NCBI GenBank assembly: GCA_012720075.1
Contig: JAAXZE010000068.1
Location: 274 to 64,273 of the forward strand
Source: Clostridia bacterium
Lineage (GTDB): Bacteria > Bacillota > Peptococcia > Peptococcales > BICA1-8
Direction: 5' to 3'
DNA length: 64,000 nucleotides
Shown: positions 1-64,000 of the stretch, one piece after another
Layout: each line of letters opens with the position of its first letter
Numbering within the stretch: the first letter of the stretch is position 1
Translations under genes and position numbers: made by a program
The notes under the pieces: generated by a model
The model's input: only the letters and a program-made list of their open reading frames with translations
The model's database searches: none
What the model was told of the DNA's origin: nothing

Positions 1-1
1 A

Positions 2-112
2 ATCGCAAATTATTTAAAATTACCAGTTGAAGAAATTTTTTTTACGATTACTGTAAACCATGGTGAACAAATACGAACTGCATATACCGAAAAAACCGAA
101 AAGACGGCTTAA
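2..112 (+). CDS. C-terminal fragment of an XRE/Cro-like HTH protein (5' end outside window)
   Basis: Frame is open from the window edge to TAA 110-112 (IANYLKLPVEEIFFTITVNHGEQ...). The ...VEEIF ending is typical of XRE HTH domains. Weak call. Confidence 0.3.
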   Translation: MANYLKLPVEEIFFTITVNHGEQIRTAYTEKTEKTA

Positions 113-124
113 GGGGGTAATACC

Positions 125-448
125 ATGAACCAATCCGAACTTGCCGCACTAAAAGAACAAATAAAAGCGGAGCTTTTGCAGGAAATGAGTAAAGTGCCTA
201 GGCGACAACTACCTAAACCCTGGGATGAAGTAAAAGAATCCTTTTTGCCACGGATAGCCAAAAACAATCCTTATGTCCAGTATCAACTTACAACTGCTAT
301 CTCAACTATAATCCGGTATTCTCTCGGAATTAAAAATGTATCAATGCTCTGCTACTCCCAGGTGGAGCAGGCCAAGGAAATTGCTAGCAAAATACTGGAT
401 GTTGTTGATGCCGCTAACGGCACCGGTTCAACCGGTACTGATGGGTAG
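125..448 (+). CDS. hypothetical phage early protein (ends ...NGTGSTGTDG)
   Basis: 107-aa ORF with RBS aagggggt 6 nt upstream of the ATG. No recognisable family. Confidence 0.6.
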   Translation: MNQSELAALKEQIKAELLQEMSKVPRRQLPKPWDEVKESFLPRIAKNNPYVQYQLTTAISTIIRYSLGIKNVSMLCYSQVEQAKEIASKILDVVDAANGTGSTGTDG

Positions 449-455
449 GGGGTGA
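431..455 (+). repeat. gene-junction cassette type 1, copy 1 (accggtactgatgggtagggggtga)
   Basis: Encodes TGTDG-stop followed by an SD. Near-identical to copies at 918, 1285 and 1991. Confidence 0.8.
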
Positions 456-460
456 TATCG

Positions 461-634
461 ATGACTTTGAAGCAACGCATAGCCGACCTTGAAAAGAGGG
501 TGACTGCCCTTGAGGAGCGAGCTCAAGAGCAGCCAGAGAAAACAGTCCAGTCGGACCACATTGCAAGAAATCTTGCAAGTAGCTTAGAAACAGCATTTAT
601 TGAGGCCTGTAAGGCTATCAAAGCCGAAGGATAA
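461..634 (+). CDS. hypothetical coiled-coil protein
   Basis: ATG at 461 lies 6 nt after GGGGGTGA. The ORF track starts at GTG 452. Heptad-like sequence LKQRIADLEKRVTALEERAQE. Confidence 0.55.
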   Translation: MTLKQRIADLEKRVTALEERAQEQPEKTVQSDHIARNLASSLETAFIEACKAIKAEG

Positions 635-637
635 AGA

Positions 638-844
638 CTAAATATCAATGTTATATTTAGCTAGTTCACTCTTGAGGGCTTCATGATATTTCTCCAGTAA
701 TAGACATGAATAATTCATTAATGCTTTATAGACACGCACTTCACTTTCAAAATCGTTTTGGCTTGGATTTTTAGTAACAACTTCAATGAATTTCTTCAAA
801 TTTTCATCAATAGCAGATACCGACATTTTATTAACATCAATCAT
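638..844 (-). CDS. hypothetical protein, opposite-strand insert
   Basis: 68-aa ORF. AGGAGGTGA RBS (reverse complement of 848-858) precedes the ATG. Confidence 0.6.
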   Translation of the reverse strand: MIDVNKMSVSAIDENLKKFIEVVTKNPSQNDFESEVRVYKALMNYSCLLLEKYHEALKSELAKYNIDI

Positions 845-917
845 AAAAGGTCACCTCCTCTCCATGTAAATTTTACCACACTGGAGAGGACAAGACGAGC
901 AGCCCAGCGCCGGCGCA

Positions 918-942
918 ACCGGCACTGAAGGGTAGGAGGTAG
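918..942 (+). repeat. gene-junction cassette type 1, copy 2 (accggcactgaagggtaggaggtag)
   Basis: Terminates a start-less frame 870-935 (...PSAGATGTEG-stop) directly after the minus-strand insert. Confidence 0.75.
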
Positions 943-957
943 AAAGGAGGGAGAATA

Positions 958-1149
958 TTGGATAAAAAGTTAGAACTTATTCACACAGAAGAAAAGTTTT
1001 CTTTAAAAATAGGTGGCAATGAAATACCGAATGTCAAAGGATATTCCATTACCGCCAGGGCACAAAGTAATGAGGTAGATCTAGAACTAGAAATCTCAAT
1101 TCCTATCGATGAAATTGTTATTGAATCCTGCAGACCTAAATTACAGTAG
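958..1149 (+). CDS. hypothetical protein (TTG start)
   Basis: 63-aa ORF. AAAGGAGGG lies 7 nt upstream of TTG 958. Confidence 0.5.
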   Translation: MDKKLELIHTEEKFSLKIGGNEIPNVKGYSITARAQSNEVDLELEISIPIDEIVIESCRPKLQ

Positions 1150-1284
1150 TCCCAGCAGAATATATAATTTCCTCTTGTGTATAGCCTTCAAGCTGGATTT
1201 CATTCACATAAATATAGGTACTGTTATGATTAAGTTTCAATTAAATCAACTCCTTTTATATGAAACGTTAACGAAGATACGGCC

Positions 1285-1312
1285 ACCGGTACTGATGGGT
1301 AAGGGGAGGTGA
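1285..1312 (+). repeat. gene-junction cassette type 1, copy 3 (accggtactgatgggtaaggggaggtga)
   Basis: Terminates a start-less frame 1264-1302 (NVNEDTATGTDG-stop). Supplies the SD for the ATG at 1318. Confidence 0.75.
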
Positions 1313-1317
1313 TAAAG

Positions 1318-1515
1318 ATGGAGGAAATTTTAAAAGAGATACTGGCAGAGCTGAAAAAATTAAATGAATATGTGGATATTAGAAAAACTCAAGTGGTCTT
1401 AAATACACAAGTTGACCTAAACCGCAAAAGCTCTGCCAGTAAAGAGGAAAATAAGAAGCCTATTTCTTTTCAAGAAGTTTTGAAAGCTTATCGTCAATAC
1501 TTGCAAGAATGGTGA
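1318..1515 (+). CDS. hypothetical protein
   Basis: ATG 1318 follows GGGGAGGTGA. The ORF track starts at GTG 1309. Its 3' end overlaps the convergent gene 1460..1642. Confidence 0.5.
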   Translation: MEEILKEILAELKKLNEYVDIRKTQVVLNTQVDLNRKSSASKEENKKPISFQEVLKAYRQYLQEW

Positions 1516-1642
1516 TTATTTGCTTTTGATATGGTTCACAGAAAAGATGCAGACTATATTTTCCGGTGCGTTCCTTTTCACATTTCCCATAAATAGCATA
1601 TTTAGCACATATTTCATAGTTATCACATTTTTCAGTAGACAC
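1460..1642 (-). CDS. small Cys-rich protein (GTG start)
   Basis: 60 aa, MSTEKCDNYEICAKYAIYGKCEKE...FCEP. AGGGAGGT RBS lies 8 nt upstream. Confidence 0.5.
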   Translation of the reverse strand: MSTEKCDNYEICAKYAIYGKCEKERTGKYSLHLFCEPYQKQIITILASIDDKLSKLLEKK

Positions 1643-1710
1643 GAATTTTTACCTCCCTTCACGACAATGTTTAAACACCTGCTAATTTCGACAAAGGGGA
1701 GGTAAATCCT
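1643..1710 (-). promoter_or_regulatory. conserved leader upstream of minus-strand gene, copy 1 (SD plus upstream anti-SD)
   Basis: The 26-mer atttcgacaaaggggaggtaaatcct (1685-1710) recurs at 2511-2536 with 1 mismatch. ACCTCCCCTT is complementary to the gene's AAGGGAGGT SD. Confidence 0.5.
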
Positions 1711-1792
1711 GTCAAAACGGGAGAAAGGTAACCAGCACAGACAAAGATAAAGAACTGCCTAGGACGGGCACGGAGTAAAGGGGGATCATCCT

Positions 1793-2008
1793 ATGCCCAG
1801 ACTAATGCGTTTTCGCTACAACCGAAAAGCTGCCGAAGATGCCTGCCGCAAAGGCTTGCCTTTGCCGGCACCGGAGAGCGTAGAGGACTTGGGTGTCGCG
1901 GAATACGATGAGGGAGCTTTGATGCAGGTGGCAAGGATTTTCTATCAGAGGATGAAAGCTAGTGAAAAACAAGGTACTCCTAGTGAAGCAACTGGAACTG
2001 AGGGATAG
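1793..2008 (+). CDS. hypothetical protein (ends ...SEATGTEG)
   Basis: 71-aa ORF with RBS aaaggggga upstream. Confidence 0.6.
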   Translation: MPRLMRFRYNRKAAEDACRKGLPLPAPESVEDLGVAEYDEGALMQVARIFYQRMKASEKQGTPSEATGTEG

Positions 2009-2017
2009 GGGGTGAGG
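1991..2017 (+). repeat. gene-junction cassette type 1, copy 4 (actggaactgagggatagggggtgagg)
   Basis: Encodes TGTEG-stop plus the SD for the ATG at 2020. Confidence 0.75.
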
Positions 2018-2019
2018 AA

Positions 2020-2205
2020 ATGAAAGAGTTGGAAGAGATGAATTTTAGCGATTCATTTAAAAGTTTAATAAGAGAAAGAAGGCTTGATGATATATGCAAT
2101 AGTATTTGCCAAGTTTTAAAAGAAAATGAACTCACATATCAACAAGCCATAGAGATTTTTGAATACTTGAAAGTCAAACTCAAATATGTTGCAAAAATCA
2201 CTTAA
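2020..2205 (+). CDS. hypothetical protein
   Basis: 61-aa ORF. GGGGGTGAGG lies 3-4 nt upstream of the ATG. Confidence 0.55.
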   Translation: MKELEEMNFSDSFKSLIRERRLDDICNSICQVLKENELTYQQAIEIFEYLKVKLKYVAKIT

Positions 2206-2467
2206 GGCCATGTTCTTTGAAAATTGACCATTCTTTTACAGAAAGTTTAAAACCAGTTTCTTCTGCAAGTAAAGAATGGTTTTCAACTGTTTCTTCAGGA
2301 ACTTCATATAGGTTAGTCATGCCAACTTTGAGTTTTTCAAATAGATCCTGTGGGAACGGTTGTTTACAATTCGGACATTCGAGTTTTTGGTGTTCCTTTA
2401 TATATGAACCGAGTAATTCAAATGAACAATGACAAATATTGCACTTTATACAGACTTTAAATTCCAA
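2198..2467 (-). CDS. zinc-ribbon-like small protein
   Basis: CIKCNICHC...ECPNCKQ gives two CxxC pairs. TTG 2467 lies 8 nt after GGGAGG. The track start, GTG 2476, abuts the SD. Confidence 0.55.
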   Translation of the reverse strand: MEFKVCIKCNICHCSFELLGSYIKEHQKLECPNCKQPFPQDLFEKLKVGMTNLYEVPEETVENHSLLAEETGFKLSVKEWSIFKEHGLK

Positions 2468-2536
2468 ATTGGCCACCTCCCTTCATGAAATAGTAGCTTC
2501 GATACCTGATATTTCTACAAAGGGGAGGTAAATCCT
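2468..2536 (-). promoter_or_regulatory. conserved leader upstream of minus-strand gene, copy 2
   Basis: Same architecture as 1643-1710: SD, a ~35-nt semi-conserved spacer, then the 26-mer containing the anti-SD. Confidence 0.5.
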
Positions 2537-2849
2537 ACCATAGCGGAATAGGAGTTAAGGAAATGTAAAAGAAAAAAGCAATATTTCCTTGCACGGAAGA
2601 AAAGATAAAAATAAATGCTGAATGTTCAAACTAAAACTTTAGGCAAGACCCCGACACTAAGGCCGGGGCAAAGGAGAGGGGTGGACAAGCTGGTTAGATT
2701 TTTGCGATGGTTCCAGGCATTTCTCCAGGAGAGGAAACGGAAAAAACGTTGGGGGATCCTGTTGAGGAGTGGAAGAGGGATCCGATAGAAGGTATTTGGC
2801 GTCCGATATTATCTTATCTTTATTTTAGAGTAAAAGGGGGTGAATGAGA

Positions 2850-3398
2850 ATGTATAGGGGTGCAAGAGAAGCAGCAGGATTGAGCAGAGATGAGGCAGCT
2901 TTTAGGCTCTTTCTTGGCACAAGGACGCTTGCTTATTATGAGGCCGGGAAACGAACTCCAGGACCAGATGTAGTAATGAAAATGGCTCATGTTTATAATC
3001 GGCCAGATTTGACGGTCAGATACTGCAGGATGTCATGCCCGATTGGACAAGCATACAGCTACGAAATGCTGAACAACATTGATATGAGTTTGCCGGCGGT
3101 AATTTTGAAGCTAATAAGTGAGTTAAGAGAGGCAATGGACGCAGCTAGTGTGCTATTGGAGCTGATAGTAAACAAACGGAGTAAAGATGATTTTACATCG
3201 GAAGAATGGGAAAGGTTCTTGGACACTGTACACGAGTTTATTGACGTGGAACACAATGTAGAAATTTTGAAACTTGCATTAGAGACTCTCACAGAAGATG
3301 CTTTGATACCAAAATTAGTTGCCAGACACAATCAGAAATGTAGAGAAAGAGGGTATATAAAAAAAGAAAAAGCCCCTGCATTAGCAGTGGCTAGGTAA
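2850..3398 (+). CDS. XRE-family HTH transcriptional regulator with C-terminal helical domain
   Basis: AREAAGLSRDEAAFRLFLGTRTLAYYEAGKRTPGPDVVMKMAHVY is a classic HTH_3 pattern. ATG 2850 is better spaced from GGGGGTG than ATG 2844. Confidence 0.75.
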   Translation: MYRGAREAAGLSRDEAAFRLFLGTRTLAYYEAGKRTPGPDVVMKMAHVYNRPDLTVRYCRMSCPIGQAYSYEMLNNIDMSLPAVILKLISELREAMDAASVLLELIVNKRSKDDFTSEEWERFLDTVHEFIDVEHNVEILKLALETLTEDALIPKLVARHNQKCRERGYIKKEKAPALAVAR

Positions 3399-3472
3399 AA
3401 AATATATTTCGCTACTTCAATTATAACTAATTCGAAAGCCTTACACAAGAGTAAAAAGAAAGGGGAATGGCC

Positions 3473-3580
3473 ATGAAAGTTCAGATGCCAGCCAAACGGA
3501 AAATAATAGCCTTTTTCGTGGGTAAAAATAGAGAATTCAAACGTTATCTGAAACAGATGACTTTTCGGAATCTTCATTAA
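3473..3580 (+). CDS. possible 35-aa basic peptide
   Basis: MKVQMPAKRKIIAFFVGKNREFKRYLKQMTFRNLH, with aaaggggaa RBS. Below the ORF-track cut-off. Confidence 0.25.
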   Translation: MKVQMPAKRKIIAFFVGKNREFKRYLKQMTFRNLH

Positions 3581-3606
3581 TTCATTAAAGAGGGAGTATA
3601 AGATCC

Positions 3607-3867
3607 ATGAAAAATCACTTGTTTAATGTTGATGATCCGGCAGGAACGTGTATGCAGCATGGTGGCATGGGCGATTGTACCAAGTGGCCAGACTTGTTTC
3701 CTAGTCCATGCTGCTGGCTTTCTTGCAGTGAGCTTTGCGGGGCGGCGTGCTACCGTCCATTCGTTGGGCACGGCCAAAACTGCCCGGATTATGGAGGTGA
3801 GCGAAATGACGGCACAGGTATTAGTGAGCACTCTCGATATGGAGAGAAGCGAGTGGTTGGAATATAG
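3607..3867 (+). CDS. possible Cys-rich 86-aa protein
   Basis: RBS agagggag upstream. Lies in a GC-rich patch that is open in three frames and overlaps the yqaJ start. Uncertain. Confidence 0.25.
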   Translation: MKNHLFNVDDPAGTCMQHGGMGDCTKWPDLFPSPCCWLSCSELCGAACYRPFVGHGQNCPDYGGERNDGTGISEHSRYGEKRVVGI

Positions 3868-4735
3868 AAAACGCGGCATCGGTGGCAGTGATGCTGCCGC
3901 TATTGCCGGTCTTTCTCCATGGAAATCACCCATAGCTGTATGGCTAGAGAAGACCAGTCAAGTTGAACCGGAAGAGCCAGGAGAAGCGGCTTACTGGGGG
4001 AAGGTGCTGGAGGATATTGTGGCGCAGGAGTTCGCCAAGCGGACCGGTTTCAAAGTCCGCCGGCGGAATGCGATTCTTCAACACCATGAGTATCCGTGGA
4101 TGATAGCCAACGTGGATAGGCTAGTAGTTGGCGATAACGCTGGCTTAGAATGCAAGACTACCAGTGCATTCAACGCTAAAGAATGGGAACAAGACGAAGT
4201 ACCGGCGCAGTATTTAGTTCAAGTCCAGCACTATATGGCAGTTACCGGTTACTCTGCTTGGTGGCTTGCGGTCCTAATCGGTGGCAATACATTTATCTAT
4301 AAGAAAATTGAACGGGATAATGAACTTATCCAGCAACTTATCGAGATTGAAAAAGACTTCTGGGAAAATCATGTTCTAGCCGGTGTTCCGCCGGAAATGG
4401 ACGGTTCCACGGCATCTACTGAACTCTTGCAACGTATGTATCCAGAAGGAAAACCAGCCGCAATAGATCTCCCTAGTGACGCAGGTGAATTGATAGAAAC
4501 CCTGGATTTTTTGAATGAGGAACTAAAAGCACTCGAAGAACGAAAAGCAGAATGTGAGAACCGGTTGAAAGCAATGTTGGGCGAGAATGAGGCAGGCCGG
4601 TTCGGTGAACGACTTGTTACATGGAAGAATATTGTGAGTAATCGATTTGACAGCAAAACTTTCGCTAAAGATTATCCAGAGCTATATGAGAAATACTTGA
4701 AAACATCTAAATACCGGAAATTTGCAGTGAAATAG
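3806..4735 (+). CDS. YqaJ-like viral recombinase-domain exonuclease
   Basis: RSEWLEYRKRGIGGSDAAAIAGLSPWKSP...LECKT is the YqaJ/lambda-Exo-type pattern. ATG 3806 follows GGAGGTGA. The track's 3626 start looks like an over-extension. Confidence 0.85.
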   Translation: MTAQVLVSTLDMERSEWLEYRKRGIGGSDAAAIAGLSPWKSPIAVWLEKTSQVEPEEPGEAAYWGKVLEDIVAQEFAKRTGFKVRRRNAILQHHEYPWMIANVDRLVVGDNAGLECKTTSAFNAKEWEQDEVPAQYLVQVQHYMAVTGYSAWWLAVLIGGNTFIYKKIERDNELIQQLIEIEKDFWENHVLAGVPPEMDGSTASTELLQRMYPEGKPAAIDLPSDAGELIETLDFLNEELKALEERKAECENRLKAMLGENEAGRFGERLVTWKNIVSNRFDSKTFAKDYPELYEKYLKTSKYRKFAVK

Positions 4736-4746
4736 GAGGGATGAAA

Positions 4747-5547
4747 ATGGCAACTAATGAAAGCCTGAAAAACCAATTGGCTCAGCGGAAAAACGGGGGT
4801 GTATCCCCGATAAGTGGGATAAAAGCGCTACTGAATTCGGATTCAGTCAAGAAGCGTTTTGAGGAAATTTTAGAAAAGCGCGCGCCACAATATATGTCAT
4901 CCATTATTAACCTCGTTAACTCGGATACCAACCTCCAAAAGTGTGACCCGATGTCTGTTATCTCGGCTGCGATGGTAGCCGCGACGTTAGATCTGCCGGT
5001 AGACAAAAACTTAGGCTATGCATGGGTTGTGCCTTACGGAAACAAGGCACAGTTCCAGCTTGGTTATAAAGGGTACGTACAGTTAGCCCTCAGAACAGGT
5101 AAGTATCGTTCTATCAACGCAATACCGATCAGGGAAGGCGAGCTGGTGAAGTGGAACCCACTCACGGAAGAATTGGAAGTTGACTTTGAACAGCGTAAAT
5201 CTGACGCAATCATCGGTTATGCTGGATACTTTGAGTTGGTGAATGGGTTCCGCAAAACCGTGTACTGGTCAAAAGAGGAAATTGAGGCCCATAGGAAGCG
5301 GTTTTCTAAGTCTGATTTTGGATGGAAGAACGATTATGATGCAATGGCCTTGAAAACGGTTATTCGGAACATGCTGAGTAAATGGGGCATTCTCTCAATC
5401 GAGATGCAAGAGGCGTATGTAAAAGACATTGAACAAGACGAAGTTCAAGAAAAGCCAAATGATGAGCAATACATTGATGCTGAATATGTTTTCGAGGATG
5501 AGGACGAAGAAAAAGATACTGAACCAGTACAACAGACACTAGTTTAA
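4747..5547 (+). CDS. recT: RecT-family single-strand annealing protein
   Basis: LGYAWVVPYGNKAQFQLGYKGYVQLALRTGKY is RecT-like. Sits directly after the YqaJ-type exonuclease. Confidence 0.9.
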   Translation: MATNESLKNQLAQRKNGGVSPISGIKALLNSDSVKKRFEEILEKRAPQYMSSIINLVNSDTNLQKCDPMSVISAAMVAATLDLPVDKNLGYAWVVPYGNKAQFQLGYKGYVQLALRTGKYRSINAIPIREGELVKWNPLTEELEVDFEQRKSDAIIGYAGYFELVNGFRKTVYWSKEEIEAHRKRFSKSDFGWKNDYDAMALKTVIRNMLSKWGILSIEMQEAYVKDIEQDEVQEKPNDEQYIDAEYVFEDEDEEKDTEPVQQTLV

Positions 5548-5666
5548 TTTTGGTTTCCCCGCCCCGGCAATGTATGATGTCCCCGGCGCTGGGGTGGGGG
5601 GATTATTGTAAAAGGGGTTTAGAAATATGGATAACAATTCAGCGAGGAGTATAGGGAGGGAGTATT

Positions 5667-6662
5667 GTGAGACGGAGAATGCTTAGTCCGGAATTTTTTA
5701 CAGATGCAGACATAATCGCAAACTTCGATGCCTTTGGGCGGCTATTTTATCAGGGTTTGTGGTGTATTGCAGAAGACAGCGGATGCTTTGAGATCAATCC
5801 ACTAGGGCTTAAAATGAAGATCTTTCCCGGAGATAATATTCCACTAGAACAGCTGCAGCAATACATAGAAAAGCTAATCGAATTAAACAAAGTAGTCCCC
5901 TATGAAGCTAATGGTCGCCAATATGGTTGGCTCAAGAACTTCCACAAACATCAAAGACTGGACAAGCCGTCTCCGCCAACCGTTCCTTTGCCGCCCTGGG
6001 TGAAATTCCACGGCGAAGAAGAGTTCGGGAACCAGCGACACAAATGGTACTACGAGATAATAGAACCCGTCGGGGATAATTCGGGGACATGTCGGGGAAA
6101 TGTCGTGGACGAGACCACGCCAGAAGTAAATAGAAGAGAAGAGAAAAGAAGTGAAGGGGAAAGGAATAGAAAAGATAGTCCGAACCCTCCGGGTCCGGAC
6201 GCTTCGCAGGAGCCCCAGGTGTCTCTTGATAACAACAAGAATGAGCCTAAATACACAGAAGATAGCCCACCTTACCGAGCAGCAATATATCTGCGTAATC
6301 GAATACTTGAAAATAACCCACGGGCCAGAGTACCAAACGATGACCCAGGAGACCCTCTTTTGCAAAAATGGGCCCAAGAAATGGACAGGCTTGGCCGGAT
6401 TGGTCCGCCTGGAGGAACCCGGGGTTACAGTTGGCAGGAAATCCGGGATCTGATTGACTTTTCCCAAGATGATGAGTTTTGGCGTGCAAATATCCTTTCA
6501 GCCGGGAAACTACGGGAGAAGTGTGTCCAATTGGAGAACCAAATGCGACGATGTTCTTCCAAAACTAGGGGAGATCCGACCATCCCAACCATGTCCAAGA
6601 ACGTGGCCAATGCTCTTCGCTTGGTTGAAAAATATAATCAGGAAGAGGGTGGTTATCTATGA
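5667..6662 (+). CDS. putative phage replication initiator / replisome organizer
   Basis: Call is by position, upstream of the G39P-like loader. N-terminal domain is followed by a charged low-complexity linker. Family not firmly recognised. Confidence 0.4.
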   Translation: MRRRMLSPEFFTDADIIANFDAFGRLFYQGLWCIAEDSGCFEINPLGLKMKIFPGDNIPLEQLQQYIEKLIELNKVVPYEANGRQYGWLKNFHKHQRLDKPSPPTVPLPPWVKFHGEEEFGNQRHKWYYEIIEPVGDNSGTCRGNVVDETTPEVNRREEKRSEGERNRKDSPNPPGPDASQEPQVSLDNNKNEPKYTEDSPPYRAAIYLRNRILENNPRARVPNDDPGDPLLQKWAQEMDRLGRIGPPGGTRGYSWQEIRDLIDFSQDDEFWRANILSAGKLREKCVQLENQMRRCSSKTRGDPTIPTMSKNVANALRLVEKYNQEEGGYL

Positions 6663-7186
6663 CCAAGGGTGAAGTAGCTAAACTTTTGGCAGTGCTAGCT
6701 GCTGCTTATCCAAAGTTTGAAGTGGACGATGTAAAAGTCCAGGTTTGGCACGAGATGCTTGGAGACCTGGGTTATGATGTTGCAAATATAGCAATAAAAA
6801 AACTAATCATGCAAAACACATTTCCACCGGCAATAGCTGAAGTGCGGAAAGCGGCCATTGAAATATCTTCTCCGAGGGGTTTAACGGCGGCTGAAGCATG
6901 GGGGGAAGTAGTTAAGGCTATCAGGAACTACGGCTATTACCGTGGAGAAGAGGCTTTAGCCAGCTTGTCACCAACTACCGCCCAGATAGTTCGTTATATA
7001 GGCTGGCGAGAGATTTGCTGGAATGAAGAACCGGAAATTTTACGTGCACATTTCCTGCGGATGTACGACCAGATTATTGCTAGGGAACAAGAAAAGCAAC
7101 TTTTACCTCCGGCAATGCAGGCTGAGATTAAAAAACTTGCAGATAAATTTGACCTTCGTATGATAGAAGGGGGCAAAGCCGGATGA
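6659..7186 (+). CDS. G39P-like helicase loader/inhibitor family protein
   Basis: VAKLLAVLAAAYPKFEVDD..VQVWHEMLGDLGYDVANIAIKKLI resembles the SPP1 G39P N-terminal domain. ATGA overlap with the upstream gene. Confidence 0.6.
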   Translation: MTKGEVAKLLAVLAAAYPKFEVDDVKVQVWHEMLGDLGYDVANIAIKKLIMQNTFPPAIAEVRKAAIEISSPRGLTAAEAWGEVVKAIRNYGYYRGEEALASLSPTTAQIVRYIGWREICWNEEPEILRAHFLRMYDQIIAREQEKQLLPPAMQAEIKKLADKFDLRMIEGGKAG

Positions 7187-7404
7187 TAAACAAGCGATAC
7201 CATGTCAGTAGCATATTTAGTTTGGCGGTCGAAGGCAGGGATAATCTGGAGGCCAAAGAAACTGCAGCAAGGATACTTCGATGCAGTGGGATAGATGGAA
7301 GTGTAGTTGAAGTCTGTGAGGTGAACAAAGTTGAACAAACTGATACACAAAATCACTATCCCGGGACGTCCGGTCCCAAAAGGCAGGCCACGGCTAGGAG
7401 CTAG
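7183..7404 (+). CDS. hypothetical small protein
   Basis: ATGA-coupled to the previous gene. Overlaps the rusA start by ~74 nt. Confidence 0.35.
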   Translation: MINKRYHVSSIFSLAVEGRDNLEAKETAARILRCSGIDGSVVEVCEVNKVEQTDTQNHYPGTSGPKRQATARS

Positions 7405-7699
7405 AGGGAGAAAAGCTTATGTATACACACCGCCACAAACTGTAGAGTATGAAAGAATGGTCGGATTGGTAGCGAAGGCTACCGGATGTAAGCCAACATA
7501 CGGCCCGGTGTTTGTAGCTCTTGATATATACACCCGCCGTAAAATGGACCTGGATAATGTAGCCAAAAGCATACTTGATGGGCTTAACGGCATCGCATAT
7601 GTGGACGATGATCAGGTGGTGGAGCTCCTGGTTCGGAAACACATGGTTAAAAATACGACCGAGGAACGGGTGGAAATCGAGATAAGAGAAGCTGGATAA
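7331..7699 (+). CDS. rusA: RusA-family Holliday junction resolvase
   Basis: ITIPGRPVPKGRPR...DLDNVAKSILDGLNGIAYVDDDQVVEL matches RusA. TTG start lies 7 nt after GAGGTGA. Confidence 0.85.
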   Translation: MNKLIHKITIPGRPVPKGRPRLGARGRKAYVYTPPQTVEYERMVGLVAKATGCKPTYGPVFVALDIYTRRKMDLDNVAKSILDGLNGIAYVDDDQVVELLVRKHMVKNTTEERVEIEIREAG

Positions 7700-7714
7700 A
7701 AAAGAGGTGGTTCC

Positions 7715-8128
7715 ATGAAAAAGTGGACCGATGAAATGATTATACGGGAGATTAAAAGATTGTCAAAAAACGGATATGCTCCTAATCCTAAGGAGTGTTC
7801 AAGTTTGTACTATGTCACGCAATATAAACGAAAAGGATGGTATTATTATTGCAACCTTGCAGGAGTTAAACCCAGGAATAAACCACGAAAGAAAACAAAA
7901 TACACTTCTAATTCAAAATTAAAACGGCCCAGCAACCCATACATAAAAAGGCTTGCCTATCTTTTAGGCATAGCCAGAAAATATGGCCACACAGATGGAG
8001 ATACGATTATGCGGTGCATTTATTTGGTTCATACGGGTGCTTTAGATAATCTTTTCAACATGGGGGAGGTAAAACATGAAGTTGGCAGGGATGAGTGGAA
8101 AAAGGAAAGCGAGGGCGAAAAAAAATGA
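7715..8128 (+). CDS. hypothetical protein (N-terminus resembles a homing-endonuclease-associated repeat)
   Basis: WTDEMIIREIKRLSKNGYAPNPKE...AGVKP pattern. Ends KKESEGEKK. Confidence 0.5.
   Translation: MKKWTDEMIIREIKRLSKNGYAPNPKECSSLYYVTQYKRKGWYYYCNLAGVKPRNKPRKKTKYTSNSKLKRPSNPYIKRLAYLLGIARKYGHTDGDTIMRCIYLVHTGALDNLFNMGEVKHEVGRDEWKKESEGEKK
8104..8128 (+). repeat. gene-junction cassette type 2, copy 1 (ggaaagcgagggcgaaaaaaaatga)
   Basis: ESEGE-encoding purine-rich SD block ending in an ATGA start/stop overlap. Confidence 0.7.
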
Positions 8129-8325
8129 AGCCTGATGGCGTGTCGGATGATATTTTCAATGACTTAGTAAATGCACTTGATAAAGCAATAATGCTGATAT
8201 ATGACATGTCAATAAGGAAAGTAGCATTTCCAGGCGACATGATACGCAGATGGGAGAATCTTGTTAAATATGCAAGGGCAAAGGAAAGTGAGGTCGAGCA
8301 GGATGAAGCAAATAACCAAGTATAA
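8125..8325 (+). CDS. hypothetical protein
   Basis: ATG 8125 overlaps the upstream TGA. The track start, GTG 8095, lies inside the junction cassette. Confidence 0.45.
   Translation: MKPDGVSDDIFNDLVNALDKAIMLIYDMSIRKVAFPGDMIRRWENLVKYARAKESEVEQDEANNQV
8283..8306 (+). repeat. gene-junction cassette type 2, copy 2 (ggaaagtgaggtcgagcaggatga)
   Basis: A diverged copy located immediately before ATG 8303. Confidence 0.6.
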
Positions 8326-8584
8326 ATGCGACTTCTGCAAGAGGTCATATATGAGCAAATATAAAGCAAGAGAACACGAAAATAAATGTTTCTTTAATCC
8401 TGCTGTTAAGTCCTGTGTTACATGCAGGCATGAAGATATAAAGTCAACTTTTGACGAAGAAGGAAATTGCATTGATGTTATAAGATGGTGTTTTGCAATG
8501 GAGCGTGTAATATTCTGCAAAGGTTATCCTATAAAGCATTGCACAGGTTGGCATGGGAAGGAAAGCGAGGGTGAGGAAGGATGA
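8303..8584 (+). CDS. zinc-finger protein
   Basis: YKCDFCKRSYMSKYKAREHENKC is C2H2-like, with additional Cys pairs. Ends GKESEGEEG. Confidence 0.55.
   Translation: MKQITKYKCDFCKRSYMSKYKAREHENKCFFNPAVKSCVTCRHEDIKSTFDEEGNCIDVIRWCFAMERVIFCKGYPIKHCTGWHGKESEGEEG
8560..8584 (+). repeat. gene-junction cassette type 2, copy 3 (ggaaagcgagggtgaggaaggatga)
   Basis: Same block, ending in an ATGA overlap at 8581-8584. Confidence 0.7.
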
Positions 8585-8838
8585 CACCACAAGAAATAAT
8601 CCAATGTTGTGAACGACAACTAATGCTAGGCAATCCTAACGTAGGCTTTTTGTTACCTGGAAAGTGGGGAAAACGGAACACAAGACGATTGTGGCCTGGT
8701 GGTCCAGAAGGCGAAATTGTATCAGAAATCTCAGGTAGAGGGATATATGTAATGTTTGACGCTAAAGAGGTCATGGAGGCAACAAAAAGGAAGATGAAAA
8801 AATTTGGAATGCTAGAAAGCGAGGGGAAAGAAGGATGA
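8581..8838 (+). CDS. hypothetical protein
   Basis: 85-aa ORF, ATGA-coupled. Ends LESEGKEG. Confidence 0.55.
   Translation: MTPQEIIQCCERQLMLGNPNVGFLLPGKWGKRNTRRLWPGGPEGEIVSEISGRGIYVMFDAKEVMEATKRKMKKFGMLESEGKEG
8814..8838 (+). repeat. gene-junction cassette type 2, copy 4 (agaaagcgaggggaaagaaggatga)
   Basis: The ATG at 8835 opens only a 6-codon stub (MTCKIT-stop). This is a junction with no downstream gene. Confidence 0.65.
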
Positions 8839-8913
8839 CCTGCAAAATTACTTGAAATTCTAAAAAATCATTTTCTATCATCTGCGTGATTCAGATATTT
8901 CCCTTTACAAGAC

Positions 8914-9111
8914 TTGGATTTAACCTTTACCGAAAAAGAAGTTGAAGATACTCAAGAACTTTGGAAAGCAGGAATACATATTGCGGATATGGCAAGGCAA
9001 TTAAAAAGGGAAACGGAAGAAGTGTTTATCCTGCTTTTGGATTTGGCAATGAAAAGAAAAATAAGGGAAAGAGAGAACGGAATTTTCGGTATAGACTATG
9101 AAACAGCATAA
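8914..9111 (+). CDS. putative small HTH DNA-binding protein (TTG start)
   Basis: ELWKAGIHIADMARQLKRETEEVFILL is HTH-like. Weak call. Confidence 0.4.
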   Translation: MDLTFTEKEVEDTQELWKAGIHIADMARQLKRETEEVFILLLDLAMKRKIRERENGIFGIDYETA

Positions 9112-9192
9112 AAAGCACAAAAAAATAGCCCTCTCGGGGCTGTGGTAATGATATCCAAGTACAATATACCATATCCGGGAGGGGTGGACAAT

Positions 9193-9663
9193 ATGAAATT
9201 GAAAAGAGCCGCTTATCGACATATAGAGGCGGAAATATATTCATACTATGATACATTGCGTGCTATAGAAGAATTAAGACGGGATATCATCTTAGCCGGC
9301 GGTATGCATGATGCATATGGTGCCGTGGTAGGCGATAGATACGCCGGCACCAGCATAGTCGAGCGCCGGGCTACAAAGCTGGCGGATAGTGTTTTGCTCC
9401 GGGAGATGGAACGCATTACAAAGACCATCCAGGACACTTTTGCCCAGGCAAAAGAGGAATGCCGACGAGTGGTATGGGTGAAGTACGGCTTGGCAATTGG
9501 CTGGGAACCACCGGCGGAGCTTGCAGCGCGGATGGAGGGGCGAAACCGGTTCGATATGTCGCCGGATGATATGGCGGAGGTGCTGGCGGTAGACAGGGCG
9601 ACGTTTCATAGGTATAGGAGCGGGTTTGTGTATGGGGTAGCAGAAAGGTTAGGATGGTATTGA
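9193..9663 (+). CDS. RinA-family phage late transcriptional activator
   Basis: RHIEAEIYSYYDTLRAIEELRRDII...ERRATKL...MERITKTIQ...VDRATFHRYRSGFVYGVAERLG follows the RinA pattern. ATG 9193 follows GGGAGGGGTGG. Confidence 0.7.
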   Translation: MKLKRAAYRHIEAEIYSYYDTLRAIEELRRDIILAGGMHDAYGAVVGDRYAGTSIVERRATKLADSVLLREMERITKTIQDTFAQAKEECRRVVWVKYGLAIGWEPPAELAARMEGRNRFDMSPDDMAEVLAVDRATFHRYRSGFVYGVAERLGWY

Positions 9664-9795
9664 AAGGTGGTGTTAATGTTGCAACCCATACTGAAATATC
9701 GGGCTTGAGGATTTAGGTGTGGTATTGACCAAAAACAGTTAAATTGAAAGTTTTTTATAAAAATTGTGGTTTTTATACGAGAGGAGCAGATACAG

Positions 9796-10167
9796 ATGAG
9801 AGAAATTAAGTTTAGAGGCAAGCGGTTAGATAATGGCGAATGGGTGTATGGGTTCTTAATCCAATATGAAAATGGTTGGTTTATATGTAACTTCATTGGC
9901 GATGCCTATCAATATGAAGTCGACCCATCTACCGTAGGACAGTTTACAGGCTTAAAAGATAAAAATGGGAAAGAGATTTATGAGGGAGATGTTGTCAGAA
10001 TAGATGATTTAGGTATTGGCATAGTTGATTACGAAGAGGGAAGGTTTGCTATGCGCCGAAGAGAAGAACGTTTTTGCTGGCCTGTATATTGTCGTATCGA
10101 CCATTCACCATTTGTGCCAGAGGTCATTGGCAACATCTATGAAAACCCAGAAATATTGAAGGAGTGA
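9796..10167 (+). CDS. YopX-family protein
   Basis: MREIKFRGKRLDNGEWVYG...GQFTGLKDKNGKEIYEGDVV...IGNIYENPE is the canonical YopX pattern. Confidence 0.8.
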   Translation: MREIKFRGKRLDNGEWVYGFLIQYENGWFICNFIGDAYQYEVDPSTVGQFTGLKDKNGKEIYEGDVVRIDDLGIGIVDYEEGRFAMRRREERFCWPVYCRIDHSPFVPEVIGNIYENPEILKE

Positions 10168-10287
10168 AATTATGAATAATAAATGGATTCCAATGCGTGG
10201 AGGAGGCCAGAGGGCATGATCAGAAATGTATCTGCAAGTATGGCGATGAAAACCGTTTGGAGTAGCTTACCCGTAAAATAAAACTAA

Positions 10288-10303
10288 TGCGACTTTTCTG
10301 CGA
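10288..10303 (+). repeat. 16-mer TGCGACTTTTCTGCGA, copy 1
   Basis: Identical to 11374-11389. Internal TGCGA direct repeat at 11-bp spacing. Preceded by a TACCC + A-rich tract. Lies 33 nt upstream of ATG 10336. Confidence 0.8.
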
Positions 10304-10335
10304 TAACTTTCAGGGTGGTTAGGAGGTTAAAAAGG

Positions 10336-10608
10336 ATGGCTGAAACGATGGCTCCTCAGCGGATAAAAAGGATAATGCAATATACGCCAGAGCAATTCTG
10401 TAAAGCAAATAAAGAGCAGGACATTAGGCGTATGTATCTGCGGGAAATACAGGAACATATCGATGCTACAGATGAAACACTTACCGAAATATCCAAAAAT
10501 CCACTACCAGAAGAATTAAGGCACTTTGAGAATGAATTTTTGCACGAACGTGAAATATTGGTCCACTGGGTTGATGTTTTAAAGAAGGAGGTTGAAAGGG
10601 ATGAGTGA
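10336..10608 (+). CDS. hypothetical protein
   Basis: ATG 10336 follows TAGGAGGT. No family recognised. Confidence 0.5.
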   Translation: MAETMAPQRIKRIMQYTPEQFCKANKEQDIRRMYLREIQEHIDATDETLTEISKNPLPEELRHFENEFLHEREILVHWVDVLKKEVERDE

Positions 10609-11149
10609 GGAAGTTAAAAGAAATTGCAACACATGTAAATTTGGGATGTTTGAGAGATGCGATACGCTAAAGAATAACGAGCAATATCAAAAAATTAAAG
10701 ACAACGGATTGTTTGACACTGGCAAATGGGAGTTCAAAAAAAATTTTATCTGTGACAATTATAAAAGCGTATATATTGAATACCCTATCGAAGTTTCAAA
10801 GATTAATCAAGATACTAATATGTCTGGCTTCATGGATGATGAAATAGGTAGATTTGTTAGAGTAAGACCATGTGCCAAGGAATATCAGAATAAAACATAT
10901 TTAGGCTTGTATCTTGGTGAATTGCCAGTAGGGCTTCAAATATCACATAATTCAGAAACAAAAGAGTTGAATGTAAGATTTAATATTAACCCTGCAATAT
11001 TCGTGTTTGATTTAAAGAAAATCATATACGGCTGCGAAAGTTGGTGGGGATTTATCGAAAGCGAAGATGAATTAAGAACAATTACAGATATTGACATTGA
11101 AAATGTTTGGTATGTAAAAGCGTTAGAGGCTTTGAGTCAGGAGAAATAA
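10601..11149 (+). CDS. hypothetical protein with N-terminal Cys cluster
   Basis: ATG 10601 lies 9 nt after GAAGGAGG. CNTCKFGMFERC motif. Confidence 0.55.
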   Translation: MSEEVKRNCNTCKFGMFERCDTLKNNEQYQKIKDNGLFDTGKWEFKKNFICDNYKSVYIEYPIEVSKINQDTNMSGFMDDEIGRFVRVRPCAKEYQNKTYLGLYLGELPVGLQISHNSETKELNVRFNINPAIFVFDLKKIIYGCESWWGFIESEDELRTITDIDIENVWYVKALEALSQEK

Positions 11150-11373
11150 AGCGAGATAAACATACTATGATTACTTGAAATCCATTAAAATCAACCCTTA
11201 TCGTGTATGGTTTTAGGGTAATAGAAAAGTTTTCTTTAGGCACAAATTGTAATAAGGATTATGAGTATGAGGGTTTCGGTGTGGACATAACCACATTATT
11301 GAAAATTATGGATAAGGGAAAATTTTAAAAATTTTTCCCTTAAATCCACACTGAATGTTAAATACCCAAAAAT

Positions 11374-11389
11374 TGCGACTTTTCTGCGA
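11374..11389 (+). repeat. 16-mer TGCGACTTTTCTGCGA, copy 2
   Basis: Identical to copy 1. Followed by TATAAT (11412-11417) and a hairpin terminator. Confidence 0.8.
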
Positions 11390-11428
11390 CTACTTTTAAA
11401 AGGAAATAGTTTATAATATATACTGAGG

Positions 11429-11456
11429 AGCCGTCCGGGAGGGCGGCTTTTGGTTT
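11429..11456 (+). terminator. intrinsic terminator, plus strand
   Basis: agccgtcc-ggga-gggcggct stem-loop followed by ttttggttt. Confidence 0.65.
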
Positions 11457-11483
11457 AGAAAAAGCCTGTACATTCGTACAGGC
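11457..11483 (-). terminator. intrinsic terminator, minus strand (ends the moron operon)
   Basis: gcctgtac-attc-gtacaggc stem, with a T-run on the minus strand (aaaaa 11459-11463). Confidence 0.65.
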
Positions 11484-11503
11484 CAAGAGGGATTTTGTGT
11501 CAA

Positions 11504-11635
11504 TTAACTAAATTCTGTGTTATTACATCTGGGGCACGGTGGTAAAGTATCGGTGTCATCATCTAACACAACAGTCTGACCGCACTTTGTACAAGTATAA
11601 ACTCCTGCTCCTGGTTTTTCACCTGTAGTTGGCAT
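11504..11635 (-). CDS. 43-aa zinc-ribbon protein
   Basis: Hand translation gives MPTTGEKPGAGVYTCTKCGQTVVLDDDTDTLPPCPRCNNTEFS. AAGGAGGTGA RBS. Two CxxC pairs. Below the ORF-track cut-off. Confidence 0.5.
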   Translation of the reverse strand: MPTTGEKPGAGVYTCTKCGQTVVLDDDTDTLPPCPRCNNTEFS

Positions 11636-11679
11636 AGATTTCACCTCCTTGTTAGCGTTGTTATAAAGTTAAAATCTAG

Positions 11680-11916
11680 TTAATATTTGGTGTCTTTTGG
11701 CGGACAGGGATCATTTCCGTAGCTGTCTTTATCTCTAATTCGCCCTTTTCTATCGTGGATTACTACTTCAGAACTTTGGTTTTTGGCGATGTCTTTGGCA
11801 ATGTTTATAGCCTCAGCTTGCGTAGGGGTGCGGGCTGTGGCTTTTTTGTTCCCTGCTCCTTTGACTTGCCAGCCGCCATCTGGATGCGGGGTAACGTGTT
11901 GGTTCTTTCCAGCCAT
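11680..11916 (-). CDS. DUF2188-like small protein
   Basis: MAGKNQHVTPHPDGGWQVKGAGNKKATARTPTQAEAINIAKDIAKNQSSEVVIHDRKGRIRDKDSYGNDPCPPKD. AGGAGGTGA RBS precedes ATG 11916. The 158-aa track ORF looks like an over-extension. Confidence 0.6.
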   Translation of the reverse strand: MAGKNQHVTPHPDGGWQVKGAGNKKATARTPTQAEAINIAKDIAKNQSSEVVIHDRKGRIRDKDSYGNDPCPPKDTKY

Positions 11917-11983
11917 GTTAATCACCTCCTTTCTATGACAAAATTCTCCAATAAGTAGCAAATACCTTTTTGGAGGTGGTATA

Positions 11984-12163
11984 ATGTGCAAAGTCCTTTT
12001 ATTATACCAGTGGGAAGTATTTGAATTTCCGTGGGGTACGGCAGTAAGGGAACAGCGAACAAATACCTGGATAAAGCTATTCCTTAAACCGGATGGGCAA
12101 GAAATAGATTTGTCTGGCAGGAAAGTAGAATTGCATGAGAATGGGATTGAGTTCATTATATAA
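11984..12163 (+). CDS. possible 59-aa protein
   Basis: Hand translation gives MCKVLLLYQWEVFEFPWGTAVREQRTNTWIKLFLKPDGQEIDLSGRKVELHENGIEFII. GGAGGTGG lies 5 nt upstream. The same bases also read as an extended -10 (TGGTATAAT). Confidence 0.3.
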   Translation: MCKVLLLYQWEVFEFPWGTAVREQRTNTWIKLFLKPDGQEIDLSGRKVELHENGIEFII

Positions 12164-12241
12164 TGTGGGACTCAAGTTCATTTTTGTGCAGGAAGTTGCC
12201 TTCTTTTGCCGAATTTTGGTGGTGAAAGGAGGTGAGTTTAG

Positions 12242-12721
12242 ATGAGTGAAAAACAAAAGAAACCAATTTATAAACGCTGGTGGTTTATCGCAATAGTAAT
12301 AGTTTTTCTAATAGGACTAATAGGTGGTGGTGGCGAAGATGAAGCAGGCCAAGATAATACAATTACAGAAGGGAAAACAGAGGAACCAGTTGAAGAAAAG
12401 AAAACAGATAATATCCCACGTGAGTACAGGAATGCCTTAAGAGCTGCACAGAACTATGTAGACATTATGCCCTTTTCTAAAAAAGGATTATTCAACCAAT
12501 TAACTTCTGAATATGGAGACCACTATCCAGAAGATGCCGCTCGATATGCAATTGAGAATGTAAAAGTAGATTGGCGTGAAGAGGCATTAGAGGCGGCTAT
12601 TAACTATCTAAAAATTATGCCTATGTCAGACAAGGAATTATTTGACCAGTTAACATCTGAATATGGGGAACAGTTTACTGAGGAAGAAGCACGGTATGCT
12701 ATTGAGAATTTACCAGATTAA
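12242..12721 (+). CDS. Ltp-like membrane-anchored superinfection-exclusion-type protein
   Basis: N-terminal TM helix (WWFIAIVIVFLIGLIGGGG) plus two tandem Ltp-type repeats (A..Y...MPFSKKGLFNQLTSEYGDHYPEDAARYAIEN / ...MPMSDKELFDQLTSEYGEQFTEEEARYAIEN). Confidence 0.7.
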   Translation: MSEKQKKPIYKRWWFIAIVIVFLIGLIGGGGEDEAGQDNTITEGKTEEPVEEKKTDNIPREYRNALRAAQNYVDIMPFSKKGLFNQLTSEYGDHYPEDAARYAIENVKVDWREEALEAAINYLKIMPMSDKELFDQLTSEYGEQFTEEEARYAIENLPD

Positions 12722-12746
12722 AAAGAGCCTTTGGGCTCTTTTTCTT
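12722..12746 (+). terminator. intrinsic terminator after the ltp-like gene
   Basis: gagcc-tttg-ggctc hairpin followed by tttttctttt. Confidence 0.6.
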
Positions 12747-12840
12747 TTGCGGGTCCTTCTGGAGATTTTTAAGGATTGCGGGTCTGGCGACGCCCGAAAT
12801 TCGTTTAGGCATAAAAAAATTTTTTTGAGGTTTTCTTTCC
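12747..12840 (+). other. candidate cos / terminase recognition region
   Basis: TTGCGGGTC occurs twice (12747, 12776). There is a local GC-rich block ggtctggcgacgcccg and an A7T7 tract (12823-12837). The region lies immediately upstream of the Nu1-like terS. Confidence 0.35.
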
Positions 12841-12862
12841 GAAATGCAGGCGGTGAAAAATA

Positions 12863-13462
12863 ATGGCAATAAATGCAAAAAAAGATATTTCTGATTTAAT
12901 AGTTAATACTGATGTTATGGCTGACCTGCTTGGTTTCACACGTCAGCGTGTGAACCAACTGGATAAAGAAGGGGTTTTAGTAAAAGCTGCTCCTGGTCGT
13001 TGGCCTTTGGCTGACAACATAAAAAAATATTTAGAATTTGTAAAGTATGGCCAAAGAACTAGTGAAGAAGAAGAGGCAGAAATACAGTATTGGGAAGAAA
13101 AAGCGTTACATGAGAAAGCTAAAAGAGAAACGGCAGAATTGAAACTTGCCAAGATGCAAAATCAACTTCATGATGCAAGGGACGTGGAGTTAGCTCTTAC
13201 TAATATGGTAGTTACTTTCAGAAATAAAGTTTTATCTATTCCTCAGAAACTTGCCCCAAAAATTATCGGTTTGGATAACTTGGCGGAAATTACCGAGGCC
13301 ATAAATGAAGAATTATATGAGGCGCTGACTGAGCTAAGTGAATATGACCCGGCCATGTTTGCTGGAGGTGAGGAAATCATTGAAATTGAAGAGGAAGACG
13401 ATCAGGTTATTTCAGAGGATAATCAAGAAGGTTGCACCTCCACCGAAACTGACAGTAAGTGA
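12863..13462 (+). CDS. terminase small subunit (Nu1-like HTH)
   Basis: MADLLGFTRQRVNQLDKEGVL is HTH-like, with a coiled-coil acidic C-terminus. Lies directly before the GpA-type TerL. Confidence 0.7.
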   Translation: MAINAKKDISDLIVNTDVMADLLGFTRQRVNQLDKEGVLVKAAPGRWPLADNIKKYLEFVKYGQRTSEEEEAEIQYWEEKALHEKAKRETAELKLAKMQNQLHDARDVELALTNMVVTFRNKVLSIPQKLAPKIIGLDNLAEITEAINEELYEALTELSEYDPAMFAGGEEIIEIEEEDDQVISEDNQEGCTSTETDSK

Positions 13463-15251
13463 ATGGGCTGATAGGTACCGAAAACTATCCCCCGAAAATG
13501 CCGCTGAACCGGGGCAGTGGCGAACAGATAGGGCTCCGTATCAGCGTGAAATAATGGATTGTGTTACAGACCCCAGAATTGAAAAAGTTGTAATTATGTC
13601 CAGCTCACAAATTGGAAAATCAGAAATAATAAATAATATAATTGGCTACTTTATCGACATAGATCCAGGACCCTTATTACTGGTACAACCAACTATAGAA
13701 ATTGCCCAGGATTATTCCAAAAGACGGATAACTCCAATGATTAAAGATACTGAGGTTTTGGCTGAAAAAGTAGCCGATTCTAAAACCCGTGATTTGAACA
13801 ACACTATACTTATGAAAGTATTTCCCGGAGGTTTTTTGGCTATGGCCGGTGCAAATAGCCCAGCCGGATTAGCCAGCAGACCTATCCGGGTTCTTTTATG
13901 TGATGAAGTAGACAGATATCCTGATAGTGCTGGCAGTGAAGGAGACCCAATAGGATTAGCGGAAAAAAGAACAACAACTTTTTATAACAGGAAGAAAATA
14001 TTTGTAAGTACACCAACTATTAAGGGTATTTCCAGGATTGAGGCAGAGTATGAACTTGGGACACAAGAAAAATGGTGTGTTAAGTGCCCTGGTTGTGGAA
14101 ACTATCATTTTATTGAATTGCGAGATATTCAATTTGATTATGAAAAAATAGAGTCAAATCGAAAAATAACCTATTTGGTTCATGATGTTAAATGGAAGTG
14201 CCCTAGCTGTTTAGAAAAATTCGATGAACATACCATTAAGCGGCAGCCAGCTAAATGGATCGCTGATAATCCAGAGGCTATAAATAATGGAATTAGAAGC
14301 TTTCGTTTAAACTCCTTTGTTTCCCCTTGGTATGATTGGAAACGTATAATACAAGAATTTTTGGATACAAAAAACGATCCTGAAAGGTTTAAAGTTTTTG
14401 TTAATACAGTTTTAGGTGAAACTTGGGAAGAAAGAGGAGAAATAGAGGATGAAAACATTCTTCTGGAAAGACGTGAAAAGTATGATGCAGACTTGCCGGA
14501 AGGTGTTTTAGTTCTTACATGTGCAGTAGATACCCAGGATGACCGTTTAGAATATGAAGTGGTTGGATGGGGCCAATATGAAGAATCCTGGGGCATTGAA
14601 AAGGGAATTATTTGGGGAAAACCTAATGATGATTCTACATGGCAGCAACTTGACGATAAATTATCCCAAGTGTGGAGATTTGCGGATGGAACTGGCTTAA
14701 CAGTATCTTGTACTTTTATTGACAGTGGTGGTCACTTCACAGAAGAAGTGTATCTCTATACCAAGGAAAGGCTACAGAACAAGGTTTTTCCCATAAAAGG
14801 TCAGGGTGGTTCTGGCATACCGTTACTTTACAAAATATCCAGAAACAATAAGTACAGGCTCCCGCTAATTTTAATAGGTGTCGATGCAGGAAAAACCAGC
14901 GTAATGCAAAGGCTAAAAATAAAAGAACCTGGGCCTAAGTATTGCCACTTCCCGGAAAACGAAGAAAAAGGTTATGACCAAATGTACTTTAAAGGGTTGA
15001 TTTCAGAAAAACAAGTGATTAGGAAAAGCAAAGGGCAACCTGTTACTGTTTGGGAAAGTATTGCTCCTGATAAAAGAAATGAACCCTTAGATTTACGTGT
15101 ATATAACTTAGCGGCTTTACATTTATTAAAGCCTAATTTTGATGCCTTAGAAAAAAAGCTAAGAGAAACACCTATGGAAAGCGCAAACATTCCTAAAAAA
15201 GTAGTATCCAAAAAGTCAAAAAGAAGAGTAATATCAAAAGGTATTTATTGA
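13338..15251 (+). CDS. terminase large subunit, GpA family
   Basis: TVSEWADRYRKLSPENAAEPGQWRTDRAPYQREIMD and LLCDEVDRYP are lambda gpA-like. The exact start is uncertain because it overlaps terS. Confidence 0.9.
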   Translation: MNMTRPCLLEVRKSLKLKRKTIRLFQRIIKKVAPPPKLTVSEWADRYRKLSPENAAEPGQWRTDRAPYQREIMDCVTDPRIEKVVIMSSSQIGKSEIINNIIGYFIDIDPGPLLLVQPTIEIAQDYSKRRITPMIKDTEVLAEKVADSKTRDLNNTILMKVFPGGFLAMAGANSPAGLASRPIRVLLCDEVDRYPDSAGSEGDPIGLAEKRTTTFYNRKKIFVSTPTIKGISRIEAEYELGTQEKWCVKCPGCGNYHFIELRDIQFDYEKIESNRKITYLVHDVKWKCPSCLEKFDEHTIKRQPAKWIADNPEAINNGIRSFRLNSFVSPWYDWKRIIQEFLDTKNDPERFKVFVNTVLGETWEERGEIEDENILLERREKYDADLPEGVLVLTCAVDTQDDRLEYEVVGWGQYEESWGIEKGIIWGKPNDDSTWQQLDDKLSQVWRFADGTGLTVSCTFIDSGGHFTEEVYLYTKERLQNKVFPIKGQGGSGIPLLYKISRNNKYRLPLILIGVDAGKTSVMQRLKIKEPGPKYCHFPENEEKGYDQMYFKGLISEKQVIRKSKGQPVTVWESIAPDKRNEPLDLRVYNLAALHLLKPNFDALEKKLRETPMESANIPKKVVSKKSKRRVISKGIY

Positions 15252-15260
15252 AAATGAAAG

Positions 15261-15509
15261 TTGGTGATTATATTGTCTGCGTGGACTTTAGAAACTGCAA
15301 AAAAGCATTTAGAAGCTTGGCTCAAAGCTGAATTAGCCGTATCCACCGGCCAATCATACAAGATCGGTAGCAGGCAACTTACAAGAGCGGATTTAGCTGA
15401 GATAAGGAAACAAATAATGTTCTGGCAGAAAGAAGTGGCCAAGTTAGAGGCCAAAGCTAGGGGTAAAGGTCCAAGAAGAGTGATAAGAGTAGTTCCGAGG
15501 GATTTATAG
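15261..15509 (+). CDS. gpW-like head-tail joining protein
   Basis: LETAKKHLEAWLKAELAVSTGQSYKIGSRQLTRADLAEIRKQIMFWQKEV. Sits between TerL and the portal. The start may be TTG 15273. Confidence 0.55.
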   Translation: MVIILSAWTLETAKKHLEAWLKAELAVSTGQSYKIGSRQLTRADLAEIRKQIMFWQKEVAKLEAKARGKGPRRVIRVVPRDL

Positions 15510-15523
15510 GTGGTGAATACTAA

Positions 15524-17041
15524 ATGAATTTTATAGATAAAGCAATATCATATTTTTCCCCTGAAGCTGGATTGAAAAGATTGTCTGCAAGAAAAAGACT
15601 TGAAATATTAAACACCGGATATAGTTATCATGGAGCCAGTAGAACAAAAAAATCTTTAGCTGGTTGGATAAGCAGAGGTGGGTCAACGAAAGAGGATATT
15701 GATGACAACCTGGATATTTTGCGGCAACGTTCTAGGGATTTATATATGGGCACACCAATTGCCACAGGTGCCTTAAAAACTACTCGGACTAATGTAGTGG
15801 GTAGCGGCTTAAAACTTAATGCCCAGATTGATTATGAGTTTTTAGGTATGACGGAGGATGAAGCTGATGCCTGGGAAACCAAAGTGGAAAGAGAGTTTGC
15901 TCTTTGGGCTGATTCTGTACATTGTGATGCGCAAAGAATGAATAATTTTTATAAGTTACAACAATTAGCTTTTTTAGCCTGGCTTATGAGTGGGGAATGT
16001 TTTGTATTATTGCCACTAATAAAAAGGCCCAATATGCCTTACGACTTACGGATATATATTATAGAAGCAGACAGAGTATGTACACCAGCGAATAAATTAA
16101 ATTCAGACAAAATTATTAACGGTGTTGAAGTGGGTAAATACGGTGAGGTAATAGCCTATTATATTGCTCAAAAACACCCATTAGCGGTAAACATTGGCCA
16201 GCAAGAATGGGTAAGAGTACCTGTTTTTGGGAATACAACCGGTAGACCTAATATTCTTCATCTTATGGAAGCGGAAAGGCCAGAACAAAGAAGGGGTGTT
16301 CCAATATTAGCTCCGGTTATAGAATCTTTAAAACAGCTTGGACGGTATACTGAGGCTGAATTAATGGCTGCTGTGGTTTCCGGGATGTATACCGTCTTTA
16401 TAAAAACAGAAACAACGACTACAGAAATGCCTTTTGATAATGTGATACCAGATGAACAGAGAGTAGACGATATAGACGACAATAGTTATGAGCTGGGCAA
16501 TGGCGCAATTATTGCACTAGGAGAAAATGAAGATATTAAAGAGGCTAATCCGGGCAGGCCAAACAGTGCTTTTGATGGTTTTGTGACTGCAGTTTGCCGT
16601 CAGATCGGCGCTGCTCTTGAGATTCCATATGAGCTTTTAGTTAAGCACTTTACCGCCTCCTATTCCGCCAGTCGTGCGGCACTCTTGGAAGCCTGGAAAA
16701 GGTTTAGAATGAGAAGAACATGGTTAGCCACCGATTTTTGCCAACCAATATATGAAGAATGGCTTTCTGAAGCCGTGGCCAAGGGTAGAATTTATGCCCC
16801 TGGTTTTTTTTCTGACCCAATGGTGAAAAAAGCTTATTGTGGCGCTGAATGGAACGGGCCTTCTCAAGGGCAGATTGATCCGTTAAAAGAAGTTGAAGCT
16901 GCGGCCAGAAGAGTAGCAGAAGGCTTTAGTACTAGGACTAGGGAAACTCAAGAACTTACTGGTGGAGATTACTTTAAAAACTTAAGTTTAAGAGTAAGGG
17001 AGGAGAGATTACGGAGAGAAGGGGGATTAGTTTCTAACTAA
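15524..17041 (+). CDS. portal protein, lambda (gpB) family
   Basis: 505 aa, in the expected position, with lambda-type portal sequence character. Confidence 0.85.
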   Translation: MNFIDKAISYFSPEAGLKRLSARKRLEILNTGYSYHGASRTKKSLAGWISRGGSTKEDIDDNLDILRQRSRDLYMGTPIATGALKTTRTNVVGSGLKLNAQIDYEFLGMTEDEADAWETKVEREFALWADSVHCDAQRMNNFYKLQQLAFLAWLMSGECFVLLPLIKRPNMPYDLRIYIIEADRVCTPANKLNSDKIINGVEVGKYGEVIAYYIAQKHPLAVNIGQQEWVRVPVFGNTTGRPNILHLMEAERPEQRRGVPILAPVIESLKQLGRYTEAELMAAVVSGMYTVFIKTETTTTEMPFDNVIPDEQRVDDIDDNSYELGNGAIIALGENEDIKEANPGRPNSAFDGFVTAVCRQIGAALEIPYELLVKHFTASYSASRAALLEAWKRFRMRRTWLATDFCQPIYEEWLSEAVAKGRIYAPGFFSDPMVKKAYCGAEWNGPSQGQIDPLKEVEAAARRVAEGFSTRTRETQELTGGDYFKNLSLRVREERLRREGGLVSN

Positions 17042-17069
17042 ATTTTAGAAAACAAGGGGGTGAAAATGA

Positions 17070-18092
17070 GTGAGGAAGATACATATAAAAGGGGTAATTA
17101 TCTCTAATGACGTTCAATGGATATATGAGCTATTCGATATCGAATGCACTTCACCTAATATGGTAAATGCGCAATTAGAAGAAGCGAATGGTGAAGACAT
17201 AGAAGTAATTATCAACTCAGGTGGTGGCGAAGTCTATGCTGGCTCTGAAATATATACTGCTTTAAAAGATTATCCAGGAAAAGTTACAGTAAAAATAGTT
17301 GGAATAGCCGCAAGTGCAGCCAGCATAATTGCAATGGCCGGTGATAAAGTGCTAATATCACCTACTGCCCAGATAATGATTCACACTGCTTCTAATGTAT
17401 CTAAAGGAGATTATAGAGTTCATCAATCTTCATCGGATTTCCTAAGAAATTGGGATAAGTCTATTGCTAATGCTTATATGCTCAAGACTGGGATGACCCA
17501 AGAGGAATTACTTGAACTAATGGATAAGGAAACATGGCTTACCGCCCAACAAGCTTTAGAGAAAGGGTTTGTTGATGAAATAATGTTTGAGGATAGCAAT
17601 CAACCTAAATTAGTAGCAAGTGCAGGTTATTTTGAAATGATTCCTCAGAAGGTTATCGACAAAATAAAAAATGAGATTAAAAAGGGCGCTTTACAAAATA
17701 TGATCGAAATTAATAAAAAGGGGGAAAGGATTATGGATTTAGAACAATTAATAAATGAATACCCGGATCTTTATGAACAAGTCAAAAATGAGGGTATAAA
17801 AGAGGAAAGAGAAAGGATAAAAGCTATTGAAGAAATTGCCATGCCTGGTAATGAAGACATCATCAATAAGGCAAAATTTGAAACAGGAATTACTGCTGAA
17901 GAAGTTGCTGTAGAGATTCTTAAGGCAGAAAAACAAAGGGCTGTGAATTTTTTAAAGAAAAGAGAAGAAGATGCTAAAGATCTGAGTAATATTGAACCTG
18001 GTTCTGCACCTCAAGATGATAAGGAAACACAGAATAAAAAGGTCGCTGAAAATATTGCGGCCGCAATTAATAAAAGGAGGGGGATTAAATAA
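17070..18092 (+). CDS. head maturation protease (ClpP/S14-like) with C-terminal scaffold-like domain
   Basis: INSGGGEVYAGSEIYTAL...GIAASAASIIAMAGD...MIHTAS is protease-like. The C-terminus is a charged coiled coil. Confidence 0.85.
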   Translation: MRKIHIKGVIISNDVQWIYELFDIECTSPNMVNAQLEEANGEDIEVIINSGGGEVYAGSEIYTALKDYPGKVTVKIVGIAASAASIIAMAGDKVLISPTAQIMIHTASNVSKGDYRVHQSSSDFLRNWDKSIANAYMLKTGMTQEELLELMDKETWLTAQQALEKGFVDEIMFEDSNQPKLVASAGYFEMIPQKVIDKIKNEIKKGALQNMIEINKKGERIMDLEQLINEYPDLYEQVKNEGIKEERERIKAIEEIAMPGNEDIINKAKFETGITAEEVAVEILKAEKQRAVNFLKKREEDAKDLSNIEPGSAPQDDKETQNKKVAENIAAAINKRRGIK

Positions 18093-18475
18093 TGGTTGAA
18101 AAACTTAATAGCACAATAGGGGGATACACCCCGGATAATCTTATTGCTGGGCATGAAGTACCACTATTAGTCAAAGGTATTACTTTGGCTAAAAATCAGG
18201 GTGTTGTTGCCAGAGGAACTGTTTTAGGTATCGTTAAGGACAGTGGTTTGGCTAAGCCTGTCGATAGCACTAAAACCGATGGTAGTGAAGTACCTTATTG
18301 CATTTTAACTGACACAATTGATACCGATGGCGAGGAAGACGTAAAAGCAACCGCCTATGTGTCAGGATTATTTAACAGCAAGGCTCTTATTTTTGGAGGG
18401 GACGATACAATAGAGCAGCATGAAAATAAACTACGTGAATTAGGAATTTTTCTTAGAGAAAATATTGAATATTAA
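18092..18475 (+). CDS. head decoration protein (gpD-like)
   Basis: 127 aa, between the protease and the gpE-type capsid. ...ATAYVSGLFNSKALIFGGDD. Confidence 0.6.
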   Translation: MVEKLNSTIGGYTPDNLIAGHEVPLLVKGITLAKNQGVVARGTVLGIVKDSGLAKPVDSTKTDGSEVPYCILTDTIDTDGEEDVKATAYVSGLFNSKALIFGGDDTIEQHENKLRELGIFLRENIEY

Positions 18476-18491
18476 GAAGGGGGAAAGATAA

Positions 18492-19517
18492 ATGGGTTTT
18501 GATATTTATAGCACCAGAACCATGATGCAGGCAATCAATTTAATGATGCCTGTTCATACTTTTTTAAGAGATACTTTTTTCCCGATTGTAGAAACAAAAG
18601 TAACTGAATATGTGGATGTGGACTTTAAAAAAGGTAAAAGAAAGATGGCTCCTTTTGTAGCTCCACGTATTGGCGGAATTGTAATGGATAGGCAAGGCTT
18701 TAAAACCGAAACTTATAAACCACCTAAGATTGCTCCGGAAAGAATGATTACTGTTGATGATATAGTTAAGAGAGGAATGGGAGAAGGCATTTACAGCTCT
18801 AAAACTCCGGAAGAAAGAGCTATGGAGTTATTGGCAGCCGATATAGTAGAACTTGATGACTATATCATTCGTAGGGAAGAATGGATGTGCCGGGAAGTCC
18901 TTTTAAATGGTAAGCTGGTGATGTCCGGTGAAGGATTTGAACAAGTTGTTGATTATGGTTTTACAAACAAAGAAACTTTAGCAACGGGAGCTAAATGGAC
19001 AGCTACTGATACTTCAGATCCGCTGGCCGATTTAAAACGGTGGAGAAAGCTTGTCATCCAGAAAACTGGTAAGGCACCAAATATTTGCGTTATGGCTTCT
19101 GATGTGGTTGATGTGTTTACAAACCATCCTAAAGTAAAAGAAAAACTGGACGTTCTAAGACTCAATATTGGGATTCTGGAACCTTCGGTGAAGAATGAAG
19201 CTATCACCTATATTGGCCGATTAGCAGAAGTAGGGCTGGAAATCTATAGTTATGATGAGTGGTTCCTCGACGATGATGATACAGAAAAACCAATGATTCC
19301 GGAAGGGCATGTGATCTTGGCTCCAAAAGGTGCAAACAAACGAATTTATGGTGCTGTTACTCAAGTAGAAGACGGCCAGTTTGTAACTATTGAGGGAACT
19401 AGAATTCCAAAATCTTGGGTTGATGAAAATAATGATATCAGAAAATTACGATTGGCCTCTCGTCCCCTGCCTATTCCGGAAGATGTGGATGGTTGGTATG
19501 TAGCAATTGTTAAGTAG
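18492..19517 (+). CDS. major capsid protein, gpE family
   Basis: 341 aa. The MGFDIYSTRTMMQAINLMMPVHTFLRDTFF N-terminus is typical of the lambda E family. Confidence 0.85.
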   Translation: MGFDIYSTRTMMQAINLMMPVHTFLRDTFFPIVETKVTEYVDVDFKKGKRKMAPFVAPRIGGIVMDRQGFKTETYKPPKIAPERMITVDDIVKRGMGEGIYSSKTPEERAMELLAADIVELDDYIIRREEWMCREVLLNGKLVMSGEGFEQVVDYGFTNKETLATGAKWTATDTSDPLADLKRWRKLVIQKTGKAPNICVMASDVVDVFTNHPKVKEKLDVLRLNIGILEPSVKNEAITYIGRLAEVGLEIYSYDEWFLDDDDTEKPMIPEGHVILAPKGANKRIYGAVTQVEDGQFVTIEGTRIPKSWVDENNDIRKLRLASRPLPIPEDVDGWYVAIVK

Positions 19518-19528
19518 GAGGGATAACT

Positions 19529-19720
19529 GTGGCGGTAATCGCAAATTGGAAAATATCTACTAGGGATAAAGAGGGTAATTTAAAGACATATTTTGCAGGG
19601 GACTTGGTAGAAGAACTTAGTAACCAGGAGGAAATGCAGCTTTTAAAGCAAGGTGCGGCAACAAAAATATTAGTAGGGGATAATAAGAAAAACAAAAATC
19701 AGAAAAAAGATGGTGAATAA
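19529..19720 (+). CDS. hypothetical head-associated protein
   Basis: GTG start after AGGAGGG. 63 aa. Confidence 0.45.
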   Translation: MAVIANWKISTRDKEGNLKTYFAGDLVEELSNQEEMQLLKQGAATKILVGDNKKNKNQKKDGE

Positions 19721-19722
19721 TC

Positions 19723-20046
19723 ATGCCTAGTTTGCGTGATTATTTTTTTTCTGATTTAAGTGTTTTTCTGAATTTAGAAGAGTTTGCCGAAATTCACAAT
19801 ATAAATGGTGTAGATGTTCCTGCTATAGTAGATAGCGATACTTATAAAATTCTTAGTAATAACAAATCGGAAAGATTTGATGGAATTTATTCCGGTGAGG
19901 TCGCAATCTTTGTTAAAGCTTGCGACCTGCCGCATCGTCCTGTTTTTGGCGAACATTTGAGATTAGATGATAAGCTTTATCTTGTTAAAGAATGTAATGA
20001 AAACATGGGAATTTTAGAAATTATTTTAGGGGCAAATGAATCATGA
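19723..20046 (+). CDS. putative head-tail connector protein (by position)
   Basis: 107-aa ORF, tightly packed with its neighbours. Confidence 0.45.
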   Translation: MPSLRDYFFSDLSVFLNLEEFAEIHNINGVDVPAIVDSDTYKILSNNKSERFDGIYSGEVAIFVKACDLPHRPVFGEHLRLDDKLYLVKECNENMGILEIILGANES

Positions 20047-20609
20047 TTACAATTGATGCCGAACAAATAAAAAGGGCAGAATTGTTGTTAAAAAATATTC
20101 CAGGTGGAATAGATAAGTCTATTGTTAGAGCTATAAACAGGTCGGTAGAAAGTGCACAGACTGCGGCTGTTAAAAAGGTTAAGGATAGATATTATATTAA
20201 GGCCGGTGATGTAAGAAAAACAATTAAGATTAAAAAAGCAAATTATAGTGATCGAATAGCTATTATTCGTGCCACTGGTTCGCCGGTTGCTTTATCAAAA
20301 TTTAGTGTTACTCCTTCTAAGCCGCCTAAAAAAAGAAGAAAAACTCCTGTTAAAGTAAGGGTTTTAAAAGGTGAAAGCCCAAAATCTCTTACTCATGCTT
20401 TTGTAACTAGGCTGAGTTCGGGACATATTGGAGTTTTTGAACGTGTCGGAAAAGCAAGGTATCCAATTAAACAGTTTTACGGTCCTTCTGTTCCGCAAAT
20501 GTTGGGGCATGATTCTGTAGTTAAATATGTGGAAGAACGTGCTAAAGAGCAACTAATAAAGCGATTTGACCATGAAATAGAACGTCTGCTGAGAGGTGCA
20601 GGCAAATGA
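20043..20609 (+). CDS. tail completion protein, gpZ-like (tentative)
   Basis: 188 aa. Position and size match lambda gpZ-type proteins. ATGA coupling to the upstream gene. Confidence 0.45.
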   Translation: MITIDAEQIKRAELLLKNIPGGIDKSIVRAINRSVESAQTAAVKKVKDRYYIKAGDVRKTIKIKKANYSDRIAIIRATGSPVALSKFSVTPSKPPKKRRKTPVKVRVLKGESPKSLTHAFVTRLSSGHIGVFERVGKARYPIKQFYGPSVPQMLGHDSVVKYVEERAKEQLIKRFDHEIERLLRGAGK

Positions 20610-21061
20610 CAGCTATTTTTTTGCTTGATGAATTGAAAGACTTTATTGAAAATGTTGTAAAAAACTATCTTTTAGAAACGAATAAAAAAGATCTAAAAAA
20701 GTCACCGCAGGTTGTTACCGGATATCTTCCGGCAAAAAAGACAACACCTGATCCGGATTATCCTTTTGTGATTGTTCGTTTGGTCAAAGGTGAAGATACT
20801 CAGGAAGGGGCTACCTTGACTGTCAAAATTATTGTAGGAACTTATTCAGAGGATGCCCAAGAAGGTTGGCGTGATGTGGCCAATATTATTCAACGTATTT
20901 GGCAGGAATTATTTAAAAAGAGAGTAGTGGCCAAAAAGTTCCGTCTTGAATATCCTATGAATTTTGAAATGCCGGAAGAACAACCTTATCCAGAATGGAT
21001 AGGTATTATGACAACAACTTGGACGCTTCCCCATCCGATAGAGGAGGTATTTTATGAGTAA
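20606..21061 (+). CDS. putative tail terminator/completion protein (by position)
   Basis: 151-aa ORF, translationally coupled. Confidence 0.45.
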   Translation: MTAIFLLDELKDFIENVVKNYLLETNKKDLKKSPQVVTGYLPAKKTTPDPDYPFVIVRLVKGEDTQEGATLTVKIIVGTYSEDAQEGWRDVANIIQRIWQELFKKRVVAKKFRLEYPMNFEMPEEQPYPEWIGIMTTTWTLPHPIEEVFYE

Positions 21062-21344
21062 GATTAAAAAGACCATAAATAAAATTGCTCCTGTTGATAA
21101 GCAGGAGCAATTAATTTATTGTGGGCCAAATATCCCGGGTGGAATCTTACAAAAATATACCGTTTATGTAAACGGTACACCCAGATATTTGAGTGATTTA
21201 TTAATTAAATGTCCAGCAATTAAGAGTTTAATTGTACCTATAGAACAATTTAGTCAAACAGAACAAGCGATAAAACAAAAAGGTACACCTCAAAATATGT
21301 TTTACAATCAAATTCTTGAGTATTTTAAGAAAGGCGGTGTGTAA
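21054..21344 (+). CDS. hypothetical structural protein
   Basis: 96-aa ORF before the sheath gene. Confidence 0.45.
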   Translation: MSKIKKTINKIAPVDKQEQLIYCGPNIPGGILQKYTVYVNGTPRYLSDLLIKCPAIKSLIVPIEQFSQTEQAIKQKGTPQNMFYNQILEYFKKGGV

Positions 21345-21347
21345 TAT

Positions 21348-22799
21348 ATGGCATATAAACATGGAGTTTATGTTTCTGAAGTACCGACTTCAGTTGTTCC
21401 GCCGGTACATGTTAGCGCTGGTTTACCTGTAGTATTTGGGACAGCACCAATTAACTTAGCCACCAATCCTGCGCCTGTGAATAAGCCTGTGCTTTGTTAT
21501 TCTTTTAAAGAAGCCGTTGAACAACTGGGTTATAACAGCGACTGGAAGAACTATACTCTTTGTGAGTTTATGAAGTCGCATTTTGTTTTATATGCAGTGG
21601 GACCGGTAGTTTTTGTTAATGTTTTAGATCCGGAAAAACATAAAGCAAGCGTCTCTCAGGAAGAAATTACTCTGGATAACCAAGACAAAGCTATTTTGGC
21701 AAAACAGGGAGTTATTTTATCAACAATAAAAGTGGAATCTTCTGATGGTTCAACAACCTATAATTTAGATACTGATTATGCTACGGCCTTTGATGATGAT
21801 GGCAATGTAGTTGTTACCAGACTTTCAGGTGGAAGTATTACAGAAGGGGCTACTTTAAAAGTTAGTTATGATTATTTAGATCCTAGTTTGGTAACTTCAG
21901 AGGATATTATCGGGGGTATTGATAGTGCTACCGGTACCTATAAAGGTCTGGAACTTTTAAACCAAGTTTTCCCATTATATCGGTTAGTGCCCGGAATGGT
22001 GTTGGCACCGGGTTGGTCTCAGGATCCAACAGTAGCGGCGGTTATGGTTGCTAAGGCAAGTAACATAAATAGTCATTTTAAGTGCATTGCTTTAACTGAT
22101 GTACCAACAGATACAGTAAAGGATTATACGGAAGTTCCTGCCTGGAAGAATGATAATAACTATGTATCTACTAATCAGATTGATTGTTGGCCAAAGGTTA
22201 AGCTGGGTGAAGAAATTTATCATTTGTCTACACAATTAGCAGGGTTAATTTGTGCTACAGATGCCCAGAATGATGATATTCCTTATGCCAGTCCTTCCAA
22301 TAAGAATTTACAGGCTGATAGTGCTGTGTTGGCTGACGGTACTGAAGTTAGTCTTGGCCCTGATCAAGCAGCTTACTTAAATGGAGAAGGGGTTATAACT
22401 GCCCTAAACTTTGTAGGTGGTTGGAAAGCTTGGGGTAATCGTACCGGTGCTTATCCTGCGGCAACTGACCCTAAAGATGTGTTTTTACCCATTAGAAGAA
22501 TGTTTAACTGGATTGGCAATACTTTAATCTTAACTTATTGGGCAAAAGTAGATTATCCTATAAAAAGACGTAATATTGAGGCAATAGTAGATAGTGCAAA
22601 TATTTGGCTAAATGGTTTAGCGGCAAGGGAATTTATCCTTGGTGGGCGTGTAGAGTTTTTAGCAGAAGAAAATCCAGATAATGATTTAATGGATGGAATT
22701 GTTCGTTTTCATGTTTATGTAACTCCGCCTTCGCCGGCCAGAGAAATTGACTTTACTCTTGAATATGATGTCAGATACCTTGAAGGATTATTCGGATAG
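21348..22799 (+). CDS. contractile tail sheath protein
   Basis: The MAYKHGVYVSEVPTSVVPPV N-terminus is characteristic of sheath proteins. 483 aa. Confidence 0.85.
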   Translation: MAYKHGVYVSEVPTSVVPPVHVSAGLPVVFGTAPINLATNPAPVNKPVLCYSFKEAVEQLGYNSDWKNYTLCEFMKSHFVLYAVGPVVFVNVLDPEKHKASVSQEEITLDNQDKAILAKQGVILSTIKVESSDGSTTYNLDTDYATAFDDDGNVVVTRLSGGSITEGATLKVSYDYLDPSLVTSEDIIGGIDSATGTYKGLELLNQVFPLYRLVPGMVLAPGWSQDPTVAAVMVAKASNINSHFKCIALTDVPTDTVKDYTEVPAWKNDNNYVSTNQIDCWPKVKLGEEIYHLSTQLAGLICATDAQNDDIPYASPSNKNLQADSAVLADGTEVSLGPDQAAYLNGEGVITALNFVGGWKAWGNRTGAYPAATDPKDVFLPIRRMFNWIGNTLILTYWAKVDYPIKRRNIEAIVDSANIWLNGLAAREFILGGRVEFLAEENPDNDLMDGIVRFHVYVTPPSPAREIDFTLEYDVRYLEGLFG

Positions 22800-22813
22800 A
22801 GGGAGGGATATAG

Positions 22814-23338
22814 ATGAGTAACCAGGTACCGGAAAAGCTTATAAATTTCAGGGTTTATGAAGACGGTAACGATTTGTTGGGCATAGCTGATGTGGAATTG
22901 CCCAGTATAGAGGCAATGACGGAAACCGTTAAAGGTGCCGGCATTGCCGGTGAAGTGGATAGCCCTGTATTAGGACACTTCGGAAGCATGACGCTTACTT
23001 TAAATTGGCGAACAATCATTAAATCGACTGTACATTTAGCACAGCAAAGAGCTCACAACTTAGATTTAAGAGGAGCTATACAAACCTATAATTCTGGAAC
23101 AGGCGAGTATAAGGTAACACCTTTAAAAGTCAGTGTGAGGTGTATACCTAAAACTACAGATTTGGGTAAGCTTGATGTTGGTACCACATCTGATGCATCC
23201 AACGAATTTGAAGTTACCTATATAAAAGTATTTTTGGACGGAGTCCCTGTAATTGAAATTGATAAATTCAATTATATTTGCGTAATAAATGGTGTAGATT
23301 ACTTAAAACAGGTAAGACAGGCTTTAGGTTTAAGTTAA
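22814..23338 (+). CDS. tail tube protein
   Basis: 174 aa immediately after the sheath. EKLINFRVYEDGNDLLGIADVELPSIE. Confidence 0.8.
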   Translation: MSNQVPEKLINFRVYEDGNDLLGIADVELPSIEAMTETVKGAGIAGEVDSPVLGHFGSMTLTLNWRTIIKSTVHLAQQRAHNLDLRGAIQTYNSGTGEYKVTPLKVSVRCIPKTTDLGKLDVGTTSDASNEFEVTYIKVFLDGVPVIEIDKFNYICVINGVDYLKQVRQALGLS

Positions 23339-23342
23339 TAAA

Positions 23343-23365
23343 AATAGGGCCCTTTGTGGGCCCTA
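23343..23365. terminator. bidirectional hairpin between the tube gene and the antisense moron
   Basis: atagggccc-tttgt-gggccctat perfect 9-bp stem. Confidence 0.6.
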
Positions 23366-23367
23366 TG

Positions 23368-23649
23368 TTATTCATTACCAAAGAATTTGCTTCCTATCCA
23401 TAGTCCTGCCAGAAAGGAAAGCAATGAAGGTTGTTTTTGATTAAAATTTATATTTTTAACATCACTTAATCCTAAAAGTGGACCGCATTTAATGATGAAG
23501 ATATACAATCCGATTAGGAAGCCGATCCAATAACCTACAGTACCAAGTATTAGCTCACCAAAAAAACCAGTAAGCATCCCAAAAATTGATCCAAAAGCTA
23601 TGACTAAAGTCCAGAGGAACAGTTTTATTAACCATTCAAAAACAACCAT
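23368..23649 (-). CDS. small multi-pass membrane protein (antisense moron inside the tail module)
   Basis: 93 aa, almost entirely hydrophobic segments (3-4 predicted TM). AAGGAGGAG RBS. Confidence 0.6.
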   Translation of the reverse strand: MVVFEWLIKLFLWTLVIAFGSIFGMLTGFFGELILGTVGYWIGFLIGLYIFIIKCGPLLGLSDVKNINFNQKQPSLLSFLAGLWIGSKFFGNE

Positions 23650-23696
23650 TTTAACTCCTCCTTTAACAAAATTATATCATTAAAGAGGTGTGAAGT

Positions 23697-23981
23697 ATGC
23701 AAAAAATTGTTTTCAGAAAACCTTTTACTTTTGAGGGTAAAGAATATAAGGAATTAACTTTAGATTTAGATTCATTAACCGGTAAAGACATAATATCTGC
23801 CTCAACTGAAGCACGATTGTTAGAGCAAGGAAATTTTTCTCCTGTATTGGAACTTTCAAAGGCATTTCAGGCTGTTATTGCTGCAAAAGCAGCTAAAGTT
23901 CCTGTAGAAATGCTTTTAAGTTTGCCGGCAAAGGAGTTTAGCAATATCACATTATTGGTAGAAAATTTTTTGTTCGAATAA
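23697..23981 (+). CDS. tail assembly chaperone (gpE/XkdN-like), 0-frame product
   Basis: 94 aa, between the tube and the tape measure. Confidence 0.65.
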   Translation: MQKIVFRKPFTFEGKEYKELTLDLDSLTGKDIISASTEARLLEQGNFSPVLELSKAFQAVIAAKAAKVPVEMLLSLPAKEFSNITLLVENFLFE

Positions 23982-24163
23982 GTCCTAGAAAAGGTAAACT
24001 AATTGAGCATGTTATGGAGATTGCTTTAAAGATGTCTATTGAAAGTTATACTCCTGTTCCATATTGGCTTTCTAGACCATTAATTGAATTAACTAATTGG
24101 ATAAAGGTATTACTAAACCTTCAAAAGAAGGTGATTAAATGGCCAGAAAAATGCATGAAATAG
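23697..24163 (+). CDS. tail assembly chaperone, -1 frameshift-extended product
   Basis: After slippage the hand translation reads VRISPRKGKLIEHVMEIALKMSIESYTPVPYWLSRPLIELTNWIKVLLNLQKKVIKWPEKCMK. Overlaps the tape-measure start. Confidence 0.5.
23966..23972 (+). promoter_or_regulatory. -1 programmed frameshift slippery heptamer T TTT TTG
   Basis: In phase with the 0-frame (codons TTT TTG), 2 codons before the stop. The -1 frame is open to TAG 24161-24163. Confidence 0.55.
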
Positions 24164-26301
24164 CTTTTGAATTAGCAGGCAAAATAAACTCCTCTTTCAA
24201 AAACACTTTTATGTCTGCTAATAATAAACTTATTAATCTTAACCGGGAAATATCAAATATTAAGGTTACTATGAAAAGCCTAGAACAGGCCCAGAAGGCA
24301 GGTATCATCAGTAACAAATCATATGCTGCATCATATGATGTTTTAATAAAAAAATTAGAAAAAGCTGAAAAAGCTCAACAGAGATTAGCTAGAGCTACTC
24401 AACTTCATGAAAGAACAACAGCTTTTAGGCAAAATATGCGTGGAAGAATGGTAGGTGCAATAGAAACAGCAGTGGCGATAGGAGCGCCTGTTCGAGCTGC
24501 CATACTTTTTGAATCTGCAATGGCTGATGTTAGAAAAGTAGTTGATTTTGATACCCCGGAACAATTTAAGGAAATGGAAAAAGATGTAATCAATCTTGCT
24601 AAGCGCATCCCAATGGCGGCAGATGAATTGGCCCAAATAGTAGCAGCCGGAGGACAAGCCGGTATAGCACGAGAAGATTTGACTAAGTTCGCTGAAGCTG
24701 CTGCACAGATGGGAGTGGCCTTTGATATTTCCGCGGATGAAGCCGGTCAAATGATGGCTGAGTGGCGTTCTGCTTTTAAGATGAATCAAGATGAGGTTAA
24801 TGTGTTAGCGGACCAGATTAACTATCTAGGTAATACAACTGCTGCTTCAGCTCCCAAAATATCAGATGTTGTGCGTAGAATAGGTCCTCTTGGCGAAGTG
24901 GGTGGTGCAGCGGCTGCCCAGATTGCGGCTTTAGGTGCTACCATGGTAGGTGCAGGCGTTGCGGAAGAGGTGGCAGCAACCGGTATTAAAAATATGATAC
25001 TGGCAATGGTTGCAGGCGAATCGGCAACAAAAAGGCAGAAGGAAGCATTTAAACAACTTGGTTTCAATGCCAAAGATATGGCGGTTATGATGCAGGAGGA
25101 TGCCCAAGGTGCTATTATGGCCGTGTTTCAAGCACTGCAGAAATTGCCTCAAGAAAAGCAGGCATCAGTTTTACAAAATTTATTCGGCAAAGAAAGCATC
25201 GGTGCTATCGCTCCATTATTAACCAATTTAGATGCGTTACAAGAGAATTTTGAAAAAGTTGCTGATGCTACTCAATACGCTGGGAGTATGCAGAAAGAAT
25301 TTGAAGCAAGATCAAATACTACTGAAAATCATTTACAGTTATTGAGAAATAATGCTAATGCTTTAGCAATTACTTTAGGGAATATTTTGTTGCCTGGAAT
25401 TGTAGAACTGACCGGGATACTTAGAAAAAGTGCAGATAGGGTACAAGCTTTCGCTGAAAAACATCCTGCTTTGGCCAAAGTATTAGTTATTGGGACGGCA
25501 TCTGTTTTAGGCATGAGCGTCGCTTTAACTGGTTTAATGTATATTGCTGGAATAATAGCTACACCTTTTACGGGTTTATATTCTTTAATAGTTAGGTTAA
25601 CAACAGCGCAAAATGCAAATACAATAGCTACTCAAAGGTTAACATTAGCGCAAAGGGCTAGTATACTCACTACTAATGCTTTATCAAAGGCACAAAGAGT
25701 GTTAAATATTGTTATGCGTGCAAATCATATTGGGCTTATAATAACTGGGATAACTGCACTAATTGGAGTGGGTTATTTATTAATTAAACACTGGGATAAA
25801 GTGAAAGAGTGGCTAGTAGCATTTTTTGATGATCCTAGAAAAGCATTAAGTGATTTAGCAGTAGCAATAAAAGAAAGGCTTTCGGGTCCTCTAAAGTGGT
25901 TAGAAGGGAAAATTACTTGGTTAAAAGATAAAGGTAGTAAGCTTCTTTCTATTTTTACTGGCAAAAATTCAAATGCCAAGGTATCTACAGTTAGTTTGCC
26001 TGGGCATGCCAAAGGTGGTATTTTTACTAAACCTCATATTGCTTGGTTTGCAGAAAATGGACCAGAAGTTGCTATCCCTCTAGATGGTTCATCTAGAGCT
26101 TTATCATTGTGGGCTCAAGCCGGAGAGTTGCTAGGCGTTGGTTCCTATGGAGGCAATATTGTATACTCACCTACGTATAATATCTATGCTGATAAAGAGG
26201 TTGCTAATCAAGTGAAGCAAGTAGCTAAATCAGATAGAGATGATTTTGCAAAACGATTTGGAGCATTTTTACGCCAGGAAAGGCGGTTAGCTTATGACTG
26301 A
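24139..26301 (+). CDS. tail tape measure protein
   Basis: 720 aa, Ala/Gly-rich helical with internal hydrophobic segments, in the canonical position. Confidence 0.9.
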   Translation: MARKMHEIAFELAGKINSSFKNTFMSANNKLINLNREISNIKVTMKSLEQAQKAGIISNKSYAASYDVLIKKLEKAEKAQQRLARATQLHERTTAFRQNMRGRMVGAIETAVAIGAPVRAAILFESAMADVRKVVDFDTPEQFKEMEKDVINLAKRIPMAADELAQIVAAGGQAGIAREDLTKFAEAAAQMGVAFDISADEAGQMMAEWRSAFKMNQDEVNVLADQINYLGNTTAASAPKISDVVRRIGPLGEVGGAAAAQIAALGATMVGAGVAEEVAATGIKNMILAMVAGESATKRQKEAFKQLGFNAKDMAVMMQEDAQGAIMAVFQALQKLPQEKQASVLQNLFGKESIGAIAPLLTNLDALQENFEKVADATQYAGSMQKEFEARSNTTENHLQLLRNNANALAITLGNILLPGIVELTGILRKSADRVQAFAEKHPALAKVLVIGTASVLGMSVALTGLMYIAGIIATPFTGLYSLIVRLTTAQNANTIATQRLTLAQRASILTTNALSKAQRVLNIVMRANHIGLIITGITALIGVGYLLIKHWDKVKEWLVAFFDDPRKALSDLAVAIKERLSGPLKWLEGKITWLKDKGSKLLSIFTGKNSNAKVSTVSLPGHAKGGIFTKPHIAWFAENGPEVAIPLDGSSRALSLWAQAGELLGVGSYGGNIVYSPTYNIYADKEVANQVKQVAKSDRDDFAKRFGAFLRQERRLAYD

Positions 26302-26500
26302 GTATGTTACTATTCAGGGAGATACATGGGACCTAATATCTTTTAAAGTGTTTGGCAATGAAAGATATATGCTAAATTTAATTGAGGCAAACCCTCAATA
26401 TCATAATATTGTAGTGTTCCCTGCTAATATTAAACTTATAATTCCGGAAATACAAATACCTATATCGAATAGACTTCCGCCTTGGAAGCGTGGTGGTTAG
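26294..26500 (+). CDS. LysM-domain tail protein (gpX/XkdP-like)
   Basis: YVTIQGDTWDLISFKVFGNERYMLNLIEANP is a LysM pattern. Confidence 0.75.
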   Translation: MTEYVTIQGDTWDLISFKVFGNERYMLNLIEANPQYHNIVVFPANIKLIIPEIQIPISNRLPPWKRGG

Positions 26501-27497
26501 TTTGTCTTTTGGGCGAAAAGTACAACTTTCTCTTTTATATAATAACCAGGATTATTCCGCTTATTTAGCACCTTATTTAATCAGTTTTTCATATACCGAC
26601 AATTCAAGTGCTAAAGCTGATGATTTGCAAATTACTTTAGAAGATAGAAAAGATTTGTGGAAAAGTGATTGGTTACCGGAAAAAGGCGCAACTTTGATGG
26701 GCACAATTATTGTTTCAGATTGGCATGGAAAAGGCAAACAGGCTCTTCCTTTAGGAACTTTTGAAATAGATGAAATTGAATGTTCAGGGCCACCGGAAGT
26801 AGTAACTATAAAAGCTGTATCTATTCCGGTAGCTTCTTCATTAAGAGGTGAGGCTAAAAATCGAGCTTGGGAACAAACAAAATTATCTGTTATAGCTAAA
26901 GATATTGCTGGTGCAGCCGGGGTAACTTTACTTTATGAAACTGATGATGACCCCAGTTATGACCGTATTGAGCAAACCGAAGAATCTGATTTAGCATTTT
27001 TGCTTAAACTCTGTGAAGATGCAGGGTTATCCTTAAAAGTTACCGGAACGGAGATTGTAATCTTTGATGATAGTAAGTATGAACAAATGGAACCGGTAAT
27101 GACAATAGTAAAGGGTTCATCGGCAATTCTTTCATATGCAATTTCATCTTCCACTAGAGATGTTTATTCGGCAGCTAGAGTAATTTATCAGGATATTTCT
27201 TATACTTTTGAGGCTCCGAATAAACCCGAAGGTAATACTTTGGTTATTAATGAGCGGGTTAGTAGTATTGCTGAAGCGGAAAGATTGGCAAAGAAACGTT
27301 TAAGACAAAAAAATAAAGAAGAAGTTAAAGTAAGTTTAACTTTACTAGGCAATATTGCTTTAGTAGCAGGCGTAACTGTTAACTTAAAAGGTTGGGGCGC
27401 ATTTGATGGTAAATATTTTATTGAACAAGCGACTCATGAAGGAGGAAACGGCTATAGAACTAGTTTGGAATTATATAGAGTGCTGGAGGGGTATTAA
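26490..27497 (+). CDS. late control gene D / XkdQ-like baseplate hub protein
   Basis: 335 aa, positioned after the LysM protein. The start codon is uncertain. Confidence 0.7.
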   Translation: MVVSLSFGRKVQLSLLYNNQDYSAYLAPYLISFSYTDNSSAKADDLQITLEDRKDLWKSDWLPEKGATLMGTIIVSDWHGKGKQALPLGTFEIDEIECSGPPEVVTIKAVSIPVASSLRGEAKNRAWEQTKLSVIAKDIAGAAGVTLLYETDDDPSYDRIEQTEESDLAFLLKLCEDAGLSLKVTGTEIVIFDDSKYEQMEPVMTIVKGSSAILSYAISSSTRDVYSAARVIYQDISYTFEAPNKPEGNTLVINERVSSIAEAERLAKKRLRQKNKEEVKVSLTLLGNIALVAGVTVNLKGWGAFDGKYFIEQATHEGGNGYRTSLELYRVLEGY

Positions 27498-27970
27498 TGG
27501 ATAATATAACAAAGAATTTAATCAGAGTTGGTCGGGTTTCTGCGGTAAATCCGGCAAATGCAACAGTAAGGGTAGATTTTCAAGCTCAAGGTGTTGTTTC
27601 ATATGATCTTCCGGTACTCCAAAGACAGGCATTAAGGAATAAAGACTACTGTTTACCAGATGTAGGTGAATATGTAGTCTGTATTTTTTTGCCCACAGGG
27701 AATGCTGAGGGATTTGTTCTTGGGTCTATTTATAAGGGTGATATTGATCCTCCTGTTAATAATCAGGACAAAAGGGCTTTTATTTTTTCAGATGGGACAA
27801 AAATTGAGTATGATAGAAGTTCGCATACTTTGGTGATTAATGCTGTTGGGCCAATTAATATTGTGGCTAGTGGAGATGTTAATGTGACTGGTGATGTAAT
27901 AGCGGACGGAATTAGTTTAAAAAATCATGTTCACTTAGAAACCGGTGGTATGACTGAAAAGCCACAATAG
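27497..27970 (+). CDS. baseplate assembly protein V-like spike
   Basis: LIRVGRVSAVNPANATVRVDF...LPVLQ is gpV-like. Confidence 0.7.
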   Translation: MDNITKNLIRVGRVSAVNPANATVRVDFQAQGVVSYDLPVLQRQALRNKDYCLPDVGEYVVCIFLPTGNAEGFVLGSIYKGDIDPPVNNQDKRAFIFSDGTKIEYDRSSHTLVINAVGPINIVASGDVNVTGDVIADGISLKNHVHLETGGMTEKPQ

Positions 27971-27983
27971 GGAGTGGTAGTTT

Positions 27984-28388
27984 ATGATCGGTAGCTTTGG
28001 TCCGGTGGTGTTCGAAACATCAACCAAAAGAATTAGGACTTTTGATGATTTTAAGCGTTCTGGAAGTGCACGTTGGGCTACTCATGAATTAATGGGGCGT
28101 AAACCATTAAGGGAATTTTTAGGCCCCGGGTTAGAGCAAATAAGTTTTACAATTCGTCTAGATGTGTCTTTAGGTGTTAATCCTGCTCATGAATTGACAG
28201 TATTGCGCTTAATGAGAGACCAGGGTATGGCGTTTCCGTTAATTTTAGAGGGACGGCCTTTAATAGTTGGGAGTAGCTGGGTCATTGAAAGCATGAACGA
28301 AACCTGGCTTAGGGTAGATAACCGTGGTCGTTTGCTTGCGGTAGAGGTGGAACTTACTTTAAGTGAGTATCCACAGGAGGTGGTTTAA
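27984..28388 (+). CDS. gpU-like tail protein
   Basis: FETS...RTFDDFKRSGSARWATHELMGRKPLREFLGPGLEQISFTIRLD follows the P2 GpU pattern. Confidence 0.65.
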   Translation: MIGSFGPVVFETSTKRIRTFDDFKRSGSARWATHELMGRKPLREFLGPGLEQISFTIRLDVSLGVNPAHELTVLRLMRDQGMAFPLILEGRPLIVGSSWVIESMNETWLRVDNRGRLLAVEVELTLSEYPQEVV

Positions 28389-28699
28389 TGGAGTATGAAG
28401 TATTAGGGATGCCAGGAAAAATTGATTTTGCTCCAAAGAGTAAAGCACTTGAAATATTGCAAAACATAAGAACCATTATTACTACTCCAAAGTATTCAGT
28501 ACCTTTAAACAGAGATTTTGGCCTTAATATGATTTGGTTGGATGAGCCATTACCAGCTGTGCAGGCAAAATTAACGGCAGAAATTATACAAGAAGTGAGT
28601 AAATGGGAACCAAGAGCGCAAGTTACCCAGGTAGACTTTTACCAAGACCCACTAGAAGGAGTTTTGCGTCCGAAGGTGAGGGTGAGAATAGATGACTGA
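28388..28699 (+). CDS. baseplate wedge protein gpW/gp25-like
   Basis: 103 aa. ILQNIRTIITTPKYSVPLNRDFG. Confidence 0.75.
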   Translation: MEYEVLGMPGKIDFAPKSKALEILQNIRTIITTPKYSVPLNRDFGLNMIWLDEPLPAVQAKLTAEIIQEVSKWEPRAQVTQVDFYQDPLEGVLRPKVRVRIDD

Positions 28700-29798
28700 T
28701 TTAATAAAGTTTGTAGATGATGATGTTCAAAAAATAGAATCCAATATAGTTACAACTTATGAAGCTTTAGCCGGTTACACTCTTTATCCTGGGGATCCTA
28801 GGAGGCTATTTTTACAAGCTTTGGCTCAAATAATAGCTCATCAAAGGAGTTTGATTAATTACACTGGTAGGCAAAATCTTTTAAGGTATGCAGAAGAAGA
28901 TTACCTTAAAGTGATAGGAGAAGACCAGGGCGTACCTCAATTCGGACCAAGCCCTGCCAAAACAACTCTAAGGTTTACGATATCAAGAGTTCAGCAAAGT
29001 GTCGTAACAGTTCCTAAAGGTACCAGGGCAACAGCTGACGGAAAAATCTTTTTTGCAACAACAGAAACAGGGGAAATACCTATAGGAGAGTTAAGTGTTG
29101 ATGTGCCAGCAGAATGTACTGTAAGTGGTGAGATAGGTAATGGTTTTCTTCCAGGACAAATAAACAGGATTGTGGACCCATTCCCTTTATTTCAGTCTGT
29201 TATGAATGTTACAGAATCACAAGGTGGAGCGGATTTAGAGGATACAGAAATATATCGGGAAAGAATAAGACAAAGCAATGAAGGCTACTCTACTGCTGGT
29301 CCATATGAAGCCTATAAATATTGGGCAAAAATGGCCTCACCAGCCATTATTGATGTTGAGCCTATGAGTCCTGTCCCTGGAGTTGTTCAGCTTTGGATAT
29401 TAATGAAGAATGGGGAATCTCCAACCCAAGATATTTTAGATGCGGTTTTAGAAGTATGTAGCGACAGAACAAAGAGGCCCTTAACGGATAATGTAATCGT
29501 GTCAGCAAGGGAAGAAGTGAATTATGATATTGAAGTTTTATACTGGATAGACGAAAATGATGCTGCTAGGGCATTAGAAATTCAAAATGCAGTTCACCAG
29601 GCTGTAGCAGATTATGAGCTTTGGCAAAAGTCAAAGTTAGGAAGAGACATAGACCCTTCGGAATTGAATTACAGGATTAAGCAAGTCGGTGCCAAAAGAG
29701 TGCAAATAAATTTGCCGGCTTATACCAAAATTGAATCTCATCAGGTTGCAATTGCGATAAATAAGAATGTTAGTTATCAAGGGTTAGAAGGTGAATAG
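28692..29798 (+). CDS. baseplate J-like protein
   Basis: 368 aa, with the expected size, position and sequence character. Confidence 0.8.
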   Translation: MTDLIKFVDDDVQKIESNIVTTYEALAGYTLYPGDPRRLFLQALAQIIAHQRSLINYTGRQNLLRYAEEDYLKVIGEDQGVPQFGPSPAKTTLRFTISRVQQSVVTVPKGTRATADGKIFFATTETGEIPIGELSVDVPAECTVSGEIGNGFLPGQINRIVDPFPLFQSVMNVTESQGGADLEDTEIYRERIRQSNEGYSTAGPYEAYKYWAKMASPAIIDVEPMSPVPGVVQLWILMKNGESPTQDILDAVLEVCSDRTKRPLTDNVIVSAREEVNYDIEVLYWIDENDAARALEIQNAVHQAVADYELWQKSKLGRDIDPSELNYRIKQVGAKRVQINLPAYTKIESHQVAIAINKNVSYQGLEGE

Positions 29799-30363
29799 GA
29801 TGAAGGATGTTACTCAGATTAAATTTGTTGACCTTTTACCGGAAAGTATTAAACAAGATGAACAGGTAATAGTTGCTGCCAAAGCTCTTGATAACGAATT
29901 ACAAACAATCATAGAGGCAACTAGAAAACTTGCATTTTTAGAAACATTAGATGAGCAACCTGAGGAGATAGTGGATGAACTAGCTTGGCAAAGACATGTA
30001 GATTTTTATAAGCCAGATTTACCTTTAGAACAAAAAAAGGCATTAGTTAAAAATTCAAAAATAATGCACATGCGAAAAGGGACTCCTGCGGCAGTAGAAG
30101 ATTTAATTGCCGCTGTTTTTGGTGAGGGCAAGGTTGTAGAGTGGTTCGAGTATGGAGGAGAACCTTATCATTTTAAAATTGTTACAAATGATTATGCACT
30201 AGCGAATGAAAGAGCTGAGGAATTTATTAAAGCTTTAAATACGGTTAAAAATGCCCGCTCATGGTTGGAAAAGATTGAGGTAACGCAAGTAGAAGAAATG
30301 AATGCTTACTTTGCCGGCATTTTATATTTAGGTGACAAACTGATTATAGAGCAGGTGGTGTGA
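29791..30363 (+). CDS. tail protein I-like (baseplate)
   Basis: LLPESIKQDEQVIVAAKALDNEL...LAWQRHVDFYKPDLPLEQKKALVKNS is P2 gpI-like. Confidence 0.65.
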   Translation: MNRMKDVTQIKFVDLLPESIKQDEQVIVAAKALDNELQTIIEATRKLAFLETLDEQPEEIVDELAWQRHVDFYKPDLPLEQKKALVKNSKIMHMRKGTPAAVEDLIAAVFGEGKVVEWFEYGGEPYHFKIVTNDYALANERAEEFIKALNTVKNARSWLEKIEVTQVEEMNAYFAGILYLGDKLIIEQVV

Positions 30364-30366
30364 TGT

Positions 30367-31740
30367 ATGGGAGCTTTTGGAGGGTTGATACTAACCAATA
30401 AAGGTAGGAATTTACAAGCAAAAGCACAAACCGGAATCCAATTGAATTTTACAAGAATAGGAATAGGTGATGGTTATTTAGGTACATCATCTATTGTAGA
30501 CCTTAATGCTTTAAAACATGAAATAAAATCCTTAGATATTACTAAAATAAAAACACTATCTGATGGTAAAGCCCTTTTAGGAACTATCCTTTCTAACCAG
30601 GATATAATTGAAGGGTTTTATTTTAGGGAAATCGGTGTATTTGCTCAGGATCCAGACTTGGGGGAAATTTTATACTGTTATGGCAATTCCGGTGATAATG
30701 CAGAATATATTCCAGCTGGCGGAGGCCCTGATGTTGTAGAAAAGAGCATTGATATTATAACCATTGTCGGCAATGCTCCTAATGTTACTGCAAAAATAGA
30801 TGAATCTTTAATTTTTATAACACCTGAAGAAGCACAGGAGATGGCAGATCAAGCTGAGTCAAGAGCGAAAGAATATGCAGATCAACAATTAGCAAGTTTT
30901 GAAGTACCAGTTAAATCTGTGAATAATAAAACTGGTGATGTAATCCTAAGTGCAGCAGATGTAGGAGCCGAAACACCTACTGGTGCTCAACAAAAAGCAG
31001 AAGCAGCAGCTGGAGCAGCATTAGCGGCTGCAAAACAATACACAGACCAAGAAGTAGCTGAAATAAGCCAAGCACTTGATGCGCACAAGGCCGCTGCAGC
31101 TCCCCATAGCGGACATGAGACCCCCGCCGGTGCCCAGGCGAAGGCTAATACTGCCGAAGCAAATGCGAAGGCATATACTGACGCACACGAGCAAAAAGCA
31201 GCACCCCATAGTGGGCATGAAACGCCTGCTGGGGCGCAGGCAAAAGCAGATGCCGCACTGAATTCAGCAAAACAATACACAGACCAAGAAGTAGGCGAAG
31301 TTGCTCAAGCACTTACGACACATTTGGCAGATGATAACCCTCATGGATTGGTATTGCCCGCTAATAGCAAAAACAATAATGCGGCAGTAGCAGATTTTCC
31401 TAATGGGATATCTCATATGTACGCTAACCAGGCGGGGCTAGGTTTTCCTGTACAATATGCTCATATAATCACCTTTAGAAACGGGAACACCGGGTATCAA
31501 TTAGCCTGTTCTACTACCGCCAGTTCTGAGATATATATGAGGAGTTCAAGCGGCGGGGTTTTTGGGACTTGGAAACAAATTCCTTCATATGATGACCCTA
31601 GATTTTCGGATAGCAGAAAATGTAACAACACTTTTGATGATGCCGCCACCGCAAGAAACAATCTAGGAGGTCGTAAAATTACCAGTGGCACAGCGGCTCC
31701 TTCTGGTGGTTCTAATGGTGATATTTACTTCCAGAGGTAG
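30367..31740 (+). CDS. tail fiber protein with Ala-rich repeats
   Basis: The N-terminus (MGAFGGLILTNKGRNLQAKAQTG) is typical of phage fibers. Internal 34-aa repeats. Confidence 0.7.
   Translation: MGAFGGLILTNKGRNLQAKAQTGIQLNFTRIGIGDGYLGTSSIVDLNALKHEIKSLDITKIKTLSDGKALLGTILSNQDIIEGFYFREIGVFAQDPDLGEILYCYGNSGDNAEYIPAGGGPDVVEKSIDIITIVGNAPNVTAKIDESLIFITPEEAQEMADQAESRAKEYADQQLASFEVPVKSVNNKTGDVILSAADVGAETPTGAQQKAEAAAGAALAAAKQYTDQEVAEISQALDAHKAAAAPHSGHETPAGAQAKANTAEANAKAYTDAHEQKAAPHSGHETPAGAQAKADAALNSAKQYTDQEVGEVAQALTTHLADDNPHGLVLPANSKNNNAAVADFPNGISHMYANQAGLGFPVQYAHIITFRNGNTGYQLACSTTASSEIYMRSSSGGVFGTWKQIPSYDDPRFSDSRKCNNTFDDAATARNNLGGRKITSGTAAPSGGSNGDIYFQR
31096..31246 (+). repeat. 102-nt-period coding repeat in the fiber gene (AAPHSGHETPAGAQAKA x2)
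   Basis: The 49-nt cores 31096-31144 and 31198-31246 encode identical peptides but differ at ~12 third-codon positions. Confidence 0.8.
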
Positions 31741-31750
31741 GTGGTGATTA

Positions 31751-32830
31751 ATGGGTAAATTATGGGAAAATGTGAATGGAACTTGGACAGAAATAAAACA
31801 GCCTTGGGAAAATGTCAATGGTGTTTGGACTAAAATAAAAGTTGTTTGGGAAAACGTCAATGGCACTTGGATAAAGGTTTGGGAAGAACAGCCCACATTT
31901 AGTTTGACACAAAAAGGTGAATTGGTAGATTTTGATAGATTTACAAATAAAGGTGTAGGGGTAAATGCTGCTATATATCTTGGTGTTAGAGATGGTTATA
32001 TTGTTAGATTAAATTATACTCCATCACTAAGCGGTAAAGGACTTGTCAATATTCATAACAATTACGACATATTTGATGTAGCATATGCCTCTGGACAGTA
32101 TTATAACTTATATGCATCAAGTTATACTGTAATCATTAAAACAGATACAAATTTTGCAGTCCCAACACCTGATAGATGGGATTTTGCTCGTTCAGATGGT
32201 TCAGTGGCTATAGTAAAAGTTGGTCATGGTAGAGTTTATTGGATTAAAGGAACATCTGTAGAATATAAGACACTTGAAAATTTTGGAGGTTCCGGTTATG
32301 CTAGCGTATTAACTTCTTCTGGTGGTAACTTTATAGAAATATATGGTGATTATGTATATACTGGCTATTCTCCATTATATAAAATACATAAAGATGGTTC
32401 TGTGTCTAGTAGCAGAAATCCAACAAGTGGAATTTTTAGAGATTTGAAGATAAACAGTAACGGACATATAATTGCTTGTGCTAGTAATGGTGATGTATAT
32501 TTCCTTAATAATGCTGATTTATCTGTAAGACAAAGAATTACTGGAGAATTTACTGAGTGCCATTGTTGTACTATTGATGGTGATGGATATGGTTATGTTG
32601 TTGGATTAAAAGGTACACAATACATGGTTAAAAAATTTGAGGATACTACCAGAACAGGAAGAAGTAAGGTAGTAGTCGGTTCTTATACAGTGCCGTCTAA
32701 ATTTACAAATCCTTCTGATATAGAACTTAACACTTATAACGCAAATCCAGCAGAAATTGGTATTGTGTGGCGTAATGCTTCTAGCACTACTTATGGGTGT
32801 TTTGAAGTGCTTACTCAAACACAAATTTAA
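31751..32830 (+). CDS. second fiber / putative receptor-binding protein
   Basis: N-terminal triple WENVNGxW repeat followed by a beta-rich C-terminal domain. No family recognised. Confidence 0.5.
   Translation: MGKLWENVNGTWTEIKQPWENVNGVWTKIKVVWENVNGTWIKVWEEQPTFSLTQKGELVDFDRFTNKGVGVNAAIYLGVRDGYIVRLNYTPSLSGKGLVNIHNNYDIFDVAYASGQYYNLYASSYTVIIKTDTNFAVPTPDRWDFARSDGSVAIVKVGHGRVYWIKGTSVEYKTLENFGGSGYASVLTSSGGNFIEIYGDYVYTGYSPLYKIHKDGSVSSSRNPTSGIFRDLKINSNGHIIACASNGDVYFLNNADLSVRQRITGEFTECHCCTIDGDGYGYVVGLKGTQYMVKKFEDTTRTGRSKVVVGSYTVPSKFTNPSDIELNTYNANPAEIGIVWRNASSTTYGCFEVLTQTQI
31763..31888 (+). repeat. 3 x 42-nt tandem coding repeat (WENVNG[TV]W..IK..)
   Basis: W5, W19 and W33 start successive 14-aa units. 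Confidence 0.85.
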
Positions 32831-32848
32831 GATGGGAGGTAGAGTATT

Positions 32849-33142
32849 ATGTACTTGTTAATACTTGAAAAAGTAAGTGAGTGTAAAGCTAGAGTAATAG
32901 GTGTGGTCTATGAATTTAATGAAAATGAAATACCTTCAAATTCTATAATAGTTCCTTATATCCTTGAGGAACCAGAAGAAAAGAAAGGTATTCGCTATGT
33001 CCATTATATAAACCCAAATACAGGGGAACAGTGGTATGAAGAAAAGAAGAGACCTCTAAATCAAGAAGAAATTCAACAAGAGATTAATGAAAAAATTGAC
33101 TTACTTCTTCAAATGCAATTAAGTATGCAAGGAGTGATATAG
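32849..33142 (+). CDS. hypothetical (fiber-associated by position)
   Basis: 97-aa ORF. Confidence 0.45.
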   Translation: MYLLILEKVSECKARVIGVVYEFNENEIPSNSIIVPYILEEPEEKKGIRYVHYINPNTGEQWYEEKKRPLNQEEIQQEINEKIDLLLQMQLSMQGVI

Positions 33143-33143
33143 T

Positions 33144-33272
33144 ATGACAATAGCTGAGATTATTGCAGGTTGGATTAAGAATGGGGTAACTAACTTTAAA
33201 ACTGGTGAGCCCTTTAAATTAGAAGATATAAAAGATGCTACTATAAAAACGCAGGTTGAACAGTTACTCTGA
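33144..33272 (+). CDS. XkdX-like small protein
   Basis: Hand translation gives MTIAEIIAGWIKNGVTNFKTGEPFKLEDIKDATIKTQVEQLL. Typical XkdX size and position before the lysis genes. Confidence 0.5.
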   Translation: MTIAEIIAGWIKNGVTNFKTGEPFKLEDIKDATIKTQVEQLL

Positions 33273-33391
33273 ACAATACTTAGTGCATAAAAGGATAAAA
33301 ATGCGTAACAAGGACGCCAGATAGAAGGGCGTTATTTTTATGCCTAGGTGCCGGTGAATGGTGCCTGGGTAGTTTTATGGAGGTGATTATT

Positions 33392-33613
33392 ATGCCAAGC
33401 CCTGAAATTGCTCAGTACGGTATTGCCGTGTTTGCCGTGGCAGGGTTGATTTATTTAGTGGACAAGTGGTTGAGGCAAAAAGGCGATAATGATTTGACCG
33501 AAGTAGTTCAAAATAACACCAAGGCTTTAGAGAATCTCACTACTATTATTCAAGTAAATCTCACACGTCAAGAAGCTAAGATTGATGAGCTTTTAGAGCG
33601 AGCCAGGCGGTGA
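33392..33613 (+). CDS. BhlA/UviB-like holin-type protein
   Basis: Single N-terminal TM (YGIAVFAVAGLIYLV) plus a coiled-coil tail. ATG 33392 lies 6 nt after GGAGGTGA. Confidence 0.5.
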   Translation: MPSPEIAQYGIAVFAVAGLIYLVDKWLRQKGDNDLTEVVQNNTKALENLTTIIQVNLTRQEAKIDELLERARR

Positions 33614-33617
33614 TGTT

Positions 33618-33845
33618 ATGCAAGGATTTTGGAATGATCCAGACGGATTAACAGTTGTTGATATTCTTGCTATTACTCTCGGATTAGGTAGTTTTTTCTT
33701 GTATTGGAAACGCGGAACTATAGATGCCAATTTTGCGGATATAATTGTAGCTGTAATTTTGGCGGCTGCAGGACAAAAAGTTGGTGAAGGATGGGTAAAA
33801 GCAAAAGGTAAAGGGGGCAATGGTAATAATGGAAGTACAATTTAA
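33618..33845 (+). CDS. putative holin (2 TM)
   Basis: 75 aa with two hydrophobic helices and a Gly/Lys/Asn tail. Lies immediately before the endolysin. Confidence 0.55.
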   Translation: MQGFWNDPDGLTVVDILAITLGLGSFFLYWKRGTIDANFADIIVAVILAAAGQKVGEGWVKAKGKGGNGNNGSTI

Positions 33846-34602
33846 AGAAATGTTACTTAGTACAAGTGCAGGAGGTAGACCTGGTAAAAAGATAACCCCC
33901 AAAGCAGTAGTAGTGCATTGGACGGCTAACACTAATCCCGGTGCCAATGCACTAGCAAACAGGAATTATTTCAATAATTCCGGAGTGGCAGTCAGTGCTC
34001 ATTACATTGTGGATGACAAACAAATCATACAATGTATCCCAGAAAACGAAATGGCTTATCATGTTGGAGCAAAAAGTTATAAAGAAGATGCATTAAAAAA
34101 GTTATCTAGTTATCCAAATGACTGTACTATCGGTATTGAGATGTGTGTAAATAAAGATGGAAACTTCCAGAAAACTTATAAAAACACAGTATTTCTAGTC
34201 GCAAACATTCTTCGACATTATAGTTGGGGAATTAGTAACATTTGGAGACATTATGATATTACCGGCAAAGATTGCCCCAAATTTTTTGTAGATAATGGTA
34301 CAGCCAAGTTATATGGATTTAGTTCTGCCGCTAATGCTTGGGAGCAGTTTAAGGTTGATGTAAAACATGAACTTTTAGGAGGGGATAATGTGTTTATAGA
34401 TATGGTAAATCACTGGGCTAAAAAAGATATTGAAGAAGCAGCCAAACTGGGATTGGTAGGTGGAAAAACAGAAGATATGTTTGTTCCTGATGATAATATA
34501 ACAAGGGCAGAGAGCACGGTTGTTGATTTAAGGTTATATAAGTTATTGATGAGGCATATCGAGGAATTGCAAAAAGAAATTTTAGAATTAAAGAGGAGGT
34601 AA
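33829..34602 (+). CDS. N-acetylmuramoyl-L-alanine amidase endolysin with C-terminal SLH domain
   Basis: VVHWTANTNPGANA...AHYIVDD...AYHVG...NDCTIGIEMC is Amidase_2-like. The C-terminal WAKKDIEEAAKLGLVGGKTEDMFVPDDNITRAE is SLH-like. Confidence 0.85.
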   Translation: MEVQFKEMLLSTSAGGRPGKKITPKAVVVHWTANTNPGANALANRNYFNNSGVAVSAHYIVDDKQIIQCIPENEMAYHVGAKSYKEDALKKLSSYPNDCTIGIEMCVNKDGNFQKTYKNTVFLVANILRHYSWGISNIWRHYDITGKDCPKFFVDNGTAKLYGFSSAANAWEQFKVDVKHELLGGDNVFIDMVNHWAKKDIEEAAKLGLVGGKTEDMFVPDDNITRAESTVVDLRLYKLLMRHIEELQKEILELKRR

Positions 34603-34606
34603 TAGA

Positions 34607-34960
34607 ATGGAGAAAATGATTCTTGACTTACTATATAATATATTAATCTTATTTGCCACAGTAGTAGCTGGTTTTACAGTTGCGTGGATAAAGAAAAAAT
34701 TAGGCGTTGAAGGTATGAAGCGGATTGAAGCTGAGTTAGCCTTAAAACAAGAACTTGCTGCTTTGGCTGTTCGCTTTGTGGAGCAAGTTTATCGAGATTA
34801 TAAGGGCGAGGAGAAGTATAACAAAGCTGCAGAATGGTTGTCTAACCGGGTAGCAGAATTAGGATTAAAAATTACTCCTGATGAAATAAAGGGTCTAATA
34901 GAGGCAGCACTGCGGACATTTAAAGATGAGTTTGGACAGGAATGGGCGAAAAAAACATGA
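34607..34960 (+). CDS. LL-H-family holin-like protein
   Basis: N-terminal TM followed by ...KYNKAAEWLSNRVAELGLKITPDEIKGLIEAAL. Confidence 0.55.
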   Translation: MEKMILDLLYNILILFATVVAGFTVAWIKKKLGVEGMKRIEAELALKQELAALAVRFVEQVYRDYKGEEKYNKAAEWLSNRVAELGLKITPDEIKGLIEAALRTFKDEFGQEWAKKT

Positions 34961-34965
34961 TAGCA

Positions 34966-34994
34966 CCCCGGTTGAGGCCGGGGATTTTTTTGTT
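34966..34994 (+). terminator. intrinsic terminator at the end of the phage late operon
   Basis: ccccgg-ttgagg-ccgggg followed by atttttttgtttt. Confidence 0.75.
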
Positions 34995-35010
34995 TTCTGT
35001 TTGATAAATG

Positions 35011-35046
35011 AAAGCCCGCAATCATAGCGGGTTTTATTTTTTGAGT
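35011..35046 (+). terminator. second hairpin terminator
   Basis: cccgc-aatcata-gcggg followed by ttttatttttt. Confidence 0.6.
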
Positions 35047-35121
35047 ATTTTATGCCGATATTGATTAATATTAATTGTGGATTTAAACTGATACGGTTCA
35101 CCTCCACCAATATAAATATAT

Positions 35122-35196
35122 GGCGACATAGCCAAGTGGTAAGGCGAAGGACCGCAAGTCCTTGATCCCCTTGTTCGACTCAGGGTGTCGCCTCCA
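35122..35196 (+). tRNA. tRNA-Cys (anticodon GCA) with encoded CCA
   Basis: Hand fold: acceptor GGCGACA/TGTCGCC; D arm GCC-AAGTGGTAA-GGC; anticodon arm AAGGA-CCGCAAG-TCCTT; T arm CCTTG-TTCGACT-CAGGG. Position 33 is C rather than U. Confidence 0.8.
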
Positions 35197-35262
35197 AAAT
35201 TAGAGCCCAAGTTTGCTTTTTGAGCAGGCTTGGGCTCTTAAATTTACATCTTTTTCCTGATT
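35182..35262 (+). repeat. direct repeat A (tRNA-Cys 3' end + downstream terminator)
   Basis: About 75-80% identical by eye to 38513-38593. The first 20 nt, AGGGTGTCGCCTCCAAAATT, match 19/20. Confidence 0.8.
35202..35245 (+). terminator. hairpin terminator after tRNA-Cys
   Basis: agagcccaag...cttgggctct stem with a weak T-tract. Confidence 0.55.
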
Positions 35263-35344
35263 ATATGGGACGACTATAGTGCTTTCTTTGTCCAAAATGT
35301 ATTGTAATCCAAGATACTTCATTATTAAAAATAATATTAAGATA

Positions 35345-35373
35345 TTGACAAACCATAATTTGCCTCGTACAAT
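35345..35373 (+). promoter_or_regulatory. sigma-A-type promoter for the pfl leader
   Basis: TTGACA-N17-TACAAT. Confidence 0.55.
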
Positions 35374-35394
35374 ATAAGCAAATAATTGAAGAAA

Positions 35395-35472
35395 TCAGTT
35401 ACATGACTGGCGGGTTAGTGTGGAGCACCACAAAGGATTGTAACTGTTATTGAAAGCCGACCGCCTGGGCGA
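35395..35472 (+). promoter_or_regulatory. ZTP (pfl-motif) riboswitch aptamer
   Basis: GACTGGCGGGTTAGTGTGGAGCACCACAAAGGA ... CCGACCGCCTGGGCG matches the conserved pfl-motif cores (ACUGGCG, GGUGGA/ACCAC, CCGCCUGGGC). Confidence 0.75.
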
Positions 35473-35520
35473 TAACACAGTTTTATCTGTGCTATGTCCG
35501 GGTGGTTATTTTTTTACTTA
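35461..35520 (+). terminator. riboswitch expression platform (terminator)
   Basis: CCGCCTGG (pseudoknot strand) can pair with CCGGGTGG (35498-35505), followed by TTATTTTTTT. Confidence 0.6.
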
Positions 35521-35535
35521 AGGGGTGTATTAAGT

Positions 35536-37767
35536 ATGAGGAAAGAATGGCACGGTTTTAAAGGAGAAAAATGGCAAAAGGAAATTGATGTGAGGGATTT
35601 TATCATAAACAATTATTCACCTTACGCCGGCGATGACTCTTTCCTTTGCAGGGAAACAGAAAGAACAAAAAAGCTGTGGGAAAAATGCTTGGAACTCTTT
35701 AAGCAGGAAAGGGCTAAAGGAGGGGTCATTAGTATTGATACCTCCCGTGTTGCGGGCATTACTTCCCATGGACCTGGCTATATTTGCAAAGAGCTGGAAG
35801 TTATTGTGGGTTTACAAACCGAAAAACCCCTGGAACGGGCTGTTAACCCCTTCGGTGGGCTAAGAATGGCCAGGGAAGCCTGTAAGGCATATGGTTATTC
35901 CTTTGATGAACAGTTGGAGAAGATTTTTACCGATTATAGAAAAACTCATAATGACGGAGTTTTTGACGCCTATACCAGTGAAATGCGGATGGCCAGAAGT
36001 CTGGGTATTATTACCGGATTACCCGATGCCTATGGAAGAGGAAGGGTTATCGGCGATTATAGGAGAGTAGCTCTTTATGGTGTGGATAGACTCATCGCCG
36101 AAAAAGAGAATGATTTGCAGCGGATGTCTAAAGTAAGTATGAATTTTGAAACCATTCAGCTGAGAGAAGAAATCAGTGAACAAATAAAAGCATTACAGCT
36201 TTTAAAAGATATGGCCCTTCAATACGGTTTTGATATCAGCAACCCGGCTGCCAATGCCAGGGAGGCGTTTCAATGGGTATACTTTGCCTACCTTGCCGCT
36301 ATCAAAGAACAAAACGGAGCAGCCATGTCCCTGGGGCGTGTCAGCACTTTTCTTGATATTTATATCAACAGAGATATGGAAGCAGGTGTTTTATCAGAAA
36401 TCGAAGCCCAGGAACTGGTTGACCAGTTTGTTATAAAGCTTAGAATGGCACGGCAGTTAAGAACCCCTGATTATGACAAGTTATTTGCCGGGGATCCAAT
36501 GTGGATTACTGAAGCCATTGGCGGCATGGGGCTTGATGGCCGTACTTTGGTAACCAAGAACTCATTCAGATTTCTCCAGACTCTAATTAATCTCGGTCCT
36601 TCACCGGAACCGAATCTGACCGTATTATGGTCTACCCAATTACCGGAGAATTTTAAGAACTTTTGTTCAGCAATCTCCATTAAAACCAGCTCTATCCAAT
36701 ATGAAAATGACGATCTAATGCGCGGCCTGTATGGGGATGACTACGGTATTGCTTGCTGTGTATCTGCTATGAAGCTGGTAAAACAAATGCAATTTTTCGG
36801 GGCTCGGGCCAATCTGCCCAAATTATTATTGCTGGCTGTTAATGGAGGCAGGGATGAAATAACCGGTAAACAATTGGCACCTGTTGTTCCGATCTTGAAT
36901 GATGAGGTTTTAGACTATGAAAAGGTTATGAGCAATTTAGCCGTTCTCCAGGATTGGCTGTGCGGTTTGTATGTAAATACTATGAACATTATTCATTACA
37001 TGCACGATAAGTATGCCTATGAAAAAATTCAAATGGCTCTCCATGATAGCTCTGTCGAAAGGCTGATGGCCTTTGGTATAGCCGGTTTGTCGGTCATTGT
37101 CGATTCCTTAAGCGCCATTAAGTACGCCAAAGTTTACCCGGTTAGAAATGATGAGGGCATTACGGTGGACTTTAAAATTGAAGGTGATTTTCCTAAATTC
37201 GGTAATGATGACGACAGGGTTGACAATATTGCTGTTGAACTGGTCAAGAGTTTTAGCAAAAACCTGGAAAAGTACCCGACTTACCGTGGAGCTAAGCATA
37301 CACTCTCCATATTAACCATAACCTCTAACGTAATGTATGGCAAAAAAACCGGTGCGACACCGGACGGCAGAAAACATGGTGAGCCCTTTGCCCCAGGAGC
37401 TAATCCCATGCATGGCAGGGATACCAACGGCGCCCTTGCCAGTCTGAACTCGGTGGCAAAACTTCCTTATGATGCCTGCCTTGACGGGATAAGCAATACC
37501 TTTTCCATAGTACCGAGAGCTCTGGGGAAAAATTATGATGAAAGAAGAAATAACTTAATGAATATTCTTGACGGATACTTTGGTCAGGGCGCCCATCATT
37601 TAAACGTTAACGTTCTTGACCGGGAAACCTTGATAAAAGCCATGGATGAGCCGGAAAACTATCCTCAGTTAACTGTCAGGGTATCCGGGTATGCGGTGCA
37701 TTTTACTAAACTAAGCCGCGCCCACCAGCAGGAAATCATCCAGCGAACCTTCTTTGAAAAATTTTAA
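35536..37767 (+). CDS. pflB: pyruvate formate-lyase (glycyl radical enzyme)
   Basis: GIACCVSAM active-site Cys pair and RVSGYAVHF glycyl-radical motif. ATG 35536 follows AAGGGGTG. The track start at 35494 lies inside the terminator. Confidence 0.95.
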
Positions 37768-37782
37768 TCCGGAGGGAAACTT

Positions 37783-38514
37783 ATGACGGGCAGAATTCAT
37801 TCCATTGAGAGCTGCGGTACCTTGGACGGTCCGGGATTGCGCTGTGTTGTTTTCTTTCAGGGCTGTCCCCTCAGATGTCGCTATTGTCATAACCCGGATA
37901 CTTGGGATTTTAACGGTGGGCTGGAAGTGACCTCCTCGGAAATAGTTAAAAAAATTATCCGCTTCAAACCCTATTTTAAGCAGAATGGCGGTGTAACCTT
38001 ATCCGGGGGGGAACCCTTATTGCAGCCGGAATTTGCAGCCGAAATTTTACGGGAATGCAAAAGAAACGGAATTCACACAGCGGTGGATACTTCCGGCTGG
38101 GTTAGTACCGCGGCCCTGGAACATACACTGCCCTATACCGATTTGCTGCTTTTAGATGTAAAAGGGCTGGATAACAAAATGTATCAGTGGCTCACCGGCA
38201 AAGAAGAGGATATGTTTTTTTCTGCCCTTACAACCATAAAAAAATACAAAACTCCCCTCTGGCTTAGATATGTAATTTTGCCAGGCATTAACGATACTCC
38301 TGAGTATATTGGTAAACTAAAGATTTTAGCTTCTTCTTTGGGTAGTATGGTTCAGAAAATAGAACTATTGCCTTATCACCCCCTGGGAGAACACAAGTGG
38401 AAAAAATTAGGGTATGAATATACGCTGAGTCAGATAAATCCACCTAAGGACAGTGACATTGACCTTTTGTACCAAAAACTCCGCAAAAACAGTCCTGTTA
38501 TAAATTTTTCTTAG
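37783..38514 (+). CDS. pflA: pyruvate formate-lyase activating enzyme (radical SAM)
   Basis: GCPLRCRYCHNPDTW CxxxCxxC motif. TLSGGEPLLQ. Confidence 0.95.
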   Translation: MTGRIHSIESCGTLDGPGLRCVVFFQGCPLRCRYCHNPDTWDFNGGLEVTSSEIVKKIIRFKPYFKQNGGVTLSGGEPLLQPEFAAEILRECKRNGIHTAVDTSGWVSTAALEHTLPYTDLLLLDVKGLDNKMYQWLTGKEEDMFFSALTTIKKYKTPLWLRYVILPGINDTPEYIGKLKILASSLGSMVQKIELLPYHPLGEHKWKKLGYEYTLSQINPPKDSDIDLLYQKLRKNSPVINFS

Positions 38515-38593
38515 GGTTTCGCCTCCAAAATTTAAACCCAGGTTTGCTTAAAAGCAAGCTTGGGCTTTTTTATTTACATATCTTTTCCCGAAG
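38513..38593 (+). repeat. direct repeat B (diverged copy of the tRNA-Cys 3' end + terminator)
   Basis: AGGGTTTCGCCTCCAAAATT plus the hairpin aacccaggtttgctt/aagcaagcttgggctt plus atttacat..cttttcc, parallel to repeat A. Doubles as the pflA terminator. Confidence 0.8.
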
Positions 38594-38640
38594 GGAAATA
38601 TAATTAAACTATTAACGAAAGTCAGTTTGCAGGGGGATTT

Positions 38641-39318
38641 ATGAAAGAAGTCGGCAGCCCTTTAAAAATATTGACTTATAATATCCATAGCGGCAAAAAT
38701 ATCTGGATGCAGCCTACCCTTGACGCCATCATTGATTATCTCCAAAGTACACAAGGGGATGTCGTCTGTCTCCAAGAAATCAATGAAAATGAAAAAAGAG
38801 GATTCCAGGTTAGTAAAATAAAAAATAGTTTACAAAAAGATTGTATCTTTGCCCCTAATGTCTCCATTGGCAAAGGTCATTACGGATTGGCTGTTTTTAC
38901 GTCCCTTCCAATACTAGAGTACCATCATATTCTTCTGCCCAGCGCCAAGGAGCAAAGGGGTTTATTGCATACCGTACTTCAAGTGGAAAAACAGGAATTG
39001 CATGTTCTCAATACCCATTTAGGTTTAAGTAAAGCTGAACGGGCAAGGCAACTGGAATTTATCGACGCTTATATTTCCAAATTAAAGGCAAACATCATTC
39101 TTGCAGGGGATTTTAATACTACCAAACCGGAATTAGGGAGCTTGCCGTTATTGGATGTGGGGGAAATTGCGGGGAAAGCCCATATTCCCACTTTTATACC
39201 AAATCCTAAAAGAATAGATTTGGTTTTTATTTCACCAACCGTAAGGGTAGTTAATTATCAGGTTTCCGATGTCAAGCTGTCGGACCATTATCCTATTGAG
39301 GTAAGTGTGCTGATTTAA
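38641..39318 (+). CDS. endonuclease/exonuclease/phosphatase (EEP) family protein
   Basis: LKILTYNIHSG...VVCLQE...LNTHL...GDFN...SDHYPI are EEP catalytic motifs. Confidence 0.8.
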   Translation: MKEVGSPLKILTYNIHSGKNIWMQPTLDAIIDYLQSTQGDVVCLQEINENEKRGFQVSKIKNSLQKDCIFAPNVSIGKGHYGLAVFTSLPILEYHHILLPSAKEQRGLLHTVLQVEKQELHVLNTHLGLSKAERARQLEFIDAYISKLKANIILAGDFNTTKPELGSLPLLDVGEIAGKAHIPTFIPNPKRIDLVFISPTVRVVNYQVSDVKLSDHYPIEVSVLI

Positions 39319-39353
39319 GAGACTTAATAAATAATATTAACAGATCGGGGGGA

Positions 39354-39830
39354 TTGATCTTCGATATTTTGTCTCACGGATTATGGGGAGGAATAATTTT
39401 CAGAAAGGGCAGTCCTTATTGGCTGGCTTTCGCTTTCGGAGTTTTACCCGATGCACTGGCTTTCGGTCCCCTGGTAGTTTTAAGGATGACGGCAGGAGAA
39501 CTGGTTATGGGCAGGCCGGGATTAAATACAATTCCCCCTTGGGTTTATACTGTATATAACTGGACCCATAGCCTGGTTATCGCTGCAGTGGCTATAATTA
39601 TCCTGTGGCAAATAAATCGAAAGCCGGCTATAGCTGCCGGTGCCTGGGTCTTACATATCCTTATGGATATTCCTGTCCATACTCAAGATTATTTCCCGAC
39701 CTCTTTTCTATATCCCCTGAGCCCTTTTACTTTTAACGGTATAAGTTCTATTAAGTTATGGGCGGTCAATTGGCTTTTATTGATACTTGCTTACATTTTC
39801 TTTCATTTCAGAAAAAGCTCACTAAGATAA
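39354..39830 (+). CDS. integral membrane protein (4-5 TM), possible membrane-bound hydrolase family
   Basis: Hydrophobic 158-aa ORF with conserved His residues (SHGLWGG, THS, HILMDIPVH). TTG start is uncertain. Confidence 0.55.
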   Translation: MIFDILSHGLWGGIIFRKGSPYWLAFAFGVLPDALAFGPLVVLRMTAGELVMGRPGLNTIPPWVYTVYNWTHSLVIAAVAIIILWQINRKPAIAAGAWVLHILMDIPVHTQDYFPTSFLYPLSPFTFNGISSIKLWAVNWLLLILAYIFFHFRKSSLR

Positions 39831-39936
39831 ACAATAAAGGAAATTAAAACTATTTTTAAAATTAATTGAAGGAAATTGACCATAGATAAGGAATAGCTAC
39901 AAAAAAAGATAACAATCTAAACAAAAAGGGGGAGTA

Positions 39937-40887
39937 ATGATGGAGGGGGAAAAAATCAAAAAAATATGCAATCTGGGTACAGGCACTATGGGTTCGGGTA
40001 TAACCTTGGCTTTTGCTTTAGGCGGTCACCAGGTTTATATGTATGGAAGGTCGGAGACAAGCCTTAAGGGCGGATTTGAGCGGATAAGGAATATGGTTGA
40101 TGGTTTAGTGGAAAACGGTTTGATTTCGGAAACTGACGTTCCGCAGATTATAGAGCGAATACATGGGGTAACAAATATTGAAAAAGCAGCGGAAGATGCA
40201 GATTTTGTAATCGAAGCCATAACCGAAGATCTTGCTTTAAAACAAGAGATTTTCGCCAAGGTGGAGAAAGTTTGTCCTGTTGACACAATTCTTGCTTCCA
40301 GTACCTCGGGACTGTCCCCCACTGATATAGCCCGGCTTTTAGCGCATAAAGACCGTTTTGTAGTAGCCCATTTCTGGAATCCGCCCCATCTCATACCACT
40401 GGTTGAGGTTGTTCCGGGGAAGGAAACTTCGCCGAAAACTGTTGATTTTACGGAAAAAATACTGACTGAAATAGGAAAGAAACCTGTTGTTTTGCACCGT
40501 GAAGTATTAGGTTTTATAGGAAACCGTATCCAGCTGGCCATGCTCCGGGAAGCTTTATATCTTTTGGAAGCGGGTATTGCCTCCAAAGAAGCCATTGATA
40601 CCACAGTAAAATATACTCTAGGCCGCCGTTTAGCAATTACAGGTCCTTTGGAAAGCGCCGATTTAGGCGGTTTGGATGTATTTTGCAATATCGCCGGCTA
40701 TCTTTTTACCGACCTTTGCAATAGTAAAGAAGTACCGGCCATATTAAAAGATGCCGTTAAAAAAGAAAATCTTGGTGCCAAAACCAGGACCGGGCTTTAC
40801 CGGTGGACGGAAGAATCCCTGGCAAACATCAAAAAAACCCGGGAAAAACACTTGGCGGAGTGGTTAGTTAAGGATAGAATGGGATGA
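39937..40887 (+). CDS. 3-hydroxyacyl-CoA dehydrogenase family protein
   Basis: GTGTMGSGI Rossmann motif. ...HFWNPPHLIPLVEVV...GFIGNR. Confidence 0.85.
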   Translation: MMEGEKIKKICNLGTGTMGSGITLAFALGGHQVYMYGRSETSLKGGFERIRNMVDGLVENGLISETDVPQIIERIHGVTNIEKAAEDADFVIEAITEDLALKQEIFAKVEKVCPVDTILASSTSGLSPTDIARLLAHKDRFVVAHFWNPPHLIPLVEVVPGKETSPKTVDFTEKILTEIGKKPVVLHREVLGFIGNRIQLAMLREALYLLEAGIASKEAIDTTVKYTLGRRLAITGPLESADLGGLDVFCNIAGYLFTDLCNSKEVPAILKDAVKKENLGAKTRTGLYRWTEESLANIKKTREKHLAEWLVKDRMG

Positions 40888-40963
40888 ACAAAAAGGGATT
40901 TTCGACCATAGGCCGAAATAACTTGTAATTTAGATAGAAATAAAGAAAGGAGCATAGTTTTTG

Positions 40964-41647
40964 ATGACATCCGAAGAAGTACAATCCCTATCCCCTTTAT
41001 ATGATACGAAAAAGGAATGTATCTATTGCCATAAAACCTTTACAACCAAGAAAGTAAGAAGTAAATTTATTAGAATTAGTAAAAGGGATAGCGATTTCTG
41101 CAATCATTATGAAGGGGTTAACCCCTATTATTATGAGGTTTTTGTTTGCACCCATTGCAATTTTGCCTTTACGGAAAAATTTCAGCCTTTAAAAGTTGCT
41201 AATAAAGCTGTTATTAAAGAACGGTATATTGATAATGCGTCAATAACTAACCTGAATGGCGAAAGAGGTTTCGCCGAAGCCGTCAAGTCTTTCAAATTGG
41301 CCATTCTTTGTGCAACTTTGGCTGGAGAAAGTCATTATTTATTGGCAGGTTTATGTCTGAAACTGGCCTGGTTATATAGGTTTGAAGGTAATAAGGTTGA
41401 AGAAAACCGGTTTTTAAAAAGCGCGCTGGAAAACTATATAAAGACCTATGAACTGGAAAATGGGACCGGCTATAACAAAGCATCATTATTGTATATTATC
41501 GGAGAAATTGAATACAGGCTGGGCGGTTATGAGCGGGCCCAAAAATGGTTCAGTATTCTGCTCAGTGATAAAACATTGGATCCTAAAATAGTTAATATTG
41601 CCAAGGATAGATGGCAGGAAATCCGATATGAAAGACAGCAAAAATAA
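40964..41647 (+). CDS. DUF2225-like zinc-ribbon/TPR-like protein
   Basis: ECIYCHKTFTTKKVRSKF...VFVCTHCNFAF, followed by a helical C-terminal domain. Confidence 0.65.
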   Translation: MTSEEVQSLSPLYDTKKECIYCHKTFTTKKVRSKFIRISKRDSDFCNHYEGVNPYYYEVFVCTHCNFAFTEKFQPLKVANKAVIKERYIDNASITNLNGERGFAEAVKSFKLAILCATLAGESHYLLAGLCLKLAWLYRFEGNKVEENRFLKSALENYIKTYELENGTGYNKASLLYIIGEIEYRLGGYERAQKWFSILLSDKTLDPKIVNIAKDRWQEIRYERQQK

Positions 41648-41695
41648 AAAGATAATGGACCGGTTTTATTGGTCTATTATCTTTTTATTTTTTTA

Positions 41696-42415
41696 TTATT
41701 CACCTAAATCTACATTGTGATACACTTGCCGTACATCATCTAAATCTTCCAGAGCATCGATCAGTTTTTCAAATTGGGCTTGGGCATCGGGGGAAAGAGT
41801 AACTTCATTTTGAGCCAGCATAGTAATTTCGTTTACGGAAAAATTAGTTATGCCTGCTTTATTAAAAGCATTCTGTAGAGCATGAAACCGGTCCGGGGCT
41901 GCGTAAACGATAATGGTGTCATCTTCTTCTAAAATATCACGGACATCCACATCGGCTTCCATTAATATTTCCAGAATTTCATCGGCTGTTTTTCCCTCAA
42001 TGCCGATTACTGCCGTTTCCTCGAACATATAAGAAACAGAACCGGCAACTCCCATACTACCGCCGTTTTTGGTAAAAGCAGCTCGGACATCGGATGCAGT
42101 GCGGTTTACGTTGTTGGTCAAAGCATCGACTATAATCATTGAGCCATTAGGACCAAAGCCCTCGTATCTAAGGGCATTATAGTTTTCATCCGATGAACCT
42201 TTAGCCTTTTCAATGGCCCGGTCAATGATTACTTTGGGCACATTGTAGGTCTTGGCTCTTTCCAGCACGAATTTTAAAGCCTGATTGGAATCAGGATCGG
42301 GAACACCCTGTTTGGCTGCTACATAAACCTCACGGCCAAATTTGGCATAGATACGGCTGATATTTGTATCCTTTGATGCTTTTTTATCTTTGATATTATT
42401 CCATTTACGACCCAT
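41696..42415 (-). CDS. yebC: YebC/PmpR-family transcriptional regulator
   Basis: [16 protein letters not shown]...IYAKFGREV...YEGFGPNG is the canonical pattern. Confidence 0.9.
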
Positions 42416-42660
42416 GGTGTCACTCACTTTCAAGTAAAATTTACGTTATCCATTGAAAAAAAGTTACTTCTTGATTATAGCTAATTTACTTAATTTATGA
42501 CAAGTATTTCATTTTACTTAATTTTGGGTTCTCTCAATTCTATTGATAACAGTTGTTTAATAGTGCTATCATAATCGATATGGGAGTTTTTTAAAAAATG
42601 CCGGATTTTTTGAAAAAGTAATAATGGTAGTAAATATAGTAGTATATGGAGGATAATTAA

Positions 42661-42891
42661 ATGAACGGGAAGAAAGAATTAAAGCTCTTTGAGCCCTATG
42701 AAGTAGGCGATTTGGTAGTGTTTTTAACCGGTGAAGACAGCGCCAATGTAATTGACGCTGATTGCCGGTGGGAACTGCAAACCACAACAACCGGTTGTAA
42801 TTGTTGCACTTATCGTTTTAGGTCCCGGTTGGATAAAGATTTTAAATGTCGTCATATGAAGGCTTTATTAGAAGTATTAAAAGCTTATTAA
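42661..42891 (+). CDS. stand-alone SWIM zinc-finger protein
   Basis: GCNCCTYRFRSRLDKDFKCRHMKAL gives the CxC...CxH pattern. Confidence 0.6.
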   Translation: MNGKKELKLFEPYEVGDLVVFLTGEDSANVIDADCRWELQTTTTGCNCCTYRFRSRLDKDFKCRHMKALLEVLKAY

Positions 42892-42913
42892 ACCTGATTA
42901 GAGGTGGCTTGGC

Positions 42914-44131
42914 TTGCTGGTAGTCGGCTTAATACTCACATTTACCTTAATACTATGGCTGGTAAAAAAGGCGGTGCCTATTGGGCTAGCCATTATTTGC
43001 GGCGGAATGGTCTTAGCTTTATTTGCCGGGTTTGATCCCCTTAAAATAATTAAGATAATTTTAATTACTTTTACTCAAAAGGGAACAATTTACTTAATCC
43101 TAACCGTAATCTTGATAAATATTTTAAGTACTATGATGAAAGATTACGGGATCATGGATTTGATGGTGGAATATTTGGAAAAGACTTTTAAAAGCATAAA
43201 AGCTCTTTTGTTCATTATTCCTTCTTTATTGGCAACATTTACTGCCACAGGTTCCGCTATTATAGCTGCACCCATCATTGACAGTTTAGGCGACCGGGTG
43301 GGAATTACCCCTGCCAGAAAAGCGGCTATAAATCTTTATGTTCGGCATGCCTGGTACTTTATTCTGCCTATTGCAGTTAATCTAGTAAATGCTTCTTTTA
43401 TCGGCAATATCCCTATTAGGACTTTGGTTAAAGCCCAATTCCCGGTATCCGTTATCTGTCTGGCTACCTCTTATTTGGTTTTTATCCGTCCTATAAAGGA
43501 ATCATCAGTTCCTAAAAAAGAAAATAAGGATAATGAAAAACAGGAAGAAAAGGTAGTTTTAAAAGCTTTATTTTATACTTCCCCTATTATTTTAAGTATT
43601 ATGCTGGTTTTGTGGATGCCTACCTATATAGCTCTATTTTTGGCTTGCATTCTTACCTTTTTTATTCGGAAAAAAAATAGCTCTTTTAGCAAAATAATTT
43701 TTAACAAAAAATATATACCCTTGGTTCTGGCTGCAGCAGGAGTTATGATATTTAAAAATATCATAGAAAATATCCCCCAACTGAAACTGTTGTTAGAACA
43801 GATTCTAAGTTTGGGCATCTCTTTGGAAATAATTGTTATTTTAATGACTAGCATTGCCAGTTATGTGGCAGCTAATTTGACGGTGGTAATAGGGCTGATG
43901 TATCCTTTGATTTTGCCCCTTGTTGCCCCTGAACAGGTGGTTCCTATTGCTGCTTTAATTTATACCATAGGATATGCAACATACTTTATTTCTCCCATCC
44001 ATCTTTGCCAGGCTTTGACCAATGAGTATTTTGGCGTGTCTATGAAGGATTTATATAAAGAGTACAAAATAGCCGTTCCGGTTATGTATGTTGCCGGTTT
44101 GGCCAATTACCTGTTTTTGAGAGGGATGTAA
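42914..44131 (+). CDS. DUF401-like polytopic membrane protein
   Basis: 405 aa, ~10-12 TM. The family call is tentative. Confidence 0.55.
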   Translation: MLVVGLILTFTLILWLVKKAVPIGLAIICGGMVLALFAGFDPLKIIKIILITFTQKGTIYLILTVILINILSTMMKDYGIMDLMVEYLEKTFKSIKALLFIIPSLLATFTATGSAIIAAPIIDSLGDRVGITPARKAAINLYVRHAWYFILPIAVNLVNASFIGNIPIRTLVKAQFPVSVICLATSYLVFIRPIKESSVPKKENKDNEKQEEKVVLKALFYTSPIILSIMLVLWMPTYIALFLACILTFFIRKKNSSFSKIIFNKKYIPLVLAAAGVMIFKNIIENIPQLKLLLEQILSLGISLEIIVILMTSIASYVAANLTVVIGLMYPLILPLVAPEQVVPIAALIYTIGYATYFISPIHLCQALTNEYFGVSMKDLYKEYKIAVPVMYVAGLANYLFLRGM

Positions 44132-45090
44132 TGATGGAAGTGAAAATAAAGACCATAAATCAACTGGAAGTAGGAGAAGTTTTTCAGGGTTTTTTTATTG
44201 TTAAATCAGCCGAAGCTAAATTTGCTGCCAATAACAGTAAATATTTGGATTTAATTTTGGGGGACAAAACCGGGGAAATAAATGCTAAAATTTGGGACTG
44301 TACCGAAGAACATGAAAGTATTTGTTGTATCAATGCAGTGATAAAAATCCAGGCGGAAGTCAGTCAATGGAAAGAACGGCTACAGTTAACCATTCGAAGG
44401 GTAAGGCCCCTTACCGAAAAGGATGGGATAAAAATGGAGGACTTGATAAAAGCTGCTCCCTATAGTCCCCAAAGCATGTATGAGGAAATACAGCAATACA
44501 TAGCTAAAATAAAAGACCGGGAAATTCAAAAGCTGGTCGGTACAATTATTGAAGGGCAGAAAGAAAAATTATTGTACTTCCCGGCAGCCCAAAAAAATCA
44601 CCATGCCATAAAATCGGGATTAATTTATCATATATTAAATATGCTGAAAACAGGGGAAAAAATCTGCCAGGTTTATACATTTTTAAATACCGATTTGCTT
44701 TATGCCGGGATATTGCTTCATGACATAGCCAAGGTCGAGGAACTGGATGCCAATGAGTTGGGAATAGTATCCGATTATACAAAAGAGGGACAGCTTTTGG
44801 GCCATATTATTCAAGGAATAAAATTAATTGACTTTACGGCCGAAAAACTTGGGATAAAGAGGGAAAAATCTTTGCTTCTTCAACATATGGTCCTTGCTCA
44901 TCACAGTGAACCGGAATTTGGCAGTCCCAAAAGGCCTATGTTTCCGGAAGCGGAAGTGCTGCATGTTTTGGATTTGCTGGATGCAAACCTGTATACCATG
45001 AAGGATGTTTTAGAAAATGTAGAAGAAGAAAAATTTTCGGAAAAAATCTGGTCCTTAAATAGTCGAAAAATATATAAACATTCACTTTAA
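44131..45090 (+). CDS. YhaM-like 3'-5' exoribonuclease (OB-fold + HD domain)
   Basis: N-terminal OB pattern (FQGFFIVKSAEAKFAANNSKYLDLILGDKTGEINAKIWD) and the HD motif LLHDIAK...HH. ATGA overlap with the upstream gene. Confidence 0.75.
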   Translation: MMEVKIKTINQLEVGEVFQGFFIVKSAEAKFAANNSKYLDLILGDKTGEINAKIWDCTEEHESICCINAVIKIQAEVSQWKERLQLTIRRVRPLTEKDGIKMEDLIKAAPYSPQSMYEEIQQYIAKIKDREIQKLVGTIIEGQKEKLLYFPAAQKNHHAIKSGLIYHILNMLKTGEKICQVYTFLNTDLLYAGILLHDIAKVEELDANELGIVSDYTKEGQLLGHIIQGIKLIDFTAEKLGIKREKSLLLQHMVLAHHSEPEFGSPKRPMFPEAEVLHVLDLLDANLYTMKDVLENVEEEKFSEKIWSLNSRKIYKHSL

Positions 45091-45094
45091 AGAT

Positions 45095-45123
45095 ATCGCC
45101 TCTTAATTGGCGATTTTTTTTAT
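45095..45123 (+). terminator. intrinsic terminator
   Basis: atcgcc-tcttaatt-ggcgat followed by a T9 run. Confidence 0.8.
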
Positions 45124-45195
45124 TCTTTAGAAAACTGTAGAAAAAATAAGTCTTTATTGGACCTAAAAAAGCATAAAAAATATTTATGCAATATA

Positions 45196-45224
45196 TTGAC
45201 ATTATATTTTATTCTTGTTAAAAT
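45196..45224 (+). promoter_or_regulatory. near-consensus sigma-A promoter with extended -10
   Basis: TTGACA-N17-TAAAAT, preceded by TGn. Confidence 0.6.
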
Positions 45225-45230
45225 CTTAAA

Positions 45231-45323
45231 GAAGCAAGCAAAATATTTCACAAATTAAAGCAAAATCTGTAACTCCATCAACCACCCATGAAAGAGGCCA
45301 GGCTATCAGCCTGGCCTTTTTTT
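45231..45323 (+). ncRNA. candidate ~90-nt small RNA (orphan promoter-terminator unit)
   Basis: No plausible ORF or RBS. Ends in a 10-bp GC-rich hairpin aggccaggct-atc-agcctggcct followed by T7. Confidence 0.35.
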
Positions 45324-45508
45324 AATACATGGGGAATGAAAGTCCATTAAGTAATCTATTACTTCCTTGGCATTGCTTTTAAAAATTAATCAAGGTTGAT
45401 TAACCATATTGGCAAATATTATAATACAATGGAAAGAATATAAAAAGGACCTGAGGATTATAGGCTAAAATTTAGAATTTCGAAAAATAATAAATGGGGG
45501 AATGGAAA

Positions 45509-45880
45509 ATGAATTTTAAATTTGCCCATAATAATTTTAATGTTTTAGATCTGGAAAAAAGTATTAAGTTTTATGAGGAAGCCCTTAATCTGAAAGAAGT
45601 AAAAAGGATGGAAGCTAGTGACGGAAGCTTTATTTTAGTTTATTTAGGTGATGGTACAACTTCCCATACTTTGGAATTAACCTGGTTGAGGGATCGAACG
45701 GAAAAGTATGATTTAGGAGAAAATGAGTTCCATTTGGCTTTAGTTACCGATGACTATGAAGCCGCTTATGAACACCACAAAAAGATGGGCTGCATTTGTT
45801 ACGAGAATAAAGATATGGGCATATATTTTATTTCCGATCCCGATGGTTATTGGATCGAAATATTGCCTGACAAAAAATAA
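45509..45880 (+). CDS. gloA: lactoylglutathione lyase / glyoxalase I family
   Basis: FAHNNFNVLDLEKSIKFYEEALNL...HTLELTW...FHLAL...DPDGYWIEI. Confidence 0.8.
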   Translation: MNFKFAHNNFNVLDLEKSIKFYEEALNLKEVKRMEASDGSFILVYLGDGTTSHTLELTWLRDRTEKYDLGENEFHLALVTDDYEAAYEHHKKMGCICYENKDMGIYFISDPDGYWIEILPDKK

Positions 45881-45989
45881 CCAGTTATTAAAAACCTGTG
45901 TAAAAGATATTGGTACATTAGCTTCGGCGACTCTTTAGAGTCGCCGAAATTATGGTCCAGCCAAAATTACGTCTACGGGAGGTTAAAGC

Positions 45990-46856
45990 ATGAACAGACT
46001 GGTCGGAAGCGGCTGTGAGATAATTGTTCCCCTGGGGGAACGAAAACCGCTGCAAGAAATAGAACGCAGTATTATCACTAGATACAGATATCCCATTTGG
46101 ACCCAGTTTGTTAAAGCTGTAAAAGAGTATCGGCTTATCAGCGAGGGCGATAAGGTTGCCGTGGCCGTATCCGGCGGCAAGGACAGCCTCCTTATGGCAA
46201 AACTCTTCCAAGAATTAAAACGGCACGGAAAGGTAGAATTTGAATTGGAGTTTATTGCAATGGATCCCGGCTACCATAGCTCGGTAAAGGACCTCCTGAT
46301 TAGTAACTGTGAATACTTGAATATCCCTATAACCATCTTTGAATCTCAGATTTTTGCAGTGGCTGATAACATTGCCAGTGACTATCCCTGTTATTTATGC
46401 GCTAAAATGCGCCGAGGGGCATTATATGCCAAAGCCCGGGAACTAGGGTGCAATAAACTGGCTTTAGGGCACCATTTTAATGATGTTATTGAAACAACCC
46501 TTCTAAATGTGCTGTGTTCCGGTAATTTCCGAACCATGCTGCCCAAGCTGAAATCCACTAATTTTAAAGGGTTAGAGTTAATTAGGCCCATGTACCTGAT
46601 CCGGGAAGACAGTATTGAAAAATTTATCCGGGAAAGCGGTATCAGTCCCATGAATTGCGCCTGTATGGTAGCAGCCCAAAAAACCGGTAATAAACGCTAT
46701 GAAATAAAAAAGCTGATTAAAGAATTGAGTCAAGATTTTCAGGAAGTAGAAAAATCCATTTTCCGGGCCGCTCAAAATGTGCATCTGGATTGCATTTTGG
46801 GCTGGAAAAAAGACGGGAAAATGCATTCTTTTTTAGATCACTATGATGAAGAATAG
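45990..46856 (+). CDS. TtcA-family PP-loop ATPase (tRNA thiolation type)
   Basis: VAVAVSGGKDSLLMAKL PP-loop motif. CYLCAKMRRG. LALGHHFND. Confidence 0.8.
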   Translation: MNRLVGSGCEIIVPLGERKPLQEIERSIITRYRYPIWTQFVKAVKEYRLISEGDKVAVAVSGGKDSLLMAKLFQELKRHGKVEFELEFIAMDPGYHSSVKDLLISNCEYLNIPITIFESQIFAVADNIASDYPCYLCAKMRRGALYAKARELGCNKLALGHHFNDVIETTLLNVLCSGNFRTMLPKLKSTNFKGLELIRPMYLIREDSIEKFIRESGISPMNCACMVAAQKTGNKRYEIKKLIKELSQDFQEVEKSIFRAAQNVHLDCILGWKKDGKMHSFLDHYDEE

Positions 46857-46941
46857 CTTTTGTGAATATTAACATAAATTGAGGATATCGAATAAATTAT
46901 AGTGATTTAAAAATTTTTTGCCGGTTAAGGGGGTATTAGAC

Positions 46942-47262
46942 ATGGAAAAAACAGAAGTAAAAAAGCCGGTTAAGGTATGGCCCAGGGACTTTGTCAGTTT
47001 TAAAGAGGTTTCCGCAACGCAGGAAAGTTTGGCTGAGGTAAATGCCGAGCCCGATTTGCCAGAGGAAAACCCAGTGGATGTAAAAGACGAAGAAATTGAG
47101 AATGATATCCAAAAAGAACAAATTGAGGAGAATAATGCCGAAAAAGAACAACTTGAGGCAAATAGCGAAAAAGAGGAAATGAATTACGGTAAGAAAAGAG
47201 AAACCATTATCAGGGTAAATCCCATTCATGTCGAGGCCAGAGTTATAGATATAAAAAAATAA
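46942..47262 (+). CDS. acidic hypothetical protein
   Basis: ATG 46942 follows AAGGGGG. Glu-rich repeats (EQIEENNAEKEQLEANSEKEE). Confidence 0.45.
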   Translation: MEKTEVKKPVKVWPRDFVSFKEVSATQESLAEVNAEPDLPEENPVDVKDEEIENDIQKEQIEENNAEKEQLEANSEKEEMNYGKKRETIIRVNPIHVEARVIDIKK

Positions 47263-47430
47263 TGTGAACCTTAAGGCTCTACTCCAAATAACGGCGGTAG
47301 AGCCTTAAGTCTTAAAAAACCTTTGAAATATAAAGACAAAAAATTTTGGACATCAATTTGGAACCTTAACAAAAGTCTAAAAATATAGTAAAGTTTAAGA
47401 ATAATAAAAATAACAAAGGAAGGGCTCATT

Positions 47431-47619
47431 ATGGAAGAACTTTATATTTTAAGATGTACAAGATGCAAAAGCATTCATGGGGAAGTGCCGATAACCCATA
47501 TTGATACGGACGGTAATTTATATTGTATAAAATGTGCCGCATATATGCAAAAAGTAGGGGGATATGATTTGCTGCCCTTTAATGTTAATCAGTTTATTGG
47601 TGAACTGGAAAGGATTTAA
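47431..47619 (+). CDS. small zinc-ribbon protein
   Basis: RCTRCKS...LYCIKCA gives two CxxC pairs. AAAGGAAGGG RBS. Confidence 0.5.
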   Translation: MEELYILRCTRCKSIHGEVPITHIDTDGNLYCIKCAAYMQKVGGYDLLPFNVNQFIGELERI

Positions 47620-47677
47620 CAAATGTATTTATTTTTGTAAATTTTTGATTTATAATTGACATAAAATGAATATTTAA

Positions 47678-47776
47678 CAATTACTAGGGGAGCGAAATGC
47701 TGAGAAGGCCTTGTACTGTTAAAAGGCCTGACCCTTTGAACCTGTTTGGGTAATACCAGCGTAGGAAAGTAATTGT
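47678..47776 (+). promoter_or_regulatory. TPP (THI-box) riboswitch
   Basis: CTAGGGGAGC...GCTGAGA...CTGACCCTTTGAACCTG...GGTAATACCAGCGTAGGAA. P1 pairs caattac with gtaattg. Confidence 0.9.
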
Positions 47777-47791
47777 ATCTTTTTTTAAAGA

Positions 47792-47826
47792 AAAGGGTGC
47801 CAATTACTTGCACCCTTTTGTTTTTA
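47792..47826 (+). terminator. TPP riboswitch terminator
   Basis: aaagggtgc-caattactt-gcacccttt followed by tgttttt. The loop repeats the P1 5' strand caattac. Confidence 0.8.
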
Positions 47827-47893
47827 TCCCAACGAGTTTACTATTGTTCTACGGAAAACTTTCTGTAGTTAATTGTCGGAAGGGAGGATATTT

Positions 47894-48682
47894 ATGAAAA
47901 ATGTATTAACTATTGCCGGCTCAGATTCCTGCGGAGGCGCGGGAATTCAGGCCGATCTCAAAACCTTTAGCGCTTTGGGAACATATGGCATGAGTGTAAT
48001 AACGGCTATTACCGCCCAAAATACCATGGGGGTATTCAATGTCCGGGAAATGGATTCGGAAATTATCCGGGACCAGATTAACTGCTTATTTGATGATATT
48101 GAAATTCATGCCATAAAAATCGGTATGGTATCCAGCATTGAAATTATTGAAACCATTGGGAGCTGTCTCAGGAAGCACGCTTATAAAAAAATAGTGCTGG
48201 ACCCGGTGATGGTTTCCAAAAGCGGATGCAACCTCTTACAGCCGGAGGCTAAGAACAAGCTAATCGAAGTTTTGTTTCCCCTGGCCTTGGTAGTGACGCC
48301 CAATTTGCCTGAAGCCGAGGTAATCCTTGAAAGGAAAATAGAAAACATAGATGATATGAAGGAGGCGGCAATCCAAATTCACAAGCTGGGACCCCAAAAT
48401 GTTGTTGTTAAAGGCGGTCATTTGGCTGATGGCGCTACCGATGTTTTCTACGATGGACAAGATTTTACCTTTCTGGAAGGGAAAAAAATTAATACTAAAA
48501 ACACTCATGGCACCGGATGTACCTTTTCTTCCGCTATTGCAGCTTATATTGCTCAAGACTATCCGGTAGTAGAAGCTGTTAAGGCGGCTAAGAAATATAT
48601 CCAGGGAGCCATTGAAAATTCTTTCCCGTTAGGTCATGGGGTCGGTCCTACCAATCACTTCTTTAATTTCAAGTTTAAGTAG
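47894..48682 (+). CDS. thiD: hydroxymethylpyrimidine/phosphomethylpyrimidine kinase
   Basis: VLTIAGSDSCGGAGIQADLKTF...DPVMVSKSG...THGTGCTFSSAIAA. Confidence 0.9.
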   Translation: MKNVLTIAGSDSCGGAGIQADLKTFSALGTYGMSVITAITAQNTMGVFNVREMDSEIIRDQINCLFDDIEIHAIKIGMVSSIEIIETIGSCLRKHAYKKIVLDPVMVSKSGCNLLQPEAKNKLIEVLFPLALVVTPNLPEAEVILERKIENIDDMKEAAIQIHKLGPQNVVVKGGHLADGATDVFYDGQDFTFLEGKKINTKNTHGTGCTFSSAIAAYIAQDYPVVEAVKAAKKYIQGAIENSFPLGHGVGPTNHFFNFKFK

Positions 48683-48745
48683 TCGAAATGTTGAAAAAGC
48701 ATAAAAGTCACATTAAAAGATGTGCCCGATGAAAGTTAATTTTGG

Positions 48746-48812
48746 GGATGCATCTGCTCCTTAGCAAAAAGGTTGATGCATCCGATGGATGACAATTTTA
48801 TCTGATGCATCC
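48746..48812 (+). repeat. three spaced GATGCATC palindromes in the thiD-thiM spacer
   Basis: Copies at 48747-48754, 48775-48782 and 48804-48811 (28-29 bp spacing). GGATGCATC (copy 1) is the exact complement of GATGCATCC (copies 2 and 3). Confidence 0.8.
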
Positions 48813-48977
48813 TTTAAGCTTACTCAGGTGCAGTTGGGTCAGGGAAATTCCATGCATGGGATACAACCCAATAAGTCGCCAAAATGCTAATTAGGTTTCG
48901 CTTCGCTAACACTTAAACACCAACACACTTAAGCACTATGTTATTAAGCCAACATTCATTAATTAGGAGGTTAGTAA

Positions 48978-49781
48978 ATGTTAAATAAAGTAGCCGAAAC
49001 AATTAAAAATGTGCGGGAGCAAACTCCCTTAGTACAAGCAATTACCAATTATGTAACTATTAATGATTGCGCCAATATCCTGCTAAGCTTTGGAGCCTCG
49101 CCTGCCATGTGCGAATCTAAAGCCGAGGTTGAGGAATTCGTAAACCTGATTTCCGCTCTTTATATTAATGTCGGAACTTTTACCGAGGAGCAGGAAGAGG
49201 CTGCCTTTCTTGCAGCCGCAAAAGCCGCCCGGCTTGGCAAACCTGTAATTCTTGACCCTGTAGCCTGCGGTGCCATCAGCAGGAAAGCTAAGTTTACCAA
49301 TGAACTTTTAGCCAGGGGTCAGGTAACCGTTCTTAAAGGCAATATTGGGGAAATTAAATCTTTGGCGGGTTTTCAGGGAAAGGTTCGGGGCGTAGATTCC
49401 CTTGCCGATGGCAAGGATGCCGTTGAAGCCTGCCGGTACCTGGCCCAGAAACATAATATCGTTGTAGCTGCCACCGGTCCTGTGGATGTTGTATCAGACG
49501 GCATCAGAACATGCTTAATAGAAAACGGGACTTCCATGTTGACTTTAATTACCGGTGCAGGCTGCATGGTAGGGGCTTTGGTTGCCGCTACCGCCGCAGT
49601 AAACAATGATAGATTCGTTTCGAGCGTTGCAGGGATATTAGCCATGGGATTGGCCGGTGAAATGGCAGCCAAATCTTTGGACGGTGTATTACCAGGTACT
49701 TTCCGAGTGAAATTGTTTGATTATATCCATAATCTTACTACTGAGGATGTTCTGAAAGAAGGGAATATAAAATGTTTGTAG
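48978..49781 (+). CDS. thiM: hydroxyethylthiazole kinase
   Basis: PLVQAITNYVTINDCANILLSFGASPAM...VLKGN...TGAGCMVGAL. Confidence 0.9.
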   Translation: MLNKVAETIKNVREQTPLVQAITNYVTINDCANILLSFGASPAMCESKAEVEEFVNLISALYINVGTFTEEQEEAAFLAAAKAARLGKPVILDPVACGAISRKAKFTNELLARGQVTVLKGNIGEIKSLAGFQGKVRGVDSLADGKDAVEACRYLAQKHNIVVAATGPVDVVSDGIRTCLIENGTSMLTLITGAGCMVGALVAATAAVNNDRFVSSVAGILAMGLAGEMAAKSLDGVLPGTFRVKLFDYIHNLTTEDVLKEGNIKCL

Positions 49782-50395
49782 ACTATAGCCTGTATTTGGT
49801 TACCGACAGGGCAATATTAAAAGGGGAAGATATTTTTTCTGCAGTAGAGAAAGCCCTTAAAGGAGGGGTTACCCTGGTGCAGTTGAGAGAAAAGGAAGTT
49901 TCCAGCCGTGATTTTTATAATATTGCCCTTAAAATGAAGGAGTTGGTTAACTCCTATAATGTTCCTTTAATCATCAATGATCGCCTGGATATTGCCTTTG
50001 CTGTCGATGCCGATGGGTTACACATAGGTCAGGAGGATTTGCCTTTAACCGTTGCCAGGCGGTTATTAGGTCCTTCCAAAATACTGGGTTACTCGGTATC
50101 CAACGTGGATGAGGCTGTTTTTGGTGAGAAAAACGGTGCTGATTATCTGGGGGCAGGTCCCGTTTATCCCACCGGGAGCAAAAGTGATGCCGGAGAACCT
50201 ATAGGTATCGAAGGTTTAATAAAGATTAAAGAACGGGTCTCCATCCCCGTTGTCGGCATAGGGGGTATTGGCGTTGACAATATCAGCGAGGTTAAAAGAA
50301 GCGGGATAGACGGGGTATCTTTAATCTCAGCCATACTGGGCAGTGGGGATATCGAAGGCACTTCGAGAATCTTAATAACCAAATGGAGAGAATGA
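49772..50395 (+). CDS. thiE: thiamine-phosphate synthase
   Basis: LYLVTDR...VQLREK...INDRLDIA...GLHIGQEDL...GAGPVYPT. Confidence 0.9.
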   Translation: MFVDYSLYLVTDRAILKGEDIFSAVEKALKGGVTLVQLREKEVSSRDFYNIALKMKELVNSYNVPLIINDRLDIAFAVDADGLHIGQEDLPLTVARRLLGPSKILGYSVSNVDEAVFGEKNGADYLGAGPVYPTGSKSDAGEPIGIEGLIKIKERVSIPVVGIGGIGVDNISEVKRSGIDGVSLISAILGSGDIEGTSRILITKWRE

Positions 50396-51033
50396 TGGAT
50401 AAAAAAATTGTGTTTATAGATTTTGACGGAACCATAACCAAGGTTGATACCTGCCAGGCCATGGTCGAAAAATTTGCCAGGGACGGATGGCAGAAGATAA
50501 ATGAACTATGGGAAGAGAAAAAGCTGTCTACCCGGGATTGCGCCAATCTCACTTTCCGGCTTTTTGACGCTACCCTGGAAGATATTGAAAAACTTGCTGA
50601 GACCATGGAGATTGATGAATACTTCCCGGAGTTTGTAGCCCAATGCCGGCAGAATAATTATCCAATCTACATTTTAAGCGATGGTTATGACTTTATTATT
50701 GAAAAAATCCTGGCAAAGTTTAATCTTCAAATTCCCTATTATGCCAACAAACTAATTTATGACGGGTGTTTTCAAATTGAGTGCCCCCACCATAATGAAG
50801 ATTGCAGATTATGCGGGACTTGTAAGTCCGGTCTTATGAACAGGCTGCGCAGTAATGGCGAAAAGACCGTTTATATAGGCGATGGGTCTTCCGATACTTG
50901 CCCTGCCTCCAAAGCCGACATCGTCTTTGCCAAAGGCTCGCTATACAAGTATTGTCAGGCTAATGACATTAAAGCCACCTATTTTAACAATTTTGGGGAT
51001 ATCCTGGAAAGCGGCGTGTTTAAAGAGAAGTGA
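50383..51033 (+). CDS. HAD-superfamily phosphatase, MtnX-like
   Basis: FIDFDGTIT motif I, YIGDGSSD motif, and the Cys cluster CPHHNEDCRLCGTCK. Confidence 0.7.
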   Translation: MERMMDKKIVFIDFDGTITKVDTCQAMVEKFARDGWQKINELWEEKKLSTRDCANLTFRLFDATLEDIEKLAETMEIDEYFPEFVAQCRQNNYPIYILSDGYDFIIEKILAKFNLQIPYYANKLIYDGCFQIECPHHNEDCRLCGTCKSGLMNRLRSNGEKTVYIGDGSSDTCPASKADIVFAKGSLYKYCQANDIKATYFNNFGDILESGVFKEK

Positions 51034-51335
51034 CTGGCGACTTGCATTTTGGGATAGTTTTTTTGGTTTTATGCCCAGTGCCCTGTACTCTGTGATTTAT
51101 GTTCAGTGTTCAGTCAGGACATAGGTAACAAAAATGGTTCTGGTGATATCTAGCGAAGCGGAAGCTAGTCAACGAAGCTGACGTAATCTTTAATCTTCCT
51201 TTTCCGTCTTTTCCAACTGAAAATTGATGTCACGGTGACACGATGGCACGTTAATATTAACCTTAACCTAACGCAGCGAAACCTTAACCTTGTTTTGCCG
51301 TAGAAACTGTAGCCACTGTTAATACTGTAGCTACC

Positions 51336-51380
51336 AAAAAGGAACTGTTGCAAATCTAGTTTCGCAACAGTTCCTTTTTT
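51336..51380. terminator. bidirectional terminator between the thi operon and the vanY-like gene
   Basis: A5-ggaactgttgc-loop-gcaacagttcc-T8. Confidence 0.8.
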
Positions 51381-52223
51381 TTATTGATTAAGGTATTCCT
51401 CCAAAGTCAAATTGTTCATTTTAATTTCAGTAGCAGCCTCCATACCGACATAACGAATATGCCAAGGCTCATACTGATAACCTGTTATTTGCACTTTATC
51501 CCGGGGATATCTGATGATAAAGCCAAATAAATGGGCGTTTTCGTTTAGCCATTTCCCTTCCGGTGTTTCAGCAAAGCTGTTGGATAAAGTGTAATTGACC
51601 GAGGCGGAACTCACATCCATAGCCAGTCCTGTTTGGTGTTCGCTTTGACCGGGCAGGGCACTGAAAGTGTTGGCTTGTGTAAAACCATGTTTTTTTACAT
51701 TTCCTAGAAAAATAGACTTTTGTCTTTCATATGACCTATAACCGGATACGGCCAGGATTTCATGGCCTTCTTCCCGAGCCTTGGCAATAAGGGCTTCTAA
51801 GGCTTGAGCCGCATCTTTTCTAAGGTATTTTTTTTGGTCTTCCCCTTGAAAAGAAAAGGGTACGTTGGGAATGACCAAATCTTCGGGCACATATGTAGGT
51901 AATAAATTATTTTCTTTGTTTACTAAAACCAATAAATCATTAGGGTTGTCCACGATTTTTTTGTCATCGGATTCAATTAATTGGAGGACTTCTTCATAGC
52001 TTAAATCCTTAACAACCGGCTCCCGTAAAGGCAGTTTTTCCTCAACTACTTCCGGCGGGTTATTTTCAGCAGCGCTATCTTCTTCCTTCTTACTTTCATC
52101 TTCCTGGTTTATGTTGTTAGCTTGGGAAGGGCTGGCGGAACTTAAAACTTCTTTCTCTCCTGATGCGAAAACGGTGAAAATAATTGCTAGGAATAATATT
52201 AAGCCAATAAATATTTTTTTCAC
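51381..52223 (-). CDS. D-alanyl-D-alanine carboxypeptidase (VanY/M15B family), membrane-anchored or secreted
   Basis: N-terminal signal/TM. SGYRSYERQ...SEHQTGLAMD...EPWHIRYVG. Confidence 0.85.
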   Translation of the reverse strand: MKKIFIGLILFLAIIFTVFASGEKEVLSSASPSQANNINQEDESKKEEDSAAENNPPEVVEEKLPLREPVVKDLSYEEVLQLIESDDKKIVDNPNDLLVLVNKENNLLPTYVPEDLVIPNVPFSFQGEDQKKYLRKDAAQALEALIAKAREEGHEILAVSGYRSYERQKSIFLGNVKKHGFTQANTFSALPGQSEHQTGLAMDVSSASVNYTLSNSFAETPEGKWLNENAHLFGFIIRYPRDKVQITGYQYEPWHIRYVGMEAATEIKMNNLTLEEYLNQ

Positions 52224-52397
52224 TACTTTTATGCTCCTTTATATTCGTCATTTTTTGATTTAGTTCGATAAATAGTAGCATAATTCCTTTTATAAAAAAA
52301 GAAAAAAATTATTTAGAAGACGCAGAAAATACTAACAAATTAGTGTATAATGAATACAAAGAACAACGGGGAGAAATTCCAACGATGGGGGGATTGT

Positions 52398-52646
52398 ATG
52401 CTTACTAAAGAAGACTATCGGAGAGTATTAGAAATTTCCCATGAACTTAGCGGAATATTAAAAAGGAGCAGGCTGGATGCCATTGAGTTGCATATTAAGG
52501 ATGGAATGACAGATATCCCCAATGAAGAAAAGTTTATACTGCACGGCAAGAATTATCAGCGGGTAACGGGCTGGGCCAAGGATAATAACGGTCAGGAAGA
52601 GGATTATGAAGAGTTTTTAAATAAAGGGAAACATGTGTTCAGCTAA
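52398..52646 (+). CDS. hypothetical protein
   Basis: ATG 52398 lies 5 nt after GGGGGGA. 82 aa. Confidence 0.45.
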   Translation: MLTKEDYRRVLEISHELSGILKRSRLDAIELHIKDGMTDIPNEEKFILHGKNYQRVTGWAKDNNGQEEDYEEFLNKGKHVFS

Positions 52647-52873
52647 AATTTGGTTTTAAACTATAAAGTGCACCAAAATTTAAGGTGCACTTTCTTTCTT
52701 TCCGAGCCATCGAACTGAAATTGGTCTTTATCCTGTCTTTTTCCAGAAAGAAGATTAATTTTATTTCATCATTATTTTCATTAAAAAATAAAAATTTTTT
52801 TCAAACCATTTTTATAAATTGTGATATTATTAAAGATGTTTGGACAAAAGCTAAAAGAGGTGCGGCAGGGGAA

Positions 52874-54229
52874 ATGAAAAAAATTTATTTTTTCAGTATG
52901 TATTTTCTATTTGTTTTAGTTCTTACTAACGAATTTTTTGCAATTAACACCAAGGTATTTATTTTTTTGAGTTCTTTAGGCATGGTAGCTTTTTTAGCCT
53001 CATCTCTTTATAAAAACAAAGGTTTTCAGTTGTATGTATCATTGATTTCCCTTGCCGTAGGGCATTTTCTTTTATATAAATATCATTTGGGCTTTGATGT
53101 TTGGTATGAGAGTTTAATGAAGGGGCTGGGCATGCCCGTTCTTTTTGTAGTTATACCCCTTATTTCTTTTCCCATAAAATACGGTGACTATTTAGGAGCC
53201 ATTGAAAGTTTTGTCAAAACAAAGTCGAAGAAACCCGGTTTCTTATTTTCCTTTTTGGCTGTAACCCATTTGGTTTTAAGTATTGCTTTAGATATTGGTT
53301 CAATTCCAGTTTTGCAAAATATCCTTAAGCAAGTGAAATTCCCCAAGAAGTTTTTGGCCTTATTATATGCTGCCGGTTATTCATCTTTTATAGCTTTTTC
53401 CCCTTACAACCCTTTGGTAATTATGGTTTTATTATTTTCCAGTGTAACTTATTCTGAGTATTTTTTTACCGGTTTAGCCATGGTGGCTTTGATTATTTTG
53501 GTAACTACTGTTTTAGTTAAAGCTGATAAAAAGTTATTAGAGGAATTTCAAACTAATTTAAGTTTTTCCGGCCAAAACAATAGGAGCCACAAAAAGGCAT
53601 ATGAACTTTTAGTCAATATTTTCTTTTTAATAGGTTTAGCTTCCATATGCGGGAAAATCTTGCCTCTTTCCAATGTCCTCTACACCATCACCATAATTAT
53701 TGTTGTTTATTCAATGGTCTGGGGGCTTTTGTTAAAGGTTTTGGATAAATATAAAAGTGAGTTCAGGGGTTATAGTGAAAATTTCCTGAGTTTTAAGGGC
53801 TTTCTTCCTTTTTTAATTTCAGCCAATTTCCTAGGTTCGATTGTGTCCTTTACTCCGATAAAAGAAAGTATTGAGGATATGGTTTTAATATTAAATCATT
53901 TGCCGACTTATTTTGTTATTCTATTTTTTATTGTGTTAACAATGCTTTTGTCGGCCATAGGCGTGCACATGATGATCACCGTGACGACCTATGCTATGAC
54001 CATTACACCGGGACTTATCGGTTTGTCAAACACTGCCTTTGCGGTAACTTTATTAACCTGTTGGTTTATGGCTATGTTGATTTCGCCCTTTGTCCCTTAT
54101 AATATGGTTGTGGCGGAAACCATAGACGAAAAACCTTTAAATATTGTTTTAAAATACAATCTGAAGTTTTGTTTGGTTATGTTAGTGTTTGCTCCTCTGC
54201 TTATCCTGGGGCTGAACTATTTATCTTAA
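52874..54229 (+). CDS. polytopic permease of unrecognised family, paralog 1
   Basis: 451 aa, ~12 TM. ATG 52874 follows GGCAGGGGAA. The track start at 52685 is an over-extension. Confidence 0.7.
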   Translation: MKKIYFFSMYFLFVLVLTNEFFAINTKVFIFLSSLGMVAFLASSLYKNKGFQLYVSLISLAVGHFLLYKYHLGFDVWYESLMKGLGMPVLFVVIPLISFPIKYGDYLGAIESFVKTKSKKPGFLFSFLAVTHLVLSIALDIGSIPVLQNILKQVKFPKKFLALLYAAGYSSFIAFSPYNPLVIMVLLFSSVTYSEYFFTGLAMVALIILVTTVLVKADKKLLEEFQTNLSFSGQNNRSHKKAYELLVNIFFLIGLASICGKILPLSNVLYTITIIIVVYSMVWGLLLKVLDKYKSEFRGYSENFLSFKGFLPFLISANFLGSIVSFTPIKESIEDMVLILNHLPTYFVILFFIVLTMLLSAIGVHMMITVTTYAMTITPGLIGLSNTAFAVTLLTCWFMAMLISPFVPYNMVVAETIDEKPLNIVLKYNLKFCLVMLVFAPLLILGLNYLS

Positions 54230-54333
54230 AATTTAGGTAAAATCACATAACAAAGGTTAGAGCAGGACCCATGGAACTGTGTAAATGCAGAAAAGCTAAG
54301 ACTAGAGAAGGAATTGGTACCTGTTTTTAAAAG

Positions 54334-54390
54334 GAGTGCCTCTCAGATATTAGACAGCAAGCTAATATTTAAGAGGCACTCTTCTTGTTT
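54334..54390 (+). terminator. long hairpin between the two paralogs
   Basis: gagtgcctct...agaggcactc 10-bp stem followed by ttcttgtttt. Confidence 0.45.
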
Positions 54391-54534
54391 TCCTGCCCCC
54401 GGGCTGAATCCCATCTGTTTAGCCCTGGCTCAATTTTTAAGAAAAATTAATTTCTTTTGTTAAACATTTTCAGAAAGTTGTGATATGATGAAAGATAGTT
54501 TGGATAACAGCTTAATAAGAGGAGCAGCAAGGGA

Positions 54535-55890
54535 ATGAAAAGGTTATATTTTTTTAGCATGTATTTTTTATTTATTTTAGTCCTTATTAACGAGTTTTTC
54601 GGGATAAACGCCAAGGTTTTTATTTTCTTGAGTTCTTTAGGTATGATAGCTTTTTTAATCTCGGCCCTTTATAAAAACAAAGGTTTTCAGTTGTATGTAT
54701 CATTGATTTCCCTTGCCGTGGGACATTTTCTTTTATATAAGTATCATTTAGGTTTTGATGTTTGGTATGAAAGTTTAATGAAGGGACTGGGTATGCCCAT
54801 TCTTTTTGTGGTTATACCCCTTATTTCTTTTCCCATTAAATACGGGAACTATTTGGGGGCTATAGAAAGTTTTGTTAAAGCTAAGTCGGAAAAACCCGGA
54901 TTTTTATTTTCTTTTTTGGCTGTAACCCATCTGGTTTTGAGTATTGCTTTAGATATTGGCTCAATTCCCGTTATGAAAAATATTCTTAAAGAGATAAATT
55001 TCCCCCAAAAGTTTTTGGCCTTATTATATGCTGCCGGCTTTTCTTCTTATGTTGCTTTTTCGCCTTACGACCCTTTGGTAATTATGGTTTTGCTATTTTC
55101 CGGCCTAACTTATTCCGATTATTTTTTTACCGGTTTAGCCATGGTTGCTTTGATTGTTCTGGTAGCTACGGTTTTAGTTAAAACCGATAAGAAGTTATTA
55201 GAAGAATTTCAGGGTAATTTAGGCCAAACGGGCCGAATCAATGGAAGTTACAAAAAGGTATATGAACTTTTGGCCCATATTTTTATTTTAATTGGTTTAG
55301 CTTCCATAGGCGGGAAAATCTTAACTCTTTCCAATATCCTCTACACTATCGCCATTATAATCATTGTTTATTCCTTGGTCTGGGGGTTTTTGCTAAAGGC
55401 TTTGGATAAGTATAAAAGCGAGTTCAGGGGTTATAGTGAAAATTTCCTGAGTTTTAAGGGTTTTCTTCCTTTTTTAATTTCGGCTAATTTTTTAGGTTCC
55501 ATTGTATCCTTTACCCCGTTAAAAGAAAGTATTGAGGATATGGTTTTAATATTAAACCATTTGCCAACATATTTTATTATTCTAATCTTTATAGTGGTAA
55601 CAATGCTTTTATCGGCTATCGGCGTTCACATGATGATCACCGTGACAGCCTATGCAATGACCATTACACCGGGACTTATCGGTTTATCAAAGGCTAGTTT
55701 TGCCTTAACTTTGTTAACCTGTTGGTTTATGGCTATGCTGATTTCGCCTTTTGTTCCTTATAATGTGATTGTGGGGGAAACCATAGATGAAAAACCATTA
55801 AATATTGTTTTAAAATACAATATGAAGTTTTGTTTAGTGATGATAGTGTTTGCTCCTCTGCTTATCCTGGGGCTGAACAGTCTATTTTAG
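54535..55890 (+). CDS. polytopic permease of unrecognised family, paralog 2
   Basis: 451 aa, collinear with paralog 1. Long identical stretches, e.g. KNKGFQLYVSLISLAVGHFLLYKYHLGFDVWYESLMKGLGMP. Confidence 0.75.
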   Translation: MKRLYFFSMYFLFILVLINEFFGINAKVFIFLSSLGMIAFLISALYKNKGFQLYVSLISLAVGHFLLYKYHLGFDVWYESLMKGLGMPILFVVIPLISFPIKYGNYLGAIESFVKAKSEKPGFLFSFLAVTHLVLSIALDIGSIPVMKNILKEINFPQKFLALLYAAGFSSYVAFSPYDPLVIMVLLFSGLTYSDYFFTGLAMVALIVLVATVLVKTDKKLLEEFQGNLGQTGRINGSYKKVYELLAHIFILIGLASIGGKILTLSNILYTIAIIIIVYSLVWGFLLKALDKYKSEFRGYSENFLSFKGFLPFLISANFLGSIVSFTPLKESIEDMVLILNHLPTYFIILIFIVVTMLLSAIGVHMMITVTAYAMTITPGLIGLSKASFALTLLTCWFMAMLISPFVPYNVIVGETIDEKPLNIVLKYNMKFCLVMIVFAPLLILGLNSLF

Positions 55891-55900
55891 CTTTTGGGTA

Positions 55901-55937
55901 AATCCTGCTTAACAAAGGTTAGGGCAGGATTTTTTTA
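55901..55937 (+). terminator. intrinsic terminator
   Basis: aatcctgc...gcaggatt stem followed by a T7 run. Confidence 0.7.
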
Positions 55938-55985
55938 TCTGTTGGAGAATGAGTGAAATACATCAAATAAATGGAGGTATTGTAA

Positions 55986-56648
55986 ATGTTTACAAATGAA
56001 AAAGAAATGTTTGATATGATGCGGCAAAAATTATATTCGGCGGTAATTAGTGATATTTTGGATGATTTAGGCTATCGGAACCAGGTTATGGAGGAGAACA
56101 TCAGGCCAATTCATGAGGATTTTGTGATAGTCGGAAAGGCTAAGACCTGTTTAGCTGTTGATGTTTATAAGGAATACACCAATCCTTATGATATAGAGAT
56201 TAAAGCTATTGACAGCTTAAAAGAAAATGAAGTGTTTGTAGCTTCTACCAATAAGTCACCACGGATTTCCCTTTGGGGAGAACTTTTATCTACCGCTTCC
56301 AAAGCCAGAGGAGCCGTTGGGGCTATCATCGACGGCTTAATTCGGGATGTTAAAAAAATCATTGCCATGGATTTTCCTGTATTTTGTGCCGGTTTTAAGC
56401 CTTTGGATTCTAAAGGCAGGGGCTATGTCATAGATTATGATTGTCCAATTCTTTGTGGTGGTGTTATGGTTTATCCGGGTGATATTATTTTTGCTGACTA
56501 TGACGGGGTAGTGGTGATACCCAGCCAAATAGCCGGTGAAGTGATCGAAAAAGCTTTAGAAAAAGTGAATAAAGAAAATTCAATAAAAAAGGAATTGGAG
56601 GAAGGTAAACTTCTGGCCGATATTTATAAAAAATATGGTGTGCTTTGA
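55986..56648 (+). CDS. RraA-like / HMG-aldolase-family protein
   Basis: SAVISDILDDLGY...WGELLSTASKARGAVGAIIDGLIRD...DYDGVVVIP. Confidence 0.75.
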   Translation: MFTNEKEMFDMMRQKLYSAVISDILDDLGYRNQVMEENIRPIHEDFVIVGKAKTCLAVDVYKEYTNPYDIEIKAIDSLKENEVFVASTNKSPRISLWGELLSTASKARGAVGAIIDGLIRDVKKIIAMDFPVFCAGFKPLDSKGRGYVIDYDCPILCGGVMVYPGDIIFADYDGVVVIPSQIAGEVIEKALEKVNKENSIKKELEEGKLLADIYKKYGVL

Positions 56649-56650
56649 AC

Positions 56651-56679
56651 TTTACAAACTCCTCCTGGGCAGTTATAAT
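56651..56679 (+). promoter_or_regulatory. sigma-A-type promoter of the metal ATPase operon
   Basis: TTTACA-N17-TATAAT. Confidence 0.5.
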
Positions 56680-56684
56680 TTAAT

Positions 56685-56706
56685 TGAACAAATGAATAAC
56701 TGTTCA
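56685..56706 (+). promoter_or_regulatory. candidate ArsR/SmtB-family operator
   Basis: Inverted repeat TGAACA-N10-TGTTCA immediately downstream of the -10. Confidence 0.45.
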
Positions 56707-56731
56707 TATATTGTTTGTGGAGGAGTTTGCG

Positions 56732-58840
56732 ATGGAGATAAAATTATTTTTAAAAGGTCTAGGTTGCGCCAATTGTGCCAAAAAAGTGGAGGAGCAAACC
56801 CAAAAGTTAGAAGGCATAGAAATGGCAGCCGTTAATTTTGCTACCGGCATCATGAGTATTGAACTGAGCCAGCAGGCTAACCGCAATTTTCGCAATATAC
56901 TAAAAGAAATCGAAAAAATTATTAAAACTATTGAACCCCAAGTAGAGGTAATAGTTGTCCAAGAAAATACGGAAGAGCCGGAAGATGAAGAAATTTTTGC
57001 AAAAAAGCATATTTTTAAACTTGGAATAGGCATAATATTTTTTGTTGCGGCAATATTTTACAAAGGTAATTTGTCCTTGGAATTGGCGTTGTTTTTAATA
57101 AGTTATTTTTTAATCGGCGGGGAAGTTTTGGCTCGAGCTATTAACAATATTAGGCGGGGCCAAATTTTTGACGAGAATTTTCTAATGAGTATTGCTACCA
57201 TAGGCGCTTTTATTGTTGGCGAATATCCTGAAGGTGTAGCGGTTATGCTGTTTTATCAGATAGGGGAGACTTTTCAGGATATGGCTGTTAATAAATCCCG
57301 CAGGTCTATCAAAGCCTTGCTGGACATTAAACCCGATTATGCCAATTTACTGGAAAACGGAATAGAAAGAAAAGTTGACCCGGAAAATGTCAGCATAGGT
57401 GATATAATTATTATTAAACCCGGTGAGAGGGTGCCCCTGGACGGCATAATTGTGGAAGGAACCACTATGGTCGATACCGCAGCTCTAACCGGGGAGTCTG
57501 TACCCAGGAAAATTGAAGTTGGTGAAGAACTATTAAGCGGCTCCATTAACCTTACCGGATTGGTTAAAGTCGAGGTGACCAAAAGGTTTGGCGAATCAAC
57601 AGTCAATAGAATTATTCAATTGGTGCAAAATGCCGGAAGCAGGAAAGCGCCGACGGAAAATTTTATAACCAAATTTGCAAGAATTTACACTCCGGTTGTC
57701 GTATTCCTGGCAGTGGCACTGGCGGTAATTCCGCCCTTAATTTTGGAAGGAGCCTTTTTTTCCCAATGGTTTTATCGGGCTTTGATATTTTTGGTAATCT
57801 CTTGCCCCTGTGCCTTAGTGATATCTATTCCTCTAAGTTTTTTCGGGGGAATAGGCGGTGCTTCCAGAAACGGAATTTTAGTAAAGGGTGGGAACTTCCT
57901 AGAAGCTCTGAAGGATGTTTCGACGGTAGTCTTTGATAAAACCGGGACATTAACAAAAGGGGTTTTTAAGGTTACAGAAGTAAAACCCAGCCCTGGCTTC
58001 AGCCAGGAAAAATTATTGGAATATGCTGCTTTAGCCGAAGCTTATTCCAATCATCCAATTGCAAAATCCATTTCCCAGGCTTATGGCAAAGAGATAGATA
58101 AAGCATTGATAAAAACCTATGAAGAGATGGCAGGATTGGGAGTAAAGGTTATTTGCCAAGGTCATGAAATACTGGCCGGTAATAACAAGCTGTTAAAAAT
58201 TAGGGGTTTGGCTTCCCAATATGAACAAGAAGCGGAGACCGTGGTGCATATAATTGTGGATGGAGTTTATGCCGGCAGTATCCTAATCTCTGATGAAATC
58301 AAAAAAGATGCCGTGGATACTATAAAAAAACTACGGGAAATGGGCATCGAAAAGATTGTGATGTTAACCGGAGATAATGGCCAAGTGGCGAAAAAGGTGG
58401 CCGGTGTTTTAGGAGTGGATCGGTTTTTTGCGGAATTATTGCCCGAAAATAAAATAGAGAAGTTAGAAGCTTTAATTAAAGAAAAAAATCGGGATGAAAA
58501 GCTGGTTTTTGTCGGTGATGGTATCAACGATGCCCCTGTTTTGGCCAGGGCTGATATCGGCATTGCAATGGGAGGATTGGGTTCTGATGCGGCCATTGAA
58601 GCGGCAGATGTTGTTTTAATGACCGATGAGCCGGGTAAACTGGTCACAGCCATTAAAATTGCCAAAAGAACTAATGCTATCGTCCGGCAAAACATTATTT
58701 TTTCTTTAGGTGTAAAGTTCTTGGTGCTGATTTTGGGTGCTTTAGGATTAGCAAGTATGTGGGCTGCAGTTTTTGCCGACGTTGGAGTTGCACTTTTGGC
58801 GGTTTTAAATGCCATGCGGGTAATGCAGGCTAAGGTTTAA
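56732..58840 (+). CDS. cadA: heavy-metal (Cd/Zn/Co-type) P1B-type ATPase
   Basis: HMA domain GLGCANCAKKVE. CPC motif SCPCALVIS. DKTGTLT. GDGINDAP. ATG 56732 follows GGAGGAG. Confidence 0.85.
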   Translation: MEIKLFLKGLGCANCAKKVEEQTQKLEGIEMAAVNFATGIMSIELSQQANRNFRNILKEIEKIIKTIEPQVEVIVVQENTEEPEDEEIFAKKHIFKLGIGIIFFVAAIFYKGNLSLELALFLISYFLIGGEVLARAINNIRRGQIFDENFLMSIATIGAFIVGEYPEGVAVMLFYQIGETFQDMAVNKSRRSIKALLDIKPDYANLLENGIERKVDPENVSIGDIIIIKPGERVPLDGIIVEGTTMVDTAALTGESVPRKIEVGEELLSGSINLTGLVKVEVTKRFGESTVNRIIQLVQNAGSRKAPTENFITKFARIYTPVVVFLAVALAVIPPLILEGAFFSQWFYRALIFLVISCPCALVISIPLSFFGGIGGASRNGILVKGGNFLEALKDVSTVVFDKTGTLTKGVFKVTEVKPSPGFSQEKLLEYAALAEAYSNHPIAKSISQAYGKEIDKALIKTYEEMAGLGVKVICQGHEILAGNNKLLKIRGLASQYEQEAETVVHIIVDGVYAGSILISDEIKKDAVDTIKKLREMGIEKIVMLTGDNGQVAKKVAGVLGVDRFFAELLPENKIEKLEALIKEKNRDEKLVFVGDGINDAPVLARADIGIAMGGLGSDAAIEAADVVLMTDEPGKLVTAIKIAKRTNAIVRQNIIFSLGVKFLVLILGALGLASMWAAVFADVGVALLAVLNAMRVMQAKV

Positions 58841-58880
58841 TATATTTTCCGGAAGGAAATTCTTATAAAGGGTGATAGTA

Positions 58881-59237
58881 GTGAGCAAAGAATTGGTATG
58901 CGAAGAAAATTGCGCTCATGTAGATGCGGTTAATGAGGTTAAAGAGACCATGCTGGAGAGCACTGAAATTCTGAGCCTTTCAGCCATATTTAAAGCCTTC
59001 GGTGATCCCACCAGACTGAAAATATTGCATTGTCTCCAACAAAGGGAGATGTGTGTTTGCTGTTTGTCTTGTGCTTTAGACATGTCTCAATCAGCCGTTT
59101 CCCACCAGCTTAGGGTTTTACGAAATCTGAGACTGGTTAAGCATAGAAAAGAAGGCAAAAATGTTTATTATTCTTTAGATGATGAGCATATCTTCCGAAT
59201 CTTAGAACAGGGTCTGGAACATATTAAGCACATATGA
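58881..59237 (+). CDS. cadC: ArsR/SmtB-family metalloregulator (CadC-like)
   Basis: FKAFGDPTRLKILHCL...EMCVCCLSCALDMSQSAVSHQLRVLR. N-terminal Cys pair VCEENC. Confidence 0.75.
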   Translation: MSKELVCEENCAHVDAVNEVKETMLESTEILSLSAIFKAFGDPTRLKILHCLQQREMCVCCLSCALDMSQSAVSHQLRVLRNLRLVKHRKEGKNVYYSLDDEHIFRILEQGLEHIKHI

Positions 59238-59287
59238 TTTTTGACCGGTAAATTCATAAATTAATAGCTAATCGGTAAGTGGAAATT

Positions 59288-59323
59288 AAGCCGCCTTTAC
59301 TGCAATAGAGGGCGGCTTTTTTT
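59288..59323 (+). terminator. intrinsic terminator
   Basis: aagccgcc...ggcggctt stem followed by a T-run. Confidence 0.75.
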
Positions 59324-59460
59324 ATCAGGGCTAAAGTATCAGGTAGTTGGTGTTTTATGAAAGCAAAAATTGGCACTTTTTGTAATTTTTATCGAGAAAG
59401 TGGTTTTAAAAAGCGCCAAAAGCGGTATATATTTATAATAAAAAAAGAAGGGGGGTAACT

Positions 59461-59916
59461 ATGCTACACAACCTGATTAGGGCTCCCAATACTCTGTGGA
59501 ACAAGCATAAAGGGCTTTTTGTTTTGACAGGATTAAGTTTAATGCTTCTAATAGCCTTTTTAGGCAGCCTGGGAGTAAATGCTTATACCAAAGAAGCGGA
59601 TTTTTGTGCTTCCTGCCATATTATGGACGATGTTTATCGGGAATGGCAGCATTCGGCCCACCGCCAATTCACCAACTGCAATGATTGTCATACTGACCAG
59701 ACTAATTATGTCCTGAAAACCTGGTCCAAGGCAACGGCAGGTACTGGGCACTTGTATCACAATATTTTCGGTGACCCCAATGCCATGCTTAAACTGAAAA
59801 ATACTGCTACGGTCCAGGAAAATTGTTTGCGATGTCATGGAGATTTGGTAGAGGGTAATTTTTTAATGGATGATGAATGTTTCAGGTGTCATCGGACAAC
59901 ACCACATGGCCAATGA
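59461..59916 (+). CDS. nrfH: NrfH tetraheme cytochrome c (membrane quinol dehydrogenase)
   Basis: N-terminal TM plus four CxxCH motifs (CASCH, CNDCH, CLRCH, CFRCH). Confidence 0.9.
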   Translation: MLHNLIRAPNTLWNKHKGLFVLTGLSLMLLIAFLGSLGVNAYTKEADFCASCHIMDDVYREWQHSAHRQFTNCNDCHTDQTNYVLKTWSKATAGTGHLYHNIFGDPNAMLKLKNTATVQENCLRCHGDLVEGNFLMDDECFRCHRTTPHGQ

Positions 59917-59941
59917 GAAAAGAGGAAAGGGGGATAATAAA

Positions 59942-61306
59942 TTGGAAATCAACAGAAAATTAGGAAAAATATACAAAATTGGCCTTGCGTTATTATTAAT
60001 TGGCTTGCTATTAACCGCTTGTTCCCGCAATGTTAATCAGCCGGTGACGGCTTTAAAATGGGATATCTCCGACGGAGAACTGGACCCTAAGGTTTGGGGA
60101 AAATATTTTCCCCATCAGTATACTTCCTATCAAAAAAACCTGGAAGTGCTTGATGAGGATAAAGCTAATTATGGTTCTTCGGAACGTTCCAGCCATATTG
60201 CCAGTTACCCGTGGAAACAAAACATTTGGGCCGGTTATGGGTTTTCTATAGATTATAACGAGGATCGGGGCCATGTCTGGTCAGTTATCGATCTTAAAAA
60301 TACGCAGAGGGTTAATGACCAAACGGTGGGTTCGTGTTTAACCTGCAAATCACCCAATGTACCGATTCTATATGAAAAATTGGGTGACGACTACTATGCC
60401 ACACCTTTAAAGGAACATTTAAAAGATCCCAACAGCATGATCCCTATTAGTTGCGCCAACTGCCATGACAATAAGACCATGGAACTGAAAATAGTTCAGC
60501 CTCCTTTAAGGGATGCTCTTAAAAAACTTGGCAAAGATCCAGATAAATTAAGCCACCAGGAGAAAAGGACTCTGGTGTGTGCCCAATGTCATGTGGAGTA
60601 CTATTTTGATAAGGAAAATAAAAACAGAGTTACCTTCCCTTGGACCAAAGGATTTGAACCCGCTGATATCGAGGAATATTATGATGAGATTGCCTTTGCC
60701 GATTGGCAGCATGCCAAGACCGGGCAGGGAATGCTTAAAACCCAACATCCCGAATACGAGATGTATAACGACTCTGCCCATTTCACTGCCGGTGTATCCT
60801 GTGCCGATTGTCATATGCCCTATATGAAAGCCGGCAATGAAAAATATTCTTCCCACTGGTGGACCAGCCCGTTAAAGACGGCGGAACAGTCCTGCGGCAC
60901 CTGTCATAAAGACGGTCCCGAGGCTAGAAGAGAAAGGGTCAAATATATTCAAGATAAAGTCAGTGAGCAGCTCCATAAGGCCGGTCAACTTGCAGAAGAG
61001 TTAATTCTTTCCATTGAAGCGGCCCAGAAAATTGTCGGCGTTGACAGCGATAAGTTAAATGAGGCTAAGGCTCTAAGCCGTCGGGCTGTTTGGTACTGGG
61101 ATTTTGTTTCGGCGGAAAACTCTATGGGCTTTCATAACCCGGAAAAAGCCCTGCATAGCTTGGCCGATTCCATCGACTATTCCCGCCAGGGGATAGCCTT
61201 GGTTAAGGAAGCCGTGGCCCAAGCCGGGGGCTCCATAACCATCCAACCGGCCAAGACTGAAGATGCTAACCCAACCCGGGAAATAACGGAAAAACCGGAT
61301 ATCTAA
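59942..61306 (+). CDS. nrfA: NrfA pentaheme cytochrome c nitrite reductase
   Basis: CLTCK (CxxCK active-site heme) plus CANCH, CAQCH, CADCH and CGTCH. TTG 59942 lies 8 nt after GGAAAGGGGG (alternative start ATG 59906). Confidence 0.9.
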   Translation: MEINRKLGKIYKIGLALLLIGLLLTACSRNVNQPVTALKWDISDGELDPKVWGKYFPHQYTSYQKNLEVLDEDKANYGSSERSSHIASYPWKQNIWAGYGFSIDYNEDRGHVWSVIDLKNTQRVNDQTVGSCLTCKSPNVPILYEKLGDDYYATPLKEHLKDPNSMIPISCANCHDNKTMELKIVQPPLRDALKKLGKDPDKLSHQEKRTLVCAQCHVEYYFDKENKNRVTFPWTKGFEPADIEEYYDEIAFADWQHAKTGQGMLKTQHPEYEMYNDSAHFTAGVSCADCHMPYMKAGNEKYSSHWWTSPLKTAEQSCGTCHKDGPEARRERVKYIQDKVSEQLHKAGQLAEELILSIEAAQKIVGVDSDKLNEAKALSRRAVWYWDFVSAENSMGFHNPEKALHSLADSIDYSRQGIALVKEAVAQAGGSITIQPAKTEDANPTREITEKPDI

Positions 61307-61350
61307 AAATACCGCTATAGAAGGGGTTAAACAGTATTTTTTGAATGATC

Positions 61351-61385
61351 GGCATGGCCATTATTTTGTGGCCATGCCCTTTCTA
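61351..61385 (+). terminator. hairpin terminator after nrfA
   Basis: ggcatggcc...ggccatgcc stem with a weak T-tract. Confidence 0.5.
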
Positions 61386-61458
61386 ATGCTTTTAAGCTTT
61401 GGTTTTTATTATAAATAATAAATTTTTAAATGCTTAAGGCGGGAGGAAACTATCCATA

Positions 61459-63120
61459 TTGGTTGAATTAGCAATTATATACAGAAAAATAACCTGGAAT
61501 TCCATATATGCCGAGGTGTTTTATTTGAAAATTTTGTTTAGCCTTTACTTGATTCTGGCGGTTATATTAACTCAGTTTTTAGCGGCCTATTGCTTTTCAA
61601 AGGGAAGAAATAGCTACCGAAGGACTTTTTCTGCCTTGGTTTTATGTATCAGTGTATATTTGATTGGTTATATAATGATCATCAATAGCAGCAATTTACA
61701 AGAAATGATTTTTTGGAATCAATTCCAATATCTGGGATTGCCCTTCGTTTCCGTACTATGGCTTCTGGTGGCTCTCTTACATACTAAAACCATTAATAAA
61801 GTACGAAGCCGGACGGTCATTTTACTTTTTATTGTCCCTGTAATTACTTTTTTTATTCGAATTACCAATTCTTGGCACCATCTTTTCTATAAAGATTGGG
61901 AAATAAGGCAGTTCTTTGGATATTATGATTTATATATGGAGAGAGGTATTTGGTACTATGTTCATATCTCATTTGTTATTCTGTTTTTGCTTCTGACTAT
62001 GATCATTTATTTTTTAGCATACCTAAAGCATAAGGACCGATATACCAAATTCCACTTTTTAATTTTCTCCTTTGCTTCTTTACTGCCTCTGGCAGGGGTA
62101 CTGCTGTTAATTTTAAATTCCCGGGAGCGAAGCATAGACTATGCGGCTTTAATAATGCCTATTTCCCTATTTATTATTAGTTTTGGCATTTTTAAATATG
62201 ATTTTTTGGAAATGAGGACTTTGGCTCGGGAGACAATCTTTGAGAATAACTTGGTTGGTATGATAATATTGGGACCGGGCTATAGAATAATAGATTACAA
62301 CAACGCTGCCAAAAAGTTTTTTAGAAAACTAAATATTTCATTGGATAATTCCACCATTGATCATATTCTTAAGGAAGAACCGGAATTATTGGAAACTTTC
62401 AAAAGTGAGACAACCAAGGATATTTCTATAGTAATCGATGGGGAAGAGCGTTTTTTTGAGATCGATGCAGTTGCCTTGGGAGATATCCAGGTCGGAAGTA
62501 CGAAAATGCTTAAAACCATCCGTGATGTCACCGATGAAAAAAAGGTTCAGAAAAGATTGGAAGTTTTAGCGACCATCGATTCTCTAAGCGGTCTCTATAA
62601 TCGGGCAGAATTTATGAATTTGGCTCAAAGGGCGTTTGTTTCTGCCAAAAAACAAAATGGAGAACTAGCATTGTTAATGATGGACTTAGATCAATTTAAA
62701 AAAATCAATGATACTTTTGGACATGCCGCCGGAGATGAAGTGATCCGTGAAATGGGACGCATAATAATGAACGGTTTCCGAAAAACCGATGTTGCCGGTC
62801 GTGTAGGCGGAGAAGAATTTGCTGTGGTTTTAAAGAATACTTCGTTAAAAGAAGCGCACAAGAAAGCGGAAAAGATTCGGAAAACTGTGGCGGGGAAAAA
62901 GGTGGTTTATGACGGGCAGGAGATTAGTTTTACAATTAGCATTGGAGTGGCGGCAATCTGTGGAGATACCGATAACATTAAGGGCATTGAAGATATCTTA
63001 AAGAAGGCTGATGAGGCTCTGTACATGGCAAAAGCCAAAGGGAGAAATCGTGTTGTAAGTTTTGGGTCCGTAAAGGAAGAGAAAACAGTTCCAACCCAGT
63101 TAGGTCAAAATACCAATTAG
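61459..63120 (+). CDS. membrane-anchored PAS-like/GGDEF diguanylate cyclase
   Basis: ~7 TM N-terminal domain. The C-terminal DSLSGLYNR...DLDQFKKINDTFGHAAGD...RVGGEEFAV is a GGEEF active site. The start may be TTG 61525. Confidence 0.85.
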   Translation: MVELAIIYRKITWNSIYAEVFYLKILFSLYLILAVILTQFLAAYCFSKGRNSYRRTFSALVLCISVYLIGYIMIINSSNLQEMIFWNQFQYLGLPFVSVLWLLVALLHTKTINKVRSRTVILLFIVPVITFFIRITNSWHHLFYKDWEIRQFFGYYDLYMERGIWYYVHISFVILFLLLTMIIYFLAYLKHKDRYTKFHFLIFSFASLLPLAGVLLLILNSRERSIDYAALIMPISLFIISFGIFKYDFLEMRTLARETIFENNLVGMIILGPGYRIIDYNNAAKKFFRKLNISLDNSTIDHILKEEPELLETFKSETTKDISIVIDGEERFFEIDAVALGDIQVGSTKMLKTIRDVTDEKKVQKRLEVLATIDSLSGLYNRAEFMNLAQRAFVSAKKQNGELALLMMDLDQFKKINDTFGHAAGDEVIREMGRIIMNGFRKTDVAGRVGGEEFAVVLKNTSLKEAHKKAEKIRKTVAGKKVVYDGQEISFTISIGVAAICGDTDNIKGIEDILKKADEALYMAKAKGRNRVVSFGSVKEEKTVPTQLGQNTN

Positions 63121-63297
63121 CTGTAGTCTTTACTCTTTATTATTTTTAATTTCCAGCGTAAAATTCATTTAAGAGTTTTGCTTATTTTGTTTAATTGTTA
63201 AGGAACTGAAAAAATAAGTTTCTTTTCTAAGGAGGAGTCGGAAGAAACCTATAGAATATTTTTAATAAATAGAATTTATTAAATATTTGGGGGAATT

Positions 63298-64000
63298 ATG
63301 GATACTAATCCTGTGGACCTTAACCTTTACACAAAAAAAGTAGAGGTAAATAATCTTCGTCCCGGCGATATCCTGGCCCATGATATCTATTTGAGAAACG
63401 GCCTCTTGGTAATAAAAGGCGGCACAGAATTAACGGAAAAACAGATAATGAAGCTGCAAAAGTTGAGAAGCATGGTAGTTACCCTGGATTTAACCAAGGT
63501 TTATATGAAAGCTACCGCTGCCTGCCGAGTCTTGATGCTTAAAGCTGCCAAAGGACAGACCGTAGAAAGGGAAGAAGTTTTTGAAGTGGTTGATCCTTTT
63601 ATCAAAGAGGCTAACCGGGAAAAAAATGCCGCTCGCTTACTCTTGCAGCTGCAATCCCAGGATGAGTATACTTTTCAGCATACGGTGAATATCGGCATTA
63701 TTGCCCGGTTTATTGGCCGATGGCTGGGCTATGGTCCAACGGAATTGGATGAAATTACTCTGGCTGGGACCTTGCATGATATAGGAAAATCCCAGATACC
63801 CTTAAGGATTCTAAATAAACCCGCCAGTTTAACGGATTATGAATATGAAGTTATCAAAAAACATACTCGGCGGGGTTATGAAATCCTAAAAGTATCGGGC
63901 GGGTATTCGGAAGGCGTAATGCTGGCCGTTTTACAACATCATGAGCGGATTGACGGCAGGGGATACCCCTTGGGATTAAAGGGTAAGCAAATCCATCCTT
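63298..64000 (+). CDS. HD-GYP-domain c-di-GMP phosphodiesterase-type protein (3' end outside window)
   Basis: Hand translation gives ...HTVNIGIIA...LAGTLHDIGK...HHERIDGRGYP. Absent from the ORF track because there is no stop codon inside the window. Confidence 0.8.
   Translation, partial: MDTNPVDLNLYTKKVEVNNLRPGDILAHDIYLRNGLLVIKGGTELTEKQIMKLQKLRSMVVTLDLTKVYMKATAACRVLMLKAAKGQTVEREEVFEVVDPFIKEANREKNAARLLLQLQSQDEYTFQHTVNIGIIARFIGRWLGYGPTELDEITLAGTLHDIGKSQIPLRILNKPASLTDYEYEVIKKHTRRGYEILKVSGGYSEGVMLAVLQHHERIDGRGYPLGLKGKQIHP

Follow-up and report, generated by a model that had tools for sequence, protein, structure and literature searches.

What is the function of a short sequence that closes one gene and opens the next at several junctions of a phage early region, when the genes that carry it are otherwise unrelated? 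An earlier note had described such a block in the window (the whole stretch of 64,000 nucleotides of clostridial DNA analysed here). It proposed that the junction had stayed in place as the gene bodies around it were replaced, as expected for a linker of modular exchange, or that the block is a translational-coupling or C-terminal tag element. In this work, the block, designated J, was characterized in the window and in related loci. The relatives compared are metagenome contigs throughout, and most of their context came from exact-protein look-ups; searches for the locus in genome, viral and metagenome data gave few.

The repeated block and its gene neighborhood

By the repeat search of the window, one repeat family with four 27-nt copies was found (429-455, 916-942, 1283-1309, and 1989-2015), and the identity of the copies to the first one is 81-85%. 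The degenerate search pattern ACNGGNACNGANGGNTARGG has exactly four matches in the 64 kb window, all on a single strand and all the same J copies, and none in 100 shuffles of the sequence. This bears out the near-identical block in four copies within 1.6 kb. No additional copy was found elsewhere in the 64 kb, and the pattern search showed the block to be absent from the other gene junctions of the window. All four copies read ACN GGN ACN GAN GGN, a stop codon, and then a G-rich Shine-Dalgarno (SD) sequence. J spans about 25-40 nt (~30) and includes the last five codons (T-G-T-D/E-G), the stop, and the SD of the next gene. The stop codon differs among copies (TAG, TAA, TGA), and the next start codon follows 11-22 nt past it in every J. 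The longest exact run shared between window copies is 17 nt (J1/J3), other pairs sharing 10 nt or less. The four copies differ from one another at five sites, each of them the third position of a codon (P = 7e-4), and the wobble base of the Thr and Gly codons varies freely across relatives.

On the plus strand, J1 (429..463) has its core, TGTDG-stop, at 431-448, followed by the SD GGGGGTGA and, at 461, the ATG of p57. J2 (916..960) has its core at 918-935, an SD, and the TTG of p63 at 958, and J3 (1281..1320) has its core at 1285-1302, the SD GGGGAGGTGA, and the ATG of p65 at 1318. The last copy, J5 (1989..2022), includes the core at 1991-2008, the SD GGGGGTGAGG, and the ATG of p61 at 2020. 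The degenerate fifth copy noticed earlier at 1764-1785 (J4) is a real variant that is one codon shorter (ACG GGC ACG GAG TAA, TGTE-stop), and the same variant recurs at the ends of intact Cro-like genes in relatives. It closes a start-less 30-codon frame, …KELPRTGTE-stop, with the core at 1764-1778, an SD, and the ATG of p71 at 1793 (stub 4 + J4, 1689..1795, plus strand).

Two of the genes that end in J are conserved early genes of the plus strand, p107 (125..448, 107 aa; last five codons in J1) and p71 (1793..2008, 71 aa; last five codons in J5). They share the block yet are unrelated beyond the last 6 residues (BLASTP; hhalign probability 0.4%), as had been claimed, and full-length paralogy, which would have made the motif ordinary homology, is excluded by the same comparisons. 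In alignments, the closest homologs of p107 end in TGT[D/E/N]G and the rest in TEAVNQ or ISTEGS, and those of p71 end in TGT[E/A]G when closest and otherwise carry unrelated tails. The exact-protein look-up of the p107 of the window gave no match. Upstream, the window includes the 3′ part of a Cro-like HTH gene that belongs to the prophage itself (1..112, plus strand). It ends ...EKTEKTA-stop and lacks the J tail; it is collinear at 93% nucleotide identity with positions 5877-5988 of the relative L015, the end of an 86-aa HTH ORF at 5728-5988. The remaining plus-strand ORFs are small: p57 (461..634), a coiled-coil ORF that opens insert A and is missing from every close relative; p63 (958..1149); p65 (1318..1515), for which no homolog was found in related loci; and p61 (2020..2205), at whose position L015 has a different gene (an HTH_17 protein). 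No function was assigned to the small ORFs by Pfam, PHROGs or PADLOC, and no recombinase was found among the ORFs of 1-3400.

Several minus-strand genes are interspersed. The gene m68 (638..844; GXW85_04735 in the NCBI MAG annotation) is convergent with p57 across a 3-nt gap, and the same arrangement occurs in the Mu-like phage L036, where an m68 homolog (69% identical) adjoins a p57 homolog (45% identical). The stretch 1150-1260, which had been called apparently non-coding, is not plainly so: it is overlapped by m34 (1136..1240), a putative 34-aa minus-strand ORF of uncertain status with its own AAGGAG SD 8 nt upstream of its TTG. No homologs of m34 were found. The Cys-rich minus-strand ORF m60 (1460..1642) overlaps the 3′ end of p65, and m92 (2198..2476, minus strand) is a zinc-ribbon-like ORF that is probably translated from an in-frame TTG at 2467. 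A second conserved island, D4, lies in the 5′ leader of m60 (copy 1, 1685..1720) and of m92 (copy 2, 2511..2546). An 18-nt identity of D4 stands ahead of three unrelated minus-strand genes, a regularity of which the linker model gives no account, and a diverged copy precedes a fourth. In the RNA fold of copy 1, an anti-SD pairs with the SD of m60. A consensus scan gives no support for D4 as a sigma-70 promoter, and the better-supported though unproven interpretation, based on the predicted fold, is an anti-SD leader hairpin. Among its additions between J copies, L015 carries an AbiJ-like 279-aa minus-strand gene.

The other J copies end frames without a start, as described earlier: those ending in J2 and J3 run for 21 and 12 codons without ATG, GTG or TTG. 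Stub 2 (870..935, plus strand; 21 codons, …GQDEQPSAGATGTEG-stop) aligns at the nucleotide level with the ends of real Cro genes in L010, L019, and L026, GQDEQAAALDATGTE-stop. Stub 3 (1264..1302, plus strand; 12 codons, …NEDTATGTDG-stop) aligns in part with the Cro tail …EDEHAATREATGTDG of L032. Stub 4 with J4 is homologous both to the Cro end …KELPKTGTDG-stop directly ahead of p71 in L030 and L031 and to a stub in L035. In L015, the stub matches the end of the real Cro gene of L032 without a difference, and the same 95-aa gene follows both. In most relatives, J stands at the end of the Cro-like gene, and the tail is shared by seven of ten Cro-like proteins that are only 14-32% identical; the intact Cro-like genes that carry it in relatives are of several immunity types. 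Judged from these alignments, the start-less stubs are 3′ remnants of Cro-like repressor genes.

Breakpoints in related loci and a proposed explanation

The window and L015 are 93-97% identical in shared blocks, and L015 has a single J after p107 where the window has two J blocks flanking a 487-bp insert. The single J of L015 is chimeric: its left flank matches J1, and its core and right flank match J2, with the switch point inside a shared CAACCGG. Window positions 907-1004 match L015 6296-6393 at 97%, positions 454-906 have no counterpart in L015, and the first 47 nt of p63 persist in L015 as a 5′ stub directly after p107-J. Logan contigs are built from short k-mers, so repeat mis-joins are possible in principle; L015 (JGI), L028 (ENA), and L029 (Logan, partial overlap) agree wherever they overlap. 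Other joints fall at J as well. Window 1281-1312 equals L015 6756-6787 at 100% over 32 nt between flanks that are unrelated on both sides, and the identity of window 1769-2022 with L015 ends exactly after the ATG of J5. In L035, the core of J3, its SD, its ATG, and the following GAGGAA come after p107 (~41 identical nt, by eye). In L013, a single J is all that separates p107 from p71, whereas in the window 1,344 nt lie between the two genes, with J1 and J4 as the limits of this stretch. Five relatives (L015, L016, L019, L010, and L013) diverge from the window within or just past J1. Of the nine block ends in the comparison of the window with L015, six lie no more than 10 nt from J; J occupies 10% of the region (binomial P = 7e-5). 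The comparison with related prophages that had been suggested is therefore positive, and the breakpoints of the relatives support the proposal that gene bodies were replaced with the junction kept, the block being a linker for modular exchange.

The contexts of J are diverse. Across 15 loci, 26 instances of J bring together 11 left-flank and 14 right-flank clusters, and 23 different pairings occur. In these loci, the p107 3′ end has seven different right partners, the p107 5′ end five different left partners, and the p71 5′ end four; J also ends a 203-aa gene in L013. The switch points vary among the left edge of J, the positions after TAG-GAG, after the SD, and after the ATG, and upstream in the Cro tail, and the homology used in the exchanges sometimes extends upstream of J into the conserved Cro C-terminal region. 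Several joints are located away from J (window 1004; a 92-aa gene that interrupts a Cro gene in L035; fusions that lie a few codons inside the following gene), and therefore illegitimate recombination is active in the region too; many other joints of the same region are illegitimate. The exact-motif scan of IMG/VR gave seven matches, none of them related (they include ClpP, read in another frame, and an actinophage SNF2 helicase); among catalogued viruses, the motif is therefore not widespread. In the phage DNA collection, no relative of 1-3400 was found, and the RecE/RecT genes alone matched (~68%).

It is likely that, in a group of temperate phages of anaerobic Clostridia, J marks where the immunity module meets the early genes and acts there as a joint for segment exchange. 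J would be the right-hand limit of the immunity module, in which the Cro-like gene contributes its final five codons and its stop, and the first early gene downstream its SD. Heteroimmune relatives retain this patch of ~25-40 nt amid otherwise different surroundings, which would make it the joint for early-gene exchange. Segments of early genes would be swapped, inserted or deleted at J by homology-dependent recombination, in which J probably serves as the short homology patch. Through non-allelic exchange, further genes (p107, p71, and the 203-aa gene of L013) would also come to end in J, and segments would be stacked in tandem, with another J left per event. The extra Cro copies thus imported would later erode to start-less 3′ stubs, in which J is proposed to survive because it still provides the ribosome-binding site of the right-hand gene. 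We infer from the comparison of loci both that homology at J causes the exchanges and that J is kept in the stubs for translation of the next gene.

The catalyst of the exchange is perhaps the phage's own YqaJ/RecT pair, encoded on the plus strand by a YqaJ-type exonuclease gene (3626-4735; Pfam PF09588, E=4e-44) and a RecT annealing protein gene (4741-5547; Pfam PF03837, E=1e-52). Rad52-like phage recombinases, including RecT, are known to drive mosaicism on short, diverged homologies (PMC3945230; PMC2327257), and the minimal pairing segment of Red-beta is 23-27 bp (as cited in PMC3945230; PMC2327257). Against the linker, the 17-nt identity of J1 and J3 and the 7-nt mapped crossover are both below this published length. 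The crossover could be microhomology-mediated, or older than the divergence of the J copies. Furthermore, the linker model gives no account of the codon-periodic conservation of J: variation limited to third positions points to selection on the peptide, and a pure DNA-homology role predicts no such limit.

Weighing of the other accounts

It is rather unlikely that J promotes nothing and merely marks viable illegitimate joints, being kept as a strong ribosome-binding site after a stop (translational coupling) with an innocuous tail. The G-rich SD and the close start codon in every J, the illegitimate joints common nearby, and the mere 7 nt of identity at the mapped crossover are all compatible with this. 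Yet selection on the SD leaves unexplained the conserved 15 nt ahead of the stop in untranslated stubs, as well as the island whose 32 nt are 100% identical although its flanks are unrelated. Nor does it say why the same block, and not just any SD, stands at 23 left/right combinations when the other gene junctions of the window do without it. We regard it as very unlikely that T-G-T-D/E-G is a functional C-terminal tag of Cro and the early proteins (e.g., for degradation or docking) and that the DNA repeat is a by-product. The confinement of the variation to third positions, the free wobble bases across relatives, and the retention of the tail on Cro-like proteins of widely divergent bodies would all fit a tag. 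However, three of the five window copies are untranslatable, as their frames lack a start codon and are closed by a stop 12-30 codons further upstream, and the copies of the relatives came from a codon-aware pattern, which is biased towards this very signature. The more distant p107 and p71 homologs carry unrelated tails and the Cro of the window lacks the shared one, and therefore the tag is dispensable; no known motif was matched (Pfam, PHROGs, PADLOC). Translational coupling or a C-terminal tag may nevertheless coexist with the linker role. A reading in which J is not a passive homology patch, and which we consider quite unlikely, takes one of two versions. In one, the tail would bring Cro and unrelated early proteins under common control, e.g., co-ordinated turnover. 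In the other, J and D4 together would mark the limits of an actively mobilised cassette of two genes, a plus-strand coiled-coil gene and a minus-strand effector, moving between unrelated phages, including Mu-like ones.

It is highly improbable that a dedicated site-specific recombinase or nuclease targets J, with integron- or homing-like cassettes as the result. The inserts do resemble cassettes, being ORFans bounded by the same short sequence, but J lacks inverted-repeat architecture or a fold, the switch points fall at differing places in and around it, and the cassettes have no accompanying recombinase gene; the integrases moreover differ among related phages, some being tyrosine and some serine enzymes. 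Barely conceivable is a recoding or RNA signal, i.e., a stop hop or readthrough fusing neighbouring ORFs, or a regulatory RNA site that is structured or bound by protein. The stops of J1 and J3 are flanked as GGG-stop-GGG, and the gene after each of them continues the upstream frame, whereas J2 and J5 are out of frame with the next gene and J2 meets a stop. Two in-frame cases of four are about what chance gives, and matched codons confined to J1 and J3 likewise speak against programmed bypass; readthrough and hopping were rejected for these inconsistent frames. A pyrrolysine-type reading of TAG is rejected because the J copies use TAG, TAA, and TGA. No stable or shared structure was obtained in folds of the four J regions (z -0.7 to +0.3), no Rfam match was found in 1-3500, and no promoter- or terminator-like site exceeds chance in any copy, promoter-like sites in 1-3000 being no commoner than in shuffles.

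Known systems and meaning for mosaic phage genomes

Linker (boundary) sequences belong to the modular theory (Susskind and Botstein, 1978; Botstein, 1980; summarised in PMC2839356; PMC2327257), and short conserved flanking sequences have been invoked for some lambdoid module exchanges (PMC2839356; PMC2327257). Like such a linker, J is a short patch at a gene boundary between unrelated modules, common to heteroimmune relatives, conserved between non-homologous flanks (the 32-nt island; 11 left and 14 right contexts), coincident with mosaic breakpoints (six of nine; the chimeric J of L015), and placed for correct expression of the incoming module. Unlike it, J is partly coding, giving the same five C-terminal residues to different proteins along with the SD of the next gene, occurs up to five times in 1.6 kb of one genome, leaves start-less Cro stubs, and is hosted by uncultivated anaerobic Clostridia and not enterobacteria. 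In T4-type phages, the promoter-early stem-loop (PeSL) cassettes (Arbiol et al., 2010, PMC2839356; Comeau et al., 2014, PMC4122927) are non-coding, measure ~100 bp, and combine a sigma-70 promoter with a terminator hairpin. J shares with them repeated motifs flanking ORFans in a hyperplastic early region, a gene between two motifs where a close relative has a single chimeric one, and expression signals of the neighbouring gene within the motif. In contrast, J is ~30 nt long, overlaps coding sequence, and acts in translation (stop and SD), and the sigma-70 promoter and stem-loop terminator are absent from it (site scan; z = -0.7 to +0.3). As in relaxed homologous recombination by Red-beta, RecT, and Erf (De Paepe et al., 2014, PMC3945230; Martinsohn et al., 2008, PMC2327257), the phage has YqaJ/RecT and the exchanges appear to use short, partly diverged homologies, although the published experiments used hundreds of bp and J offers 17-41 nt of exact identity, set against a minimum of 23-27 bp that it does not clearly exceed. 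Morons (Hendrix and co-workers) are solitary genes, often of opposite orientation, with their own expression signals (PMC2839356). The genes m68, m60, m92, and the AbiJ-like gene of L015 are likewise opposite-sense additions sharing the D4 leader, but moron accretion is thought to be independent of conserved flanks, whereas J bounds the inserts on the plus-strand side. With integron attC cassettes, the locus shares small promoter-less genes separated by a recurring short sequence; unlike them, J has no attC-type imperfect palindromes, no inverted repeat involving it, and no significant fold, and the locus has no IntI gene, variable crossover positions, and mixed gene orientations.

J thus adds a clear new case to the phage "linker sequences" that were proposed long ago, and it is no new kind of system. 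A long-running question on mosaic phage genomes is whether exchange is targeted at linkers or results from random illegitimate joining followed by selection, and to our knowledge few clear, sequence-defined linkers exist. This locus gives a compact linker of ~30 nt with a readable origin, the end of a Cro gene, and with the scars of successive events, and the window and L015 form a natural before-and-after pair. Homology-associated and illegitimate joints lie side by side here, so their relative contribution is directly measurable. Recognising blocks of the J type also explains start-less ORF tails that confuse gene callers, and it flags a hotspot of accessory genes, defence-like ones included.

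The junction block and the early region

The window starts in the early region of a temperate phage. It opens inside a Cro-like HTH repressor gene whose 3' end reaches position 112, small ORFs in series fill the first 2.8 kb, and these are followed by a second HTH gene (2844-3398) and then by a YqaJ/RecT recombination pair (3626-5547). RecE/RecT represented the sole match to the nearest catalogued phages, at ~68% on the nucleotide level. A repeat search of the window recovered the block J as one family of four 27-nt copies (J1, 429-455; J2, 916-942; J3, 1283-1309; J5, 1989-2015), and a degenerate-pattern scan of the 64 kb returned the same four and no others, with 0 expected by chance. Every 27-nt copy reads ACN GGN ACN GAN GGN and a stop codon, then a G-rich Shine-Dalgarno sequence (SD), and at each J a start codon lies 11-22 nt past the stop. 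A fifth J (J4), one codon shorter (TGTE-stop), was found at 1764-1778, just ahead of the ATG of the 71-aa gene. Two real ORFs, p107 (125-448) and p71 (1793-2008), end in J1 and J5, respectively, and the last six residues are all that their proteins have in common. J2, J3, and J4 end start-less frames (stubs) of 21, 12, and 30 codons. The recurring junction block described in the earlier note, with two copies on otherwise unrelated ORFs and two on start-less frames, is thus confirmed.

The segments are arranged in the order Cro and p107 before J1; p57 (plus strand), m68 (minus), and a stub before J2; p63 (plus), m34 (minus), and a stub before J3; p65 (plus), m60 (minus), a second conserved island termed D4, and a stub before J4; p71 before J5; and p61 (plus), m92 (minus), and D4 before the second HTH gene. 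Within 1150-1260, previously taken as apparently non-coding, lies a plausible minus-strand ORF of 34 aa that has an SD of its own. For m92 (2198-2476, minus), the GTG listed as the start abuts the SD; a more likely start is the TTG in the same frame at 2467, situated 7 nt past GGGAGGTGG, which gives 89 aa. Just upstream of the second HTH gene, a GC hairpin (CCCCG…CGGGG) is conserved between the window (~2645-2788) and its close relative L015 (~8535-8685). It is followed by a very basic ORF of ~32 aa (…FLRWFQAFLQERKRKKRW…), 50% identical over 26 aa in the two (E = 3e-4), the start of which is apparently CTG in the window and GTG in L015.

Breakpoints at J and the origin of the stubs

Homologs of p107 and p71 were found in metagenome and MAG contigs only, the named sources being a biogas fermenter and Syntrophothermus or Clostridia, and two loci (a Peptococcaceae MAG and a Firmicutes MAG) were reached via the second HTH gene. 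The genomic contexts compared (L009-L036) are all metagenome contigs. Logan contigs are short-k assemblies and could be mis-joined at repeats; the key L015 structure was reproduced, where they overlap, in three independent assemblies, L015 (JGI), L028 (ENA), and L029 (Logan).

Blocks with 93-97% identity between the window and L015 cover window positions 1-453, 907-1004, 1281-1312, 1687-1715, and 1769-2022. The earlier note proposed testing whether synteny breakpoints coincide with the block, and most of them do: six of the nine block ends lie within 10 nt of J, with J intervals making up 10% of the region (binomial P = 7e-5). After p107, L015 has a single J with the left flank of J1 and the core and right flank of J2, followed by the start of p63, and window 454-906 has no counterpart there. 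The switch between the J1 and J2 types falls within the shared CAACCGG. A single crossover joining two J copies is expected to yield just such a chimeric J, and the difference can be read either as a deletion or as the insertion of a circle carrying one J. The same configuration of two motifs versus one chimeric motif was reported for ORFans flanked by promoter-early stem-loop (PeSL) cassettes in T4-type phages (PMC2839356). At J3 the window and L015 are 100% identical over an island of 32 nt whose flanks on either side are unrelated, and at J5 identity ends immediately past the ATG of the next gene. L013 has one J between adjacent p107 and p71, where the window has 1,344 nt from J1 to J4. Among six relatives whose p107 proteins are 84-99% identical, each has a different next gene, and the point of divergence is inside the J core, past TAG-GAG, past the SD, or past the ATG. 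By clustering the 120-nt flanks of 26 J instances from 15 loci, 11 left and 14 right contexts were obtained in 23 combinations. The chimeric J, the 32-nt island, and these combinations support the proposed linker for modular exchange.

In most relatives, the Cro-like gene itself terminates in J, and the tail is present on 7 of 10 Cro-like proteins, the bodies of which are just 14-32% identical. The nucleotide sequence of window stub 2 (…GQDEQPSAGATGTEG) aligns with that of the Cro ends in L010, L019, and L026 (…GQDEQAAALDATGTE), and J4 (…KELPRTGTE) aligns with the L030/L031 Cro end (…KELPKTGTDG); in both L030 and L031, p71 lies directly 3' of Cro. The L015 stub and the real Cro end of L032 have identical sequences, and the same 95-aa gene comes next in both. 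L035 shows the route by which stubs arise. Its second Cro-like copy (L030 type; 1015-1596, after p107-J) is frameshifted at the 5' fusion (ATGGAGGA joined to ATTGGCT…) and split by an inserted 92-aa zinc-ribbon-like gene with a terminator-like hairpin, and the 3' piece is left as a stub ahead of p71. L015 has the same 92-aa-gene insertion and the same stub left end, with a different right-hand gene. From these alignments and L035, the stubs are eroded remnants of extra Cro genes, which refines the suggestion that gene bodies were replaced and the junction kept. In origin, J marks the border of the immunity module with the early genes.

The closest members of the p107 and p71 families carry a TGT[D/E/N/A]G tail, and distant members have unrelated ones (TEAVNQ and ISTEGS for p107; KRDAS, EEEAS, and others for p71). 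Thus, the tail is an exchangeable appendage outside the conserved body of either protein. Where the p107 homolog of a relative ends in TEAVNQ and not in TGTDG, an unrelated gene of the 66-aa type has a similar ending too, …KKAVNQ-stop or …QAANQ-stop (L020 7409-7436, 9255-9282; L026 1059-1074, 2408-2423). AVNQ-like tails may be a second tail/junction family, although with two contexts only this could be chance.

D4 and putatively mobile minus-strand genes

D4 lies at window 1685-1720 and 2511-2546, L015 7929-7957, L028 7849-7868, L029 916-935, and ~5901-5918 (minus) in the Mu-like phage L036. Its core GGAGGTAAATCCTGTCAA is identical at 18/18 positions in window copy 1 and these four relatives; the minus-strand reading of D4 is …TTTACCTCCCC…. 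In every case D4 lies within the 5' leader of a gene on the minus strand, and these genes have no relation to one another (m60, m92, a 279-aa AbiJ/Hypoth_Ymh-like gene, and an m68 homolog). Predicted folds pair D4 with the SD of that gene 30-40 nt downstream (MFE -25.4, -27.0, and -20.8 kcal/mol; z -2.9, -2.2, and -2.2), and in L015 the partner sequence differs with the predicted pairing preserved. D4 could be a translational-control leader, promoter, or operator common to morons.

Convergent p57 (plus) and m68 (minus), at window 461-844, are also neighbours in the transposable phage L036 (6001-6366), in the early operon between small early genes and MuA/MuB, with the same 3-nt gap between stops and identities of 45% and 69%, respectively. 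This suggests a two-gene unit moving between unrelated phages. The leader of the m68 homolog in L036 includes D4, and in the window the Cro stub and J2 take up the same position. Where the window has small minus-strand ORFs, L015 (7077-7916, minus), L028, and L029 encode a protein of 279 aa in which a Hypoth_Ymh domain (E = 2e-35) is accompanied by a weak N-terminal match to AbiJ. This gene is a defence-like moron, and the region therefore has the look of a hotspot for accessory or defence genes. An HNH/NUMOD4 homing-endonuclease-like gene lies just upstream of the YqaJ gene in L015 (9699-10277) and L028, its counterpart being absent from the window annotation, and L020 (1164-2924) carries a diversity-generating retroelement (bAvd and reverse transcriptase) near lysis genes.

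Possible function of J and proposed mechanism of exchange

The four window J copies vary at five sites, every one of them a codon third position (P = 7e-4). The wider J set was found with a codon-aware pattern, so the window copies alone give unbiased evidence of this signature, which is indicative of selection on the peptide where copies are translated. A C-terminal tag function for TGT[D/E]G is conceivable but improbable: the stubs cannot be translated, distant homologs do without the tail, and it is missing from the Cro of the window itself. J as a structured RNA, promoter, terminator, stop-codon hopping signal, or site-specific (integron-like) recombination site was not supported on test, and an Rfam search matched no family at J.

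The evidence best supports a reading of J as a conserved patch at the boundary that serves as the joint in exchanges between heteroimmune relatives, the steps of which we infer as follows. Such exchanges would use J as the joint, and non-allelic ones would carry J to the ends of other genes and build up segments in tandem. The phage itself encodes YqaJ and RecT. Rad52-like phage recombinases, RecT included, drive mosaic formation on short, diverged homologies, and the minimal pairing segment is cited as 23-27 bp for Red-beta and 31-34 bp for RecA (PMC3945230; PMC2327257). Exact J identity between genomes reaches 32 nt at J3 of the window and L015 (BLAST) and about 41 nt at J3 of the window and L035 (read by eye). 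The window copies share ≤17 nt among themselves, so self-deletion would be limited. Against a simple homology model, the sole mappable crossover uses 7 nt of identity, plainly illegitimate joints occur nearby (window 1004; the insertion inside the L035 Cro), and J varies only at codon third positions.

J is a functional match to the linker of the modular theory (Botstein-Campbell), and three of the four defining linker features were tested and hold for it: conservation between phages with non-homologous flanks, a place at a gene boundary, and coincidence with mosaic breakpoints. The fourth is preferential recombination at the sequence, which J may show. J likewise corresponds to the conserved short flanks that have been invoked in certain lambdoid exchanges (PMC2839356; PMC2327257). 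J works like a PeSL, yet both the promoter and the stem-loop are absent, so it is not one, nor is it an integron attC site. What is new in J is that the linker is partly coding, placing a common pentapeptide on unrelated proteins, and also includes the SD of the next gene, that it occurs five times in 1.6 kb, and that it has left behind a readable trail of Cro stubs.

Follow-up and report, generated by a model that had tools for sequence, protein, structure and literature searches.

A repeated stop-start junction between small genes of a Clostridia prophage, a probable short homology for single-gene cassette exchange

Introduction

It is a long-standing idea that short boundary sequences drive the mosaicism of phage genomes. 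In the modular theory of phage evolution, it took the form of the linker sequences proposed for lambdoid phages (refs 21-22 in PMC3029335), which the cited part of PMC3029335 presents as short sequences at the borders of unrelated modules, where homology breaks and where homologous recombination is thought to be responsible. In T4-type phages, the repeated regulatory motifs named PeSLs flank small, non-essential ORFan genes in hyperplastic regions, and recombination between PeSL copies leads to the insertion, deletion or replacement of single genes (PMC2839356, PMC4122927). In Cluster K mycobacteriophages, according to the cited part of PMC3203893, the SAS repeats are asymmetric, have a Shine-Dalgarno (SD) core, lie in one orientation just upstream of mostly ATG starts, belong only to non-structural genes of different families, are absent from the host, and in some cases hold the upstream stop codon inside the repeat. 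Integron cassettes, in turn, form one-orientation arrays of promoterless single genes with a repeated site of gain and loss (attC), and ordinary ATGA-coupled genes carry the SD of the downstream gene inside the upstream one.

These likenesses meet in the junction element described here, which lies in a prophage inside the window, by which we mean the whole 64-kb stretch of DNA that was analysed. The family to which it belongs is an unusually clean natural case of a boundary sequence, in which one junction recurs at dozens of gene borders and cassettes of a single gene move between otherwise unalignable phages.

Results

Four copies of one junction in the window

Pattern searches of the 64-kb window bore out the core shared by four gene junctions that a preliminary description had proposed, in three exact copies and one diverged: GAAAGCGAGGG occurs at 8105-8115, 8561-8571 and 8815-8825, with no further exact copy on either strand of the 64 kb, and the diverged core GAAAGTGAGGT lies at 8284-8294. 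The 24-nt pattern GAAAGYGAGGNNGANNNNGGATGA, with up to three mismatches, gave 4 matches against 0.04 expected from shuffles, namely junction copies 1, 3 and 4 and position 28672, copy 2 being recovered by the core search instead. The match at 28672 is an SD-like look-alike only. Elsewhere in the window, in prophage and host DNA alike, the motif does not occur, and its four copies are asymmetric, all on the coding strand in a single orientation, and confined to a 750-bp array in which one small gene stands between consecutive copies.

Each copy forms the final codons of the preceding gene and is followed by an ATG 9-10 nt downstream (10, 9, 10 and 10 nt from the core for copies 1 to 4). Copy 1 (8103-8128, plus strand like the others; AG-GAAAGCGAGG-GCGAAAAAAA-ATGA) ends orf137 with the tail ESEGEKK and a TGA, contains the SD-like core, and starts orf66 at an ATG that overlaps this TGA. 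Copy 3 (8559-8584; AG-GAAAGCGAGG-GTGAGGAAGG-ATGA) matches the consensus perfectly and joins the tail ESEGEEG and stop of orf93 to the start of orf85, and copy 4 (8813-8838; TA-GAAAGCGAGG-GGAAAGAAGG-ATGA), the orphan terminal junction, supplies the tail ESEGKEG and stop of orf85. The tails KKESEGEKK, GKESEGEEG and MLESEGKEG are as previously reported, and so are the overlaps of start and stop in ATGA at copies 1, 3 and 4 (8125, 8581 and 8835), with the correction that copy 4 begins AGAAAG and not GGAAAG. Copy 2 (8282-8306; AG-GAAAGTGAGG-TCGAGCAGG-ATGA) has diverged and also ends in ATGA (8303-8306), with the upstream stop, TAA at 8323-8325, falling 20 nt later; since its spacer is 1 nt shorter, orf66 misses the TGA, reads on to this TAA and overlaps orf93 by 23 nt. 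The start of orf93 at 8303 is backed by homologues that align from residue 1.

Across the family, the conserved unit measures about 24-26 nt, with information content rising at position -2 and ending at the start codon, and its purine-rich consensus is AR-GAAAGYGAGG-KY-GAGGAAGR-ATGA. Positions 10-11 and 19 vary within the motif, the former being a variable central dinucleotide, and two alternative 3' halves occur, …GAGGAAGRATGA or …GAACACGATGCC. About 30 nt on the 5' side of copy 1 (8072-8102, encoding ...GRDEWKK) are also common to unrelated genes of the related loci L020, L028 and L032.

Genes of the array and its surroundings

The gene that precedes the array, orf137 (7715-8128, plus strand), has its own ordinary SD, AAGAGGTGG, and no assigned family, and only its last approximately 15 codons resemble genes of other phages. 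Three cassette genes follow on the same strand, all with no function assigned. The first, orf66 (8125-8325, family F34), has similar DNA in L037 (8102-8315, 79%) and in L040, in differing contexts. The second, orf93 (8303-8584, family F10), encodes a Cys-rich, zinc-ribbon-like protein, of which a homologue in L001 (64% amino acid identity) has neither the motif nor the ESEGEEG tail. The third, orf85 (8581-8838, family F6), is the clearest mobile cassette, being 86-97.5% identical in L006/7, L008, L010, L011 and L047, with different neighbours each time; its only exact-protein match was a 1.2-kb read-assembly contig that added no gene context. Pfam and PHROGs searches with the cassette genes gave either no match or families of "unknown function" only.

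About 3 kb upstream of the array lie the genes of a YqaJ-type exonuclease (3626-4735, plus strand; Pfam YqaJ, 3.9e-44) and of a RecT single-strand annealing protein (4741-5547, plus strand; Pfam RecT, 1.1e-52), RecT being confirmed in the prophage of the window only. The neighbours of the array comprise RusA, an HTH protein and an ArpU-like regulator.

The orphan fourth copy

The ATG of copy 4 opens only the six-codon stub MTCKIT (8835-8855, plus strand), after which, as first described, come a 58-nt spacer and a TTG-started ORF, an HTH gene (phrog_3356; 8914-9111, plus strand) that lacks an SD and is not part of the cassette system. The promoter scan found no promoter-like or terminator-like site at any of the four copies, and the sole promoter-like site on the plus strand comes after the last of them, TTGAAA-18-TATCAT at 8852-8881, with a score of 10/12; judged from its hexamers, this site may act as a promoter. 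Together with the 3' half of the junction, the stub and the promoter-like site form an end-of-array block (8823-8898, plus strand), which shares 94.7% identity with L031 1555-1630 and is partially matched in L027; in L031 the same stub stands behind another gene. At the stub, an orphan junction that ends the array is fused to a conserved block resembling a promoter. Such an orphan is expected anyway, since the final cassette takes its last codons and its stop from the junction; the fourth copy would have been brought by the last cassette, and would lead into the stub and a promoter-like block starting the next operon.

The earlier suggestion that the stub marks a junction left behind by gene loss stays plausible, tempered by the finding that the stub and its block are themselves a conserved module. 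Descent of the stub from a member of the MTCKECLYY family (F3), suggested by the shared ATGAC-TGCAAA, was also considered and was rejected, since the promoter block of L027 already starts at AAAATTACTTGAAAT; with about 4 of 5 diagnostic bases left and some 40 candidate families, the resemblance is not significant.

Translation signal and conservation at the nucleotide level

The 5' block GAAAG.GAGG is predicted to pair with the anti-SD at -13.7 to -15.5 kcal/mol, with the Y bulged, the anti-SD used being that of general Firmicute 16S rRNA and not of this host; read without the bulged Y, the core would be a perfect GAAAGGAGG. Elsewhere in this prophage, genes rely on different SD words with equal predicted strength, and the possibility of a super-strong SD was ruled out, because the energies fall within the normal range for this prophage. 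The start spacing and the predicted pairing fit the reading of the junction as an SD with ATGA coupling, as originally put forward. There is no conserved RNA hairpin at the copies, the predicted pairing probability in the motif (0.38-0.51) being slightly lower than in its flanks (approximately 0.52-0.58); inverted repeats or dyad symmetry were not found at the copies, and Rfam 15 gave no match up to E = 1 for 7000-10000.

The ESE frame is used in 64/71 copies with a long upstream ORF and another frame in 7/71, and this frame-0 bias of the tails arises because the TGA of ATGA sits in that frame. Nevertheless, what is conserved is the element as DNA and not as peptide. The codons GAA-AGY-GAG are found in 60/67 ESE tails against about 10% expected from codon usage, and serine TCN is almost absent from these tails. 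Moreover, about 12 copies have no long upstream ORF, and those at L008 1504 and L011 2889 stand directly after a TAA. These frozen synonymous codons, together with the copies that follow a stop or lie in another frame, argue against a shared C-terminal domain as the source of the repeats, an explanation that the preliminary description had named and that fails also on the proteins themselves, which have only the 6-7-residue tail in common and whose homologues outside the system differ at that point.

Spread of the element in related phages

No match was found in a cultured-phage database, either with positions 7300-9700 of the window in distant mode or with positions 1-25000 in near mode, so that all the comparative evidence comes from IMG/VR contigs and metagenome-assembled genomes (MAGs). 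There the element occupies the corresponding junctions of related phages, contrary to the absence from relatives that the preliminary description had named as a refutation. It was found in several Clostridia MAG prophages and in 33 IMG/VR contigs; every copy lies on the coding strand, and all copies within a locus have one orientation. We counted 87 unique copies in 33 non-redundant sequences, with 2-6 copies per genome. After 75 of the 87, a start codon opens an ORF of at least 30 codons, and these 75 all have an SD-to-start spacing of 7-13 nt (9-10 nt in 62), with an ATG start in 70 and ATGA in 47. In 32 copies a frame-0 stop falls at +21, and in another 10 at +24. The genes downstream of the motif belong to at least 22 unrelated families of small genes. 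Strong SD-like look-alikes were also seen in unrelated bacteria, in OCS116/PS1 alphaproteobacteria and in Fictibacillus.

The other repeat family of this region, the type-1 cassette (CAACCGGTACTGATGGGTAGGGGGTGA; 429, 916, 1283 and 1989), behaved differently: its degenerate pattern was unmatched in IMG/VR and in the fetched loci, which leaves unsupported the earlier generalisation from two cassette families.

Cassette boundaries and gene exchange

The shuffling of genes proposed at the outset is borne out by alignment breakpoints at the motif edges and by an indel of exactly one cassette. The segment 8561-8838 is 97.5% identical to L006/L007, 95.6% to L047 and 86% to L011, exactly from motif to motif, with nothing alignable on either flank in those phages; copies 3 and 4 are the left and right edges of this common cassette. 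L016 and L058 differ by a single unit of 271 nt, made of the motif and a 91-codon gene, between flanks that are 90-93% identical. In family F3, the motif is upstream of 9/9 members, behind 8 different upstream neighbours. Homologues of cassette genes outside the system have other tails, ordinary ribosome-binding sites and no motif. The exchanged genes are single genes of 55-140 codons.

In a wider count, alignment (HSP) ends fell within 5 nt of a motif edge in 133/466 cases on the left and 98/491 on the right, together about a quarter of all breakpoints against 0.5% at random, figures to be read with the fact that every cassette carries the motif, so that BLAST alignments reach its outer edge whatever the joining mechanism. 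A breakpoint was found at 72% of motif-bearing starts versus 11-16% of other starts, a difference of about 5-fold (p = 2e-28), the share at motifs being inflated because most loci were gathered by the motif itself or by cassette-gene homologues. Some boundaries lie outside the motif, as at the tail of orf137 and in L009, where only the 3' half of the motif is kept, and so microhomology or illegitimate events also occur.

The -2/-1 dinucleotide tracks the upstream family (p < 0.001) and the inner positions are ambiguous; a weak linkage test of the variable motif positions gave no clean split into "upstream-linked" and "downstream-linked" halves. For Red-beta, the shortest segment that pairs efficiently is reported to be 23-27 bp (PMC3945230), which matches the length of this element. 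For annealing recombinases, 24 nt of imperfect identity is at the lower limit.

Discussion

The junction as a standard joint

Most likely, the element is a standardised SD/stop-start junction that doubles as a short homology for the exchange of single-gene cassettes, and we hold this reading with good though not full confidence. The 5' block GAAAG(Y)GAGG would work as the SD, with the next gene starting at the ATG 9-10 nt on, and the TGA overlapping this ATG stops the previous gene, whose last seven codons are the junction itself (ESE-G/V-EEG). Since upstream stop, SD and downstream start are all held in one junction, the translation of each small gene would be coupled to that of the preceding one. 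Each cassette of these phages has this junction at both of its ends, and a crossover anywhere inside it could join any two genes while keeping the upstream frame, the stop, the ribosome-binding site and the start intact. In this way, the junction would serve as a linker for the swap, insertion or deletion of single small accessory genes between related phages, probably by means of the phage's own RecT/YqaJ annealing recombination system, as the gene content of the prophage suggests.

Alternative explanations

The translational part of this reading could in principle suffice alone, the motif being kept for expression while illegitimate or microhomology exchange happens anywhere and selection retains the joints that fall at gene boundaries. 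This account is unlikely, yet it draws on several facts: SD-like look-alikes arise independently, in the OCS116/PS1 alphaproteobacteria, in Fictibacillus and at position 28672 of the window; some boundaries do lie outside the motif; and phage mosaics are commonly joined at gene boundaries without any sequence in common (PMC3029335). Nevertheless, the equally strong but different SDs of the same prophage indicate that expression alone does not require a 24-nt word, and selection for expression does not account for the identity at non-SD positions or for the frozen synonymous codons. Breakpoints, moreover, are some five times commoner at starts that carry the motif than at nearby starts that lack it, and an indel of exactly one unit between two copies is what recombination between direct repeats classically produces. 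The peptide could instead be what is selected, with ESE(G/V)EEG as a functional acidic C-terminal tag (for solubility, degradation or partner binding) and the DNA identity as a by-product. The uniformly acidic tails and the prevalence of the ESE frame agree with such a tag, but that prevalence follows automatically from the TGA of ATGA, and the codon bias, the copies after stop codons or in other frames, and the unrelated tails of homologues outside the system make it a very remote prospect. Even less can be said for local tandem duplication, with the four genes as diverged paralogues and the repeats as its remains: the units are direct, evenly oriented and similarly small, but the four proteins have no similarity beyond the 6-7-residue tail and each gene has its own homologues elsewhere, in differing contexts, so that this origin is effectively refuted.

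Two further proposals involve a factor that recognises the motif, and both appear improbable to us. In one, the motif is operator-like, bound as RNA or DNA by a trans-acting protein or small RNA that co-regulates the small early genes, for instance a RegA-like translational repressor or, at a stoperator-like site, a protein silencing the array in the lysogen. The strictly single orientation, the limitation to one gene class, the absence from the remaining prophage and host DNA, and a conservation beyond what anti-SD pairing needs, as is argued for the SAS in the cited part of PMC3203893, would all suit an operator. On the other hand, no candidate factor was found, there is no dyad symmetry, RNA structure or Rfam family, and the variable central dinucleotide and two 3' halves leave only the SD-like 10-mer invariant; in addition, an operator by itself leaves the breakpoints unexplained. 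In the other, for which we see only a slim chance, the junction is a dedicated cis-element recognised by a phage-encoded factor, either a recombination mediator or a translational regulator. If this were true, the locus would be an integron-like, translation-coupled "plug-and-play" array, with gain and loss actively promoted at the motif, and the array genes would be small accessory genes, possibly with anti-defence or host-takeover roles.

Returning to the junction as a coupling signal and short homology in one, its holding of stop, SD and start, by which any inside crossover would be expressible, would make it a natural "standard assembly part". It also offers a testable case of short-homology recombination making new phage gene combinations, within limits set by junction length and sequence, and the motif is a handle for mining the small accessory genes of uncultured Clostridia phages.

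Comparison with known systems

Compared with the modular-theory linkers, as they appear in the cited part of PMC3029335, the linker here is coding and translational, made of tail codons, SD, stop and start, and it is repeated at every junction of the array, where single genes are moved rather than functional modules. The SAS of Cluster K, in the cited part of PMC3203893, has the sequence GGGATAGGAGCCC of 13 bp, belongs to phages of another host phylum and numbers 11-19 copies per genome against the 2-6 found here; its positions unable to pair with rRNA are conserved, and it often has an upstream inverted repeat (ESAS). Given that the present motif differs in sequence from GGGATAGGAGCCC, it is not an SAS member and the resemblance is functional only. 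That part of PMC3203893 describes no cassette-exchange role for the SAS, and the element here is longer, mostly coding and located at mosaic breakpoints. PeSLs come close in their effect on gene content, but each is an intergenic transcriptional unit with a sigma-70 promoter and a terminator hairpin (PMC2839356, PMC4122927), whereas the present motif, which lies within the upstream ORF, contains neither promoter hexamers nor a hairpin and is, by its predicted pairing, translational.

The stoperators of Cluster A mycobacteriophages are many asymmetric repressor-bound sites spread genome-wide; the copies in the window are asymmetric, lie in one orientation and are confined to their 750-bp array. 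Integrons, whose attC sites are imperfect inverted repeats that fold as single strands and go with a tyrosine integrase, differ in that the motif here is all purine on one strand, with no attC-like imperfect palindrome, and in that no integron integrase was seen beside the array, the exchange being more probably homologous than site-specific. Finally, with ordinary ATGA-coupled junctions the element shares an identical anatomy and an ordinary predicted SD strength, but such junctions are unlike each other beyond 4-6 nt of SD, whereas here 24-26 nt are common to dozens of unrelated junctions across many genomes.

Junction Copies in the Early Region of the Prophage

The window opens with a prophage of ~35 kb that has a Firmicute/Clostridia-type host; its early genes all lie on the + strand, terminase and structural genes follow them, and a tRNA-Cys (GCA) gene about its right end (35122-35196) may be the attachment site. 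The YqaJ exonuclease (3626-4735), RecT (4741-5547), the replication initiator (5667-6662; family F15 in our comparison), the helicase loader (6659-7186) and RusA (7331-7699) precede an array of small genes without family assignment, namely orf137 (7715-8128), orf66 (8125-8325), orf93 (8303-8584) and orf85 (8581-8838), which is followed by a putatively TTG-started HTH gene at 8914 that has no Shine-Dalgarno sequence (SD) and may start elsewhere or be leaderless, an ArpU/RinA-like regulator (9193-9663) and YopX, likewise among the early genes. Further on, an Ltp-type lipoprotein gene (12242-12721, 159 aa) contains a 111-nt direct repeat (12452-12562 and 12602-12712, 74% identity) whose units correspond to its two Lipoprotein_Ltp domains, so that a superinfection-exclusion protein with an internal duplication is probable.

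The preliminary description of a four-copy, purine-rich junction in the array, with ESEGE-type protein tails, is essentially right. Exact GAAAGCGAGGG lies at 8105, 8561 and 8815 and a diverged GAAAGTGAGGT at 8284, with no further exact copy of the former on either strand of the whole 64 kb; only 0.04 chance matches to the 24-nt pattern are expected from shuffles, and a repeat finder clusters the copies together. The junction is a real, non-random element. The copies encode the final codons of the preceding gene (ESEGEKK-stop, ESEGEEG-stop and ESEGKEG-stop), and in every copy an ATG lies 9-10 nt past GAGG. This ATG lies within ATGA, as had been described, and overlaps the stop of the preceding gene in copies 1, 3 and 4; in copy 2 the spacer is 1 nt shorter, so that TGA falls out of frame and orf66 continues to 8325, 23 nt into orf93. 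The orf93 start at 8303 is backed by homologues aligning from residue 1. The ATG of copy 4 indeed opens only the six-codon stub MTCKIT-stop (8835-8855). In the structural region, GAAGGTGAGGGTGAGAATAGATGA at 28672-28695, between genes 28388-28699 and 28692-29798, agrees at 20 of 24 consensus positions; its core differs, and it is therefore probably an independent SD/ATGA junction outside this family.

Conservation of the Junction in Related Phages

We found no cultured phages resembling the array region. IMG/VR contigs with orf93 and orf85 homologues carry this motif at several of their junctions, and a scan for GAAAGYGAGGNNGAGGAAGRATGA gave 33 IMG/VR contigs and 20 genome contigs, the latter with arrays in five Clostridiales or Clostridiaceae MAG contigs and one binned as Bacteroidales, the remainder being lone SD-like look-alikes in unrelated bacteria. 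The motif is thus present in related regions, with 87 unique copies in 33 sequences after redundancy removal and uniform orientation within each locus. Downstream of 75 of the 87, a start codon heads an ORF no shorter than 30 codons; of these 75 copies, 62 have a 9-10-nt spacing, 70 use ATG and 47 show ATGA. The 3' end has two flavours, …KYGAGGAAGRATGA and …TCGAACACGATGCCTAA, and information content rises abruptly at -2 and stops at the start codon, with flanks lacking conservation. Motif-like sequences followed by short ORFs only were also seen after a repeated …TAGGTAGGCTAAAAAC… segment, in two copies ~4.5 kb apart, in a Bacillota MAG (locus L063, 2518-2577 and 7078-7137) and a Thermoanaerobacteraceae MAG (L050, ~3606 and 5862); these could belong to another kind of repeated or mobile element that has merely an SD-like word in common with the junction.

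A shared C-terminal protein domain does not fully explain the junction, because the part common to the four window proteins is a 6-7-residue tail only, its codons are frozen, and some copies are read in another frame. The peptide ESE, present in 67 ORF tails, is spelled GAA-AGY-GAG in 60, against ~10% expected from background codon usage (GAA 65%, AGY 44% of Ser, GAG 35%); of the 71 copies preceded by a long ORF, 7 are read in a different frame, and about 12 copies lack such an ORF, for example those immediately 3' of TAA in L008 (1504) and L011 (2889). Outside the system, the orf93 homologue of L001 ends in …GWEREEDDDVLN with a different ribosome-binding site, and the orf85 homologue of L013 has an intergenic GGAGG and another tail, while a homologue in L009 keeps the 3' half of the junction, the remainder being absent. 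The junction is conserved as a nucleotide element and not as a protein domain.

Single-Gene Cassettes Bounded by the Junction

Window segment 8561-8838, which runs from the opening base of copy 3 through the final base of copy 4, shares 97.5% identity with L006/L007, 95.6% with L047 and 86-88% with L008, L010 and L011, with no alignable sequence on either flank and different neighbour genes; orf66 likewise behaves as a cassette, matching L037 over 8102-8315. Across all pairwise alignments between loci that span 100 nt or more, 133 of 466 left ends fall no further than 5 nt from a motif start and 98 of 491 right ends no further than 5 nt from a motif end (random expectation 0.5% for both), and a breakpoint occurs at 72% of motif-bearing starts vs. 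11% of other starts, or 16% of those within 3 kb, an enrichment that is real but inflated, given that loci were gathered via the motif or cassette genes and any cassette alignment reaches the outer edge of the common motif. At least 22 gene families, besides singletons, lie downstream of the motif, and all nine members of family F3 (MTCKECLYY…, ~60 aa) have it upstream, with eight different upstream neighbours. L016 and L058, with 90-93% identical flanks, differ solely by one 271-nt unit, the motif plus a 91-codon gene, sitting between two motif copies. These breakpoints and this one-unit indel bear out the proposed shuffling, and the junction bounds mobile single-gene cassettes.

Exchange also reaches beyond the motif. 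In an extended flavour of the junction, the ~30 nt that precede copy 1 (8072-8102, …GCAGGGATGARTGGAAAAAG, peptide GRDEWKK) recur at the 3' ends of genes in L020, L028 and L032 that are unrelated in other respects, the L032 gene (329 aa) belonging to F15 like the window's replication initiator. This suggests chimeric C-termini that arose from crossovers a short way 5' of the motif; in L009, the joint lies inside the motif. In L009, moreover, the orf85 homologue breaks off at a short repeat, AATCTATCGGCRAGG, found again 450 nt upstream (sites 1880-1900 and 2337-2352), which looks like a microhomology-mediated rearrangement.

The End of the Array

Segment 8823-8898, comprising the 3' half of the junction, MTCKIT-stop and a promoter-like TTGAAA-18-TATCAT (8852-8881), recurs in L031 at 94.7% identity behind another gene and partially in L027, the promoter-like site being conserved in both ahead of different downstream genes. 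Since it recurs behind a different gene, we read it as a module closing the array and probably starting the next transcription unit. The stub had been taken for a junction left after gene loss: the orphan junction exists, and one is expected at any array end because the junction supplies the final cassette's last codons and stop, but that the stub descends from an MTCKEC… gene since lost is possible, though not significant. Other orphan or decayed junctions lie in L058 (1563), L014 (2165), L051 (5243) and L008 (1306). The L008 copy (1306-1330, flavour B) has no start codon, and the upstream ORF goes on through it for 180 nt more; in L006/L007 (3630/3752), ATG has decayed to ATA, with a new ATG 7 nt downstream.

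Ribosome Binding and Proposed Mechanism

Once the bulged Y is left out, GAAAG-GAGG(T) complements the 3' terminus of Firmicute 16S rRNA. Predicted junction/anti-SD duplexes reach -13.7 to -15.5 kcal/mol, within the -11 to -21 kcal/mol of other prophage genes, whose SD words differ (GGGGGTGA or GGAGGTG, for example), and the junction is thus predicted to be an SD of ordinary strength. SD function accounts for the core and fixed spacing, but not for the common 24-26-mer; no Rfam family, inverted repeat or distinctive RNA structure was found in the junction. Elsewhere, a repeat at 1645-1715 and 2472-2541 (92% identical, 826 nt apart) has in each copy a predicted long-range hairpin with anti-SD-like ACCUCCCUU and SD-like AAGGGGAGGU arms (z about -2.5; -17.4 and -18.1 kcal/mol), and may sequester an SD or act like a terminator in the immunity or early region; a third, less similar match (8053-8078) is probably a mere SD-like word within orf137.

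Beyond its observed anatomy, conservation and cassette behaviour, we infer that the junction couples the translation of each gene to the next and supplies homology for cassette exchange. A crossover anywhere within it would keep the upstream frame and stop together with the downstream SD and start, so that every recombinant would be expressible. The prophage encodes both RecT and YqaJ; Rad52-like recombinases recombine sequences that are short and diverged, and for Red-beta the smallest segment reported to pair, 23-27 bp, is the size of the junction (PMC3945230). The junction is of value as a clean case in which the shuffling of single genes through short homology can be tested for uncultured Clostridia phages.

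Comparison with Type 1 and Known Systems

The type 1 junction (CAACCGGTACTGATGGGTAGGGGGTGA; 429-455, 916-942, 1283-1309 and 1989-2015) similarly combines conserved last codons, stop, SD and start. Nothing in IMG/VR or the fetched loci matches the degenerate pattern of this junction, so type 1 is not family-wide as the present junction is, and the general mechanism proposed from two cassette families is not backed for type 1. The features that define an integron attC site are absent from the junction. It shares position, orientation and gene class with the SAS of Cluster K mycobacteriophages, but differs in sequence and host and is not a member, and the portion of that account considered here describes no link to breakpoints (PMC3203893). 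It works like the PeSLs of T4-type phages, although these are promoter-terminator units (PMC2839356) and the junction is translational and mostly coding, and like the boundary/linker sequences of modular theory (PMC3029335).

Follow-up and report, generated by a model that had tools for sequence, protein, structure and literature searches.

The Ltp protein of the Streptococcus thermophilus phage TP-J34 is built as an anchor, a spacer and a repeat domain; it binds the tape-measure protein and thereby stops DNA injection (PMC3952083). Small proteins with a DUF2188 domain are listed in PADLOC as candidate PDC-S16, which is a guilt-by-embedding candidate for phage defence, PDC candidates being defined through their embedding in BREX, DISARM or type I restriction-modification (R-M) systems (bioRxiv 10.1101/2024.01.29.577857). 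In other papers DUF2188 lies within or next to defence systems or is predicted to act in defence, and the domain has been likened to the N-terminal antitoxin domain of HicB (PMC13621843). DUF1451 proteins (PF07295; PRK11032, about 160 aa) carry a four-cysteine zinc ribbon at their C-terminal end.

Homologues of Ltp, of PDC-S16 and of the DUF1451 ribbon lie side by side in the window analyzed here, a stretch of 64,000 nucleotides from a Clostridia bacterium. The locus is flanked on the left by genes for RecE/RecT, a replication initiator, a RinA-family regulator and YopX, and on the right by terS, terL and portal genes, which bears out the position between early and packaging modules given in the first-pass annotation. 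An endolysin gene was found at about 34 kb, followed by host pfl genes from 35.5 kb. The island would be hosted by a prophage integrated in a low-GC Firmicute. All four small ORFs of the first-pass annotation were recovered at their coordinates, and its description of a moron island that is bounded by terminators of its own and contains a two-gene operon on the opposite strand was confirmed as well. The features of the locus were as follows.

11369..12194, no strand: 826-bp exchanged cassette (facing terminators, zinc ribbon, DUF2188, divergent control region, ORF59), defined by the match to phage locus L250
11422..11460, plus: intrinsic terminator of the upstream early operon
11457..11484, minus: intrinsic terminator of the DUF2188/zinc-ribbon operon (hairpin 11463-11484 and U-tract)
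11504..11635, minus: 43-aa zinc-ribbon protein, CxxC...CxxC, a short form of the DUF1451 C-terminal ribbon
11680..11916, minus: 78-aa DUF2188 protein, PADLOC candidate PDC-S16
11977..11985, plus: mirror-image TGGTATAAT overlapping the ribosome-binding site and ATG of ORF59, putative promoter/operator read from the sequence
11984..12163, plus: ORF59, a 59-aa all-beta phage-family protein
12002..12010, minus: candidate extended -10 element TGGTATAAT of the DUF2188 operon, within the 5' end of ORF59
12135..12164, plus: promoter-like site 5' of the Ltp gene
12242..12721, plus: 159-aa Ltp-domain protein with an N-terminal transmembrane anchor, an acidic spacer and two Ltp repeats
12720..12748, plus: intrinsic terminator 3' of the Ltp gene
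12863..13462, plus: small terminase subunit terS (phrog_57, E 9.3e-37), at which the packaging module begins
13338..15251: terL (phrog_15, E 3e-251)

With a probability of roughly two in three, the locus is a mosaic moron island composed of separately evolving units and not of one system, situated where the early and packaging modules meet, a recombination-prone border; adjacent small genes flanked by terminators need not form a system. Three units would make up the island: an opposite-strand operon that reads from DUF2188 into the zinc ribbon, starts from a likely extended -10 promoter and ends at a terminator of its own; ORF59, a conserved all-beta phage protein whose normal home would be the head/packaging module, head-to-head with DUF2188; and an Ltp-type gene, likewise followed by its own terminator, that was probably inserted between ORF59 and terS. 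The components all belong to known families, and the island is typical of its kind. A DNA search of GenBank phages with the locus returned short matches to the Ltp and DUF2188 genes only, and a related phage was not found among them.

The 159-aa protein matched PF07553 in two stretches (E 3.6e-42), phrog_4980 'superinfection exclusion' (E 1.5e-53) and PDB 4EQQ (E 1.6e-16, residues 54–157, with both repeats aligned), and its two repeats were identical to each other at 28 of 49 positions; an exact-protein look-up found no identical protein. Like TP-J34 Ltp, it has two tandem repeats and the order anchor, spacer, repeat domain, and its gene is prophage-borne and moron-like. The anchors differ, since TP-J34 Ltp has a lipobox-cysteine lipid anchor, whereas the homologue has a transmembrane helix and no lipoprotein signal: it contains zero cysteines and a hydrophobic helix at residues 13–31 (WWFIAIVIVFLIGLIGGGG) after a Lys/Arg-rich N-terminus, and is thus no lipoprotein but an Ltp-domain protein anchored in another way. 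The spacer is Ser-rich in TP-J34 Ltp but acidic and Lys-rich here, and ltp of TP-J34 lies in the lysogeny module by int/cI, whereas the gene described here lies upstream of terS. These results agree with the first-pass annotation, which had described a membrane-anchored two-repeat homologue of exclusion factors, and they document an Ltp variant with a transmembrane instead of a lipid anchor. The protein would be held in the membrane by its N-terminal helix with the two repeats facing outward and, by homology to TP-J34 Ltp, may block DNA injection by superinfecting siphophages via the tape-measure protein.

The left border of the island is a pair of facing terminators, because the plus-strand terminator at 11422-11460 (hairpin -19.1 kcal/mol, z = -3.9, followed by UUUUGGUUU) meets the minus-strand hairpin at 11463-11484. 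The minus-strand terminator was detected by a pattern scan and has a 9-bp stem with 5 G-C pairs, folding at -14.6 kcal/mol. The plus-strand hairpin at the right border (10-bp stem and U-run, -13.9 kcal/mol) was not picked up by that scan. Both terminators claimed for the island are present, the minus-strand one with z = -4.5 and the plus-strand one reaching only z = -2.4. The motif TGnTAnAAT, to which the candidate -10 element corresponds, occurred upstream of DUF2188 genes in sense orientation in 24 of 88 cases and in antisense in 2 of 88, with a shuffle mean of 1.9. Together with its mirror image the element forms a 9-bp inverted repeat, TGGTATAAT...ATTATACCA, which as RNA (11977-12010) folded no better than shuffled sequences (z = -0.6). 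The site upstream of the Ltp gene, ATGAGA-18-TATAAT, came from a consensus scan with 10/12 matches, and is weak evidence because such sites were not enriched over shuffles. An Rfam search of the ORF59 region gave sub-threshold, terminator-like matches only, and no riboswitch or sRNA.

The cassette at 11369..12194 was 98.3% identical and gap-free to its counterpart in the L250 phage, with just 2 mismatches in the core (11420-12170). The L250 phage has different terS and terL genes, and a 244-aa gene stands where the Ltp gene stands here. The alignment indicates that the cassette was horizontally exchanged and that the Ltp gene lies outside it. As a separate observation, the 244-aa L250 gene is not callable as a defence gene because its matches to Abi_alpha (E 0.0024) and PDC-S47 (E 0.021) are both weak. 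A third phage (L316/L317), with an SU10-type portal and MCP, has only 11839-12232 in common with this locus; it carries an identical ORF59 and the first 78 nt only of the DUF2188 gene, and no zinc ribbon.

The first-pass annotation had proposed profile searches of the three small proteins as a check; the DUF2188 protein and the zinc ribbon matched Pfam, while ORF59 matched none but proved to be a conserved family. Its homologues, mostly full-length and of 57–75 aa, were found by an exhaustive phmmer search and fell into 75 representative clusters (E <= 1e-3) with the motif WEVxEFxWG...LHDNGIEF. No match was obtained in Pfam, PHROG, NCBIfam or PADLOC. The AlphaFold2 model had 7 strands and a pLDDT of 92.6, and Foldseek against PDB found no significant fold match. 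The homologues and the confident model rule out a spurious ORF lying over promoters. Elsewhere the neighbours of ORF59 were terS, terL, portal, minor head protein, scaffold and MCP genes. The ORF that had been called possible is thus real, but the suggestion that it is cargo did not stand, and ORF59 is a small gene of the head/packaging module.

The DUF2188 protein aligned over its full length with PF09954 (profile positions 1–62/62, E 6.9e-27) and matched phrog_3220 (E 4.7e-33) and two PDC-S16 profiles (E 2.5e-38, positions 1–74/75, and 2.5e-37). The small pair had been said to be of unknown function, a description that does not suit a DUF2188 protein already in the field as a PADLOC candidate. 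Homologues formed more than 2,500 clusters, and the closest named matches among those listed were from Paraclostridium and [Clostridium] sordellii (about 80–82% identical). The gene resembles PDC-S16 in its full-length profile matches and in being one small gene (about 75 aa). The setting differs: PDC-S16 is embedded in defence systems, whereas the gene described here lies on the opposite strand as a prophage moron, adjoins the packaging module and is followed by a zinc-ribbon gene. No BREX, DISARM or R-M genes surround it; it lies among early and packaging genes of the phage, and the sole defence-type neighbour, at a distance of about 330 bp, is the Ltp-type exclusion gene. This places PDC-S16/DUF2188 in a recurrent opposite-strand, terS-side slot of Firmicute prophages, a context for testing the candidate.

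The AF2 model of the DUF2188 protein had a beta3-alpha-beta2 topology (pLDDT 76). Foldseek placed Cas1 N-terminal domains on top (E 0.019), a match that was not significant, and HicB chains reached E 0.12–0.22 with TM of about 0.38 and probability 0.69–0.85, likewise not significant (6hpb_B, E 0.12, probability 0.85; 6u0i_B, E 0.18). Sequence and profile searches of PDB gave no match, and 5JN6 was not recovered. The predicted topology equals the described core topology of the HicB N-terminal domain (PDB 6HPB chain B), beta-beta-beta-alpha-beta-beta. HicB antitoxins, however, pair with HicA and have a C-terminal DNA-binding domain, and the 78-aa protein has neither nearby or within it. One possibility is that DUF2188 is a small module for protein binding, similar to the N-terminal domain of HicB and tied to defence or toxin-antitoxin functions.

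The 43-aa protein matched PF07295 (DUF1451) with E 2.1e-10 and 41.4 bits (cut-off 26.1) at profile positions 102–143/146, whereas NCBIfam PRK11032 gave 19.3 bits against a cut-off of 183. It shares the four-Cys C-terminal ribbon of the DUF1451 proteins but lacks their N-terminal part of about 100 aa, being the ribbon alone. The family alignment begins MxTTGEKPG and so favours the ATG, preceded at 7 nt by the ribosome-binding site AAGGAGGTG, over the upstream GTG at 11644 as the start. Homologues formed 94 clusters of 43–46 aa with 64–84% identity. Zinc-ribbon proteins of this length are a mobile family of their own, distinct from full-length DUF1451.

The first-pass annotation had regarded DUF2188 and the zinc ribbon as the best candidate for an uncharacterised small system. 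The two genes are separated here by a 44-nt gap with no terminator, each has a ribosome-binding site, and this layout indicates that they are co-transcribed by design in this locus. The zinc ribbon was near DUF2188 in 0 of 77 DUF2188-seeded loci of IMG/VR, and of 172 zinc-ribbon loci 7 (about 4%) had DUF2188 within ±4 kb. All seven carried the genes on the same strand and adjoining, in both gene orders, with gaps of 6–40 bp in six and of about 390 bp in L223, and they were spread over Firmicutes, Fibrobacteria and Gammaproteobacteria. The adjacency is therefore not random. Co-occurrence, which had been named as a check, was nevertheless rare although each family is conserved; with the order variable and the closest relatives unpaired, the claimed system was not borne out, and an obligate two-gene system is not supported.

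The pair could still be an optional two-component module, for instance an effector with a sensor or inhibitor, in defence or anti-defence. The single operon here and the uniform arrangement of the seven co-located loci across three phyla speak for it, as does the exchange of both genes as a unit between phages at about 99.8% identity; among the Pfam families of sampled zinc-ribbon neighbours, moreover, DUF2188 tied with N6_Mtase and HTH_3 for second place behind HTH_17. Such a module is unlikely, given the low co-occurrence and the occurrence of the closest relatives of either gene without the other: the nearest DUF2188 relatives (P0096, P0102 and P0106, 82–88% identical) stand alone on the opposite strand just 5' of terS, and a zinc-ribbon relative (P0072, 76% identical) occupies that slot by itself in prophages of C. 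sporogenes. Fusions were found neither among the 94 zinc-ribbon matches nor among the 120 listed DUF2188 matches, and the third phage has kept ORF59 while lacking the zinc ribbon and retaining only a stump of DUF2188. Chance juxtaposition is explained by each gene filling the same terS-proximal slot alone. Each would be a widespread stand-alone mobile gene, joined here in a slot that either fills alone elsewhere. In the island of separately evolving units, the two are most likely separate single-protein factors, whose expression from the prophage probably does not depend on the lytic programme.

ORF59 was a more frequent neighbour of DUF2188 than the zinc ribbon, which raises a different partnership, a compact divergent DUF2188/ORF59 pair with overlapping control signals, in which either gene, when expressed, would shut out or regulate the other and so couple the moron to late-gene expression. 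DUF2188 was head-to-head with ORF59 in 14 of 46 ORF59 loci and additionally in L253 and L261, with start codons 43–68 bp apart, in two different module arrangements and at divergence to 52–58% identity; the -10 element of DUF2188 coincides in part with the ribosome-binding site or 5' end of ORF59, and the remnant in L316 retains the DUF2188 5' end with ORF59. Against this, DUF2188 is absent from about 69% of ORF59 loci, ORF59 was found in 0 of 77 DUF2188-seeded loci, and the inverted repeat is not conserved in other pairs. Much of the count is explained by inherited synteny, because most pairs occur in the order terS-DUF2188-ORF59-terL-portal. ORF59 as a regulator partnered with DUF2188 is weakened by its structural-module contexts, the protein being all-beta with no DNA-binding signature, and the coupled pair is quite improbable. 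A further reading has the small genes serving the phage rather than the lysogen, with DUF2188 as an orphan antitoxin-like decoy and the zinc ribbon as an inhibitor of a conserved host machine, both directed against toxin-antitoxin or abortive infection systems of the host. It draws on the published HicB comparison and the HicB chains among the Foldseek matches, on an annotated antitoxin with a C-terminal DUF2188 domain that adjoins a BrnT-like toxin in an M. abscessus prophage, and on the strong conservation of the zinc ribbon across phyla, which fits a binder of a universal target. It is very improbable, however: the HicB fold match is not significant, DUF2188 is known embedded in host defence systems, and the orientation against the lytic units, with promoter-like elements and a terminator of their own, is the classic layout of a lysogen-expressed moron. 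The DUF2188 neighbours (zinc ribbon and ORF59) matched no toxin family in Pfam, PHROG, NCBIfam or PADLOC.

Returning to the mosaic island, two uncharacterised micro-protein families emerged as by-products, the all-beta ORF59 and the zinc ribbon, the latter being the most intriguing for its high conservation across phyla. At least 453 matches to it were found in species-representative genomes from several phyla, the best 86% identical. The consensus was MxTTGEKPG..Y.C..CG..V.LDD..DTLPPCP.C, with an invariant TGEKPG...LPPCP motif, and amino-acid identity was 79% with third codon positions near saturation. Across bacterial phyla, the purifying selection on the zinc ribbon is very strong. It may be a mobile-element effector acting on a universally conserved cellular target and, alone or with DUF2188 in the exchanged 0.83-kb cassette, represent a new minimal form of defence or host modulation, although this is distinctly unlikely. 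Its neighbours in the sampled loci were mixed, including HTH proteins, methyltransferases, integrases and TIR, and homologues occurred even in DPANN-archaeal MAGs.

The locus lies between the early genes and the packaging genes, and its four ORFs were all present at the positions listed in the first-pass annotation. ORFs, terminators and a candidate promoter element are arranged as follows (window coordinates):

11422-11460, plus strand: early-operon terminator, found by folding, additional to the two previously annotated
11457-11484, minus strand: terminator of the minus-strand genes, found by pattern scan and folding (-14.6 kcal/mol, z = -4.5)
11504..11635, minus strand: zinc-ribbon ORF, 43 aa
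11680..11916, minus strand: DUF2188 ORF, 78 aa
11977-11985, plus strand: mirror copy of TGGTATAAT, read from the sequence
11984..12163, plus strand: ORF59, 59 aa
12002-12010, minus strand: candidate DUF2188 -10 element TGGTATAAT, read from the sequence, within the 5' end of ORF59
12242..12721, plus strand: Ltp ORF, 159 aa
12720-12748, plus strand: terminator after Ltp, found by folding only (10-bp stem with U-run, z = -2.4)

The terminator after Ltp was not reported by the pattern scan, and its fold was less convincing than that of the minus-strand terminator. The locus therefore has its own terminators on both sides, as proposed, one by scan and fold and the other by a weaker fold. Profile matches identified RecE/RecT, a replication initiator, a RinA-family regulator and YopX to the left, and terS, a lambda-type terL and the portal to the right; farther on come an endolysin (near 34 kb) and, from 35.5 kb, host pyruvate formate-lyase genes. 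The locus is thus set in a prophage. Its reading as a moron island is supported, and its recognizable parts (Ltp, DUF2188/PDC-S16 and a DUF1451 ribbon) come from known families. The pyruvate formate-lyase and radical-SAM activase genes (35494-38514, plus strand) follow the endolysin region and appear to mark the right end of the prophage; the PHROGs family phrog_21327 matched the pyruvate formate-lyase across its full length. The last sizeable early-region gene (10592-11149, plus strand) encodes a 185-aa Cys-rich protein with CNTC...C...C motifs, and had no match in Pfam, PHROGs, NCBIfam or PADLOC.

The DUF2188 and zinc-ribbon genes had been proposed to form an uncharacterised small system, a suggestion that comparison with other loci did not support. 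Among 77 IMG/VR loci seeded with DUF2188 relatives (45-79% identical; L077 being a partial match only), none had the zinc ribbon, whether by tblastn or by a scan for CxxC ORFs within 700 bp. In the reciprocal sample of 172 zinc-ribbon loci (80 from IMG/VR, 80 of 453 species-representative matches and 12 exact-protein contexts), the DUF2188 HMM matched in seven, from Acutalibacteraceae, Clostridium, Fibrobacteria, Vibrio and Marinobacterium. All seven matches adjoined the zinc-ribbon gene on the same strand, in either gene order; the adjacency is therefore non-random, yet rare. The closest relatives of each gene were unpaired. Three DUF2188 proteins 82-88% identical to that of the window (P0096, P0102 and P0106) were encoded by solitary genes on the opposite strand immediately 5' of terS, and the terminases of these prophages were of several kinds. 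A 76%-identical zinc ribbon occupied the same slot upstream of terS in Clostridium sporogenes prophages, again solitary and on the opposite strand, and another lay in an integrase-rich island. A Pfam scan of 150 zinc-ribbon neighbours revealed no dominant partner, with HTH proteins, DNA methyltransferases, DUF2188, integrases and TIR found in 2-4 of the 150 each. We conclude that DUF2188 and the zinc ribbon are independent mobile small genes that use a common niche and are occasionally juxtaposed.

Exact-protein look-ups retrieved contigs encoding the identical DUF2188 protein, and their alignment with the window defined an 826-bp cassette (11369-12194; zinc ribbon, DUF2188 and ORF59) of 98.3% identity without gaps, with only 2 mismatches in its core. 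In locus L250, this cassette lay within a phage of different terS and terL, and a 244-aa PHROG 11520 protein (3057-3791, minus strand), with only weak matches to Abi_alpha (E 0.0024) and PDC-S47 (E 0.021), stood in place of Ltp. Thus, Ltp is not part of the mobile cassette, and its replacement suggests a variable cargo slot 3' of ORF59. Two contigs (L316 and L317) represented a third type of phage, whose portal and capsid are SU10-type, and encoded an ORF59 protein identical to that of the window; the sole stretch in common (L316 1241-1634 and L317 545-938, corresponding to window 11839-12232) held ORF59 and the first 78 nt of DUF2188, and the zinc ribbon was absent. The DUF2188 gene there is therefore a truncated remnant, which is direct evidence for recombination or decay within the moron. 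Together, L250 and L316/L317 identify the region as a recombination hot spot whose breakpoints shift, in which both minus-strand genes are dispensable and ORF59 is kept.

ORF59, listed only as possible in the first-pass annotation, belongs to a real family, but its reading as cargo was not borne out. It had no profile match in Pfam, PHROG, NCBIfam or PADLOC; phmmer, run exhaustively against 1.84 billion representatives, returned 75 clusters (E <= 1e-3), mainly full-length, 57-75 aa and 40-64% identical, with the motif WEVxEFxWGxAV...FLKPDGQEIDV...LHDNGIEF. The confident AlphaFold2 model (pLDDT 92.6) was all-beta with seven strands, and structure search found no significant PDB neighbour. Across 50 IMG/VR loci, the neighbours of ORF59 were terS, terL, portal, minor head protein, scaffold and major capsid protein; ORF59 is therefore an unnamed, ordinary small gene of the packaging/head module. 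DUF2188 was head-to-head with ORF59 in 14 of 46 loci with an ORF-level match (13/42 where 350 bp or more of upstream sequence was available), with 43-68 bp between start codons; L253 and L261 had the same layout, which was still seen at 52-58% DUF2188 identity. ORF59 was found in none of the 77 DUF2188-seeded loci. Since one gene order is common to most DUF2188/ORF59 loci, inherited synteny explains much of the link.

Compact DUF2188/ORF59 pairs had TGnTATAAT in the short spacer, on the DUF2188 strand. Over 88 distinct regions upstream of DUF2188, TGnTAnAAT was present in 24 in sense and in 2 in antisense orientation (shuffle mean 1.9), mostly 20-30 nt 5' of the start codon. In annotated phages, DUF2188 ran opposite to the early lytic genes and, in one case, shared the repressor's strand. 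From the consensus matches to the motif, we infer that the upstream motifs and the element at 12002-12010 may be promoters with lysogenic expression.

The 78-aa protein is a full-length DUF2188 (Pfam, E 6.9e-27) and matched PADLOC PDC-S16 (E 2.5e-38) along its whole length, PDC entries being untested, guilt-by-embedding candidates (bioRxiv 10.1101/2024.01.29.577857). Published work also ties DUF2188 to defence: it has been reported inside CapH/CapP-regulated operons, proposed as a Thoeris effector and noted as a neighbour of a CBASS operon. It has also been likened to the HicB N-terminal domain (PMC13621843), and our model (pLDDT 76) shows the described beta3-alpha-beta2 topology; none of the Foldseek matches was significant, HicB scoring E 0.12. 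Model confidence is lower at the end that carries the conserved C-terminal tail, SYGNDPxPP. In a Mycobacterium abscessus prophage (Mycobacterium phage prophiT48-1, gene 42; L314 2132-2725), a 197-aa annotated antitoxin with a C-terminal DUF2188 domain is encoded directly 3' of a BrnT-like toxin gene.

The zinc-ribbon protein exceeded the Pfam gathering score for DUF1451, aligning with the C-terminal ribbon of that family (E 2.1e-10), and 94 clusters of homologues (43-46 aa, 64-84% identity) were found among 5.8 billion proteins. The family alignment opens at MxTTGEKPG, so the previously guessed ATG at 11635 is the true start. The 453 matches in species-representative genomes spanned most bacterial phyla and two DPANN MAGs. 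The 34-aa core, compared over 113 distinct genes whose loci spanned 27-70% GC, had 79% protein identity versus only 39% at third codon positions, indicating long-term purifying selection, with the caveat that the search patterns demanded two conserved motifs. This ultra-conserved micro-protein is the residual novel possibility of the locus. In the contexts of zinc-ribbon protein P0004 (L078-L083), the gene sat inside an integrase-rich element, island-like rather than prophage-like, and was followed in L079 and L081 by a 1001-aa DUF499 protein. A conserved protein of ~105-120 aa (...RGKPAAM...EGW.TLWIYK...HWILGKLFGY...; L084 4119-4448, minus strand), with relatives in 31/157 zinc-ribbon loci (e.g., L101, L126, L192), was encoded convergently to the zinc-ribbon gene in prophages of Clostridium and Brevibacillus, the 3' ends overlapping or abutting in most loci (~22-nt overlap in L084); the L084 protein had no Pfam or PADLOC match, and the window has no copy.

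The annotation of the 159-aa protein as Ltp-like was confirmed by Pfam, which placed a pair of Ltp repeats in it (E 3.6e-42), by PHROG 4980 ("superinfection exclusion", E 1.5e-53) and by the solved TP-J34 Ltp structure (PDB 4EQQ), which aligned with both repeats (E 1.6e-16). The prototype, in which a spacer joins a lipid anchor to a repeat domain, blocks DNA injection, its reported target being the tape-measure protein (PMC3952083). The window protein likewise has repeats and a spacer but, unlike the lipid-anchored prototype, no cysteine; its N-terminus is Lys/Arg-rich and is followed by a hydrophobic helix (residues 13-31) that would substitute for the lipid anchor. It is an Ltp-domain variant, probably with the same mode of action. 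At the DNA level, the repeats (12452-12562 and 12602-12712) were 74% identical over 111 nt, forming a direct repeat within the gene through which sequence could be deleted or expanded.
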